From: a virus | Taxonomy: Duplodnaviria > Caudoviricetes | Reading direction: 5' to 3' (one strand) | DNA length: 64,000 bases | Virus record (IMG/VR): IMGVR_UViG_3300028591_000175 | Coordinates: 13,232-77,231 of that record | Shown here: piece by piece, positions 1 to 64,000 of the stretch | How positions within the stretch are numbered: position 1 is the first letter of the stretch | Layout of the letters: each line of letters opens with the position of its first letter | The notes under the pieces: model-generated | Told to the model about the DNA's origin: nothing | The model's input: only the letters and a program-made list of their open reading frames with translations | The model's database searches: none | Program-made: the position numbers and the translations under genes

Positions 1-1938
1 ACAGTTGCAACACTAGAAGAAAACTTATGGCTATTAGACGGTAGATTTATTGTGTATCAAGGCACACCAATTGACGGATATGTTTCAGAAAGTGTTTCTG
101 ATGAGAATGGAGAATTTGAAACTAATCCTAAAATAAAAGTAAACTTAGCTCACGTAAGTAATATTGAAAATTTTTCAGTAATGCTAAACCCTGCTGTACC
201 TAGCGCTTATCCAAAAAGCATTATAGTTCACTGCTATAACGCAAGTGACACAGAAGTTGCTACATTCACAGAAAGAATTGAATGGGAGGATACAAGTGGG
301 TCGCATATACTTGAAACTTTACCTTCTGTTAATTTTGAAATAAATACAAATAATATTAGTTATTTAGAAATAGAATTTGTTAAAACTAGATTTAGACACA
401 GAAGAATTCGTGTAAGTACAATAATGTTTGGTAAAACAATTTATTTAGACCAAGACGCTGTGTTAAATGTAGACTTTGATGATAAAACTTCGTACGTATG
501 TGATACGTTACCTTCAAGGACATTTAGTTTTGACGTAAACAATTATGACGGATTTTATAACATAGATAATCCAGAAAACGGTTATATAAACTTAACTCGA
601 CAAACTAGAATTAGATTTAGAAATGGATATAATGTATTTGGTTATGAATATAATCAAGACGGTACTGTAAAAATGGAAGATGAATTTGAATATACTACGG
701 TTGAACAACAAGTGTATGACGACGAAGGAAACCCAGTTGTAGACGAAGACGGAAATCCAGTTACACATTATGTAGGAGTTGCCACAGTAAAAAGAGCAAA
801 CGCTTTTCCAGTAATCAATTATGAATTAGGTGAAGGTGTTGAAATTGAATGGGATAGTTGGAAAGAATTAAGACTTATGGACGTATCAGCAAATGCAGAC
901 GAAAGTGCGACGTTTACCTGCGGTTCACTTTTAGACGTAATGGAAGAAACTTATACAACAGATATATACCCTAATGATGAGCGTAGAGTAGCCGAAATAG
1001 TAAATGACATATTAGTTTACGAAGGTTTTGATTTGAATTCAGTTGAATTTTCAACTGACGTTAATGGTACTAATTTCGGTGATTATCGTATCAATGTGCC
1101 TATTCCAGAAGTAACTTGTAAAGAAGTATTACAATTACTAGCTTTCTCAGTAGGAGCTACACTTTTAATAAAAGATAACGGACATATTAAGTTTGCTAAT
1201 TTGAATATATCAGACCCTACTACATTCACAAATTCATATACTTGGCACTATACAGATTTTGAAAGTATCCCTGCTGCAGAGCAATTAGATACAGTCAACA
1301 ATTTATCACAAATATCAATGCCAAAATATTATGCTCAGTTAGAACAAAAAGGTGATATAGATAATTTCGTAGCAAATAACTCAGCCATAACTACTGGTAA
1401 TGTATATAGTAATTGTAAAGTTATAACTACCGCCACTTGCACATCTGTAAGTAACGAGGTAACTTATAGTGACGCATATGTAATAGGAGCGAGACTTTCA
1501 GACGAAAATTCACAATCTGTTTTACAAGCTGTATCACTTGGTACTATTAGACTTTACAGTAAACGCGGACTTATTTCATTGATAGGTTTTTCAGGTGGAG
1601 AAGAAGTTAAAGTTGAAATTATAGGATACCCAATAGAAATAAAAACTATACAAGAAAGAAATGTTACAAGTGATAGTTTAGTATTAAACACACAAGTAAT
1701 GCAATATGATATAACAGTGAACAATACTTCAGAATATATTAAACGTAAATATTTAGAATGGTATAAAAAGAAATTCAAATACACATATAACGGTAGAGGA
1801 GAACCATTGGTTAACGCAGGAGATTATGGAGTAATTCAAACACAGTTTTCTGCGGAAATGCCGGTTTATATATTAAGAAACCACTGGACTTTTGATGGTA
1901 CGTGGGCAGGAGATATGGAGGTGATTGCACTTGACTAG
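1..1938 (+). CDS. Phage tail/baseplate structural protein (5'-truncated by window edge)
   Basis: Frame is open from base 1 (TVATLEENLWLLDGRF...). Beta-rich, acidic, siphophage minor-tail-like sequence lying upstream of a large fibre gene. Confidence 0.65.
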   Translation, partial: TVATLEENLWLLDGRFIVYQGTPIDGYVSESVSDENGEFETNPKIKVNLAHVSNIENFSVMLNPAVPSAYPKSIIVHCYNASDTEVATFTERIEWEDTSGSHILETLPSVNFEINTNNISYLEIEFVKTRFRHRRIRVSTIMFGKTIYLDQDAVLNVDFDDKTSYVCDTLPSRTFSFDVNNYDGFYNIDNPENGYINLTRQTRIRFRNGYNVFGYEYNQDGTVKMEDEFEYTTVEQQVYDDEGNPVVDEDGNPVTHYVGVATVKRANAFPVINYELGEGVEIEWDSWKELRLMDVSANADESATFTCGSLLDVMEETYTTDIYPNDERRVAEIVNDILVYEGFDLNSVEFSTDVNGTNFGDYRINVPIPEVTCKEVLQLLAFSVGATLLIKDNGHIKFANLNISDPTTFTNSYTWHYTDFESIPAAEQLDTVNNLSQISMPKYYAQLEQKGDIDNFVANNSAITTGNVYSNCKVITTATCTSVSNEVTYSDAYVIGARLSDENSQSVLQAVSLGTIRLYSKRGLISLIGFSGGEEVKVEIIGYPIEIKTIQERNVTSDSLVLNTQVMQYDITVNNTSEYIKRKYLEWYKKKFKYTYNGRGEPLVNAGDYGVIQTQFSAEMPVYILRNHWTFDGTWAGDMEVIALD

Positions 1939-4900
1939 AGAATGGATAGAACCAATTTATGATAGAACTTTAGGAAGTGTAAAGGCTGTCCAAATAGACC
2001 CAGACCAAGAAAATCCTAAAGGTGCTTGGAATGATACGGACTTGAACAGATTAGAGAAAAACACTGCATACTGTGCCGAATGGATGGTACAACAAAAAAT
2101 AGTACGTACTGCACCAGATATTGAAGTTTATGAAAATGATTATTGGCAAAAAAATATGGTACCTACTAAAACAGATATAGACAGAATTGTAAGTAATATA
2201 AAACAATTAGTAGATTTATCAAAAAACAATCCTGCTATTGCTGACCAATTACCTAACATATATGCAAGCGCAACACAACCTAACTATGTACTAGCCAACC
2301 AATTAGAATTTGCATTATATTTAATGCACGACCAACCAAAACTACCATTAGATTATTGGACTGTAGAAATAGCAAATGGTATTATAACACAAGTTGTTAG
2401 GGACGACGGTACAACTGAACGTATAAACGCTAGTACAGCATTAGTTGCAGAAGACGAAGTGGTAACAATAAAAGGTGTGCCATATGGTGAATATGCTCAA
2501 TATCAATCTTTTAGAGATTGGAGTGGTACAGCGCAAGATTTATTGTTACTACAACCAGATAGTGAACACCAAGAAGCTACATTCATAATGCCTTATAGAA
2601 ATGTTGCTTATAGTGCTAATTTTGAAACTCATATACCAAGAACTTTAACAATTACGAATGGTTATATTTCAGTTAGTAAAGACCCAACCGCTAGTAGTGG
2701 TCCAAGTACAGGGACATACTTTGCAGGACAAGAAATTATGATTATTGCAACAGTAGCACCATTTGGAATGGAATTTTATGAATGGCAAGGAACAGAAGAC
2801 GCTTTACGTCAAATAGTAGGTGTAACAAACGCAGAAGACCCTTCTGTATCAATACTTACAATGCCTGATTGTGACGTAGAATTAAACGCATTTTATAGAG
2901 ACGCAACAGGACATTATCTAACAGTAAATGGTGGTACAGGTGGAGGTATCTATAAATACGGTACAAACGTATATATCTCTGCTACAGTACCAAGTCATTA
3001 CAAATTTTCATATTGGTCAGGCAATACAAGTTATCTAACTGATATACACAGCTCATATGGGTCATTCAAAATGCCAGATAACGCATTAAGTTTTACCGCA
3101 CATTTTGAATATGTATATTCATATAACGAAGTACAAGTAATTGACGGTTTAATTACTGTAAATAATGCAAATGTAGCACAAGCTAGTGGATTAAGACAAA
3201 CAAATTCATATACGTTAGTGCCTACCCCACCAGATAGTTCACAAGGTATTTTGAATTGGACTATAGAAGGTCAAGGTAGTATTGGTACTGACGCATTAGG
3301 AAACCATACTAACACATTTACTGTTGGTGATGGAAACGCTATTATTACAGGACATTACGCACCAATAAGAACCATAACTGTTACTAATCAAAATAATGCT
3401 GGAGGAACTTCAGTAAATCAATTAGTACAAGGACGTAAGCAAAGATTTACAACAAGCTCATCTACTGGAGATTATAGATTTAATGGTTGGTATGAAAATG
3501 ATACAAGAATTAGTACAAGTACAACATTAGATATTACAGCTGGAGCTAATGATAGAACTATCGAAGCAAGATATGACTTTTATCCAACTTATACAGTAAC
3601 ATTAGTGAACAGAAACAACGGTGGTCAAACTACTACTTCACGAGTTTTATCAGGAAATTATTGGAGTAGTTCGACTAATGAAGAAGTGGGAGATTACTTA
3701 TTTGTAAGGTGGTTAAAAGACGGAAATCAAGTAAGCACTTCTACAAGTTATGGATTTTATGTATCAGGTGATACTACTATTACAGTTGAATATAGACCAA
3801 AAGAAACATATCATTTAACTGTTGTAAATGGCACAGGCTCAGGAGATTATAAAGAAAGACAATCTGTAAATATTTCAGCAGATACAAGTTTGGGAGACTT
3901 TTCAAATTGGTCTACTTCTAGTATTTATAGTATTGGAAATTCATATAGTGCTAATACTACAGTTAAATTAGGTAGAGCAGACGGTACGGTTACAGCTAAT
4001 TATAATATGAGAAAAATCACAGTAATAACTAATTCAGGAAGTAACACATATAACGTAAGGCAAGGTGATTATATAACAGTAAATTCTGGTACAGCTCCAG
4101 ATACATACGAATTTAATCATTGGTCATTAACTTCTGGAGACGCAGAAATTGCTAATACAAACTCATCTTCAACCAGAGTGTATGCAAGAACAAGTGATAG
4201 TACGATAACGTGTAATTATTCCGCTATCCCTTGGTTTACTGTAACAATGGTTGACGGTGAACTTCAAAATGGAGATACTTGGGTAAATAGCGCAACAATT
4301 TTACGTGATTCATTAAATAACATCAGAGTAAAACAAGGTGCTGTACCTTATGGTCATCAATTCTTACAATGGGAAATTTATATAAACGGTGTATTACAAA
4401 CAACTACTCAATATGTTGAAATTTATAGCCCATTAGCAGAAACAACAAGGCTTTCAAAATTGAGAAGTGATTGTACGATTAAAGCCACATTCTATGTACC
4501 AGACACAACTCAACAACGTACACTTACCGTACACAGAAAAGACGGTTCAACTACTCAATATACAAGACCTATTGGAGACCAAGTAACGGTACACGCAAGT
4601 TACCCAGACCAAGGTAAAGAGTTTTATGAATGGACTGGAGATTTAGCTTATGCTAGTACAAGTGCTTTAGTAACACCTATTCAAATGACAATACCTTCTG
4701 TGAATATTGAAATTACAGAAAACTATATTGACGAAGGAGCTAGACCAAAAGTAACCTTACATAGGTCAGGTATATATGGAGAAATGAAATACACAACTTC
4801 TTCTACTGACCCAGATACAGGAGAAGAAACTATAACTGAACATTGGACGTCAGAGCCTCACGATTACTATGTTGGAGACGAAGTAGAAATCAGAATGACT

Positions 4901-5797
4901 GCATATCCAAACGAATATTACTTCGGTGGTTGGTCTGCATACACATATTCTTCAGAAGAAGATTTGACAGATATTATAAGTAGAACTAACCCACCAGATT
5001 TTCCACATACCACAACATTAACTATGCCAAAAGTAGCAACTGTATTTGAAGGTGGTCTTGTTAGAAAAGGTGACGTACAAATTGTATTAGAAGATGGTTT
5101 GACTGGTCTTGACCAAACGACAGCTACAGTGTATGAAGGTAAAAAGGTGGATATTAGATTTGGTAAAGAAGATACTTCTACTGTTAAATACACATTCACA
5201 AGATGGACGGTACTTCCTGGAAGTTACACACCAATTACTCAAATTGAATTATGGGACGGAGGTATGTTCAACCCTCTTGTACCAGGTACTTATGATAATC
5301 CAATTTATATTAAAATGCCGGCTACAGCAGTAGGATTAAAAGCTAATTATATATCTTCATATAAATTAAGTTTATCAAATGCTACGATTGACGACACAGG
5401 AGAAACTTCTGGATTTTATGAAGCTGGTGAAACGGTTAATATCACAGCAGATACAATTTCAGGAATGACATTCCAATACTGGGAGGGAGACACAGACACA
5501 ATCGCAAATATATATGACCCAACTACAACCGTCACAACAGTAGCAGGTTCGACAACATTACGTGCTGTATATTCAACAGATAGTGAACGAAATGACATTG
5601 GTTACACAGCATTAAGTTTAAGTGATAGCACTACAGTTGATAACGCAAATATAAATGTAATTTCAGGAACTATTCAAAATGGATTTATATTAACAGATAG
5701 TGTCGGACATATCTACGTAATAGTGAATATAAATAATAACATAAGTACAATCGTGAGATTAACTAAGATAGATAGAGGAGGTAATATTTATGGCTAA
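1925..5797 (+). CDS. Large tail/receptor-binding protein with tandem divergent InlB B-repeat (Flg_new-like) domains
   Basis: 1290 aa with repeated modules of the type LTVxxGxGxGxYxxGxxVxIxA...FxxWxG...xxMPxxxxxxxA. Likely start is TTG at 1931 after GGAGGTG. Confidence 0.7.
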   Translation: MHLTREWIEPIYDRTLGSVKAVQIDPDQENPKGAWNDTDLNRLEKNTAYCAEWMVQQKIVRTAPDIEVYENDYWQKNMVPTKTDIDRIVSNIKQLVDLSKNNPAIADQLPNIYASATQPNYVLANQLEFALYLMHDQPKLPLDYWTVEIANGIITQVVRDDGTTERINASTALVAEDEVVTIKGVPYGEYAQYQSFRDWSGTAQDLLLLQPDSEHQEATFIMPYRNVAYSANFETHIPRTLTITNGYISVSKDPTASSGPSTGTYFAGQEIMIIATVAPFGMEFYEWQGTEDALRQIVGVTNAEDPSVSILTMPDCDVELNAFYRDATGHYLTVNGGTGGGIYKYGTNVYISATVPSHYKFSYWSGNTSYLTDIHSSYGSFKMPDNALSFTAHFEYVYSYNEVQVIDGLITVNNANVAQASGLRQTNSYTLVPTPPDSSQGILNWTIEGQGSIGTDALGNHTNTFTVGDGNAIITGHYAPIRTITVTNQNNAGGTSVNQLVQGRKQRFTTSSSTGDYRFNGWYENDTRISTSTTLDITAGANDRTIEARYDFYPTYTVTLVNRNNGGQTTTSRVLSGNYWSSSTNEEVGDYLFVRWLKDGNQVSTSTSYGFYVSGDTTITVEYRPKETYHLTVVNGTGSGDYKERQSVNISADTSLGDFSNWSTSSIYSIGNSYSANTTVKLGRADGTVTANYNMRKITVITNSGSNTYNVRQGDYITVNSGTAPDTYEFNHWSLTSGDAEIANTNSSSTRVYARTSDSTITCNYSAIPWFTVTMVDGELQNGDTWVNSATILRDSLNNIRVKQGAVPYGHQFLQWEIYINGVLQTTTQYVEIYSPLAETTRLSKLRSDCTIKATFYVPDTTQQRTLTVHRKDGSTTQYTRPIGDQVTVHASYPDQGKEFYEWTGDLAYASTSALVTPIQMTIPSVNIEITENYIDEGARPKVTLHRSGIYGEMKYTTSSTDPDTGEETITEHWTSEPHDYYVGDEVEIRMTAYPNEYYFGGWSAYTYSSEEDLTDIISRTNPPDFPHTTTLTMPKVATVFEGGLVRKGDVQIVLEDGLTGLDQTTATVYEGKKVDIRFGKEDTSTVKYTFTRWTVLPGSYTPITQIELWDGGMFNPLVPGTYDNPIYIKMPATAVGLKANYISSYKLSLSNATIDDTGETSGFYEAGETVNITADTISGMTFQYWEGDTDTIANIYDPTTTVTTVAGSTTLRAVYSTDSERNDIGYTALSLSDSTTVDNANINVISGTIQNGFILTDSVGHIYVIVNINNNISTIVRLTKIDRGGNIYG

Positions 5798-6050
5798 TAA
5801 TATAGGTACAATAAGTACAACAAAATTATCAAGAACGATAGGTAATTCAACAACGATTACAGACGCTTCACAATTAACGGCTATTTCAGGATTTGTTGAT
5901 GTAGGATTTATGGGATTTGACGCAGACGGGACAATGGGGATATGCACCTCCTTCACCCGTGACCAACAAGACAACCCAACTTATGTTTTCAGAACTTGTA
6001 GTTTGAATACAGAAATTGACATTCAAAATATTTTGGCACAAAGTTATTAA
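5790..6050 (+). CDS. Small tail-associated hypothetical protein
   Basis: RBS GGAGG; overlaps the stop of the fibre gene. Confidence 0.55.
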   Translation: MANNIGTISTTKLSRTIGNSTTITDASQLTAISGFVDVGFMGFDADGTMGICTSFTRDQQDNPTYVFRTCSLNTEIDIQNILAQSY

Positions 6051-6447
6051 AAAGTGAACAGAAAATTGTCCAATTTTGGAAAGTTAAAATTAAAAATCTT
6101 AAAAATGATTTCTACCTACATATTTTATGATTATGTAACCTAAACGACGCGCCAGAATAGCCGTAAATCGTTTTTATATGTTAGAATAATAAAGTTATAC
6201 TCCTAAAGGGTAAAATCGCTGTATGGGCATTTTAGAGCGTTATAACACCATATGGCTGTTTTACCCCTATTTTTTATACTGTTTGTCAGAATTTTGACAG
6301 GGTTCGACAAAAAATGACAAGCTACGACAACAAAAAGTGAACAGAAATCAGATTGAGTCATTCTAAGACTCATCTCTGCGTCTTAAAACGGTCCGTCCAA
6401 AAACTGTTCACTTTCTCATTAAATGATTATAAAATGGGGGAATTAAA

Positions 6448-6900
6448 ATGAGTAGTAATAAAAATGCGAAGCAAGAATTGATAAGAAGATATGGAGCAGA
6501 ATGTTTTATTGAAAAATTACATTTGAGAAAAGATACTACACCCAGAAGATACACAAGCAAAGGTCAAAAGAAACGAATGAAACAATTAACATATCATCAT
6601 ATAAGAATGAAAAAGGACGGAGGAAAAGCTACAGTTGAAAATGGAGCATTACTATCCGCAGAAAATCATTCGTGGTTTCACCAACAAAGTCCCCAAGCAC
6701 AAGGATATATGAACGCAATATTTCAAGAATATAAAAAACAAGTAGATGAATGCACAGTTGTATTTGTAGACGAATTGGATTTACCATTTGAAGTTAGAGC
6801 TATAGATTTTAGTATTGATGAGAGAGGAAGATTTAATCGTGCAAAAGAAAAAAGAGAGACACAAAAAATTATAGACGAATATTATGACCAAGAAAAATGA
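6448..6900 (+). CDS. HNH-family endonuclease-like protein
   Basis: TYHHIRMKKDGGKATVENGALLSAENHSWFH fits the HNH pattern. Confidence 0.65.
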   Translation: MSSNKNAKQELIRRYGAECFIEKLHLRKDTTPRRYTSKGQKKRMKQLTYHHIRMKKDGGKATVENGALLSAENHSWFHQQSPQAQGYMNAIFQEYKKQVDECTVVFVDELDLPFEVRAIDFSIDERGRFNRAKEKRETQKIIDEYYDQEK

Positions 6901-6923
6901 TACCGGCTTTTACACCGGTATCA
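6898..6923. terminator. Probable bidirectional terminator between convergent genes
   Basis: Inverted repeat TGATACCGG-N8-CCGGTATCA with A/T-rich flanks. Confidence 0.65.
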
Positions 6924-6931
6924 AATTTATA

Positions 6932-7366
6932 TTAAGCAAGAGTTAACCATACATTTCTAAAGTTATTGTTTGTTTTGATTTCCATATTAACTTTAGTTCC
7001 TACTAATGAATAAGCGTTATCTGTTATAACTGCAATATCATTGCTACTAACGTCTACACCTAATTCTTTTAATTGAGACACAGTTCTAGCAATAGCTGAA
7101 CGTGTTTTTTCTAAATTTTCTCCAGCTAGCATTAAGTGTCTAAATTCTTTCTTTCCACCTTCAACTGCTACTGTAATACTAATCATAGGTTTACCACTAT
7201 TTTTTGAATTTTTAGCTTCAACCTTTTCGATTTCTCCTACATATTCTCCGTCTGCAAGATTTTCAAAATTGTTTGTGTAGTCTTCTATTTTATCTACTCC
7301 ACCCATTTCTTTGAAAATTGCATTTAATTCTGATAAATCTTCTTTGTCAATTCCGTTGTTTGCCAT
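6932..7366 (-). CDS. DUF669-like single-stranded DNA-binding protein
   Basis: FENLADGEYVGEIEKVEAKNSKNSGKPMISIT motif; adjacent to the Sak4-like ATPase. Confidence 0.65.
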   Translation of the reverse strand: MANNGIDKEDLSELNAIFKEMGGVDKIEDYTNNFENLADGEYVGEIEKVEAKNSKNSGKPMISITVAVEGGKKEFRHLMLAGENLEKTRSAIARTVSQLKELGVDVSSNDIAVITDNAYSLVGTKVNMEIKTNNNFRNVWLTLA

Positions 7367-7393
7367 AATTACATTCCTCCTTAAAAATATTTA

Positions 7394-8134
7394 TTAACCT
7401 ATAACTGAACGTCTTTTAGGTTTTTCTTCAGCTTCTGCTGGTTTAGCTGTATCAGCCACTGTGTCTTTTTCACCACGTACGATTTTTTCTGCGTCATATA
7501 ATTTTTTGAAGTTTTCGTCAAAATCTTTTTTAGTAAGTGGGATTGCTGTTTTCTTTATTGGTAATCTCGAACCACCAAACTCGTCATCAGAATTTGAAAT
7601 GTGTAATTCGTATTTTGCTGTACCATCTTCACTTATTGATTTAACTGTTCTAGCAATTATACCCATAAGTCCTGACATTTGGTCTCTAAGTTTTTCTTCA
7701 AATACTGGTTGGAATTTAGAGATTTCTCTACCGAATTTATTTTTCTCTATAATTTCTTGCTCGTGTGAGATAAACATTACATTATCAAAAGCATTTGCAA
7801 TAGAGAATATACTTTCCCATAAGAAACTTCTAAGCATTGTATAACCTTTATAAGCAATTTCTGATTCGTGTTCAACACCATTCTTATCACACCAATAAAA
7901 TCTTAAATAGTCAATTAAGTATGAAGTTGTATCTACTATTACCCATTCAGGTTTTATTGTTTTTAATTTTGCAATAGCGTCATTTAACTCTTTATAGTTT
8001 CTAACTCTTAATATTTTATCAGGAGCAAATGTGTATTCTGCGTTACCGTCAGTTGAGATAATATACGCATTTTCAAATTGACTTGCGAATGTTGTCTTAC
8101 CAGACATTACCTTACCATAAATCCATAATTTCAT
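7394..8134 (-). CDS. AAA_24 / Sak4-like ssDNA-annealing ATPase
   Basis: Walker A GKVMSGKT, Walker B VIVDT, and an FISHE motif. Confidence 0.8.
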   Translation of the reverse strand: MKLWIYGKVMSGKTTFASQFENAYIISTDGNAEYTFAPDKILRVRNYKELNDAIAKLKTIKPEWVIVDTTSYLIDYLRFYWCDKNGVEHESEIAYKGYTMLRSFLWESIFSIANAFDNVMFISHEQEIIEKNKFGREISKFQPVFEEKLRDQMSGLMGIIARTVKSISEDGTAKYELHISNSDDEFGGSRLPIKKTAIPLTKKDFDENFKKLYDAEKIVRGEKDTVADTAKPAEAEEKPKRRSVIG

Positions 8135-8277
8135 ATCCTGTATCCTCCTTTCTATTAAATTAAAAATAGACCTCTTTGAAGGTCTACAGGATTATTTATA
8201 TCAGTAAAAAATTACTAACTATTCTGTTATTGCGTTTAATCCTGTAAACGACTTACTTGTTCTCTATTTATGTTTGT

Positions 8278-8306
8278 ATTATATATTATAAAAAATAAAA
8301 AGTCAA
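8278..8306 (-). promoter_or_regulatory. SigA-type promoter TTGACT-N17-TATAAT for the Sak4/SSB genes
   Basis: Near-consensus hexamers with 17-nt spacing; the -35 lies in one arm of an inverted repeat (AAAAAGTCAATA/TATTGACTTTTT). Confidence 0.65.
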
Positions 8307-8329
8307 TACCTTTATTGACTTTTTCTAAA

Positions 8330-9177
8330 TTATTTTATTTCACTTAATCTACGTCTAACCTCATTAAATAAAAATGCTAGAAAGTTGCTACTTACACCTA
8401 GTTTTTCTCTATAATATCCTGGGTCAGTATCTGGAATATTTATATTAAATCCATAAGCACCAAACCCTACGACACCAACTAATAAATCTCGGCTAGTAAT
8501 ACCTCTTTGATGAGTACCAAAATCATTAGGATTGTATGCAAATAATACGTCATATTGTGAATATTCTTCTTCTATTTGAATATTCATAAATAGACTACCT
8601 CCATTAAGTAATGCCGCGACAATAATACTAGCGTAGCCGTCAATTTTATTTTTTATTTCTTCGTCTATTTCCACCATTGTTATCCTCCTTTTTTAATTTG
8701 GTTACTCTACCACCAACGATATAATTTCCTGTTTCGGTACGGGGTACATAAATACTCCCTGACTTTTTTAGGTCACGTTTCTTTCTTAAAAATCCTTGCA
8801 ATTTCATATACATTTTATAGGCTTGCGCTGGTGTTGCGTCAAAAAATTCAATTTTATGAAGCATATCAACAATTCGTCTATCATATTGTGAAATTAGTTC
8901 GTTGTTATTCTTTAGTTTTTCTTTTTCTGAATATACAACACCAGGAGTTTTATTTATCCTGTTCACTTGTATTATCCTCCTCTAATTTTAATGGCTCGTC
9001 TGGATACAAATTATTATATCTATTAACTTGCTCCTTAATTGCTTCGCCCATTTGTTCCCAAAATTTTTTATCTTCTCTGTTTCTTCTGATTTGACATATT
9101 AACATATGTACTAATACTACAATTTGTAATACTAATAAAGCAATTAACAAAAATTTTATAGTTAAATCAACCATCAT
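8330..9177 (-). CDS. Three small hypothetical proteins (8330-8677, 8646-8966, 8950-9177; the last has an N-terminal TM helix)
   Basis: Overlapping, translationally coupled ORFs with GGAG/GAGG RBSs. Confidence 0.55.
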
Positions 9178-9202
9178 TTTACCTCTTTTCTATATAAGGA
9201 GT

Positions 9203-9535
9203 ATGGCGGTTTTATCGTTTATTCCGCCTGCAACCCCGCCACCTGAAGCGACGTAGAGGTCACGCTGTGCGCCTCCGTATGGGACCGTTATCACGACGCC
9301 AGCCAACAAAGATAGTGCCTGTGTGGAAGAACACTTATCTGCCCATCTTCAATATGGAGCTACCATATTCCTCGTGCGTCACAGGGGCTATTCCCTAGAA
9401 CAGAAATGTGACGTCTCGCTACTAGCCACGCTAAACTCCCTTTTGTTAACGTCACTAGGGACCAGCTGACGTGCATAGATAAATATGCAATCTAAGCAAT
9501 ACACTTGCCCCTCTACTTTTACTTAGGCGGAATAG
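9203..9535 (-). ncRNA. Candidate large structured ncRNA (about 330 nt), family unknown
   Basis: ORF-free and GC-elevated; closed by TATTCCGCCT/AGGCGGAATA with many nested helices. Confidence 0.6.
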
Positions 9536-9573
9536 TGCGAATCTTCTCCAAGGGTTTATGGTTTTCCTTCCAA

Positions 9574-9660
9574 TGGCGCCGTGGTGAGGTGTCGAACCCC
9601 CACGCTTTCACGTGTACGTGCTTTCAAGGCACGGTGTGACTAGCCGGTCACAACCACGGC
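9574..9660 (-). tRNA. tRNA-Ser(UGA) with non-canonical 8/4-type fold
   Basis: Anticodon arm CGTGC-CTTGAAA-GCACG, long variable arm, G discriminator, encoded CCA. Confidence 0.8.
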
Positions 9661-9763
9661 ATAAATGAGGCGAGTTGAGGGTCTATACCCCGAGATTACC
9701 TACCCTCTTTCATTCATAATATTATATCCTAGAATTCAATTATGAATATATCGGGATACTCGC

Positions 9764-9839
9764 TGGTGGGTCGTGTTGGACTCGAACCAACTACCCTTAC
9801 ATTAAAAGTGTAATGCTCTACCTGATGAGCTAACGACCC
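9764..9839 (-). tRNA. tRNA-Lys(UUU)
   Basis: Cloverleaf with TTACA-CTTTTAA-TGTAA, GTTCGAGTC T-loop and CCA. Confidence 0.93.
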
Positions 9840-9914
9840 ATATACAATAGAGAACAGTCAAACTCTATCACCCATACCAGTATCTATGTGGATACATAAA
9901 TCGACTGTTTTTAA

Positions 9915-10001
9915 TGGTGGGCGGAGAGGGTATCGAACCCACTCGGGCCGTTAGACACGAGATTTACAGTCTCGCCCCGCTCCTTACGGGTCTACCCGCC
10001 C
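9915..10001 (-). tRNA. tRNA-Tyr(GUA)
   Basis: CGAGA-CTGTAAA-TCTCG, variable arm, CCA. Confidence 0.9.
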
Positions 10002-10006
10002 ATATA

Positions 10007-10521
10007 TTAACAAAGACCAAACTCTTTGCGTTTTTTATTTATAACTTCAACTACGTCTCTAACAGTTTCTTCTTCATATTGTTCTCTCCAGATTTTTTCA
10101 CGTTTCCAGAAATGCTCTGCGTTTATAGTTTCACAAACACCGATACAATATATAGCTGTTTTCATACTCCAGCAACCGTCACAAGCTCGTTGATTACACC
10201 AATCTACAAATTCTTTATATTTCATTTTTTTATTTCCTCTAACTTTTTTATTAACTCGTCTATATCGTCGTCAGTGATACAAATTTCACATAGTCTATAT
10301 TCTTTACCTCTAATTGCAAACCATATCATTTTAAGTCTCTTTTTGAATTTATCCCACATTTTGTCTTGCTCACTATAAAATTTTGAAGTTGTAATTGTAA
10401 TATAATAGTCATTAGGTAGTCCTACCTCTTTATATTTTGTTACATAAATACCTTCATTACAACCACAGTCGCAATTAACTATGACTAATTTTTCTTTCTT
10501 TGTTTCTCCTGATACTACCAT
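10007..10521 (-). CDS. Two small Cys-containing hypothetical proteins (10007-10225, 10222-10521)
   Basis: RBS GGAGG and an ATGA-type overlap; inserted in the tRNA cluster. Confidence 0.55.
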
Positions 10522-10541
10522 AATAACCTCCTAAAAATTAT

Positions 10542-10631
10542 TGGCGGTGACGGTAGGATTTGAACCTACGGTACGTTTCCGTACGCCGCGTTAGCAGTGC
10601 GGTGCATTAAACCAAGCTCTGCCACGTCACC
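10542..10631 (-). tRNA. tRNA-Ser(GCU)
   Basis: CCGCA-CTGCTAA-CGCGG, long variable arm, GCCA end. Confidence 0.92.
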
Positions 10632-10636
10632 ATATT

Positions 10637-10711
10637 TGGTAGCGCTATCCAGAGTCGAACTGGACACCCCAGGATGAAAACCTGGTGACTTAACCGACTG
10701 TCCCTAGCGCC
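10637..10711 (-). tRNA. tRNA-Glu(UUC)
   Basis: CCAGG-TTTTCAT-CCTGG, T-loop GTTCGAC, CCA; G rather than U at position 8. Confidence 0.88.
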
Positions 10712-10733
10712 ATATGAAGGGGCTAACCGACCC

Positions 10734-11067
10734 CTATTTTCTTTTATGGAATTTAGCCCAATCATTTATTGCGTCTTCTAAACTCCAATCGTGTAACGTT
10801 CTCCAACCGTCTTACTCCATTTGCTAAATCTTTTTGGTCTTGTTCCCAACGGTCAATCGCGTCTTGTTTTGTTTCTAAAAATTTGAATTCCCATAAATCC
10901 CAACTGTCTAATCCTAAAGATTTATAGTGTCTACCGTTACCAACTTCAATATTAGGGTTTTTTAGTTTCCTTCTGATTTTACGGTTAGCATATTGCTTTC
11001 CTTTCTTCATTGACCTACCCCATAAAGCCATTCTTGAAATTGGGAAGTGTTTATAACTTCTACTCAT
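10734..11067 (-). CDS. Basic hypothetical protein (MSRSYKH...ANRKIRR type), probably completed by a +1 shift at CGG 10809-10807
   Basis: The 0-frame ends at 10762; the +1 frame gives GWRTLHDWSLEDAINDWAKFHKRK* ending at 10734. Confidence 0.6.
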
Positions 11068-11093
11068 TTTATCGCCTCCTTAGGCACGAAGCC

Positions 11094-11120
11094 CTAGAAG
11101 ACGCTACCTATTTTATTCAT
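11094..11120 (-). promoter_or_regulatory. Leader mini-ORF MNKIGSVF* with an SD-sequestering hairpin
   Basis: Strong RBS GGAGGAG; its stop lies in the 5' arm of a hairpin that pairs with the next gene's AGGAGG. Confidence 0.5.
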
Positions 11121-11131
11121 AATAACTCCTC

Positions 11132-11422
11132 CTAACCTATAGCATATCCAACACTACTAACAGCTTTTACGAAATCCGGTTGTTCACATTTCATATATCC
11201 ACTTGTTGGTTTGTGATATTTATACCAAGTTGGGTGAAAGTCATATTGATATAATCCTTCTGGTATATTTTCAATAACTGCATAATCATAACAAGTTTCC
11301 CATATATCACAAGCGTTATACAATACTGCGTTTTCAGCTTTTTCAAATGTATCAAAATAACCTACACATCTTGTATCGTGAATTTCACCTTTTTTAGTTT
11401 CGATTGTTGTTACGAAATACAT
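11132..11422 (-). CDS. Hypothetical protein (start MYFV at 11422)
   Basis: RBS AAGGAG; the upstream extension in the ORF track overlaps a structured RNA. Confidence 0.6.
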   Translation of the reverse strand: MYFVTTIETKKGEIHDTRCVGYFDTFEKAENAVLYNACDIWETCYDYAVIENIPEGLYQYDFHPTWYKYHKPTSGYMKCEQPDFVKAVSSVGYAIG

Positions 11423-11446
11423 AGTTATTCTCCTTTTTAATATAAT

Positions 11447-11642
11447 GGCTGGGGTGAAACAACTAACCCTCCCCAGCAGTGATTGTCGGTATTTACCCAC
11501 TGCTCGTGTATGCTCTAGGTAAAGTTTGTTACCACATATCAGGGCTTTCAATAATCTCGTGCATACAGATTACGGCTTATCGTTACTCTAGTTGATTTGT
11601 TGTGACTGACCCTCACAACTAGGTGACAGCGCCACGGCTATC
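11447..11642 (-). ncRNA. Candidate structured ncRNA (about 195 nt) directly 3' of tRNA-Thr
   Basis: Helices CTAGTTG/CAACTAG, GTTGTGA/TCACAAC, TAATCT/AGATTA, GCAGTG/CACTGC and GCTGGGG/CCCCAGC. Confidence 0.45.
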
Positions 11643-11718
<76 letters not shown>

Positions 11719-11726
11719 ATATACAA

Positions 11727-11823
11727 TGTTATATTCAATCTTTCCTATAGCGGATTTTCACCACTCCCCCACGTCAATTAAGATAGTAGTCGCAGAATCG
11801 AACTGCTCGAGTTGAATATAACA
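11727..11823 (-). ncRNA. Circularly permuted tRNA-like (YrlA/Y-RNA-like) element
   Basis: A 12-bp terminal stem encloses a T-arm (GCAG-TTCGATT-CTGC) followed by a D-like hairpin. Confidence 0.45.
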
Positions 11824-11872
11824 AAGTTTGGTGATTAACACCAAATAAAAATGTTCATACGCCCTTTCGGGC

Positions 11873-11946
11873 TGGCTCGGGAGCCTAGACTCGAACTAGG
11901 AATATATCGGTCAAAGCGCTATGTGATACCATTTCACCACTCCCGA
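11873..11946 (-). tRNA. tRNA-Gln(UUG)
   Basis: U1-A72 pair, anticodon loop CTTTGAC, one mismatch in the anticodon stem, GCCA end. Confidence 0.88.
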
Positions 11947-11949
11947 ATG

Positions 11950-12414
11950 TTATTTGTATGTTACATTATTTAATACATAAGACATTGTTGAATTTGAAAC
12001 ATTAAAACGTTTCGCAAGTGAAGTCAAACCATATTCTTTATCCCTAGGTTTATACATATCTCTACACCATTGTACCTGCTCTTTTGTGAGTTTAGCGTTA
12101 TAAGATTGTTCACCACGACCTTGATGTGACCAACGCTCTGCTACCCATTCAAGATTACTTGCTTCATTATTCAAAGTATTACCGTCAATATGTCTAACCC
12201 AAGTGTAACCCATAGGATTTGGTACAAAAGCCATAGCAACTAAACGAGCTACTATATAATATTTTGCTTTTCCTCTAGCTCCTAAAGATAAATTCACCAT
12301 TAGACAATTACTTTTATCAAGTTTTTGTTTTAATATTTTTCCAGTTTGTTTATTTCTAACGTCTCCATATTTTGAAACTTCATAATTTGAACAAACGCTA
12401 CATTCTTTCCACAT
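11950..12414 (-). CDS. NUMOD4-HNH homing endonuclease inside the tRNA cluster
   Basis: WK...YEVSKYGDVRN (NUMOD4) and RLVAMAFVPNP...VRHIDGNTLNNEASNLEW (HNH_3), with a C-terminal HTH. Confidence 0.85.
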   Translation of the reverse strand: MWKECSVCSNYEVSKYGDVRNKQTGKILKQKLDKSNCLMVNLSLGARGKAKYYIVARLVAMAFVPNPMGYTWVRHIDGNTLNNEASNLEWVAERWSHQGRGEQSYNAKLTKEQVQWCRDMYKPRDKEYGLTSLAKRFNVSNSTMSYVLNNVTYK

Positions 12415-12439
12415 TCTAACTACCTACCTACTAATTTTT

Positions 12440-12515
12440 TGGTTGCGGGAACAGGACTCGAACCTGTGACCTCAAGGTTATGGGCCTTGCGAGCTGCCAA
12501 CTGCTCTATCCCGCG
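12440..12515 (-). tRNA. Initiator tRNA-fMet(CAU)
   Basis: C1:A72 mismatch, CGCGGG acceptor, anticodon arm CAAGG-CCCATAA-CCTTG, CCA. Confidence 0.88.
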
Positions 12516-12535
12516 ATATATTATGAGTGGGGCAA

Positions 12536-12618
12536 AGCCGAGGGAGGACTTGAACCTCATCTACCCGCGCGGACTTTCACCCGTGACGTTACCCACTATA
12601 CGTCTTTTAACCTCAGCT
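12536..12618 (-). ncRNA. tRNA-like RNA lacking an anticodon loop
   Basis: Acceptor AGCTGAGG/CCTCGGCT, D-like arm and T-arm GAGG-TTCAAGT-CCTC; the anticodon arm is capped by GAAA; no adjacent CCA. Confidence 0.55.
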
Positions 12619-12798
12619 ATGTTAATTGAATATTGATTTTATTTTATATAATTTTTCTGGGTGTGCTTCATAATGATTTTTTTCGCAATATTTTTTATAA
12701 CATTTTTCGTCGCAAAAATGTTGATTATACTCATTTACACTTCCCCATAAAATTATTTTTTTACAATTTTCACAAGTATAGGCTAACATATTTTTCTC

Positions 12799-13413
12799 CT
12801 ATCTATACCAAGATTTTTTCTTTTTTATAATACTTCCTAAGTCCTCTGTATTTGGTAGTGTAACATCTTCGGGCGTTATATCGTTTACACTATTGCCAGG
12901 TTTTAATTCAATATAATGAATTACATTTTTGTCGGATAACTTTATTACTACACTACCAAAGGCAGGACTTTTCCCTGTTTTACCTAACCCACTTTCAAAA
13001 TTTATTCTACCCTTAGGCACATATAACTCACATTTACAATGTAAGTCGTGAAATCTAGCGGTAGTTAAAAATTCAATAGGGAATAAAACATATATAGTAT
13101 TGTGAGCTTTATTATAAGTCTCAACTGCCTTTGCTAAAAATTTGTGTTTATCTGTAAATGGAGGGTTAATCCAGATACGATTATATTTTGTCCAGTCTTG
13201 TGCAAGACCGTCTGTCTCTATTGTATCATAATGAGGTACTCCGAATTCAAGTGCTTTTCCTTCGCACGTTGCTGGGTCATAGTCAAATCCGTCAGGATAG
13301 AAAAAGTCTACTACATATTTTGGTGTATAATATTCATTATCTTTGCTAAATACTACGCTCGCTTTTGCCACGTCTTTTTCCCCCTTCTTCACATATAACA
13401 TTTGCCCAGCCAT
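12799..13413 (-). CDS. Phage DNA N6-adenine methyltransferase (phage Dam-like)
   Basis: EYYTP, DYDPA, DGLAQDW, WINPPF and GRINF motifs. Confidence 0.85.
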   Translation of the reverse strand: MAGQMLYVKKGEKDVAKASVVFSKDNEYYTPKYVVDFFYPDGFDYDPATCEGKALEFGVPHYDTIETDGLAQDWTKYNRIWINPPFTDKHKFLAKAVETYNKAHNTIYVLFPIEFLTTARFHDLHCKCELYVPKGRINFESGLGKTGKSPAFGSVVIKLSDKNVIHYIELKPGNSVNDITPEDVTLPNTEDLGSIIKKKKSWYR

Positions 13414-13416
13414 TGA

Positions 13417-14064
13417 CTACCTCTCCTTTGAATATTTTAGACTATCTAATAAGCCTTTAATACAATCTAAATCCTCAAAATGTTCTTCTTTTAAGAATAA
13501 CATAATCAATCCTTTTTCATTTGCTTTTTTTAATCTTCTACGTATCATTTCTTTGTATCGTGCGTTACTAATTGATACAGATTTAATATCAATAGTTATT
13601 AGTATTCCGTCGTATTTATCTAATAATTTTGCTTGTACGGGTATACCTTCTAACGCACTTCTGTCATTTGGTGCGTATGAAATATCGTTTTCTTGTAACC
13701 AAGTAAATAATTGCTCTGTGTATTTTCTAATATCTTTCTGTTCATAAGACGCTACATATTGTCCAAGTTCTGGATATTTTTGAAAATACCCTGGTGACAA
13801 TCTTGTCTTACCTGCTACTTCTGCTAATTCTTTTCTTGTTACTAATCGACCTTGAGCTTTAGCCCATTCAATTAGTTTTTCTCCGTCGTTTAATACAGTA
13901 TGAGACCCTTTAACCATAGCGTCGTGTCTCAGTTCTATATCATTTCTTTCTAAGATACGTCTGACGGTTGTTGGATATGTACCGAAGGCACGTGCTATCG
14001 CGTTCAAGGATTGACCATTTTCATATGCTTCGATTATTCCTTGTGGTTCTATTTTTGCCTTCAT
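13417..14064 (-). CDS. HTH-containing protein, possibly with a degenerate C-terminal nuclease-like domain
   Basis: YENGQSLNAIARAFGTYPTTVRRIL helix-turn-helix. Confidence 0.55.
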   Translation of the reverse strand: MKAKIEPQGIIEAYENGQSLNAIARAFGTYPTTVRRILERNDIELRHDAMVKGSHTVLNDGEKLIEWAKAQGRLVTRKELAEVAGKTRLSPGYFQKYPELGQYVASYEQKDIRKYTEQLFTWLQENDISYAPNDRSALEGIPVQAKLLDKYDGILITIDIKSVSISNARYKEMIRRRLKKANEKGLIMLFLKEEHFEDLDCIKGLLDSLKYSKER

Positions 14065-14065
14065 T

Positions 14066-14473
14066 TTATACCTCCTTTACCGCGTCTTCATATATCTTTC
14101 TGTTATCGTCGTTTAAGTCACATAGTCTTATGTTATCTAGTGCTACCGCTCTATCTCCTAATATCTCATCAACTTTTTCTTTCGGTATATTTTTCTCTGC
14201 CATAATTACGTCTAATAATGTATTTTTTCTACCAAAGAATTCTGAGTCTAATAAGTCATATGCTACGTCAATAAACTCTTTGTGAAGTTTCTTACCAAAG
14301 AACCTAAACATATCTGCAATATAAGGTGAGCGTCCTTTACCTAAGTATGTACTCTCGCCATATAACACACGTCTATATGAAGTTATTTGCATTTCTGGAT
14401 AGCCATATTCAGTTTTGAATTCCCTATATAGGTGAGCTTTATTTAGCGCCCTATATTCGGACAAGTCTTTCAT
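14066..14473 (-). CDS. Hypothetical protein
   Basis: RBS plus its own promoter upstream. Confidence 0.55.
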   Translation of the reverse strand: MKDLSEYRALNKAHLYREFKTEYGYPEMQITSYRRVLYGESTYLGKGRSPYIADMFRFFGKKLHKEFIDVAYDLLDSEFFGRKNTLLDVIMAEKNIPKEKVDEILGDRAVALDNIRLCDLNDDNRKIYEDAVKEV

Positions 14474-14512
14474 AATTACTTCTTCCTTTCTTTTGATAAA
14501 GTCTATAATATA

Positions 14513-14541
14513 ATTATATAATATTTTACGGAATTAGTCAA
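14513..14541 (-). promoter_or_regulatory. Promoter TTGACT-N17-TATAAT
   Basis: Near-consensus hexamers with 17-nt spacing. Confidence 0.65.
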
Positions 14542-14969
14542 GAGGTTTCTTGTTGTTTTTTATCTACCATATTAACGTCTCCACCGTCTAACATATATAA
14601 TAAAATAGATAACCAATAAGTAGGTTTGTCTGGGAACCATAGTCCATATTTGGCTTTTACTTTCACACATAATGCTAAGTGTCCTACGTCGTCTACGTCT
14701 CTTGTTGAAGTGTCGTTATCAATCCATAATTCTAAACGATTATCTTTACCAGCACGAAATCGAGGCAACATTCCCCACTTACTTTCACACAATACTATAT
14801 CTATATCATCAAAACCATAATATTGCAACTTTGAAGTAATCCATTTTGGGTTACGGTCAATTTCTTTCATACCGTGATAAACCATTTTAGGAAATATAAC
14901 TTTATTAAATAACTCCCACGCAAGATATAAACCGCTTATTACACCTAACACTGTAACAAAATCGGTCAT
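14538..14969 (-). CDS. Hypothetical membrane-anchored protein
   Basis: N-terminal hydrophobic helix; TAATG coupling to the upstream gene. Confidence 0.55.
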   Translation of the reverse strand: MTDFVTVLGVISGLYLAWELFNKVIFPKMVYHGMKEIDRNPKWITSKLQYYGFDDIDIVLCESKWGMLPRFRAGKDNRLELWIDNDTSTRDVDDVGHLALCVKVKAKYGLWFPDKPTYWLSILLYMLDGGDVNMVDKKQQETS

Positions 14970-15742
14970 TATTCTTTTCCTTCTTTCTTCGCAAGTTCAG
15001 CTCTTTTCTTTAATAAATAATCTTTAACTGTTTGCGACATTGCTGTATTTTTTGTTTTGAAGTGATGACTGTCTAAGTGTCTTAAATGTTCAACACATAT
15101 TTTGTCACTTGCATATTCTTTGTATCCAGCTTCATATAGTGCAATATAAAATGCTACATTTGGTATTGCTATTTCTGGGTATAAAGGACATTTATCTTCA
15201 TCTAATATGGTGTATGCACAATATCCTCCCCAATTTTCTGGGTGAATATCTTTATATGAAGTTATAGGTGTAGTACCAGCTGTAAAATTATTATTATTTT
15301 GATTAACATAAAACTTAAACATACACGCTGTATTTTCTGTTGCTTTACTAAGTTTTAATAATTCATTTACGGCAGCCTCCTCTTTTATTGCGTCGTCAAT
15401 AGGGAAATACCAGAATACTTTTTGGTCATCTGGATACATAGTTCTAACTTTTGCTCTTAATCTATTTCTTGTTGAATACATAATATTATCTTGATTATAT
15501 TTATGTTTATCACTCACTAAAACTAATTTTTTACCCGTTACGTCGTATAATTTTTGTACTTGCTCCTCTGTTGTAAATCCTTCAACGTCATTAGCATATA
15601 CAATTACAGGGTCTGCTATATCTGTGTAATTTACACCTACTCTTATCAATTCTTTGAATAATCTTATATAATTATCTACAAAGACGTCTACATATCTTTC
15701 TAAATAACCACTCCAACTAACACTACCAAAACAATATTTCAT
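14969..15742 (-). CDS. Possible GT-A-fold glycosyltransferase-like protein
   Basis: RN...WYFPIDD acidic motif and a C-terminal VEHLRHxxS; weak recognition. Confidence 0.35.
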   Translation of the reverse strand: MKYCFGSVSWSGYLERYVDVFVDNYIRLFKELIRVGVNYTDIADPVIVYANDVEGFTTEEQVQKLYDVTGKKLVLVSDKHKYNQDNIMYSTRNRLRAKVRTMYPDDQKVFWYFPIDDAIKEEAAVNELLKLSKATENTACMFKFYVNQNNNNFTAGTTPITSYKDIHPENWGGYCAYTILDEDKCPLYPEIAIPNVAFYIALYEAGYKEYASDKICVEHLRHLDSHHFKTKNTAMSQTVKDYLLKKRAELAKKEGKE

Positions 15743-15744
15743 AA

Positions 15745-16110
15745 CTATTCTTCCTTTCTTTTTCGTAATTTTTCTAATACGTAATCAATCCCTCCGAAGT
15801 TATTATCGTCTATATATTCATTACAAAAAATCTTTCGTGGGTTATTACCAAACCAATCCTTCATATGAGGTAGATTATCGTTCACTGCGTTGAATTTAAT
15901 TCCGTGGTCTTCACACCACATAAGCGCACCTTCTAATGCAATTCCTTCACGCATAGTCACAAGCACTAAATAAGCACCTTTTCTTTGTTCTTCAAGTATG
16001 TAATCTATAACCTCTTGGATAGGTTCTCCTATATTAGGATAAGGGGACACTATTGTAGCCAGTGTCCCGTCAAAATCAACACCTATTATTCTATTTCTTT
16101 TCTTCTTCAT
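15745..16110 (-). CDS. HAD-superfamily phosphatase
   Basis: IGVDFDGT, TMRE and RKI...YIDD motifs. Confidence 0.85.
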   Translation of the reverse strand: MKKKRNRIIGVDFDGTLATIVSPYPNIGEPIQEVIDYILEEQRKGAYLVLVTMREGIALEGALMWCEDHGIKFNAVNDNLPHMKDWFGNNPRKIFCNEYIDDNNFGGIDYVLEKLRKRKEE

Positions 16111-16459
16111 TAACAGGTTCCTCCGCTTTCTTTTTTCTGGTACGTTTCGGTTTTCTTTTCATAAATAACATTTCTTTGTTATCAAAATAAACTTTATCAT
16201 TACCATTATCTTTTTCGTCTCCTTCAAATTGAGGACGCATAAAAGATATATAAGCGGTTCCGTATTTTTGCACACATTCTCTTGTACGAGCTAATTTTTG
16301 ACAATCATTTTTGAAACCTAAATTTATATAATCTAAATCTTCTTTTTTATCGTCAGGTAGATTTTCTAAATCAACTTTTACTTCAAATGCGTCAGCCACT
16401 TCAAACTCGTGCTTTTTTGTTCTGTGTAAATAAACTCGTAGTATCATTCTATTCTCCAC
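16091..16459 (-). CDS. Hypothetical protein
   Basis: Coupled overlaps with both neighbours. Confidence 0.5.
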   Translation of the reverse strand: MENRMILRVYLHRTKKHEFEVADAFEVKVDLENLPDDKKEDLDYINLGFKNDCQKLARTRECVQKYGTAYISFMRPQFEGDEKDNGNDKVYFDNKEMLFMKRKPKRTRKKKAEEPVNEEEKK

Positions 16460-17561
16460 CTTTCAATAAATATTTATTAGACACAACTTTGAATGAATAG
16501 GTCATATCTTCTGTTCTAAATACGACACCTTCTGCGATTTGATTTGGTGAAGCGTCTTCAAAATATTTTCTGTATTTTATATCGTCAACATATTTCAATA
16601 ATTTTTCCACAGTATTATCCACTGTTTCCTCAGGGTCAAATTTGAATTTATCTTCTGCGTCAATTAGAGGTACGTGCTTTAGACCGAATTCTTCACATAA
16701 TTTTAACATATATAATAAGTCACATTTTACATAGCTTCCATTTTTACCAGTTTTACTTACAAAAGCATTGAATATAAACCATTCTTTTTCTTTAAGTCCT
16801 AATTTATTTCCTTGAATACCTGGTCCACATAATTCTCCTTGGAATGCTACATATATACCATTTATAGCTTTATAATTTTCAAATTTTTCTTTAGCTTCGT
16901 TTTCAAAATATTTATTAACTGTAGTAGTATACATATTTTCGTCTTTATAAAATTGATTTCTACCACCTATTAAAAATGCGTCGTCAAATAATCCAACTGT
17001 GCAAGAAGTACCGTCAAGTTTTATTGAGCTATACCAATCATCTTGTTCACTATTCATATATGTTGGTAAAACGTCTGCTGCACAAACTTGAATTCTCTCC
17101 TCATCAGTTTTTGGTATATACCATTCGTGATGAATTATATCGCCTAATGCTCCGTTTGAAACCGGTGGTTCATATTTTTCTATTTTTAATAATTCAGTTA
17201 AATCTTCACCTTCTGGATATTCAGTTCTAAAATCTATTTCACCATTTATCTGTACCATTAAATCTTTTATTTGCTCATAAGGTATTACTAATCCTTGAGA
17301 AATTTGATTTCTAAATTTATGTGTAGAAATCTTATACTTATTTAATTTTTGTGACCAAGAAGAACCCTTTAAGAATTCAAACGCTGGAATATCGGGAAGT
17401 AAGCTATCAATTTCAAAATAAATAACTTTGTCTCCTACTCGATATTCTCCTTTTCTGGCCACACAATCCCAGTTTAAGATTTGAACAATCTCTATTCTAT
17501 CTGCACCCTCTATCGGCTTTATCGCCTTGACAGTCTGCACACTTGCTAACTTTCTGCTCAT
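16449..17561 (-). CDS. ATP-dependent RNA ligase (DRB0094/Rnl2-like family)
   Basis: MSRKLASVQ...IEGADRIE N-domain, KLDGTS, FQGELCGPGIQGN, EGVVF and SFKVVSNKYL. Confidence 0.9.
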   Translation of the reverse strand: MSRKLASVQTVKAIKPIEGADRIEIVQILNWDCVARKGEYRVGDKVIYFEIDSLLPDIPAFEFLKGSSWSQKLNKYKISTHKFRNQISQGLVIPYEQIKDLMVQINGEIDFRTEYPEGEDLTELLKIEKYEPPVSNGALGDIIHHEWYIPKTDEERIQVCAADVLPTYMNSEQDDWYSSIKLDGTSCTVGLFDDAFLIGGRNQFYKDENMYTTTVNKYFENEAKEKFENYKAINGIYVAFQGELCGPGIQGNKLGLKEKEWFIFNAFVSKTGKNGSYVKCDLLYMLKLCEEFGLKHVPLIDAEDKFKFDPEETVDNTVEKLLKYVDDIKYRKYFEDASPNQIAEGVVFRTEDMTYSFKVVSNKYLLKGGE

Positions 17562-17682
17562 TTTTTAATCCTCCTTCTCTATAATGGTCACAACCAGGAC
17601 ACCCCATTTTTTCCACTCTACAGTGGTCTATATCATATCCTGTACCCGTACATATTCTCATTATAAATACCTCCTCGTAATA

Positions 17683-18098
17683 TTATTTTACTAATTCACG
17701 ACTAAGATTATTTACAAATTCATTGATTTTAGTTTGCATATATTCTGCGTCTTCCATTTTCGTACAACTAATAGTAGGTAAATTAAGTTGATAATTATTG
17801 CTACCTAATATAGTAATGTTGTTTGAAAATGTAAGATGTATTGATTTATCTTTTCCTTCTAATGTAGTCATAGTCATTACATACCTCCTTCTCTATCCAA
17901 TGGTGGACCAAAACCAAGTTGTGTTTTAGTCCCAGATATATTGGCTAATCGTTCATAGACTTCTAATTTTGCTTTGGCTACAGCTAATTCATTTTTTAGT
18001 TGTGCGTTTTCATTTTCTAGTGTAAACACTCTATTCATTACAATATTTTCTATTTTGTCATACGCGTTGTTTTCGGTTTCTACTTTACGAGTAGCCAT
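17683..18098 (-). CDS. Two small hypothetical proteins (17683-17877, 17877-18098)
   Basis: RBSs and a TAATG overlap. Confidence 0.5.
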
Positions 18099-18118
18099 TA
18101 TATCCTCTCCTTAATCTA

Positions 18119-18922
18119 TTATTTATTCATATTGAATAGCACAGTAGGGTCGTCGCTAAGCATTGTTGTAGGGAATTGACCATTCCATTTTTGTATCATT
18201 TCTCTTTGTATTTCTAATCTTAGTTGTTCTAATGATTTATCAGTTACAGATTGTGATTGTAACTCTCTTACTTTTGCTTCTGCCTCTGCTGTATTTATTT
18301 TTTGTTCATTTTGAACTTTTATAATTTCAAGTTGAGCTTTTTCAGCCTCAGCTTTTTGTTGGTTTGTAGTTTTAGCTTCAATAGCTTTATTGTATTCGTC
18401 TGTAAAGTCTATATTTTCTAGGTTTACAGCACTAATTAAGAAATATTCGTCAAGTCTTGCATTTAATTCTTCTGTTATTTTAGCAGCAACTTCTGCTCTT
18501 TTTGTTATCATTTCTTCTGCTGTAAATTGAGCCATACTAGCTTTAAGACTAGATTGTAATGCAGGGTTTAATATTACGTCGTTATAATGCTCTCCTACTT
18601 TTGCGTATAATTCTGTTACTTTTTCAGGTTTAATTTGATAGTTAATTGACATTGTTATATTTACAATTTGAAGGTCTTTTGCACTTCCTTCAACAGTATT
18701 TGAATATTTTTGTGTTCTAATATCTACGTCGTGTACGTCTTCAACGAATGGTTTAATCCAATGAAAACCTGCGTCTAAATATTTATCTTGAACATTTTGA
18801 TACAATGTTACAACTCCTATGTGTCCTGTTGGTACTATTGTTGTACCTGCAAAAAATATAATCATTCCTATAAATAATACTACTACTCCGATTACTAGAG
18901 CCATTGTTTGTTTTCTACTCAT
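18119..18922 (-). CDS. SPFH/band-7 (prohibitin) family membrane protein
   Basis: N-terminal TM, VPTGHIGVV, AKDLQIV, YNKAIEAK and IQKWNGQFP. Confidence 0.9.
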   Translation of the reverse strand: MSRKQTMALVIGVVVLFIGMIIFFAGTTIVPTGHIGVVTLYQNVQDKYLDAGFHWIKPFVEDVHDVDIRTQKYSNTVEGSAKDLQIVNITMSINYQIKPEKVTELYAKVGEHYNDVILNPALQSSLKASMAQFTAEEMITKRAEVAAKITEELNARLDEYFLISAVNLENIDFTDEYNKAIEAKTTNQQKAEAEKAQLEIIKVQNEQKINTAEAEAKVRELQSQSVTDKSLEQLRLEIQREMIQKWNGQFPTTMLSDDPTVLFNMNK

Positions 18923-18948
18923 AATTTCAATCCTCCTATTAAATTCAA

Positions 18949-19403
18949 TTATTTTTTAAGTTCTTTTAATTCTGTCTCAAGTGTTTCAATCTTTTTATAC
19001 AATCTATCGACTAAATCATTAAGCATTTTGTTATCACTTTCTTGTGATTTGATTTGTCTTTCTTGCATTTGAATTTTAACTTGTGATGGTACGTCTTCCT
19101 TATATTTATAAAACGCATAAGATAGAGCAATACCAATAATTACACCAATCATAAATACTGGAAACATAGCCATAATTATTCCTCCCCGTTATCTAAAATA
19201 TCTGTCAACGCGTTAATTTCTTCTGGAATTCTTGCAATAGCCACTAATGCGTCACCTGTTTCAGCACTACCTAATGTGTCACGAAGATTTGCAGTTAATG
19301 TTTTCAATGTATCGTGTATTTCAGCAAGTGTTGAATTTAACGTCTTCATTTCTAGTAACTTTTTTTCTTCAATATGTAACAATTTGCTTTCAAACGGTGT
19401 CAC
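18949..19403 (-). CDS. Two small hypothetical proteins (18949-19173 TM plus coiled coil; 19176-19403)
   Basis: RBSs and tight packing. Confidence 0.5.
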
Positions 19404-19921
19404 TTTAGATACCCTCCTTTCAATAAATAATCTAGTGTCACGGGTTTATAATTATATAACATACACCCTACGTTATATCTATTTATATCAGGTCGGTTAT
19501 CTGGTTTGTGTGTATGACCGTGTAAGTGAATACTTCCGTGTTCTTTACAATTCCAGCTTTCTATTGGATAATGTGATAAAATTATAAATTTACCGTTTAT
19601 CTTTAGCTCTTTATAGTGAACCATCTCCTCGAAGTATCTAGGATTAAATGCTTGCTTGTTTATATATGTATCGTGATTTCCAATAATTAAATGTTTTTTT
19701 CCGTTTAATCGACTTAATACATCTGTTATTAAAAATGGTGTCATATATGAATTTTGAAACGCAAAATCTCCTAAAATATATACTTCGTCGTTTGGTTTAA
19801 CTACCTCATTCCAATTTTTAATAAGACCTATAGTCATATCTTCTACTGTCTTCCAAGGTCTATCTTCATATTCAATAATATTTTTATGACCTAAATGTAG
19901 GTCGCTTGTAAAATAAATCAT
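19400..19921 (-). CDS. Calcineurin-like metallophosphoesterase
   Basis: SDLHLGH, LGD, GNHD, HYP and HGHTH motifs. Confidence 0.9.
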   Translation of the reverse strand: MIYFTSDLHLGHKNIIEYEDRPWKTVEDMTIGLIKNWNEVVKPNDEVYILGDFAFQNSYMTPFLITDVLSRLNGKKHLIIGNHDTYINKQAFNPRYFEEMVHYKELKINGKFIILSHYPIESWNCKEHGSIHLHGHTHKPDNRPDINRYNVGCMLYNYKPVTLDYLLKGGYLK

Positions 19922-20346
19922 TATCTTTCTCTGACTGAAAGCAAGTGTTCAATCGCTGTTTTTATTTCTTGTCCTGCTTCAGCTTTCCCTTCTTTTTCTA
20001 TTTTATTTATAAAGTCCTTTAACATAGTTACATAGAAAGTGGTGTCAGTATCTTCGTCTAAAATTTTACCTAACATTTTATAAACCCTGCGTACACGTCT
20101 ACGAGGTATAAAGTTTTGAAGTTGCTCTCTCATATTATGATTTTCTTTTTCTAATTCTTTTAATTTGTCTTCCATATTAGCTTCCTTTCTTTATTCTCCA
20201 AGGACAACGTTTGTGCATTTTATCTGGGTTACTATCGTCAAACGTAGTCGCAGTGTAAATTCTTTCTTCTGGTTTATTAAATTTAATATTACGTTCACAA
20301 TTACTATCTTCGCATTCTGTAGCACAATAGCTTTTATCATACATAC

Positions 20347-20658
20347 TCATAGTCCTACTAGCCCCTCTTTCCATACATAGTCTTTTACGTCTTGCAAACT
20401 TTTAGCAATAATAAAATGTCCTCCGGCTTTTTTAATTCTCGCTCCCTGTGCTAATTGAATTGCACTGGGTTTTCCTCCTGGGTCTTTAACTTCTATACCG
20501 AAGAACAATCCTCCCCAACAACATAATAAGTCTGGTATACCTGTTTCTTGATATAAGTCTCCACCGTGAATTTTATAGCATAATCCACCCAGACTTGTTA
20601 TGTATTCTTTAATTTCATTCTCAATAGCTTTTTCTTTATGTGGTTTATAATTCCCCAT
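20347..20658 (-). CDS. VRR-NUC nuclease (possible Holliday junction resolvase)
   Basis: E..IE, GIPDL and IEVKDPGGKPSAIQ. Confidence 0.85.
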   Translation of the reverse strand: MGNYKPHKEKAIENEIKEYITSLGGLCYKIHGGDLYQETGIPDLLCCWGGLFFGIEVKDPGGKPSAIQLAQGARIKKAGGHFIIAKSLQDVKDYVWKEGLVGL

Positions 20659-21010
20659 TTTTATATAACCCCTCTCTTAGTCTAAGCATTAAATCATCAG
20701 CACATTTACATATAACTGGTCCAGCAACACTCATAAAATCTGCCGTTTCTTCTTCGTTTTTACAACAGTCTTGTTGACCTGTTTCCCATAAATAAACGTG
20801 TGTAAGTTCGTGCCTTAATGCTTTTCCTAAAAGAAAGCCGTCTAAATCTTTATCAATATAAATAGTTTGTGAAATATATTCTGTTATTCCGTGTAGTCTA
20901 GCCTCTTGGTCGATTGGTCTATTTTCATAAAATATTCTGTTCATTTCGTCTCTATCTTTGAAGCATAAAGTCCAAATATTTTTTGGATTAACTGGTGATA
21001 CAAATTCCAT
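20645..21010 (-). CDS. HEXXH metallopeptidase-like protein
   Basis: LRHELTH...NEE motif. Confidence 0.55.
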   Translation of the reverse strand: MEFVSPVNPKNIWTLCFKDRDEMNRIFYENRPIDQEARLHGITEYISQTIYIDKDLDGFLLGKALRHELTHVYLWETGQQDCCKNEEETADFMSVAGPVICKCADDLMLRLREGLYKNGEL

Positions 21011-21287
21011 ATTATTTATCCTCCTTTTTGAATAATAAACTTCTTATCACACTTGCTAATAAACATAGCGCAAATGCTTGTAAGTAGCTTAAATGAAAGG
21101 ATAAATGGAACGCCCAACATACAAAATTAACAACAGCCCATAGTGGAAACGCCCATAATATACCACAAACAACTAAAATTAAAATAAGTGCAATTATTTT
21201 TCCCATTCTTCATTTCTCCTTTGTGCATATCATATCACAATCGACCTAAATCGTCAATGGGTTTGTTGTCTATTTCATAAATAATTT

Positions 21288-22025
21288 TTAGAATGGAATA
21301 TCCTTGTCAATAAACCCTCCTGTATAAGTCCAATCTCTAACGGTTGTATACTCATTATTAGGGAATTCAATAGCAACTAATTCAAGATATAATTCTCCAT
21401 AATCAGCAGGGTCTAAAATTCTTAAATTAACTCCTGGTGAATCATTTATTTCTATCTGTTCAGGAAGCGGTCTACCATATTCATCAAAACGAGCAATAAT
21501 TGGCATTTTCTTTCCATACATTCTAGCTCGTTTACTAGCTTGAATTATGTTTTTCCTTACTGCGGGCGTCATACTGCATTGAAACTCTTTTATATGAATA
21601 GGTGCAACTTCCATCATTAACCTACCTTTTACAGCAGACAAAGTAACGAGTATTCTTTCTGGCAATAAATCAGGTGTATCTTTAATACAGCATACATACT
21701 TTCCTTTGAAGTTTTCTACATTTACCTTCACTTTTGCCTCCTCCTCTTTTCCAATTTGTTTCATAAAATCTTCATAATCTAAAGTGGTTGAATAAGGTTC
21801 CCAATGTTTAGGTGGATAATATACAGTTCTTGCGTCGCCAGTGAAATCTGTATAAGTCAAAGAAGTTCCTGGGTGTGTTGTAGTTATAAAACGTCTCGTA
21901 TTATCACCTAATGAAGTGGTTTCTATTGTATAAGGACTTAAATCTATTTCGGGATATGGTGGTATTATAGTAGTTCCAAAGGGAGTATGATATATCTCGG
22001 GTTCTTCTTTTTTCTTTTTTGACAT
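21288..22025 (-). CDS. Hypothetical protein ending in DIPF
   Basis: RBS AGGGGG before ATG 22025; C-terminus resembles an SSB tail. Confidence 0.5.
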   Translation of the reverse strand: MSKKKKEEPEIYHTPFGTTIIPPYPEIDLSPYTIETTSLGDNTRRFITTTHPGTSLTYTDFTGDARTVYYPPKHWEPYSTTLDYEDFMKQIGKEEEAKVKVNVENFKGKYVCCIKDTPDLLPERILVTLSAVKGRLMMEVAPIHIKEFQCSMTPAVRKNIIQASKRARMYGKKMPIIARFDEYGRPLPEQIEINDSPGVNLRILDPADYGELYLELVAIEFPNNEYTTVRDWTYTGGFIDKDIPF

Positions 22026-22027
22026 AA

Positions 22028-23392
22028 TTATTCCCCCTTTTCTAACCATTCTTCAAACATTCTATCATCAAAATCTTTGCCTTCTTTTAAGTTTCTATAA
22101 ATAGCTGGCTCAACAGAATTCATAATTTGAAGATAATAATACACAGGTTGTTTTGTTTGACCAATTCTATCTATACGGCCTTTTGCTTGTTCAAAATCTA
22201 TATGATTTTCTGGTGGTGAGAAGAATATAGCAATATTAGTTTTAGCAAAATCATTAAGACCTGCTCCTCCTGCTACTACATTTACAATAGCAACACAATC
22301 ATCTTGCTCATACCAATCTTTTAAGTCTTTATGCGCTCCGTCATAAATAACGCAATGTCTTTTTTGTTTATCACATAATGCTTTTATAATATAAGTTTCA
22401 GTTACAAAGTTAGTGAATACAACAATACGACCTTCGTTTCCATCTAAAAAATCTTCTAACCATTGCAATTTTGGGTTATCTTTTAAGTATTTATCAAATA
22501 TAAATCCACTACAACTTTCACGCATATAAATATGGTGCAAGGTTGGTCTATTAGCGATTATTATATCCTCGTTAAGTAATTTATCGTCTCCACTTTCTAA
22601 AGCGCTTAAAAACGATTTCTCGTCCATTCTAGGCCATACTTTTTTCTCCTTAAAATATTTCATATCAGAAGTCATTTTGAATAACTGTGGTATTTCGATA
22701 GGACGGTCATATTCGCTTTCATATTTTTTATAATAAGTATAATCATTTACAGCCTCGTCCATTTTTTCAGTTTCTCTATATCCTACTATTTCATTGAACG
22801 GAAAACGAGCTTTTCCTGCCCTAACTAAATTCCAGTTTTGAGCTTCAATACAAAATCTTTGCTTAAAATCTTTTGGTTTAATATTAAATAATGGGTGTCC
22901 TAAGGCTTTGTATTGTGGGTATAAATCTATATATTTTTTATTTTGTGGTGTAGCACTAAGCACTAACATATAAGGTTTATACGTTTCACTCAATGCTTGT
23001 ATAAATTTACTTTGTTTACTATCATAAGTCTTCATTTTATGACCTTCATCTACTATTACTAAAGCGTCTACCATTTTGCATACATATTCAATTTTGGCTT
23101 TATTCTTTTCTCTCCAAGCACTTTGAAAACTAGATACAAATTTCATTTCTATTTCAGGTACTTCGTATTCTAAATCTCTTTTCCAGTCGTCTACTTTTGA
23201 AACTGGGCATATTACTACTACACCTTTTATCATATGATTTTTATATAATTTTTCAGCAACAGAAAGGGAGGTTACAGTCTTCCCTGTACCTGTATCAAAA
23301 CCTAAATAAGCTCCTCGTTGGTCTGTATTACTCATTCTATAATATATGTCGTCTGCTGTAACTCTTTGATACACATATAAATCAGTTTTCAT
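22028..23392 (-). CDS. SNF2/SF2 DNA helicase
   Basis: DTGTGKT, DEGH, SATP and QAKGRIDRIGQ; true start likely 23392 (RBS AAGGAGG). Confidence 0.9.
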   Translation of the reverse strand: MKTDLYVYQRVTADDIYYRMSNTDQRGAYLGFDTGTGKTVTSLSVAEKLYKNHMIKGVVVICPVSKVDDWKRDLEYEVPEIEMKFVSSFQSAWREKNKAKIEYVCKMVDALVIVDEGHKMKTYDSKQSKFIQALSETYKPYMLVLSATPQNKKYIDLYPQYKALGHPLFNIKPKDFKQRFCIEAQNWNLVRAGKARFPFNEIVGYRETEKMDEAVNDYTYYKKYESEYDRPIEIPQLFKMTSDMKYFKEKKVWPRMDEKSFLSALESGDDKLLNEDIIIANRPTLHHIYMRESCSGFIFDKYLKDNPKLQWLEDFLDGNEGRIVVFTNFVTETYIIKALCDKQKRHCVIYDGAHKDLKDWYEQDDCVAIVNVVAGGAGLNDFAKTNIAIFFSPPENHIDFEQAKGRIDRIGQTKQPVYYYLQIMNSVEPAIYRNLKEGKDFDDRMFEEWLEKGE

Positions 23393-23687
23393 TAGACTGA
23401 GCCTCCTTCTTTCTCTTATAATAATCTCTATAATATTTTTGTCTTTCTTTTTTGTTTTTCTCATAATGCTCTTTATAATATTCTTTTCTTTCGTCTTTAT
23501 GCTCCTTGTAAAATTTTTCATAATTGTCTTTCTTTTCTTTCTGTAACTCTTTACTTTCAGCATAATGTTTGTTATTACGAGCTTTTATTCTGTCTTTATT
23601 TTTCTCATAATATTCTTTGAAGTACGCTTGACGTTCTTCTTTCTTTTTTCTATAATATTCGCGTTGATACGCTTTTCTATCACTCAT
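23382..23687 (-). CDS. Low-complexity Y/K/E repeat protein
   Basis: Repeated YYxKxK(K/E)ER units. Confidence 0.55.
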   Translation of the reverse strand: MSDRKAYQREYYRKKKEERQAYFKEYYEKNKDRIKARNNKHYAESKELQKEKKDNYEKFYKEHKDERKEYYKEHYEKNKKERQKYYRDYYKRKKEAQSNEN

Positions 23688-24483
23688 TATTTACCTCCTA
23701 TATCTTCTAATTTTACAGTCGCTGCAACTTGTGTAGTTTTGGTAAATTTCTTCGCGATTTCAGGCTCCTCCTCTTTTAGCTTTTTGCTATCTATTGTACT
23801 TCTTGTACTAGGAGAAACATAAGTTAATTTTGCTCCACCTACTATTACATTCTTTGGTAAGTTTTGTGTTTCGTGTAATTTAATGACTTCTGCTTTTAAT
23901 GGTTCATACACTTCTTTGAATTCTGCCTCCGCTTTTTTCATAGCTTGGTATTTATCATAAAATTCATCAGACGTACAACCCATAGCTTTACGTAGAGCTT
24001 CAGCAAAGTCAGATATTACATCACCAACTGCCTCGTCTTTTGTTTCTTCTTCCTCTACGTCTACATACATTTCAGTAATTTCAAATGTTTCTTCGTCAAT
24101 TTTAATTATTTTCTTTTTCATATTTTATGCTCCTCCCAATGATTTTTTATTCTTTGATACACATTACGAGCAGTCAATCCACCCATAACAGGCTCGTCTC
24201 CATACTCGTATCTTTCCCAAGGAGTAAAACCTCCCATTATTTCTAGTCTATCTTTCTCGGCTCCAAATGTGCCAAAACCTTCAATCACGCTTATCCATCT
24301 ATGTTCACTATCGAATACAGGATAACAGATTTGATAATGCTCCACTAGGTCGGGAGCTACTTTTTTAAGTTTTTCTAGTTTGTCTTCGTCGTAGCCCCAA
24401 CCTTCATTCCAACTGAACGGAATTCCTGCGTCCTCAAGCATTTTCTTTAACTTAAATATTTCTTTATATTTTTTACTTTTCAC
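23687..24483 (-). CDS. Two hypothetical proteins (23687-24121, 24118-24483)
   Basis: Coupled ORFs; the first has IDSKKLKEEEPEI, typical of phage recombination-region proteins. Confidence 0.55.
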
Positions 24484-24486
24484 GTA

Positions 24487-25368
24487 TTATTCCTCCGTTT
24501 TAGTAATAAATCCTTGAATTCCTTTTTGTGTTCTTTCAAATGCTCTAGCTTGATTTGCTTTATTTAATTCTAATTGTCTTCTCATTCTTTCTTCTTTAAC
24601 TAAATGAGCTATTGAAATTTTATCTTCTAACTTCATATTATAGTTATATACATTTTCAACTTCTCTTTCACAGTCTGTATTTAATACCCAAGGTGTTGCA
24701 TTATAAATATATTTCTCTACACTATAAGCAAGTCTTTTCTTATCAACTTCTGGATAATCAAAGTAATAAATAACAGTCTGCATAAGTGTTACTAAACTTC
24801 CTGGTATTTTCTTCTCATCAATACTTTCTAATAAAGGTTTGATAAATTCTAGTCTAGGTATGGCGGCCTCATATTGCTCCTCTGTTAATTGTAAAATACC
24901 TTCTTTTATATCTCTGTGTTTTGATTTTGATACTCTATAAACTGCTGTTGAAATTATATCTAAGTTTCCGTTTGCATATTTACTCATAAGTCTTAATAAT
25001 CTTTGATAATTTTCGTTTCCTTGTTCTGCGTATGATTTGATAAAGTCTGGTAATTTCCAATTTACCATATTCATATTCATATAAACACATTCTTTTGTAC
25101 CTGCTCCTGGGGCTATGATATACTCCACTGGCATTTTTAATCTTTGAAGTGCTGTAAGTCTACCTTGACCGTCGATTACTTCCATATTTTCATTTACTAC
25201 GATAGGGTTATGTATCCAACCTATTTTTTGAATACTATCTACTATCTTTGAAATTCTACTCTCTGGTATATCTCTATTTCCTACTAATCTTTTGAATATT
25301 GAATAATCTCTTGTAGTGTATACATTATATGCTACACTTCTTTCTTCTTCTTTTCCAAATAAATTCAT
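24487..25368 (-). CDS. ParB/Srx-like N-terminal domain protein
   Basis: GNR...SIQKIGWIHNPIVVNENMEVIDGQGRLTAL. Confidence 0.75.
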   Translation of the reverse strand: MNLFGKEEERSVAYNVYTTRDYSIFKRLVGNRDIPESRISKIVDSIQKIGWIHNPIVVNENMEVIDGQGRLTALQRLKMPVEYIIAPGAGTKECVYMNMNMVNWKLPDFIKSYAEQGNENYQRLLRLMSKYANGNLDIISTAVYRVSKSKHRDIKEGILQLTEEQYEAAIPRLEFIKPLLESIDEKKIPGSLVTLMQTVIYYFDYPEVDKKRLAYSVEKYIYNATPWVLNTDCEREVENVYNYNMKLEDKISIAHLVKEERMRRQLELNKANQARAFERTQKGIQGFITKTEE

Positions 25369-25795
25369 TTTTATTTCCTACCTTTCTATCTACTTAAATT
25401 TTAATAATCTTCTCCTTCGTTTCCTTCAATCATTTCATCATAAAGTGTTTCTTTTTCTACTTCTGTCATACTATCTGGGTCAATATCATACAATATTAGG
25501 TCTAAAAACGGGTCCATTATTCTTCACCTCCTGTAACAGACGGTGTATATCCGTTTGCTATAAGCCAGTTATAACTTCTTTCATATTGCTCTAAACTAAT
25601 TTTAGTGTCTGGCATTAAATACATATTACAAATAGCTTTGTGCATACCTGCTAGAAATACATTCTCGTCTTCTGGTATATCTATGTCATACTTTTTACAA
25701 TATGCTTTCATTTTATCTGGGTCTCCACTCGCAAGTGCTTCGTCTCTATCTTTTCTGAATTCTTCTAAATCCATATTATTACCTCCTTTATAAAC

Positions 25796-25824
25796 ATTAT
25801 ACACAACTTTTAGTAGTTTGTCAA
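25796..25824 (-). promoter_or_regulatory. Promoter TTGACA-N17-TATAAT
   Basis: Perfect consensus upstream of ORF 25517-25774. Confidence 0.75.
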
Positions 25825-25833
25825 TACTTTATC

Positions 25834-26115
25834 TTAAACTTCTCTTATTTTTTTATACTTATATAAAATGTCATATTCTTCTTCGGTAAAATATCCACAA
25901 AAATACATAAGCTCTAAATAGGTGAATAATCCGTCAGAAGCATTCGCTATTTTTCGTAATATTTTAGGTGAAGGAGGTTCTGCTGTTGTGAAGTTAATAT
26001 ATTTTGATAAATACGTCCTGTCTACACCTGCTATTTTAGCGAGTTTTGTCACAGACCCATAGTAATCACGTAATGTTTTTAATATATTAGCAAATGATAT
26101 TCTTTCAAACTTCAT
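25834..26115 (-). CDS. XRE-family HTH regulator
   Basis: SVTKLAKIAGVDRTYLSKYIN...PSPKILRKIA. Confidence 0.8.
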   Translation of the reverse strand: MKFERISFANILKTLRDYYGSVTKLAKIAGVDRTYLSKYINFTTAEPPSPKILRKIANASDGLFTYLELMYFCGYFTEEEYDILYKYKKIREV

Positions 26116-28100
26116 TATTCCACCTTCTTTTTTCTTGTTTTTCTTTCTGGTTTTACCCCTAAAAAGTCGTTAATACGTTTTTGAGCTTCTGCTATATACC
26201 ACTCATAATCTATATTATCTAACTCTCCTATTTTCTTTCCACGTATGTCAGTGTTAATTATCAATACGTGTTCTGGTGTACCTTCAACTTTATCAAGTGA
26301 GCCTATTTCTTTATCTCTTTTATGTTTGAATAAACCACCAAGAGATTTGTCTACGCTCGGAAATATCCTGTTCACTTTCTGTACTATTTCGTCTCCTGAA
26401 TCTTTTTTCCAAGTTGGGGTGTCGTACATATTCCCTAGCTTTTTAATCATTTGATAATCAGTTGCTGGATTTTCTGGGTTACAAATAGTAGTCCTAATAT
26501 CTACTCCATTTAAGAAATATTCAACTACAGCTTTGGCAAGGATTGATAGCGTATCCTGTTCATTACCGTCATCATATTTCGTCACATACGCTCCTTTAAC
26601 TTTTACCTTTCCACTACTATCTTTGAATACATAGTTGTTAACGTCTTTTTCGTATAAGTTGTCAGCAACAGTTTTCTCTAAACTAAATCTCCAATCTTTT
26701 TCCCAACCTTTACATATTCTGTCTATGATTTCTTCTGCGTCATCAGTTAATAATTCTAATGCAATACCATCAGTGTTTGATTGAATTAGTTTGAAATACT
26801 CATAGTAGCCATCTGCTCGTATACCCACGTTTTCACCTTCTGCTAACGCCCAACTAGGTTTTAATCTGGCTTGAGGCTCAGCTCTATGAAGTCTGTAAAT
26901 TAAATCTAATAAAGATAATTGTCCTAACATACACATTTTAGTATTATATTCAGGGTCATATATTTTTTTGAATTTATCTTTCATACAGCCAGAAGTCGTG
27001 TTCAATATAAGTTTATATCTTGCTGCTTGGTCTTTTAATGCTTTCTTTTCTTCTTTACTCAATCCTTCGTCGTGCATTTTAGCTTTTATATCCATACGAA
27101 CTTGAACCATATTTCCAAATGCTTCGACACCACGTTTATCAATTTGTCTTGACAATAAATCCCATTGTACTAATATGTTAGGATATAGTGAAGATACGTC
27201 TACCCAAATAATTTTCTTTCCGTCTTCTGGTCTACATATATAATTTTTAATTCCTCCGTGTACTCCTCCAAGTGCAAATGTATGCTCTACTCCTAATATA
27301 TCTATATTCATACTTAATTTTGTTTTGTCACATTTTTTAGTGTCCCATTTATGTTTTTCCAACTCACGTAAGGCTTCCAAGAAAAATTCAAATACTGTTT
27401 TTATCTCTGGTACGTCCCAATTACAAGGTAATGTTGATAATTGAAAATTCTTTCTTGCTCTAGTATTTACTCCTCTATTCTGTGATAATAATATAGTCTC
27501 TGTTAGCTTTGCGTTTGTTTTACATACATAATTTATAGGTAGTCCAAATTCTTTTACAAGTAACATTTTAGTTTTGAATGTATTTTTTCTTTGCTTAAAT
27601 CTTTCTAATGTACCAAATAAATCTGCTCTATTATATTTTGCAACGTCGTCTTTTTCTTCTTGTGTTAATTTTCTATCTATATCAAATGGTACAACACTCT
27701 CTACGATACTCATTCCAATAAAACCTTCTAGTTGTTTTAATGAGAAAAATGAACCGTCCCCCATAACGTCATAACTTAAAATCGGTGATTGATAAAAGTC
27801 TGTAATGTCGTATTTCCCTAATACATTGAATACGGGTATATCATAATCCTGTGCGTGAATAACAGAATTGCTACACGCAAAAACTCTGTCCTCGGTACTT
27901 AATTTCCCAGTCAGAATTCCGTGTAGCAATATATGGTCGTAATGCGCAGAGTTATAACCTACCCAAATGTTTTCTAAATTCTTTCTGGTGAACGATTTGA
28001 TTTCATCAATATCCCACAACTGGGTAACTACCCCGGTCTCCTCATCTAAAACTCCAAGTAACGTGTCGTGTTTGAATACCTCAAAATCGTATAGTAGCAT
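26115..28100 (-). CDS. Family B DNA polymerase with 3'-5' exonuclease
   Basis: YDFE, GYNSAHYD, YNRAD, DVSSLYPN, KLILN, NTDG and KVKG motifs. Confidence 0.92.
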   Translation of the reverse strand: MLLYDFEVFKHDTLLGVLDEETGVVTQLWDIDEIKSFTRKNLENIWVGYNSAHYDHILLHGILTGKLSTEDRVFACSNSVIHAQDYDIPVFNVLGKYDITDFYQSPILSYDVMGDGSFFSLKQLEGFIGMSIVESVVPFDIDRKLTQEEKDDVAKYNRADLFGTLERFKQRKNTFKTKMLLVKEFGLPINYVCKTNAKLTETILLSQNRGVNTRARKNFQLSTLPCNWDVPEIKTVFEFFLEALRELEKHKWDTKKCDKTKLSMNIDILGVEHTFALGGVHGGIKNYICRPEDGKKIIWVDVSSLYPNILVQWDLLSRQIDKRGVEAFGNMVQVRMDIKAKMHDEGLSKEEKKALKDQAARYKLILNTTSGCMKDKFKKIYDPEYNTKMCMLGQLSLLDLIYRLHRAEPQARLKPSWALAEGENVGIRADGYYEYFKLIQSNTDGIALELLTDDAEEIIDRICKGWEKDWRFSLEKTVADNLYEKDVNNYVFKDSSGKVKVKGAYVTKYDDGNEQDTLSILAKAVVEYFLNGVDIRTTICNPENPATDYQMIKKLGNMYDTPTWKKDSGDEIVQKVNRIFPSVDKSLGGLFKHKRDKEIGSLDKVEGTPEHVLIINTDIRGKKIGELDNIDYEWYIAEAQKRINDFLGVKPERKTRKKKVE

Positions 28101-28248
28101 AGGTTTTCCTCCTTATTTATATATTATACTTAAATCAATATTATTCATATAACAATATTCTCTGATTAAGGCGTCTCTTTCGTGTATATCTTCTGGTTGA
28201 AGATAACTAAGAAGTCTGATTAAATCTTGAAAACTCATATTATACCTC

Positions 28249-29202
28249 CTAGATAGCCCAAAAATTCAATATAGTTTTATCTTCTAATATATTTCTTAAA
28301 TATGTTTTTAATACTGGCTCTGGTCCACTTATAAGTTGTCTATGTCCTCGAGCTTTGTTACATATTTGTACTATTGAGCTTTCGCACATATCACTATGAT
28401 ACTCAATACTACCAATACTACTAGGTAAAAGATTATACTTTTCATTTATTAAATCACATAAATCATCTACACTAGCGTTTTTCTTATCACTATTTACTTT
28501 TTTTCTTCCCATCGTCTGGCTCCATTCCAAAAACTTTTTGAATAGTTTTCTTTTTCTTTTCAAATACTTTTTGAGCCTGTGCGTCACTTTTATATTTATC
28601 ACTTGCGTAGTCCTCGATTGATTTCATAGCAGTTTCATATATACCTTGAACAATATCTATCTTTTGGTCTAAGTATTCAGGCTCGTCCTTATAACATTCT
28701 AATATATTCCCCAACTCGTAAACCATTTCCGTAGCGAGGGTGTCCATTGCGATTAGTGTACCCTCTTGAAGTTTACGATTAAATTCTTTCCCCATACGCA
28801 TTAGTTCTGCGTTATATTCTTTAGTTAATCTTTCTTCTGTCATTTTGATAGCTCTTTGTATACCCTCTTGATACATTTCAGGGGTCATACTTTCATAATA
28901 CTTCTTGATAGCAAAATCTTCACTCGCTTTTTGTAACTTTTTCCAGGTACTACTCATAACTATACATCCTTTCCAAACATTTTAGGGTCGTCTAAATTCT
29001 TTTGTAAGAATTCAACCATTGCATTCATAACATCTTGTCTTTGTGAATTTGAGATATATAGCATTTTTTTATCGTCACCTTCTCCAAATTCATAAGCAAG
29101 TAATGCAAACCCAAAATTCTCTGGAAGTTTAGCTTTAATATCTTTTGCTATGTCTTGTAATACCGCATTAGCTTGTTCTTCTCTTTCTGTCATTCTTTTC
29201 AC
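28249..29202 (-). CDS. Three hypothetical proteins (28249-28512, 28490-28957, 28960-29202)
   Basis: Tightly packed with plausible RBSs. Confidence 0.5.
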
Positions 29203-29461
29203 CCCTTTCTAATTTCTTAAATCTACCTAATTTATCTTTAGGGCGTCGACTACTTTCAATTTTGTGCCAACAACCGCAAGACCTATAATTACTATATGGA
29301 TATATAAACTGGTCTTTTCGTAACAATATTATATTACCACAATCACATTCACATTTCCATACACTACGACTTTTACCGTCTTTTCTATATTCCATATGAC
29401 TAAATCCCAAAACAGTTAAATATCCATATCTGTTCCCAGTTATATCAATCAACTTTTGCAA
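29168..29461 (-). CDS. Homing-endonuclease-type N-terminal zinc domain protein (no catalytic domain seen)
   Basis: DITGNRYGYLTV...WKCECDCGN...SCGC. Confidence 0.65.
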   Translation of the reverse strand: MQKLIDITGNRYGYLTVLGFSHMEYRKDGKSRSVWKCECDCGNIILLRKDQFIYPYSNYRSCGCWHKIESSRRPKDKLGRFKKLERGEKNDRKRRTS

Positions 29462-29463
29462 TT

Positions 29464-30768
29464 TTATTTCTCCCTTCCATCTTCACTACCGTCATTTTTT
29501 AATTCGACAATAGTAGTTTTCTTAGGGTCTTCGTGTAAATTTCTATCAGCCATCCATTGTTTGAACATATTATAAGCTACGTCTTTGTCTGTTGCATAAA
29601 ATACTCTTGTAAACGGACGTCTAGTATTGAATATAGTAGATATACTATCAGTAGTAATTTGATAACGTTTCATTGTACTATCTATTCTATCCCCCGCAAG
29701 TAGTATCTTATCATTAGGGTCTTGTGTATAAGCATTCCAAGCTCTTTGCATTTCTATAATAGTATTTGTTTGATATAGTTTTTTCCAAAAGAATATAGCA
29801 CCTTTTAATACACGTCTCCAAGTTAAAAAACCTTTGAATTTTATATCGTCTGCTTCTTGAAAACCGTTAAATTCCCAGTCGTGTTGTAATTTTCTTTCTA
29901 CTACATTCAAGGCTTGCTCTAAATCAAGCATTGCTTGTTGACTGTTAGATTTTGCAATAGTCATAAATATATCTTTTAATTTATCAGTATTTACAAGCAC
30001 GTCTAATACGTCCTCTAAACTCTCGTCTGGTATTTCGCAACCACATTCTCTTAATATTCTAATAAAACTATCTTGGTCAGATAATGGGTCTAACGCTTTC
30101 TTTATAGGTTTCATCATAGGGTGTTGCTCTACCTCGCCCCCATTAGCTTTTGAAGAATAATAAGTATTATTATCAGGCACAGTTAATTCTGGTTCTGGCT
30201 CTACTGGTTTTTCGTGTCTTTTATTTTGTCCTTCTATCGCTCTATCTATTCTCCATTTTTCTTCATCGGATAAATCTAAATAACGAATATATGCTTTTCC
30301 TCTAGCTTTCATATTAGCTTTTCTTCTCGTACATCTTACACATACTCCGTGTGAATTTAATTCTTCTACTTCTTTTCCGCAGTCTACACATATTTTTTGG
30401 TTTGTTTCGGTCTCCATTTTTCTTCTCTCCTTTTTCTTCTCCCTATATCTTAATATTTCGGGTTTAATGAATTGAGTTATAGGCTTAAATTTATCTTTTA
30501 CTTCTAATACCGTAATCGCTACGTGTGTACCTTTATTATATATAACTTCAATGTCCCCGTCTGTAATATACCCTATCTGGTTTGATTTTCTGGTCGTATA
30601 ACAACAGTGTCTATATAATGCACAATCATAAATTAAATCGTCTTTTCCATACCACTTGACACTACTTCGCATAATATTATTACTATTATATTTCATATCC
30701 ACGTCTTTTCTTTCTAATAATCTTTGTCGTGCGTGGGGCGACAATTTCATATCTTTTGGTAACTTCAT
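29464..30768 (-). CDS. Large hypothetical protein with CxxC...CxxC zinc finger
   Basis: LSPHARQRLLER N-domain and CVDC...CVRC; RBS AAGGAG before 30768. Confidence 0.55.
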   Translation of the reverse strand: MKLPKDMKLSPHARQRLLERKDVDMKYNSNNIMRSSVKWYGKDDLIYDCALYRHCCYTTRKSNQIGYITDGDIEVIYNKGTHVAITVLEVKDKFKPITQFIKPEILRYREKKKERRKMETETNQKICVDCGKEVEELNSHGVCVRCTRRKANMKARGKAYIRYLDLSDEEKWRIDRAIEGQNKRHEKPVEPEPELTVPDNNTYYSSKANGGEVEQHPMMKPIKKALDPLSDQDSFIRILRECGCEIPDESLEDVLDVLVNTDKLKDIFMTIAKSNSQQAMLDLEQALNVVERKLQHDWEFNGFQEADDIKFKGFLTWRRVLKGAIFFWKKLYQTNTIIEMQRAWNAYTQDPNDKILLAGDRIDSTMKRYQITTDSISTIFNTRRPFTRVFYATDKDVAYNMFKQWMADRNLHEDPKKTTIVELKNDGSEDGREK

Positions 30769-40727: not shown

Positions 40728-41089
40728 GTTGCTCTGAGCAAAGCAACGTTAAAAAATGCAGTGATTGCAAGGGTTTGAGCGATTGCGTTGATTTGCTTTT
40801 TGAAATCTCGGTTAGGCATATATTTTTACACATTGCTGACTTTATCTATCTACTAAAAAATATATACTAATAATAGATTTATCAACAGCAGAGCAACATC
40901 ACAGTATATCATTGTTGGTAGAGTAGGGATAGACCCCGTTGCTCTGCGATTGCTCTGCTTTTATGCAAGACCATATCATTCAACTGAACAGAAAACCGGG
41001 ATAAATTGCGGCTTAAATAAAAAACGGCTCGTTGATTTGCTTTTTTATAAACAATTTTTAGCAGAGCAACACCTAGAAAACAGAGCAAC
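40728..41089. repeat. Iteron-like CAGAGCAAC repeats in a non-coding region
   Basis: Copies at 40728(-), 40889, 40938(-), 41062 and 41081; variants at 40739 and 40949(-). Confidence 0.7.
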
Positions 41090-41305
41090 GCAGACCTCAA
41101 AAAATTCATTCTCAACACCAAGAAACCTGTTGTCCAAAGTGAACACCCGTGGGGTAAAATTGAAGTATGCTGGGGTAAATTTAATGCACACAAAAAATTA
41201 AAATTTTCTGTCGAACCGTGTCGAAAGTGAACAGAATTCACGGATATAAAAAAATTACCGGGGAGTGTGAATATCTCCCCTGGCATTCCGTCCGGTTGTT
41301 CACTT

Positions 41306-41761
41306 TTAGCTGATCATCTTCCCTGATGAATTAAATTCAAAGCTCGTTAAAAATTCACTATTATAGTTTTCTTCGTCCCAAGTTTCAATTTCTACTTCTG
41401 TAGTATGCTCGTAATCGTCAATTTCGATAGTCCATAGTAAGTTTTTGTCTGTTTGAAGATATGCAAGCAACTCATCAAACCCTAATTTAGCTTTTTCATT
41501 TAGTAATTCATAATAATTCATAGAATTCATCTCCTTTCTGAATAAAATAAGTGAACAGGATTAAAGTCCTGCGATATAATTATTATAATTATCGTAACCC
41601 GCTTCTAACATTTCTTGATATTCGTTATCAATAAACTCATATACACTTACAGGCTCTTGTCCTGCTCTTAAATCTTCGTCTTCGTCAAACCAATCTTGAA
41701 TATATTGGTCATAACATTTAATTATTTGCATAAGCTCTTTCTTTGAATATTTGTTTAACAT
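41306..41761 (-). CDS. Two small acidic early proteins (41306-41530, 41561-41761)
   Basis: RBS AAAGGAG before each. Confidence 0.55.
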
Positions 41762-41927
41762 CTAAATCATCTCCTTTTTTTATTTTATATCATTCCTGGC
41801 ATTCCCTTCACTGTAAAAAGTGAACAACGCCGGGGTAATTTTAATACACGCCGGGGTAAAATACTCACACACGCGACACACATATAAGAACATTTGTTCT
41901 GAGCATAGGCTCAAAAGAGAGGAAGCT

Positions 41928-42803
41928 CTAGGCTTCCACGTCTTTTTTAGTAACAAACAGTCTATAATTTTTATGTCCTTTGTAGCCCATAATCACACCT
42001 TGATTGCTTACTGCTAACCATTCACTCGCTCTTAATGGCTCGATATATAATTGCTTTGCGTCGTGAATACTGCAACCTAATACATTGGCTACTGCACTTG
42101 TAGATAATCTTCCTCGCTCTGCTACTCTTTGCATTATTAGAAATTCTTTATCGCTTAAACCAGTTGCACCGTTAATAGCAAACCTTGAGTCTAGAAGACT
42201 GTTCACTTCTGCTTCCCCTGCTGTTTTTAATTTTTCGGATTTAATTGCTGACTTCATAGACTTGGCAAGAGATAATGCTGTACGAGGTACACCCTTAGCT
42301 GCTCTTACAATACTTGGTAATGCTTCTTCGTCTAGGTCTGGATTAACATTGTGTACGATTTGTTTTAGTTCGTCCTCAGTATAATTTTGAAGTTCTACAA
42401 ACTTACAACGATTAACAAATGCTTCTGGTAAAGGGCTTAATATATTTGTTGCGAATACAAACCTTGCCTTTGGTAATTCTAAGTCCATACATAAATCTGT
42501 ATCGTAAAATGTACCCTTATCAATTATTTTGTAAAGTCCTTCAAGTACCTTTGGTTGAAGACTGTGTATTTCGTCGAAGAATAATATGTCCCCGTCTTCA
42601 GCTTCTTTGATTGGCTTCAACATACTGTTCAATCTGTCCCCTCTCATTTGAGTCGTATCAACTGTCTTTGCTCCTAAACTTTCAGCAAACATTGTCTTAC
42701 CATATCCTGATGTACCATAGATTAGAAGCGGTTGTGTTTCATATTTGTACCAGTCTGTTATTGCTCTCTTGGCTCTGTCTTGTCCTACTATCTTTTCAAA
42801 CAT
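41928..42803 (-). CDS. RuvB-like AAA+ ATPase
   Basis: IVGQ, GTSGYGKT, GDILFFDEIHSL, ATN, KGVPR and a winged-helix tail with IEP. Confidence 0.8.
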   Translation of the reverse strand: MFEKIVGQDRAKRAITDWYKYETQPLLIYGTSGYGKTMFAESLGAKTVDTTQMRGDRLNSMLKPIKEAEDGDILFFDEIHSLQPKVLEGLYKIIDKGTFYDTDLCMDLELPKARFVFATNILSPLPEAFVNRCKFVELQNYTEDELKQIVHNVNPDLDEEALPSIVRAAKGVPRTALSLAKSMKSAIKSEKLKTAGEAEVNSLLDSRFAINGATGLSDKEFLIMQRVAERGRLSTSAVANVLGCSIHDAKQLYIEPLRASEWLAVSNQGVIMGYKGHKNYRLFVTKKDVEA

Positions 42804-42827
42804 ACCAATTCCTCCTTTCTTCCATAT

Positions 42828-42856
42828 ATTATATCATAATTATTGTAGTATGTCAA
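42828..42856 (-). promoter_or_regulatory. Promoter TTGACA-N17-TATAAT
   Basis: Perfect consensus upstream of the ruvB-like gene. Confidence 0.75.
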
Positions 42857-42921
42857 TACTGTATCATTCATACCTGGCATTCCAGGTGATGTAATCCTGT
42901 TCACTTTAATCCTCTCCTTTC

Positions 42922-43443
42922 TTATCCTTCCCAGAGTCTCTTTGCCCACGCTGCTGGGTTTGGTTTTAGTTCATCTAAACTCCAGCGTGTCCATTCTTTT
43001 GTTTTTGAGTCATACTCTAATCGACCACAGTTTGCACCCCAGTCCTCATCTGCCCATTGTAAATCTAAATCATATCCTAGTTCAGCGAGCTTCATTGCTA
43101 CTGGTCCTGCAAATGACCAAGCTGTTTGAAAGTACATTATTATATATGTCTTACCTGTATGTGTGTATCCGTCGTATGCACCCCATTTTGTATTCCAGTA
43201 TTTGTTTCGCCAAGCATACCAGTCAAACCAAGGTCTATCTTTTACTTCTGCTACGTGGCTGTCCTTGTTCACTATACAATCTGCTGGACAATCTTTTTTG
43301 AGTCTAGGCTCTGGTATAATTAAATCGAAATCTATTATTCTATCTCCTTCTTCTGTAATCATTGTCAATTTATCTAATATATATTGAAGTTTATCTTGTG
43401 GTATGTGTGAAATCTTCCATTTATTCATTACGTGATTTGGCAT
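42922..43443 (-). CDS. YubB/DUF1281-like ferredoxin-fold protein
   Basis: MPNHV...WYAWRNKYWNTKW...FQTAWS...WADED. Confidence 0.7.
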   Translation of the reverse strand: MPNHVMNKWKISHIPQDKLQYILDKLTMITEEGDRIIDFDLIIPEPRLKKDCPADCIVNKDSHVAEVKDRPWFDWYAWRNKYWNTKWGAYDGYTHTGKTYIIMYFQTAWSFAGPVAMKLAELGYDLDLQWADEDWGANCGRLEYDSKTKEWTRWSLDELKPNPAAWAKRLWEG

Positions 43444-43444
43444 A

Positions 43445-44609
43445 TTATATTACCTCCTTTTTAGTTATTGATATAGTATCGTGTAATCTTGTAAAGTCTC
43501 CGTCTTCGTATGTCTCGAAAGAAGCGGTCCCTGCTTCCTCATCAATCTGTTCACTTTCGGATATTTGATCCTCACTGATCCACTCCCTGATGTCTGACCT
43601 GGCAACTCTGACCAGATTTTTATAACTGTTCAGTGCGTCCCCGAAGCTGGCGTATACTTCTGTGTGATGAGTAAATTCATAATCCCAACTACCTTCTTCC
43701 TGGATTACATATACGAATTCAGGATTAAGCTCGTGAAGCACATTGTGAACAACCTTCGCTAAATGATTTTCTTTTGTGGCTAGTGCCTTTTCTACATAAG
43801 TTAATCTTTCAATATCTTTTTTTGCTATTCTCATATCATTACCCCCCTTTATATTTCTGGTATTACTCTAACACCTATACAATTCCAGTCACTGGTTGTA
43901 TGGTTGTTTCTGTTTTTCTTGAAGTTATATATTCTGTCATAGTCATCTGATAACACATCTAGTGGCTCATTCTTTGGATGAGCTGTAATGTTCACTACTG
44001 TTGCAAGGAATGATTTGATTAAAACACTGCGTTGTTGTGTTGGCTTTGGTAGACTTTCAGTGTTGTCGAAGTTTAGAATAAAATAATTGTCTTCGTCTTG
44101 GATAACTATGTACCCTTGTAATAAATCATTCCATACTGCTTGGCTAAAACTGAATATCATTTTATGTACTACTTTTCTTTCCTCGTCTTCACATACTAGC
44201 TCGGCTAGTCCTCTCCAGCCTCTGTTCTTGTTGATTCTTATTCTTTTAATTTCTTTCATTTCTATCTCCTACCTTTCTATTATGCTAACCCATAGATTAT
44301 ATCTAATAAATCTACTGGTTGCTTACTTTCTTTCTTTTCTTCTTGTTTAACTTTTCTTTGGTCTCTTATTGGTTTCTTCATTGGCATTGCTAATTTTCTT
44401 AATTGCTCTTTAACTTCTTCGCTTACTTTTAATGTCCATTTCTCTTTAAGTGTTACTGCTCCGTCTGTTTCGTCAAACTTGTAGCCATCTGCTTCTAGTA
44501 TTCTTAATAGTCCTGGTGTTATTCTTCCTAAGTTAATTTCTGCCATTGTGTCTGTGTTTTGAAGGTACACATTTTCACTTGTACCTGTTTCTTTGTTTAC
44601 TCTATACAT
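43445..44609 (-). CDS. Three hypothetical early proteins (43445-43834, 43849-44259, 44280-44609)
   Basis: RBSs and tight packing. Confidence 0.55.
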
Positions 44610-44610
44610 A

Positions 44611-46101
44611 CTAATACCCCCTTCCTGTATAGATAATTTGAATATTTGGATTTATTTTTTGTACTGCCTTTAGCCATTCTTCTGAATGTCCTACTAAAAC
44701 TGTTCTCTTTAGTTGTTTGATCATATCAACTGACCAGCTTATTCTACCACCACCGTCTGTTACTCCTATTGGACTGTATCCTAACTGTTCAGCTTTGAAG
44801 CACATCTCGATTGTACGATCACCGTCGTCTGAATAACCACTGTCTGCTGATATTTTCATAAAGTCTGCAAATGTACCTTTGAAGTAGTCGTCGTCTCTAC
44901 CTTCTGGGTCGTGGCAACGTCTCATTACATTACGTGCTTCTTCATTATATGCGTAACCACTAAACCATACTGTTGGTGTCTTTAATGCTTGTGGAATTGC
45001 TTTGCCTATAATTTCTTTGAATGTGTCCATATCTCCACCCATACTACCACTTGCATCAAAGCATAAGTATAAACTTGCGTGTCCTTTCTTTGACCCTTTG
45101 AAGATAGTATGTTGTCCTGTCTGCATATAACTTGGTGTCTTGTAACTTCTTACTTTTGTATCTGTAACAAGTCCGTTAAGTGTCTTTGTTATTCTTGCTA
45201 GTCTTAATTTAACATTCTTTAATCTGTTGATTTCTTCTACCCACTTGTTACCTTCACTCTCTGTTATAAACTCTTTGCTGTCTATGTCGTCAAGTTTTGA
45301 CCAGTCTGTTTCGTCGTGATGTCCAGGTGCTTCAGGTTCTGGCTGTTCACTTTCAGGTTCTGTTGTAACTTCACTCGTATCTTTACCTGTCTTTTCTCTT
45401 GGGGTGCTGTCGTGTCCCCCTTCTGCGTGTGCTTTGTCTGTACTTGGTTTCTTCTTTTTGTCTTCTTTCTTCTCGTCTTTGTCTTCCTTTGGCTCGTCTT
45501 CTTTTTTATCTTTGTCTTTTCCTTTGCCTTTGCCCTTACCTTTTGATTTGCTGTCTTCTTCTTTTTCTTCTGTTTCTTCGCTGTCGTCTCCTTCTCCTTC
45601 GCCTTCCTTCTTGTCTTCGTCTTCTCCGTGTTTGTGTCTTGCGTATTCGTCTAGCATTTCCTCTAGGGTATAGTGTTTGAATGTGTATGATAATGAATTA
45701 CGATCCCTGAATTGGGCTAGGTTGTTCACTGCTGTATCTACTAGCTCTGGAAATTTCTTGCTCATCCAGTCGTGTACTAATATGTCCATTATAATATTGA
45801 CTTCGTCTTTTGTTACGTGGAATTCGTCCATTGTTTCTTCTTCGTTCAATTCTTCCAGGTATCTAAAAAATCTGTTGTGGTGTTTCAACTCTAGGTGCAT
45901 TCTTTCGTGCCACAATAACCACTTTAGCATATTGTCGTCATATGCTGGTAGTATCTTGAATAAATTGTCTTGGGTGTTTAGGAAGATACGGTCGCCGTCT
46001 GTATAGGCAACTGCTCTCCCTATGTCTGTTACATATGCTCTCTCTAGCATAATGGCTGTCTCTGTATCATAGTGTGTACTTGATAAGAATGGATTTACCA
46101 T
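44611..46101 (-). CDS. HEXXH metallopeptidase-like plus VWA domain protein (DUF2201-like)
   Basis: AYTDG, WHERMH, acidic linker, MIDAS DASGSMG and TDG. Confidence 0.8.
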   Translation of the reverse strand: MVNPFLSSTHYDTETAIMLERAYVTDIGRAVAYTDGDRIFLNTQDNLFKILPAYDDNMLKWLLWHERMHLELKHHNRFFRYLEELNEEETMDEFHVTKDEVNIIMDILVHDWMSKKFPELVDTAVNNLAQFRDRNSLSYTFKHYTLEEMLDEYARHKHGEDEDKKEGEGEGDDSEETEEKEEDSKSKGKGKGKGKDKDKKEDEPKEDKDEKKEDKKKKPSTDKAHAEGGHDSTPREKTGKDTSEVTTEPESEQPEPEAPGHHDETDWSKLDDIDSKEFITESEGNKWVEEINRLKNVKLRLARITKTLNGLVTDTKVRSYKTPSYMQTGQHTIFKGSKKGHASLYLCFDASGSMGGDMDTFKEIIGKAIPQALKTPTVWFSGYAYNEEARNVMRRCHDPEGRDDDYFKGTFADFMKISADSGYSDDGDRTIEMCFKAEQLGYSPIGVTDGGGRISWSVDMIKQLKRTVLVGHSEEWLKAVQKINPNIQIIYTGRGY

Positions 46102-46103
46102 AA

Positions 46104-47030
46104 TTATTTACCTCCTTTCACAATACTTGCAACTTCTTCCTCTGATAATATCTCTTTGAATTTCTCAATTAGTTCTTCTTCTGTTGATATTGTCTCTGGC
46201 CCCCACGCTACTATTCCGTCTTCTTGAAATCTCTCATAGGCTGTTCTTACATTCTTGATTAAGTCTGCTGGGTCAATGCTTTTCATTCCTTTCTGCATAT
46301 CAACTAACTTCTGTGTTAGTGCTGTGCCTAATTTAGCCCTTAATCTTAATGGATTTTTCTCAAACTGTAACATTTTAAGTACGTGGTCCATATTTCTTGG
46401 GTTGATTTTACTGTCTTGCATTGCTTTGATATACTTGGCAACTTGTGGAATGTTTTTCCATTTCTTCTTTAAGTAGTCCATTGCGTCTTTGTCACTGTTT
46501 ACTAATTGGAATACGTCAAACCTGTCTAGTAATGGTCCAGGAAGTTCGTTCAAGTAAACTGTACCGTCTGTACCGTCACTCAAGTTACCTGCTGCAACTA
46601 TTTGTGCAAACTCTAGTGAATGTCCACACCATTCTCTTTGTGCTGGGTCTATATGGCAAGGTCCATATAAACAGTTCATAACCTCTGTTGGAGCTTGGTT
46701 GATTTCGTCAAAGAATAGTATATAGTTTTTACCTTTGACCTTAAACATTGGAGCTAGTGCCTCATTTAATAATAGTGTGAAGTATTCTGTTTTCTTGTCA
46801 CTGCTAACTTGTGCATATGGTACACCACCAATAAACTCTGGTATCATTGTAGCAAGTGGAAAGACTAATAATGTTTTACCTTTATCTTCTGCAAACTTTC
46901 TAACTATTGAAGATTTACCTATACCTTTGTTACCAAAGACAAGTGTATTTTCTTCGTCTTCTAATAAAGCGTAGAAATCGCTTTGACGTATTTCTGGCAC
47001 GTCAATACCGTCAATTTTCATTGTACTCAT
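46104..47030 (-). CDS. MoxR-like AAA+ ATPase
   Basis: GNKGIGKS, LFFDEINQA, AAGN and PLLDRF. Confidence 0.85.
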   Translation of the reverse strand: MSTMKIDGIDVPEIRQSDFYALLEDEENTLVFGNKGIGKSSIVRKFAEDKGKTLLVFPLATMIPEFIGGVPYAQVSSDKKTEYFTLLLNEALAPMFKVKGKNYILFFDEINQAPTEVMNCLYGPCHIDPAQREWCGHSLEFAQIVAAGNLSDGTDGTVYLNELPGPLLDRFDVFQLVNSDKDAMDYLKKKWKNIPQVAKYIKAMQDSKINPRNMDHVLKMLQFEKNPLRLRAKLGTALTQKLVDMQKGMKSIDPADLIKNVRTAYERFQEDGIVAWGPETISTEEELIEKFKEILSEEEVASIVKGGK

Positions 47031-47103
47031 ATATGTACCTACCTTTCTACACGGTATCAGTTAGATTAAAGGCTACGCCTTGTCTGATAACCGTTCACTT
47101 TCT

Positions 47104-47132
47104 ATTATACTACTTTTCCAGTAGTATGTCAA
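47104..47132 (-). promoter_or_regulatory. Promoter TTGACA-N17-TATAAT
   Basis: Perfect consensus; an AAAGTGAAC box overlaps the predicted +1. Confidence 0.75.
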
Positions 47133-47212
47133 TAGTTTATCATTAGTTTTTTGTTATTGGGATATGATAGTATCTCGCCCTGGTTTCATACTATTTTTAA
47201 GGGCTTGCTTGA

Positions 47213-48183
47213 TTAGTTGCTTTCCATTTCCTTCTTGGTCATTGTTTTGAAGCCGTGTTGATATAGGAAGTCGTTGATATGTCTAGCTGTCGTTGGTGAA
47301 TAATAGCCGTTCACTTTTACTGTTGGGCGACCGTCTTCTGTTGCGATCCCGTCTGTAATTTCTGCAACTATTGTTGAATAGCTCATTAGTAAAATGTGTC
47401 CTTTGTCGTCGCGATATACATTAGCTTTTTTGTAGAATGATTTTCTGCTATCATATTGTGGTTGTAATTCGTAAAGGAATTCCATTTTTACTCCCTCCCC
47501 TCTCTTATTATTTTATTACATAATTGTACTACTTCGTATAGGTCTGTGTCTTGGTCTAGCTCTTGGCTGATTTTACAATGCTCTTTTATATACCCTGTTG
47601 TTAATTGATATATTCCACTGTCGTCTATGAAGGTGTATTTGCCTATTCCGTCAGTCCCTCCATATATACTGACTTTTCTCATTGTTAAGCCTTGCCAGGT
47701 TGTTGTTACCACTAAAGGCATACCCTTTTCAAGATTATTTAATAATTTAATGGCGTCCATTTTATACCCTCCTATTCTTGGGGTAGGGGTCTAGCCCCTC
47801 CCCTATTTTATATTTGCGTTTTTACTTGCTGCTTTTAGTTGTGTTTTATTTAAGTTTGTGAATTTGTCAGTTATTAGCTCTCTTTTGCTTGTTGTGTAAG
47901 CTGTTGCTTGTAACTTAATTGTATGATTTACTGTTGTTTCTTTTGTTGGTGGAAATTTCTTTGCGATTTCTTCAACTGCTTTCTTATATTCATTTGAATA
48001 TATTGTTTTAGTATAGTTTTGTCTTTTAATTATTAAGTCTTTGCCTTTGTTAATTTCTGCAATTTCTTCTTCTGTTAAGTTTCTAATTTCTTCCTTTGCA
48101 TTTTCAATAATTTCGTTATAATATTCTACCATTGCAACTGCCATTGCAATTTCTTCAATTCTTGATTTTTCCATATTTATCAA
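47213..48183 (-). CDS. Three hypothetical early proteins (47213-47485, 47488-47760, 47803-48183)
   Basis: RBSs; the first has the SRKSFYKKA...LMSYST...YSPTTARHI pattern common in phage early genes. Confidence 0.55.
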
Positions 48184-48263
48184 TTCCTTTCTATTTAATT
48201 TTATTTTAATTTTATGACGGCTTTCAGTAGGGTTTCAGCCGTTTTTACCTACTATTTGTCGAA

Positions 48264-48572
48264 TTAAAATAGATAGCTTTCGATTGTTTGCTTTTGTATT
48301 GCAATACTTTCTTGATTTAATGCAATTTTCAATTCTTTTGCTATTGTTTCGACTGTTTGTTTATCTGTAAATAGTAACTCAATTATTAAAGTGTTTTCTA
48401 TTACTACATTGCCGTTATTGTGTTTATAAATTCCTTTTGATTGTGTTACTGTTGCACCTTCAACATAATTAAGTAAAATATTATTTGTTAAGTTATAAGC
48501 TGATAAAGTATCAATTTTTTGTGTTTTTGTGTCTTTATCGTTTAGACCTACATATAAAATATACTTATCCAT
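48264..48572 (-). CDS. DUF3574-like protein
   Basis: LYVGLNDKDT...GIY.H.NG..VIENT...LNQESI. Confidence 0.6.
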   Translation of the reverse strand: MDKYILYVGLNDKDTKTQKIDTLSAYNLTNNILLNYVEGATVTQSKGIYKHNNGNVVIENTLIIELLFTDKQTVETIAKELKIALNQESIAIQKQTIESYLF

Positions 48573-48742
48573 AATACCACACTCCTCTCTATTTAATGAT
48601 TAGCCATTACCTGTTACATATACATTTCAGTAATGCAACTATACTTGTATATTCTTAATGTATATACATACATAACAAAAGTATTTTATGAAATGTATTT
48701 ACTATAAGTAAATACGTTTTTCTTTTTGCTTTTGTTAATTCT

Positions 48743-48771
48743 ATTATACTATTTTTTTGGTAGTTTGTCAA
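48743..48771 (-). promoter_or_regulatory. Early promoter TTGACA-N17-TATAAT
   Basis: Perfect consensus at the head of the leftward early block. Confidence 0.75.
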
Positions 48772-48979
48772 TATCATATCATTACTTTTTTGTAATCTAG
48801 GATCAAATCCTGAAAAAGGCTTGCTTAGTATATCTCCAGACCAAGCCAGGTTGTGTGGCGACCCACAAAACATATATCCAAATAAATCGGACAACAACCT
48901 TGTTGTCTATTTTATCACATTGTTCAACCTTAGTCAAGTGTGGTTTTCGAGCGGTTGCTCGAAAAAGTCAAGAAAGTTG

Positions 48980-49019
48980 TTGTACTCCACTTGCAAATTT
49001 TGTTCAGTTAAGATATAAT
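48980..49019 (+). promoter_or_regulatory. Late promoter 1: TTGTACTCCAC + TTGCAA-N17-TATAAT
   Basis: Shares its upstream box with the promoter at 54790. Confidence 0.6.
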
Positions 49020-49027
49020 GTGAACAA

Positions 49028-50806
49028 ATGAAGAAAGGAGATAAATTTTTTATGATTAAAATATCAAAAAACATAAAAGACGAATACAATGACGGTAAAT
49101 TACAAGATTTATTGTCAGAAGTCGATAAAGTCCTTTCAAAACGTGCGGAAATCAATGACCGTTATTTAAGAGGAGTAACCAGCACAGACATAGTTTCAGG
49201 CACAACAGTCCAAGTATTTTTCGAGAAATTTATCACCGACTTAGCCTCTGGTTATCTATCTGGAGAAATTACATACAACGCAGAAATCGTAGATGAAAGT
49301 GAAGAACCAGCATATCGTCTACTTCACCCATCAAACACTTCTCCATTAGACCCAGATACAGCAGCACAGTTGAAGTTTATTATCACAACTCTATCTTCAA
49401 AAAATGATGACCCAAAAGTTTTGAAGGCATTATTCCACGACGCAGTCCTTTACGGCTGTTGCTATGAAAGACAGTTAGACCTTCAACAAACTCAAGCCGA
49501 CGCTATTGCCGCAGACGACGCTCCAGACACAACAGACCCAAATTATACATATTACCCACTAAGCGCTCTAAATACCTGCGCCATCTTTCCAACAGACATA
49601 AGTGACATCAGCCAACAAAAGCCAATAGGTCTGATTACCAGATACCTATTAGATAAACGTAATAGCGAAGACAACCAAGAGCATACACTATACTATGTTA
49701 TTGAATGTAATCCATACACTGGTTTTTATGGTACGTCTATATATGATAAAACAACTAACGAAGACGCAACTTCTGAATATAAAAATGTTATCACTCTAAA
49801 AGAGGAAAAAGAGTCATCACACACCGTCCCAACATTCACAGCATACGAGCCAGACCCACAGGTCTCAATCATCGACCCTATCATCAGCCTAATTACGTCT
49901 TACGAGCAGATTATGAACAACTTAAATAATATGTATAACTACAACGATAAAGACGCTAAGTTGAAAATATCAGGCTATAGACCAGAAAACCCACTAACAA
50001 TACCTAATCCAGCGTTTGACCCTGAGAAGCCAATTTCTGCTTCAAATCCCGACAAAATTATCAACCCAGCTAGAGAAATTGAAGATACCCACCTTGAAAA
50101 CTCTAAAACATTCTTCGTACAAGAAGGTGGAGACGTAAGCTGGCTACTAAAAGAAATACACGCAGAAGACGCTACAAAATACCTTAAATATTATGTAGAT
50201 TCCATCTTCCAAATAAGCGGTATACCTAATACCAGCGACGCAGCCTTTAACTCAGGAGATATGAACGCAAGCGCAATAGATAGAAAATTCTATACTATGG
50301 CACTAATGTTAGACGACGTAAAACAGGGTGTAACTACAATGATTAAACACAGATGGGCTAACTTCTTCCAGAGAATAAATCTTATCTCGTCAAATAAATA
50401 TAATATTGACGACATAACTATCACAATAGGTACAAATCTACCAAGTATGACAGACGAGACTATAAATCAACAATTAGCATTAAACGGTATAATTTCTAAT
50501 AAGACATTATTATCAAATCTTGGATATGACTACGCTACAGAGAAGAAGAACAAAGAAGAAGAAAACGAGACATTATGGGAGACAGTTGCTCCAGATACAC
50601 AATTTGTGTCACCAAATGACGTTGACAATGCTCAAGACTTATCTTCTCGAGGCAATACTAATGCAAAAACTACAACTACAAGCACAACAGCAAATCAAAC
50701 AAATAATCAAATAGAAAATCGTACAAAGCCTACAACACCAACAGTTAAAGATAAAACCGATAACATTCCAGCTCTAAAATCAAGAGAAGGAAGACCAAAT
50801 AAATAG
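49028..50806 (+). CDS. Portal protein (SPP1 gp6-like)
   Basis: FEKFITDLASGYLSG, GGDVSWLLK and IFQISGIPN...SGxxNASAI; start may be 49052. Confidence 0.85.
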   Translation: MKKGDKFFMIKISKNIKDEYNDGKLQDLLSEVDKVLSKRAEINDRYLRGVTSTDIVSGTTVQVFFEKFITDLASGYLSGEITYNAEIVDESEEPAYRLLHPSNTSPLDPDTAAQLKFIITTLSSKNDDPKVLKALFHDAVLYGCCYERQLDLQQTQADAIAADDAPDTTDPNYTYYPLSALNTCAIFPTDISDISQQKPIGLITRYLLDKRNSEDNQEHTLYYVIECNPYTGFYGTSIYDKTTNEDATSEYKNVITLKEEKESSHTVPTFTAYEPDPQVSIIDPIISLITSYEQIMNNLNNMYNYNDKDAKLKISGYRPENPLTIPNPAFDPEKPISASNPDKIINPAREIEDTHLENSKTFFVQEGGDVSWLLKEIHAEDATKYLKYYVDSIFQISGIPNTSDAAFNSGDMNASAIDRKFYTMALMLDDVKQGVTTMIKHRWANFFQRINLISSNKYNIDDITITIGTNLPSMTDETINQQLALNGIISNKTLLSNLGYDYATEKKNKEEENETLWETVAPDTQFVSPNDVDNAQDLSSRGNTNAKTTTTSTTANQTNNQIENRTKPTTPTVKDKTDNIPALKSREGRPNK

Positions 50807-50872
50807 ACCGCTTCACACCAATCGCTCGCTCCCATAAATCTGTTTCACATATAAATAATAGGAGGATTAAAT

Positions 50873-51550
50873 ATGGACGAACAAAACCAAAACAAAGACG
50901 CTATCCAAGATATGGTAGCAAATGCTGATAACACAGCAACAAATCAAAACTTACAAAACAAAGTGGCTAAGCCACAAGAGAGTGACACACAAAACTTAGA
51001 CGTGTTACTACAAGACCCAAAATTACAAGCTGAATTTGACAAAAAATTAGAAAAGGCTATAAATAAAGCCCTTACAAACAAAGAACAAGAGTATTCTAAG
51101 AGAGAAAGCGCTCTACAAGCAAGTATTAACACAGAAAAAGAAAAAATGAGACAAAATATCTTAGAAGAAATTGAAGCTAAGAAAAAAGAAGCAGAAGAAA
51201 TGGCTAAAATGTCAATGGAAGAAAGATATAAAAAGCAAATCGACAACCAAGAGTTGAAGATAGCTGAGTATGAAAAAGAGCTTTCTTTGATTAGACGTAG
51301 AGATAAAATTGCTACAATCGTTGCAGATAAAGGCTATGACCCACGTTTATTACAACTACTTCGTGCTGAAGACGTTGCTACAGACGAAGAAATTGAAGAT
51401 TACGTAGATAAAAGAAATCAAATATTCCTTGAAGCTACAAATGCTAGAGTACAAACACTATTAAAAGACCACCCAGACGTGCTTTTAGGTGATAAAAAGA
51501 AAAAATCTAATGAACCAGAGTTCAATTTTAACTTTGCAAGCAAAAAATAA
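50873..51550 (+). CDS. Capsid scaffolding protein (DUF4355-like)
   Basis: QAEFDKKLEKA...AEEMAKMSMEER coiled coil; follows the portal. Confidence 0.75.
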   Translation: MDEQNQNKDAIQDMVANADNTATNQNLQNKVAKPQESDTQNLDVLLQDPKLQAEFDKKLEKAINKALTNKEQEYSKRESALQASINTEKEKMRQNILEEIEAKKKEAEEMAKMSMEERYKKQIDNQELKIAEYEKELSLIRRRDKIATIVADKGYDPRLLQLLRAEDVATDEEIEDYVDKRNQIFLEATNARVQTLLKDHPDVLLGDKKKKSNEPEFNFNFASKK

Positions 51551-51571
51551 TAAAAAGAAAGAGGTAATCGT

Positions 51572-51760
51572 ATGTCAGAAAACTACCAGGACGTAAAAAT
51601 CAAATGCCAAGACTGCGGAATAGAATTCATATTTTCCGTAGCAGAGCAAAAATGGTATGAAGAAAAAGGCTTCACACCACCAAAAAGATGTCGTTATTGC
51701 AGAAATAGACGCAAAAACGAGCAAATTCAAAGAGAAAGGAGAAATAATTATGGCTACTAA
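51572..51760 (+). CDS. Zinc-ribbon protein (zf-trcl-like)
   Basis: CQDCGIEFIFSVAEQKWYEEKGFTPPKRCRYCR. Confidence 0.85.
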   Translation: MSENYQDVKIKCQDCGIEFIFSVAEQKWYEEKGFTPPKRCRYCRNRRKNEQIQRERRNNYGY

Positions 51761-52187
51761 AAAGAAAACTACTAAAAAAGTAGAAAAAATTGAAGTAACA
51801 CCAGTAGAAGAAGTCAAAGAAGAAGAAGTAACTCCAGTAGTAGAAGAAACACCAGTAGAAGAAATCAAAGAGGAAACAGCTCCAGTAGAAGAAGTTAAGG
51901 AAGAAATCAAAAAAGAGGAAGTTAAAAAAGAAGAAAAGAAATCAGTAAAAACACCTAAATATCCAATAGGTTCAGTCGTTTACGTATCAAAAGACGCTGA
52001 CGCAGACTTAAATGGTTTCAAATTATTCCCACAATATAAAAAATATACATACACTGTAGAAGCCTACGATGAGATTTCAGGCGTTTATACATTAAGAAGG
52101 TTAAATTTATCATTGAGCCTTCCAGAAGCTCTTATAATCAATCCTGACGAGCGTGCGCACGATATGATAAATAGAAGACAGTTTTAA
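51750..52187 (+). CDS. Hypothetical protein with a Glu/Pro/Val repeat tract
   Basis: RBS AAGGAG before ATG 51750; TPVEE repeats. Confidence 0.6.
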   Translation: MATKKKTTKKVEKIEVTPVEEVKEEEVTPVVEETPVEEIKEETAPVEEVKEEIKKEEVKKEEKKSVKTPKYPIGSVVYVSKDADADLNGFKLFPQYKKYTYTVEAYDEISGVYTLRRLNLSLSLPEALIINPDERAHDMINRRQF

Positions 52188-52221
52188 TAAGACAAAAAAA
52201 TTAAAATAGGAGGTAAAAAAT

Positions 52222-52542
52222 ATGAATGATTTTGTTAGTATTGAAATTTTAGGTACAATGGCAGGTTGCTCTCTAATAATTACATTACTTACACAAGTAT
52301 TCAAACGCTATTTACCTGAAAAAATAGACACAAAATGGCTTGCTTTAGGATTTTCAATTATAGTAGGAGTATTACGTATTATATATTTACAACAATTTGA
52401 TTTTGCAGGTATTACTTCTGGTATATTTAATATATTCATATTACTAGCAAGCGCAATCGGTATATATGAAATAGCTTCTCCAGTAGCAACAGACATAAAA
52501 ACTATGTTGGAAGGAGGAAAACACAGTGAAAGTAAGAAATAA
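52222..52542 (+). CDS. Holin
   Basis: Three TM segments; directly upstream of the endolysin. Confidence 0.75.
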   Translation: MNDFVSIEILGTMAGCSLIITLLTQVFKRYLPEKIDTKWLALGFSIIVGVLRIIYLQQFDFAGITSGIFNIFILLASAIGIYEIASPVATDIKTMLEGGKHSESKK

Positions 52543-52622
52543 ACCAAATAATAAAAAAGAACAAGAAATACAAGAAGGTAACGCAGAACAACAAAGAGAT
52601 TATAGAGAGGAGGAACAAGAAA

Positions 52623-53759
52623 ATGGCTAAACGTGGTATAGATATATCTAGTTGGCAAGGAAATATTGACTTGTCCGCTCTAAAATCAGAAATTGATTTT
52701 GTAATAATTCGTGTTGGATACGGTGTATCTGGTAGTATAGACAGTAAATTCAGAAGAAATGCAGACTTGTGTAATCAATTGGGTATTCCTTATGGATTTT
52801 ATTGGTACTCATACGCCCTTGACGTTAGTGGCGCTCAAAAAGAAGCCGATAACTTCTTAAATGCAATCAGTGGATATAATCCTACATATGGTTGCTGGTT
52901 TGATATGGAAGACGCTGACGGATATAAAAGAAAAAATGGTATGCCTTCAAATTCAACTTTAAGAGATATGTGTTACGCATTCTGTGAAAAGGTTGAAAAT
53001 GCTGGATACTATTCTGGTATATATGCTTCACTATCTTGGTTTAACAATCAACTAGCAGGTGACAGACTATCAAGATTTGATAAATGGATAGCAATGTGGC
53101 CTACTTCTGGTGGAAAACAAAGAGGGTTAGACGTATCTCCAGATGAAAAATCAGGTTGGTCAATGTGGCAGTTCACTTCTGACGGATATTTTAACGGATA
53201 TTCAGGAAGATTAGATACTAACTACGCATATCACGATTTTCCAAATCCTAAAGATGGAGGTCAACCAAGTCCAGAACCAACACCTACTCCAGAGCCTACA
53301 CCAAGTCCAAGTGGTAGCACTTTAGATTTAGCAACAGCAGTTATGAACGGAGATTACGGTGACGGAGACGCTAGAAAAAATGCTTTAGGTGATAGATATG
53401 ACGAAGTACAAGACTTTATAAATCATATATTCTCTGCTTCTGTTGATACATTAGCAAATGAAGTAATAAATGAAAATAAATATGGTGTTGGAGACCAAAG
53501 GAAAACAGTATTAGGACCACGCTATAATGAAGTACAAGATAGAGTAAATCAAATTCTATTAGGTGGTGGCGGAGACGACATCAAAAAAGGTGATAGAGTA
53601 AGATTTACAGGTACTCGCTCATACTCAGGTATGAAATTAGCGAGTTGGACACACAACGACGTGTTCGACGTAATTGAAGTTTCTGGCGATAGAGTTGTTA
53701 TCGGTAAAGGAAACGCAGTTACTTCGGCTGTCAATATAAGAGACTGTCAAAAGGTCTAG
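52623..53759 (+). CDS. Endolysin: GH25 muramidase, PT linker, two Cpl-7 repeats and a C-terminal SH3-like domain
   Basis: GIDISSWQG, FDME, WQFTS and GDYGDGDARKNALG repeats. Confidence 0.92.
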   Translation: MAKRGIDISSWQGNIDLSALKSEIDFVIIRVGYGVSGSIDSKFRRNADLCNQLGIPYGFYWYSYALDVSGAQKEADNFLNAISGYNPTYGCWFDMEDADGYKRKNGMPSNSTLRDMCYAFCEKVENAGYYSGIYASLSWFNNQLAGDRLSRFDKWIAMWPTSGGKQRGLDVSPDEKSGWSMWQFTSDGYFNGYSGRLDTNYAYHDFPNPKDGGQPSPEPTPTPEPTPSPSGSTLDLATAVMNGDYGDGDARKNALGDRYDEVQDFINHIFSASVDTLANEVINENKYGVGDQRKTVLGPRYNEVQDRVNQILLGGGGDDIKKGDRVRFTGTRSYSGMKLASWTHNDVFDVIEVSGDRVVIGKGNAVTSAVNIRDCQKV

Positions 53760-53762
53760 TCT

Positions 53763-53792
53763 AAAGGCGGAGACCCCGCCTTTATATTTTTA
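53763..53792 (+). terminator. Intrinsic terminator after the endolysin
   Basis: AAAGGCGG-AGACC-CCGCCTTT followed by a T-rich tail. Confidence 0.75.
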
Positions 53793-53819
53793 TTAACTAT
53801 AACCATTGGAGGAATTAAG

Positions 53820-54362
53820 ATGAAAATTAAATGGCAATGGTTTTTAGGAGGACAAACTATGTTTTGGATAGCAAGTGTACTTGTAATCGTGTTAGTTTTC
53901 GCCATAGTTGTAACTTATATAATTGACCCGACTACAAGTATCTATATGAAAGTACAAAGTATAGACGAGACTTCTATTAAGGAAATGTCAGAAAGCTATG
54001 TTAAATCACTAGGAATAACTATAAGTAAGCCTATAAGTTACCGCTTCGTAAGGTATCAACACGAGGATAATTTTAAGCAACATAAATCTGGACCCGAAAC
54101 GGTTTTATTAGGCACGTTTCACGAATGGAATGATACTTACTATATAGATATATCGGCTAATTTGTATCATATGAGTATGCTATACGAAATAGTCAAACAC
54201 GAGACTAGACATATGATAGTACAGGAATTAAAAAATGAAGATATTATAGATTTAACTGAATACACCGAAGAAATTGCTCAAGAAAAAAATGAAACATATA
54301 ATAATTTATTTAATTGTGGTGTGAAATTATTAAAGGAGGAACAAGAAAATGGTGAAATTTGA
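53820..54362 (+). CDS. Membrane-anchored HEXXH metallopeptidase-like protein
   Basis: N-terminal TM; KHETRH...TEE. Confidence 0.55.
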   Translation: MKIKWQWFLGGQTMFWIASVLVIVLVFAIVVTYIIDPTTSIYMKVQSIDETSIKEMSESYVKSLGITISKPISYRFVRYQHEDNFKQHKSGPETVLLGTFHEWNDTYYIDISANLYHMSMLYEIVKHETRHMIVQELKNEDIIDLTEYTEEIAQEKNETYNNLFNCGVKLLKEEQENGEI

Positions 54363-54786
54363 AAGAGTTAGTTATGTAGGTGAAGACGTAAAACTTCCAG
54401 AAAGAGCTACTGCAAATAGTGCGGGATATGATTTCTTTGCTCCAGGTGATATAATCCTTCCTGCTAAACAATTAACAAGAGTTATGACAGGTATAAAATG
54501 TGAGTTAAGACCTTATATGGTGTTGATATTAGCAAATAGGTCTTCAAATCCAAGTAAAAAATCTTTATTTTTAGCAAATGGAGTAGGAATAATAGACGCT
54601 GATTATTATAATAATCCAGATAATGAAGGTGAAATTGGTTTTGAATTTTATAATAACTCAGAAGAAGACGTAGTTATTTCAAAAAATGAAAAAATCGGTC
54701 AAGGAATTATAACCGCATATTATCGAGTAGAAGGCGACAACGCTACTGGCTCTAGGGCTGGAGGTTTTGGAAGTACAGGAAAATAA
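54349..54786 (+). CDS. dut: Trimeric dUTPase
   Basis: SAGYD, NRSS, GIIDADYY, IGQGI and RAGGFGSTG. Confidence 0.95.
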   Translation: MVKFERVSYVGEDVKLPERATANSAGYDFFAPGDIILPAKQLTRVMTGIKCELRPYMVLILANRSSNPSKKSLFLANGVGIIDADYYNNPDNEGEIGFEFYNNSEEDVVISKNEKIGQGIITAYYRVEGDNATGSRAGGFGSTGK

Positions 54787-54789
54787 AAC

Positions 54790-54829
54790 TTGTACTCCAC
54801 TTGTAATTAGACAAGAAATATATTATACT
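54790..54829 (+). promoter_or_regulatory. Late promoter 2: TTGTACTCCAC + TTGTAA-N17-TATACT
   Basis: Same upstream box as at 48980. Confidence 0.6.
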
Positions 54830-54869
54830 GTTCATAGGTAGAAATCATATGAACAAGTAATATGGTTAG

Positions 54870-54911
54870 TAGACTGGTCGAATAAATGATTTCGACCGGT
54901 CTATATTTTTT
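54870..54911 (+). terminator. Terminator-like hairpin between late promoter 2 and the connector gene
   Basis: TAGACTGGTCGAA...TTCGACCGGTCTA followed by TATTTTTT. Confidence 0.65.
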
Positions 54912-54933
54912 ATAAAAAGGAGGAGGCTAGCAA

Positions 54934-55353
54934 ATGGCAGAAATACCAGATATGACATTTGAAAAAATAGTAGAAAAAACAAAACTTATGCTAGGTAAAA
55001 ACTATCGTGAGCCAGAGATAGCTGAGATTACTGAGGCTGAATTAGACGAAATCACAACGGTAAATGAAGAAACTGGAGAGTTAGAGACAGAAGAAGTACC
55101 TACTGATTTAGAAGATATATGCTCTATGGTAATTAGAGAAGCTGCTCAATGGACAAATAGATTCAAAGAAGAACAATTAACAGAAGTAATGAATGATTGC
55201 TGGCCAGTAATTGTTAAGTGTTCTTGTATAGCATATTTGAATAGGGGAGCAGAAGGGTTAGGCTCTCAATCAGAATTAGGTCAACAAAACGTCTATAATG
55301 ATTGGGTTAAGTTGATGCACCAACAGATTACTAATAGACGCTATGTAATTTAA
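54934..55353 (+). CDS. Head-tail connector (gp15/gp6-like)
   Basis: YLNRGAEGLGSQSELGQ motif. Confidence 0.7.
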   Translation: MAEIPDMTFEKIVEKTKLMLGKNYREPEIAEITEAELDEITTVNEETGELETEEVPTDLEDICSMVIREAAQWTNRFKEEQLTEVMNDCWPVIVKCSCIAYLNRGAEGLGSQSELGQQNVYNDWVKLMHQQITNRRYVI

Positions 55354-55373
55354 TATACCAAGGAGGTGAGAAT

Positions 55374-55748
55374 ATGGGAATAGACTGGGGAGTTATTGCT
55401 ACAATGGTAGGTTCATTACTTGGTGGAGGCGTCATTGGAGCAATCGTAAAGTCATTAACAGAAAAAAGAAAAGTTAATGCTGAAGCAATAAATACCGACA
55501 TTAAAAGTATGTTGGAGATAGACCAAAGAATGAATGAAAGAATGGCTAAACTCGAAGAACGTGTAGCAAATCTTGAACAAGAAAACTATAAATTAAAATC
55601 AGAAAAACTAAACCTAGAAAAAGAAACCCATAAATTAAAATTAAAAATACAAGAATTAGAAGAAGAAAATAAAAAATTAGAAGAAGAAAATAAATGTCTT
55701 CAAACTGAAATAGATAATATTAAGAAAGGAGAAAACGCAAATGGCTAA
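55374..55748 (+). CDS. TM plus coiled-coil protein
   Basis: N-terminal Gly-rich TM followed by heptad repeats. Confidence 0.55.
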   Translation: MGIDWGVIATMVGSLLGGGVIGAIVKSLTEKRKVNAEAINTDIKSMLEIDQRMNERMAKLEERVANLEQENYKLKSEKLNLEKETHKLKLKIQELEEENKKLEEENKCLQTEIDNIKKGENANG

Positions 55749-56445
55749 TAATGAAGCAACTTATATTTTCAATAGTAAAAAAGGTCTTCCTAACAAATTA
55801 TTACAAGCTGATGGTACTGTAACAGATATGGTAGGTAATGTTGTAGTAAATCCCGATGGAGGTTGGGACGCAAAGCAAGCTCTACCTAATAAATGGTTAA
55901 ATCCAGACGGTACTTATTCTACATTAAATGAAATTATTGCCAGTGTAGTTGATACTGGTATATATGTCATTGTAGACGAATTACCAGCAGAAGGAGACCC
56001 ACAAAAAATTTATTTAGTGCCAGATGGTCAAGGAGGTTTCGCTGAATATCACTGGACTGGTACTAAATGGGATGCCATTGGTACAGTAGAAATAGATTTA
56101 TCAAATTATTCAACTACTCAAGAAATGATGAACGCTATTGAAGCAGCAGGTCTTATAACATTGAATTCTGCTAAATCTTACGCTGATGGGAAAGCTGATA
56201 CAGCTGAACAAAACGCTAAAGATTACGCTGACGGATTAGCTCAAAACTATGACCCAGCTGGTACTGGAGCAAGTGCCGCCGCAGGTGCTGTGACAGAAGC
56301 AGAAGGGTATGCAAACGATAATTTCTTAAAGAAAACAAACGAAACTGCTTATACACCTACAAAAAATTATCACCCAGCAACTAAAAAATACGTAGACGAT
56401 AGTATTGCGAATAATATTACAACTGCTTTACAAGGTAGTTATTAG
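55741..56445 (+). CDS. Virion fibre/decoration-like protein
   Basis: VDELPAEGDPQKIYLVP...EYHW...WDAIG..IDLSNY, AKSYAD repeats and YHPATKKYVD. Confidence 0.6.
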   Translation: MANNEATYIFNSKKGLPNKLLQADGTVTDMVGNVVVNPDGGWDAKQALPNKWLNPDGTYSTLNEIIASVVDTGIYVIVDELPAEGDPQKIYLVPDGQGGFAEYHWTGTKWDAIGTVEIDLSNYSTTQEMMNAIEAAGLITLNSAKSYADGKADTAEQNAKDYADGLAQNYDPAGTGASAAAGAVTEAEGYANDNFLKKTNETAYTPTKNYHPATKKYVDDSIANNITTALQGSY

Positions 56446-56459
56446 AAAGGAGGTACGAA

Positions 56460-59400
56460 ATGGCTAGAACGAATACATTATCGAACTTTTTAACAGACGT
56501 TGCTAACGCCATTAGAACTAAAAAAGGTACAGAAACAACTATTGCTGCGTCAGCATTTGACACAGAAATATTGAATTTACCTAGCGGAACTTATCAAACA
56601 AAAAATATTACTATTTCGGCTAATGGTTCACAAACCATTACACCAGACCAAGGTTATGACGCAATAGATGAAATAACTATAACCACACAAGTACCTCAAA
56701 AACAATTACAATCAAAAACCTATAATTTTAATACAAATCAAACTGTAGAATTAACTCCAGATACAGGCTATGACGGTTTTGATATTATAACTCTTACCAT
56801 TAACGTACCTGGACAACAAATAAATAACCAAGATAAAACTATTACTGAAAATGGAACATATACTGCTGATAGCGGATATACTGGTTTAGGAGAAGTCACT
56901 GTAAATGTACCAAGTCAAATAAATAATCAAAATAAAACTATTATTGAAAATGGAACATATACTGCTGATAGTGGTTATACAGGATTAGGAACGGTAGACG
57001 TTAATGTTGAGCCTGATGTGAGATTGTTTCAAAATAAAACAGAAGTGGACACATATATTAACCAACATTATAGTAGTTTAGTAGAAGGTAAAAAACTGGT
57101 AATATATGGCGAAGAAAAAATTGAGCCTATCGCACAAGAGGAACGATACACAGAATTATATTTACCTCCTGAGATTGTTTTAACAACGCCTTGCACGAGA
57201 GATATAATAGTTGATATGCAATCAGAGTCAAGCGGTGGTAGTGGAGGAGGAACTTCGGACGTATTAACGCCTACAGGAATATCTATGTGGCTTAGTGCAA
57301 ATATGGCTATGGCAATAGTAGGATATAGTTCGGAAGATGGTATTACTTATACTAGAACACAAGTTGAAACTGAAAATTATCAAGAATATGACGGAACTTG
57401 GACGTGGAATGCTGAAACTAATGTATTAAAATATACACCATATGAAGGTGATGAAGAAAATGGTTATAAATTTTTCTATAAATTAACGAATGGTGGGTTA
57501 GAACAATTGATACAAGTATTTAGACGTAAAAAACCAACGTTCGATGGTATTTATCAATATAATTATCAACAATTAGATAGTTATAATCAATCTTTTGCAC
57601 CAGCAATAAATATTGTGAACAATAATATGATTGATGTAGCAGAATATGGAATTGTGAATGGTTTTACTAATTATGGTAGTGACACTCGTTTATATGGAAA
57701 AGTTACAGCCACCGAAACAAAACAGGGAAAAACGGTTTATAAATTTAATGAATTGTATATAAATCCTGGGCAATATATGTTTAAGGATGGTAATACAGTT
57801 CGTATTGGGAATTCTTACACAGGAGGCAAAACTGTACCAACAGATAATACAAGCAGAACTGTAACAGTGAGAAAGCGTTTGTTAGATGGTACGGAACAAA
57901 CAGAGACAAAAACAGTAATATTAAAAAACGCTCCATATTTTAAGAATAGTTATGGATATTATACTTATTTCATAGAAACATTTAATTTTCCATATAATGA
58001 AATAAATGATTGGAAAGTTTCATTTGGTAAAACGTGGAGTAGTAGCACTTATGTTCCAAATACAGTATTATATCTTACTGCGTGGGTAGGCACTTCAAGC
58101 CCTACGTCTACAAGTGTAAGAGGACCGGCTACTTTTGCTGATGTAGCTGAATTTTGGACATACAATATTGAACCTACACAAATGTCATTGACGAATAACA
58201 ATCAATTATTGCCGGGGTTAACTGGATATGGTGTAGGACAATCTTATACTGGTGATGGTAGTATTTATAATAATTTAGAACCTTATGACGTATTAAGTCG
58301 TATATATGGTGAAGATATGCAAACACTTAATGGAGCAGTGTTAGCAGATTATGCAAATACACCTGTTACACAAAAATTATCATATATCAAAACTTCTAGC
58401 AATTTAAGTGTACCAGACGGATATTATGGTCATAATTCAAATGTAGTGAGTGTAAATACAAATGAGTTTGTCGCACCAACAGGATGGACTAAATCACGTG
58501 TTTTTGCAGACATAAAATATAATTTATTATTTGGATTATGCTATCAAAATAGTTATTCTGATACAAGTATTTTATTTGTTGTAGAAAATGCGACTACAAA
58601 AGAAGTGTTATTACAACAACAAATTAGTTATCAATTAAATTATGGTACAAGTAGATACCAACAAGACGATAAATATGTGTATTTATTCAATGCTGGTACG
58701 TCGGTGAATGCGTTATGGTTATATAATAAACTTACCGGTGAATTTAAGACAGTGTTTAACAGAACAGGTACATTCAAATCTGATAATGGTTATGGGTGGA
58801 TGTCAGAAAGAAATAATCATTGTTTTGTATATGGTATAAATAATTCTAGTGCGGGTTATACTACATATGTTTACAATGCTGATACTAATACCACTACAAC
58901 AATCGAAACTTCTAGCACAGGTGCATTACAAAATGGTAATTTAATGTCTAATTCAACTACATTATATTGGATTTATAATTCTAAACTTACTATTTATAAT
59001 GTTTCGACACGTACGTTTAATAGAGTTGATTGTGCTTATATGATGTATGCGGGTGCATATGGTAATTCAAATCCATACGCATTAGAAGATACATATGACT
59101 ATTTGTTTTATTATTCGCATTATATTGCAAAAAAATCTGTACCAACACAAGAATATAGAAATTTTAATGCTAGATTGATATTAAATAATGAAGTCATTGC
59201 TTCTTCTACTACCACAGGATACCCAAGACAAAAAGGAAATACTGTATATATGTCAATTGGTAATTTAATGGGAGTAGGTCAATTAGTTGTAGCGAACGAT
59301 ATGTCAACAGTAGATATTATCTGTGATAAAATTTATTATACACCAACAAGAATTCCAACTACAACAAAAACAAATTATGTGAACTTAAATAATCCAACAC

Positions 59401-59588
59401 CAGAGTCAATAATTTTTGAAAATGATAAAATTTCATATGATTATAACGTGTATACATCAAGAGTACAAGGGTGGTTTAAGAACTATGAATTAAGCAATTT
59501 AGATGATTATGAATATATGTTATTACCTGCAAATCCAGATGGATATTTAGCTGGTTTCTTCACTAGAACCAGTTTAGTAGAAGAATAA
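56460..59588 (+). CDS. Large fibre/receptor-binding protein with QxKTITxNGxY repeats and a beta-propeller-like C-terminus
   Basis: LSNFLTDVANAIR N-domain; tandem INNQxKTIxENGTYTADSGYTGLG repeats. Confidence 0.65.
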   Translation: MARTNTLSNFLTDVANAIRTKKGTETTIAASAFDTEILNLPSGTYQTKNITISANGSQTITPDQGYDAIDEITITTQVPQKQLQSKTYNFNTNQTVELTPDTGYDGFDIITLTINVPGQQINNQDKTITENGTYTADSGYTGLGEVTVNVPSQINNQNKTIIENGTYTADSGYTGLGTVDVNVEPDVRLFQNKTEVDTYINQHYSSLVEGKKLVIYGEEKIEPIAQEERYTELYLPPEIVLTTPCTRDIIVDMQSESSGGSGGGTSDVLTPTGISMWLSANMAMAIVGYSSEDGITYTRTQVETENYQEYDGTWTWNAETNVLKYTPYEGDEENGYKFFYKLTNGGLEQLIQVFRRKKPTFDGIYQYNYQQLDSYNQSFAPAINIVNNNMIDVAEYGIVNGFTNYGSDTRLYGKVTATETKQGKTVYKFNELYINPGQYMFKDGNTVRIGNSYTGGKTVPTDNTSRTVTVRKRLLDGTEQTETKTVILKNAPYFKNSYGYYTYFIETFNFPYNEINDWKVSFGKTWSSSTYVPNTVLYLTAWVGTSSPTSTSVRGPATFADVAEFWTYNIEPTQMSLTNNNQLLPGLTGYGVGQSYTGDGSIYNNLEPYDVLSRIYGEDMQTLNGAVLADYANTPVTQKLSYIKTSSNLSVPDGYYGHNSNVVSVNTNEFVAPTGWTKSRVFADIKYNLLFGLCYQNSYSDTSILFVVENATTKEVLLQQQISYQLNYGTSRYQQDDKYVYLFNAGTSVNALWLYNKLTGEFKTVFNRTGTFKSDNGYGWMSERNNHCFVYGINNSSAGYTTYVYNADTNTTTTIETSSTGALQNGNLMSNSTTLYWIYNSKLTIYNVSTRTFNRVDCAYMMYAGAYGNSNPYALEDTYDYLFYYSHYIAKKSVPTQEYRNFNARLILNNEVIASSTTTGYPRQKGNTVYMSIGNLMGVGQLVVANDMSTVDIICDKIYYTPTRIPTTTKTNYVNLNNPTPESIIFENDKISYDYNVYTSRVQGWFKNYELSNLDDYEYMLLPANPDGYLAGFFTRTSLVEE

Positions 59589-59606
59589 AAGAAAGGAGAC
59601 CTGTAA

Positions 59607-60167
59607 ATGGCAAGAATAAATACTCTTACTAATTTCCTTACAGACGTTTCTAATGCGATAAAACAGAAGACAGGGGATAATACTCCTATCCCCGCTTCTC
59701 AATTTGATACGGAAATACTTAGTATTCCGACTAAAGAAACATATCAAGAAAAATCAATAACAATTAGGCAAGATGGTAATTATAGTCTTTTACCAGATAG
59801 TGGTTATGGAGCATTATCAAAAGCAAATATAACTGTAAATACAACCGAGAGAAAGCAGTCAAAATCTATTAGTATTGACGCAAATGGTTCGTATCAAGTA
59901 AATGCAGACGAAGGATATGACGCACTAGGTACTGTAGCAATTGACGTAGATGTTCAGGCTCAGGTAGATGAACAACACATTCCATTATATTTCATTGAAA
60001 CTACTGAAGCTGGTAATTTAGAATGTATCAATAATTATAGTGAATTTTTATATGTACCTTATGTTCTTAATGAACAAGGTGAATTGATAGTTGTGCAAGA
60101 TGACGACGATAGTGCTGTATATTCTATAAATGCAAATCAAGAATTGGAGGTGGTTGTAAATGGCTAG
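59607..60167 (+). CDS. Short paralog of the fibre N-terminus
   Basis: MARINTLTNFLTDVSNAIK and QEKSITI repeats. Confidence 0.6.
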   Translation: MARINTLTNFLTDVSNAIKQKTGDNTPIPASQFDTEILSIPTKETYQEKSITIRQDGNYSLLPDSGYGALSKANITVNTTERKQSKSISIDANGSYQVNADEGYDALGTVAIDVDVQAQVDEQHIPLYFIETTEAGNLECINNYSEFLYVPYVLNEQGELIVVQDDDDSAVYSINANQELEVVVNG

Positions 60168-60708
60168 AGTAAATTTAGGACGTGTTGTTGGTAGAAGTGC
60201 TTATGAAGAAGCAGTGAGACAAGGTTATGAAGGTACTGAAGTAGAATGGTTAGCTTCTTTACACGGAGCCGATGGAGATGATGGTAAAACTGCATATCAA
60301 GGTGCGTTAGATGGTGGGTTTGTAGGAACAGAAGCCGAATTTAATACATCTTTAGCAAGTATAGGTAATATTAACGACGTATTAGACGCAATTAACGAGG
60401 AGGTGGTATAGATGGCAAATACAACAAGTGATAAACTTTCTCGTTTATTAAATACAAAAGCAAAAATAAAAAACGCGATTGTTAGTGCGGGGATAACAAT
60501 TCCTGCTGGTACAGCGTTTAATGACTACTCAGATTATATAAGTTTAATACCTACTGGTGTAGAAGAAACTACTCCATTAGAAGATTTAATGGTTATTGTA
60601 GACCAATATTATGAAATTGAAGACGGTTTGTACGTAGAACACACCTATACACAAGAAGAACAACAAGAACTATTAGATTTAGTAGATTTAATTTTGGAAG
60701 GAGAGTAG
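60160..60708 (+). CDS. Two small fibre-associated proteins (60160-60411 with GRSAYEEAV...EWLASL; 60412-60708)
   Basis: Motifs typical of collagen-like and fibre-associated phage proteins. Confidence 0.55.
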
Positions 60709-60712
60709 AAAA

Positions 60713-64000: not shown

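What the first reader, a model, noticed from the sequence alone, without database searches (positions are those of the whole stretch)
9203..9535. Large ornate ncRNA candidate at the 3' end of the tRNA cluster
Seen on the - strand: outer helix TATTCCGCCT/AGGCGGAATA, second long-range helix GTAGAGG/CCTCTAC, and inner helices TGCATA/TATGCA, ACGTCA/TGACGT, CGTCACA/TGTGACG, AGGG/CCCT, AATATGG/CCATATT and AGATA/TATCT. A 3' CCGCC can pair with GGCGG as an alternative or pseudoknot. There is no ORF and GC is well above background. Established: GOLLD and ROOL RNAs occur beside tRNAs in Firmicute phages. I could not match this to them, nor to tmRNA, RNase P or an intron, so it may be a new class.
Basis: partly seen in the sequence, partly recalled or inferred. 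Interest (0 to 1): 0.7.

Follow-up and report, generated by a model that had tools for sequence, protein, structure and literature searches.

The report
New structured phage RNA beside tRNAs
A gut and rumen phage carries, at the end of its tRNA gene array, a roughly 350-base RNA with a conserved knotted fold that accumulates in gut RNA samples, matches no catalogued RNA family, and has no known function.

Summary
The candidate is real. On the minus strand, about 9198-9573, lies a structured non-coding RNA. Its conserved core is 9198-9473. A variable 5' extension runs to the end of tRNA-Ser at 9574.

Twenty-three distinct homologues, all from one clade of gut/rumen phage contigs, keep ten helices. 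97-99% of cells are paired, and 14 of 28 plus 19 of 28 pairs show compensatory changes. Two pseudoknots covary.

In four metatranscriptome runs from four studies, contigs of 321-405 nt cover just this RNA at depth 17-322. The neighbouring coding DNA sits at about 3.

Rfam 15 gives no match, even at E<=10. ARAGORN finds no tmRNA.

Its two long-range helices do not: the same bases covary in local helices instead.

tRNAs sit inside the variable 5' region in some relatives, as reported for GOLLD.

Verdict: a new, narrowly distributed family of the GOLLD/ROOL kind, meaning large phage RNAs near tRNA islands. Its function is unknown. My best guess is a stable, trans-acting folded RNA.

The parts
9552..9573 (-). 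Leader directly after the CCA end of tRNA-Ser(UGA): UUGGAAGGAAAACCAUAAACCC. A recognisable form is kept in most homologues. It is absent in L011 and L055.
   Evidence: Sequence; upstream flanks of 22 homologues. The RNA contig of run X10 reaches 9558.
9501..9538 (-). Optional 5' hairpin (GCACU...AGUGU). It is absent in L009, L011, L043, L048 and L055. In L012, L014, L019 and L045 a tRNA-Ser separates it from the core.
   Evidence: My own RNAalifold run on 12 distinct 5' pieces. The basal stem has two forms, GCACU/AGUGU and CUGCU/AGCRG. tRNA positions.
9472..9489 (-). Small hairpin TGCATA/TATGCA, specific to the window's own subgroup.
   Evidence: Sequence. Relatives outside the subgroup lack it, so no comparative test is possible.
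9450..9471 (-). H1: CGUCA/UGACG with an invariant loop containing CCCU.
   Evidence: pair 5-22 AU 14 / UA 7; pair 3-24 CG 20 / UA 1.
9431..9449 (-). J1/2: UUAACAAAAGGGAGUUUAG, mostly invariant. AGGG(A) can pair with the H1 loop (U)CCCU to form pseudoknot PKa. The pyrimidine 3' tail is a rival partner.
   Evidence: four of the five PKa pairs never vary, and the fifth departs only by unpaired or gapped cells (UA in 15 of 21 rows), so there is no covariation. The tail pairing shows one-sided changes only.
9373..9430 (-). H2-H3 domain: H2 CGU/ACG encloses H3 (CGUCAC/GUGACG), which carries H3b (GGG/CCU) with a 7-nt loop AAUAGCC. GGCUA just after H2 pairs with the loop's UAGCC (pseudoknot PKc).
   Evidence: H3 has 4 of 6 pairs with double changes, H3b 2 of 3. 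PKc pair 61-103 is UA 12, CG 8, UG 1.
9351..9369 (-). H4: AAUAUGG/CCAUAUU with a near-invariant loop UAGCU.
   Evidence: 6 of 7 pairs with double changes, 100% of cells paired.
9342..9346 (-). 5' strand of pseudoknot PKb (AUGGG).
   Evidence: It pairs with the H6 loop, with seven sequence forms across the family.
9310..9340 (-). H5: variable hairpin (AGAUA.../...UAUCU in the window).
   Evidence: single-sequence folds of 22 distinct middle segments. Most give a hairpin at this place with unrelated stem sequences.
9264..9303 (-). H6: GCUG-G-CGUC-GU / AC-GGCG-C-CAGC. Its loop carries CCCAU (9279-9283), the 3' strand of PKb.
   Evidence: 7 of 9 outer pairs with double changes. PKb.
9230..9263 (-). 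Ha (GUGACCU/GGGUUGC) enclosing the variable hairpin H7 (CGUCG/UGGCG). H7 is 15 to about 70 nt long in relatives.
   Evidence: Ha pair 61-145 is GC 15, CG 7, UA 1. All 5 H7 pairs show double changes.
9205..9228 (-). H8: GGCGG/CCGCC with a conserved A-rich loop of 12-14 nt. No U-tract follows.
   Evidence: pair 153-180 is GC 13, CG 5, AU 3, GU 1, UA 1. No terminator is called here.
9197..9204 (-). Pyrimidine-rich 3' tail (AUACUCCU). The deepest RNA contig ends at 9197.
   Evidence: X6 contig 9197-9546, depth 322. Contig ends only suggest the RNA's 3' end; they do not prove it.
9574..9660 (-). tRNA-Ser(UGA), immediately upstream on the same strand. It is the last of 8 tRNAs in the array.
   Evidence: ARAGORN. 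The X7 RNA contig 9244-9648 joins it to the RNA.

Best explanation
This is a gene for a stable, highly structured non-coding RNA of about 350-375 nt, belonging to a family not yet in Rfam.

Shown:
- It lies on the same strand as the phage's tRNA array, and an RNA-library contig joins it to tRNA-Ser.
- It has a conserved core of about 276 nt: H1, the H2/H3/H3b domain, H4, H5, H6, Ha/H7 and H8. Two covarying pseudoknots tie the core together, PKb (J4/5 with the H6 loop) and PKc (GGCUA with the H3b loop).
- It has a variable 5' extension that can hold a hairpin and, in some relatives, whole tRNAs.
- RNA-library contigs that cover it are far deeper than those over the neighbouring genes.

Inferred:
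- It is transcribed with the tRNA array and freed at its 5' end by the processing that makes the tRNA's CCA end.
- A third, invariant H-type pseudoknot (PKa) with an A-rich connecting strand forms at the 5' end.
- The compact knotted fold protects the RNA from exonucleases, so it accumulates.

Best guess at function: it acts in trans as a folded RNA particle in the phage's tRNA-centred takeover of the host, in the manner proposed for GOLLD and ROOL. It would bind or sequester a host or phage factor tied to tRNA or translation, rather than regulate the downstream gene in cis.
For: Homologues. blastn finds 20 of 24 related loci at 68-99% identity. The covariance models add L025, a reduced form in L022, and a fragment at the edge of L016.

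Covariation, independent alignment. MAFFT plus RNAalifold gives 56 pairs, 28 of them with double changes.

Covariation, model-fitted alignments. In the 5' half, 98.8% of cells are paired and 14 of 28 pairs show double changes. For four of five measures 0 of 500 shuffles reach the observed value, and slid controls give 21-52% paired. In the 3' half, 97.2% are paired and 19 of 28 pairs show double changes, with 0 of 500 shuffles.

Pseudoknots. PKc pair is UA 12, CG 8, UG 1. PKb takes the forms AUGGG/CCCAU, ACGGG/CCCGU, AAGGG/CCCUU, UGGAG/CUCCA, AAGAGG/CCUCUU, CGAGAG/CUCUCG and AAAGGG/CCCUUU.

Strand. Many invariant G-U pairs, for example UG 23/23 and GU 23/23 in Ha, would be A-C mismatches on the other strand.

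Expression. In 4 of 4 RNA runs laid (4 studies), contigs span 9197-9546 (depth 322), 9222-9558 (20), 9223-9522 (17) and 9244-9648 (25). Contigs over the flanking ORFs have depth 2.4-3.

Not gene-specific. The downstream gene differs among homologues. In L048 the RNA lies about 190 nt from the nearest tRNA, and in L056 about 760 nt.

Reduced variant. L022 keeps H1+J, H6, Ha/H7 and H8. A G-run able to pair with the H6 loop has moved into the Ha/H7 junction.

Context. The phage also encodes an RNA ligase (E 2.6e-70), a PNK/HAD-like protein and a phosphoesterase 6-10 kb away.
Against: No function was tested, and the trans-acting reading is an analogy.

Folding energy alone is not significant (z -2.43 and -1.34).

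All RNA evidence comes from assembled contigs. These cannot show strand, exact ends or true abundance, and one depth figure per contig is a poor measure (tool warnings).

The counts use alignments fitted to my structure, which leans them towards it.

The 23 sequences come from one phage clade, so many 'cells' share inheritance. PKa shows no covariation.

For PKb, matched partners score only modestly above mismatched ones (5.26 against 4.55), because most members share GGG/CCC.

No promoter-like site was called before the RNA in L048, so an independent transcription unit is not shown.

The family was found only with motif scans and models built on this clade. Distant relatives could have been missed.
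Confidence: 0.6

Rival explanations
1. It is a cis-acting boundary or processing element of the tRNA operon. On this reading it is a compact fold that marks where the tRNA transcript is cut from the downstream mRNA, or that blocks exonucleases. The stable RNA seen would then be a by-product rather than an effector.
For: It always lies between the tRNA region and protein genes on the same strand. RNA contigs stop a few bases after H8, and the downstream ORF is covered far less deeply. A 5' H-type pseudoknot would suit exonuclease resistance (inference).
Against: Ten helices, two covarying pseudoknots and many invariant unpaired bases are far more than a block or cut site needs. The downstream gene varies. 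L056 carries the RNA after an ORF, 760 nt from any tRNA.
Confidence: 0.15
2. It is a ribozyme. It would either cleave itself, cutting free of the operon transcript, or act on tRNA precursors.
For: Its size, multiple pseudoknots and invariant joining strands are typical of catalytic RNAs. It appears to have discrete ends without a terminator. It is linked to tRNA.
Against: No Rfam ribozyme family matches it, at gathering threshold or at E<=10: not RNase P, group I/II, glmS, twister, hatchet, pistol or HDV-like. Contig ends are not mapped RNA ends. Nothing catalytic was tested.
Confidence: 0.12
3. It is a riboswitch-like leader that senses a ligand or a tRNA and controls read-through into the downstream early genes.
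For: It sits upstream of genes on the same strand. Alternative pairings exist: the 5' CCGCC against H8, and the 3' tail against J1/2 GGGAGU.
Against: There is no terminator or anti-terminator pair, and H8 has no U-tract. The downstream genes are unrelated to each other. The alternative pairings show no compensatory change. It accumulates as a separate RNA. T-box and other riboswitch models do not match.
Confidence: 0.06
4. It is a very divergent or reduced member of an already described class that the Rfam models fail to recognise. Candidates are GOLLD, ROOL, or an unnamed candidate in a published virome catalogue.
For: Its habitat, phage origin, tRNA neighbourhood and embedded tRNAs match what is written about GOLLD and ROOL (passages of 10.1101/2024.12.08.627333 and PMC5737381). 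A catalogue of 8,495 IMG/VR candidates exists, but I could not see its tables (PMC10690425).
Against: There is no hit to any of the 4,227 models, even at E<=10, in 10 loci. It is about 350 nt, against the 581 nt average given for ROOL and the more than 800 nt given for many GOLLD RNAs.
Confidence: 0.07

Closest known systems
GOLLD RNA (Rfam RF01998; accession recalled)
   Same: It is encoded in phages and prophages, often near tRNA islands. It has a conserved 3' part and a variable 5' part, and tRNAs are sometimes present inside the RNA. Its function is unknown (passages of 10.1101/2024.12.08.627333). Here the RNA ends a tRNA array, the 5' extension is variable, and a tRNA-Ser sits inside it in L012, L014, L019 and L045.
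   Different: No match to the Rfam model even at E<=10. The RNA is about 350 nt rather than over 800 nt. No sequence or helix correspondence was found. Oligomerisation is untested.
ROOL RNA (Rfam RF03087; accession recalled)
   Same: It was first found in cow rumen data and occurs in phages and prophages near tRNAs. It has multiple pseudoknots and no known protein partner, and is very abundant in one Ligilactobacillus strain (passages of PMC5737381 and 10.1101/2024.12.08.627333). The present RNA is found in bovine-gut RNA runs at high contig depth.
   Different: No match to the Rfam model. The RNA is about 350 nt against a 581 nt average, and its architecture is simpler. It is confined to one phage clade, whereas ROOL spans three phyla.
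Stable small RNAs of the phage T4 tRNA gene cluster (species 1 and 2; recalled from memory, no call)
   Same: They are non-tRNA stable RNAs co-transcribed with a phage tRNA cluster and released by tRNA-processing enzymes. Their function is still unknown.
   Different: As I recall, the T4 RNAs are much smaller, and no such pseudoknotted core has been described for them. No sequence comparison was made here.
Unnamed candidate structured RNAs from IMG/VR (Fremin et al. 2023, PMC10690425)
   Same: Same data source (IMG/VR), same kind of evidence (covariation), and some candidates lie at or near tRNAs (passages read).
   Different: The main text names no motif of this description.

Membership tests
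GOLLD RNA | Match to the curated covariance model | tested here: not met
   cmscan against Rfam 15 gives no hit on the RNA at gathering threshold or at E<=10 (window 8900-12700; 9 homologous loci).
GOLLD RNA | Very large size (many members over 800 nt) | tested here: not met
   The core is 276 nt. The expressed unit is about 350-375 nt, from RNA contigs of 321-405 nt.
GOLLD RNA | Phage or prophage location near tRNAs, with tRNA sometimes inside the variable 5' part | tested here: met
   This is a resemblance in context only.
ROOL RNA | Match to the curated covariance model | tested here: not met
   No hit at E<=10.
ROOL RNA | [quoted passage not shown] | tested here: not met
   About 350 nt, with ten helices and at most two multi-helix junctions. 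There are two covarying pseudoknots plus one invariant candidate.
GOLLD/ROOL | Homo-oligomeric cage formation | not testable with these tools
   This needs cryo-EM, light scattering or native gels. The H4 loop holds the palindrome AGCU, but two members (L043, L025) break it.
tmRNA | tRNA-like domain plus tag reading frame | tested here: not met
   ARAGORN reports 8 tRNAs and no tmRNA in the window. No Rfam tmRNA hit.
RNase P RNA | Match to the bacterial or archaeal RNase P models (conserved P4 core) | tested here: not met
   No hit at E<=10.
Group I / group II intron | Match to the intron models; interrupted host gene with exons that join | tested here: not met
   No Rfam hit. The flanks differ among homologues and the neighbouring tRNAs are intact. 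RNA contigs show no joint that skips the element (table 5).
T-box / other riboswitch leaders | Match to the model; terminator or sequestering stem ahead of a fixed gene class | tested here: not met
   No hit. No terminator-like site at the 3' end. Downstream genes vary.

The most novel reading that the evidence does not exclude
This would be a third, much smaller class of phage 'tRNA-island' ornate RNA, alongside GOLLD and ROOL. It would be a knotted RNA of about 350 nt that can carry tRNAs in its own 5' arm. It would act as an RNA-only particle or decoy in the conflict over tRNAs between phage and host, for example against anticodon nucleases. That fits the RNA ligase and kinase/phosphatase-like repair genes in the same genome. 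The minimal core of about 135 nt kept in L022 would make it a tractable model for what such RNAs do.
Probability: 0.3. Interest if true: 0.8.

Novelty: new variant of a known kind. Interest (0 to 1): 0.62.

Why it matters
Large, intricately folded RNAs without proteins are rare in bacteria and phages, and the known ones have often turned out to be ribozymes or unusual assemblies. GOLLD and ROOL share this RNA's habitat and tRNA neighbourhood. They have recently been shown to form RNA-only cages, yet their function is still unknown.

A third, unrelated and much smaller RNA shares three traits with them: it sits by tRNA arrays, it can have tRNAs embedded in it, and it is abundant in gut RNA samples. 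That suggests a recurring need of tRNA-carrying phages that is met by RNA. This RNA offers a shorter and more tractable molecule, with a natural reduced variant, for finding out what that need is.

It is also a practical caution. Single-sequence folding suggested long-range closing helices that the comparative data do not support.

Tried and rejected
Known families. Rfam gave nothing on the RNA at gathering threshold or at E<=10. The only weak hits nearby were tRNA-related or chance matches, for example FMN at E=3 at 11729-11826.

Cultured phages. blastn of the RNA against 50,697 phage records gave no match. tblastn with the neighbouring Sak4-like protein found only distant relatives (under 32% identity) in phages of Bacillota hosts. 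There is therefore no cultured relative and only a weak host hint.

Wider distribution.
- Two motif scans of IMG/VR returned the same 21 stretches.
- The metagenome scan returned 16 stretches, from the same clade.
- The scan of one genome per prokaryote species returned a single Thalassotalea hit. It lacks the downstream motifs and matches neither model, so it is chance.
- A looser 3'-domain pattern gave 36 stretches. I searched 21 new loci with model R2; two others, L067 and L072, are contigs already held. None matched (best E=0.47).
- These scans need exact motif matches, so distant relatives may exist unseen.

Other checks.
- Only one copy is present in the phage's own genome.
- H2a, the 3-bp mini-hairpin GCU/AGC that I first modelled, was replaced by PKc. 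Its variable base covaries with the H3b loop, not with its supposed partner.
- Leader AAACCC pairing with J1/2 was considered and dropped, because L011 and L055 lack the leader.
- 3' tail pairing with GGGAGU is possible, but the changes are one-sided only.
- A promoter I saw by eye before the RNA in L048 was not called by the scan.
- Thirteen runs on record as RNA hold a small share (0.10-0.14) of the 2.4-kb query. Only four were laid, so the other nine are no evidence.
- A full-length covariance model could not be built because of the time limit, so the two halves were modelled separately and long-range pairs between them were checked by script.

Literature. Two full-text searches found no description of this RNA. 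I read only passages of PMC5737381, 10.1101/2024.12.08.627333 and PMC10690425.

Full report
**Where and what.** The window is part of a 77-kb viral record that CheckV rates 99% complete. On the minus strand an array of eight tRNA genes (12515 down to 9574) is followed by a stretch of about 375 bases. This stretch has no ORF over 48 aa and a GC of 0.46-0.53, against about 0.30 in the surrounding genes. After it come small ORFs and recombination genes: a Sak4-like ATPase and an SSB-like protein.

**Is it a known RNA?** No.
- Rfam 15 (4,227 models) finds only tRNAs in the window at gathering threshold.
- It finds nothing on this stretch at E<=10 in a 3.8-kb search.
- It finds nothing on the homologous stretch of nine related loci.
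- ARAGORN reports no tmRNA.
- blastn against 50,697 phage records finds nothing.

**Relatives.** The neighbouring Sak4-like protein brought in 24 related IMG/VR loci. blastn with the RNA hits 20 of them at 68-99% identity. Motif scans added one more IMG/VR contig and 16 metagenome contigs. Contig names and the run search point to bovine and human gut. After removing duplicates there are 22 distinct core sequences. Two covariance models then added three more items:
- a divergent full-length member in L025 (75.7 and 86.6 bits);
- a reduced form in L022 (27.9 and 34.4 bits);
- a cut fragment at the edge of L016.

Nothing outside this clade was found. One species-genome hit is chance. Of 21 new loci from a looser 3' pattern, none matched. 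The phage genome holds one copy.

**Structure.** An alignment made without any structure (MAFFT), folded by RNAalifold, already gives 56 pairs, 28 of them with compensatory changes. On the model-fitted alignments:
- The 5' half has 98.8% of cells paired and 14 of 28 pairs with changes on both sides.
- The 3' half has 97.2% paired and 19 of 28.
- In both, 0 of 500 shuffles reach the observed pairing, double-change counts or covariation score. Sliding the partners drops pairing to 21-55%.
- These alignments lean towards the model, and the sequences are related. The signal is nevertheless large and agrees.

The conserved core is window 9198-9473. Its helices are H1, H2 enclosing H3 and H3b, H4, a variable hairpin H5, H6, Ha enclosing a variable H7, and H8 with a conserved A-rich loop. 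H5 keeps its position but not its sequence.

Three tertiary pairings are proposed.
- *PKb* joins the strand after H4 to the H6 loop. It takes seven sequence forms that stay complementary. The base next to the GGG/CCC block is U-A, C-G or A-U in every one of the 20 members that have that block (read).
- *PKc* joins GGCUA after H2 to the H3b loop. Its variable pair is UA 12, CG 8, UG 1. Close relatives differ by the double change (L011 against L055; L012 against L018).
- *PKa* joins the H1 loop CCCU to AGGG in the invariant A-rich joining strand. It is possible but never varies, so it is untested. The pyrimidine 3' tail is a rival partner, with one-sided changes only.

Many invariant G-U pairs fix the strand as the tRNA strand.

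Six local helices are right (H1, H3, H3b, H4, the base of H5, and H8). The two long-range helices that close the drawing are not conserved.
- The 5' piece that carries TATTCCGCCT and GTAGAGG is an optional hairpin of its own.
- It is absent from five members. In L012, L014, L019 and L045 a tRNA-Ser lies between it and the core, and in L019 also an ORF and tRNA-Cys.
- Where H8 changes (GGCGG to GCCGG or GACGG), the partner that changes is the local CCGCC, never the 5' piece.
- The base that distinguishes CCTCTAC from CGTTTAC covaries with Ha's other strand.

Folding energy is only weakly better than shuffles (z -2.43; -1.34 for the core).

**Expression.** The run search listed 24 runs. Thirteen are on record as RNA, and those hold only 0.10-0.14 of the sampled words of a 2.4-kb query. 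I laid four of them, from four studies, on 8300-10700. In each run one contig covers essentially the RNA alone:

| Run | Span | Contig length | Depth | Note |
|---|---|---|---|---|
| X6 | 9197-9546 | 351 nt | 322 | |
| X10 | 9222-9558 | 337 nt | 20 | |
| X9 | 9223-9522 | 321 nt | 17 | adapter sequence at its end |
| X7 | 9244-9648 | 405 nt | 25 | runs into tRNA-Ser |

Contigs over the flanking ORFs have depth 2.4-3, and no joints were seen. DNA carry-over would cover the flanks evenly, so this is RNA. Contigs cannot give the strand, the true ends or a fair abundance, so the ends (about 9197, and 9546-9573) are suggestions. The X7 contig shows that RNA and tRNA-Ser occur on one molecule.

**How it probably works.**

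Shown: it is a conserved, knotted fold, and it accumulates relative to its neighbours. It is not tied to a particular downstream gene, which is a small membrane protein, a ThyX-like protein, or others. It is also not tied to a tRNA directly upstream (L048, L056).

Inferred: it is transcribed with the tRNA array and released by tRNA 3'-end processing. It resists exonucleases because of its pseudoknots, and it acts in trans.

Context: the phage also carries an RNA ligase (E 2.6e-70), a PNK/HAD-like protein and a phosphoesterase. That is the kit phages use to mend tRNAs cut by host nucleases (established knowledge of T4 Rnl1/Pnkp; recalled). A role in the tRNA conflict is therefore a reasonable guess, but only a guess.

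Rivals, none excluded: a cis-acting boundary element, a ribozyme, a riboswitch-like leader, and a divergent member of a known class.

**The reduced form in L022.** It keeps H1 with its joining strand, H6, Ha/H7 and H8, and lacks H2-H5. A G-run complementary to the H6 loop now sits in the Ha/H7 junction. If it is functional, it defines a core of about 135 nt. This reading is by eye, and the model scores are low.

**Comparison and novelty.** In context the RNA resembles GOLLD and ROOL. Those are phage or prophage RNAs near tRNA islands, from rumen and Lactobacillales settings, abundant, with pseudoknots, and with tRNAs sometimes inside GOLLD (passages). This RNA fails their membership tests on model match and size.

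Two full-text searches found no description of it. A catalogue of 8,495 unnamed IMG/VR candidates exists, but I could not open its tables. I rate it a new family, a new variant of the known kind 'large structured phage RNA beside tRNAs'. It is narrowly distributed and its function is unknown.

Noticed in passing
window 9661-9763 (-): The roughly 100-nt spacer between tRNA-Lys and tRNA-Ser looks structured: a closing stem GCGAG/CUCGC around two hairpins. It recurs in L010 and L044, where it directly precedes the RNA's leader with no tRNA-Ser in between. It may be a separate conserved element or a decayed tRNA.
   Followed up: partly
window 16449-17561 (-), 15745-16110 (-), 19400-19921 (-): RNA ligase (phrog_968, E 2.6e-70), a PNK/HAD-like protein and a phosphoesterase lie near each other. 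This looks like a tRNA-repair kit in a phage that also carries eight tRNAs.
   Followed up: partly
window 11950-12414 (-): An HNH/NUMOD4 homing-type endonuclease gene sits inside the tRNA array, between tRNA-Met and tRNA-Gln. The order and number of tRNAs differ widely among close relatives, which suggests frequent rearrangement of the array.
   Followed up: no
L022 399-510 (+): Just upstream of the reduced RNA variant lies a sequence of about 110 nt with tRNA-like acceptor, D-arm and T-arm words and a long middle insert. ARAGORN calls no tRNA in this locus.
   Followed up: no
L007 3014-3101, L010 964-1051, L048 2879-2969, L055 446-534: ARAGORN reads the long-arm tRNA-Ser as anticodon ACT in these loci, but GCT in the window and most relatives. 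This is either a register artefact or real anticodon-loop variation.
   Followed up: no
L019 1887-2160 (+): In this relative a short ORF-like stretch and a tRNA-Cys are inserted, together with tRNA-Ser, between the RNA's 5' hairpin and its core.
   Followed up: no
window 9310-9340 (-), H5 loop: The loop of the otherwise variable hairpin H5 keeps a UCCACAYAGG-like word in the window-like half of the family. No partner for it was found.
   Followed up: no
window 8950-9177 (-): The 75-aa ORF just downstream encodes a small protein with one hydrophobic stretch. A similar ORF follows the RNA in many relatives but not all. It has no family match.
   Followed up: partly
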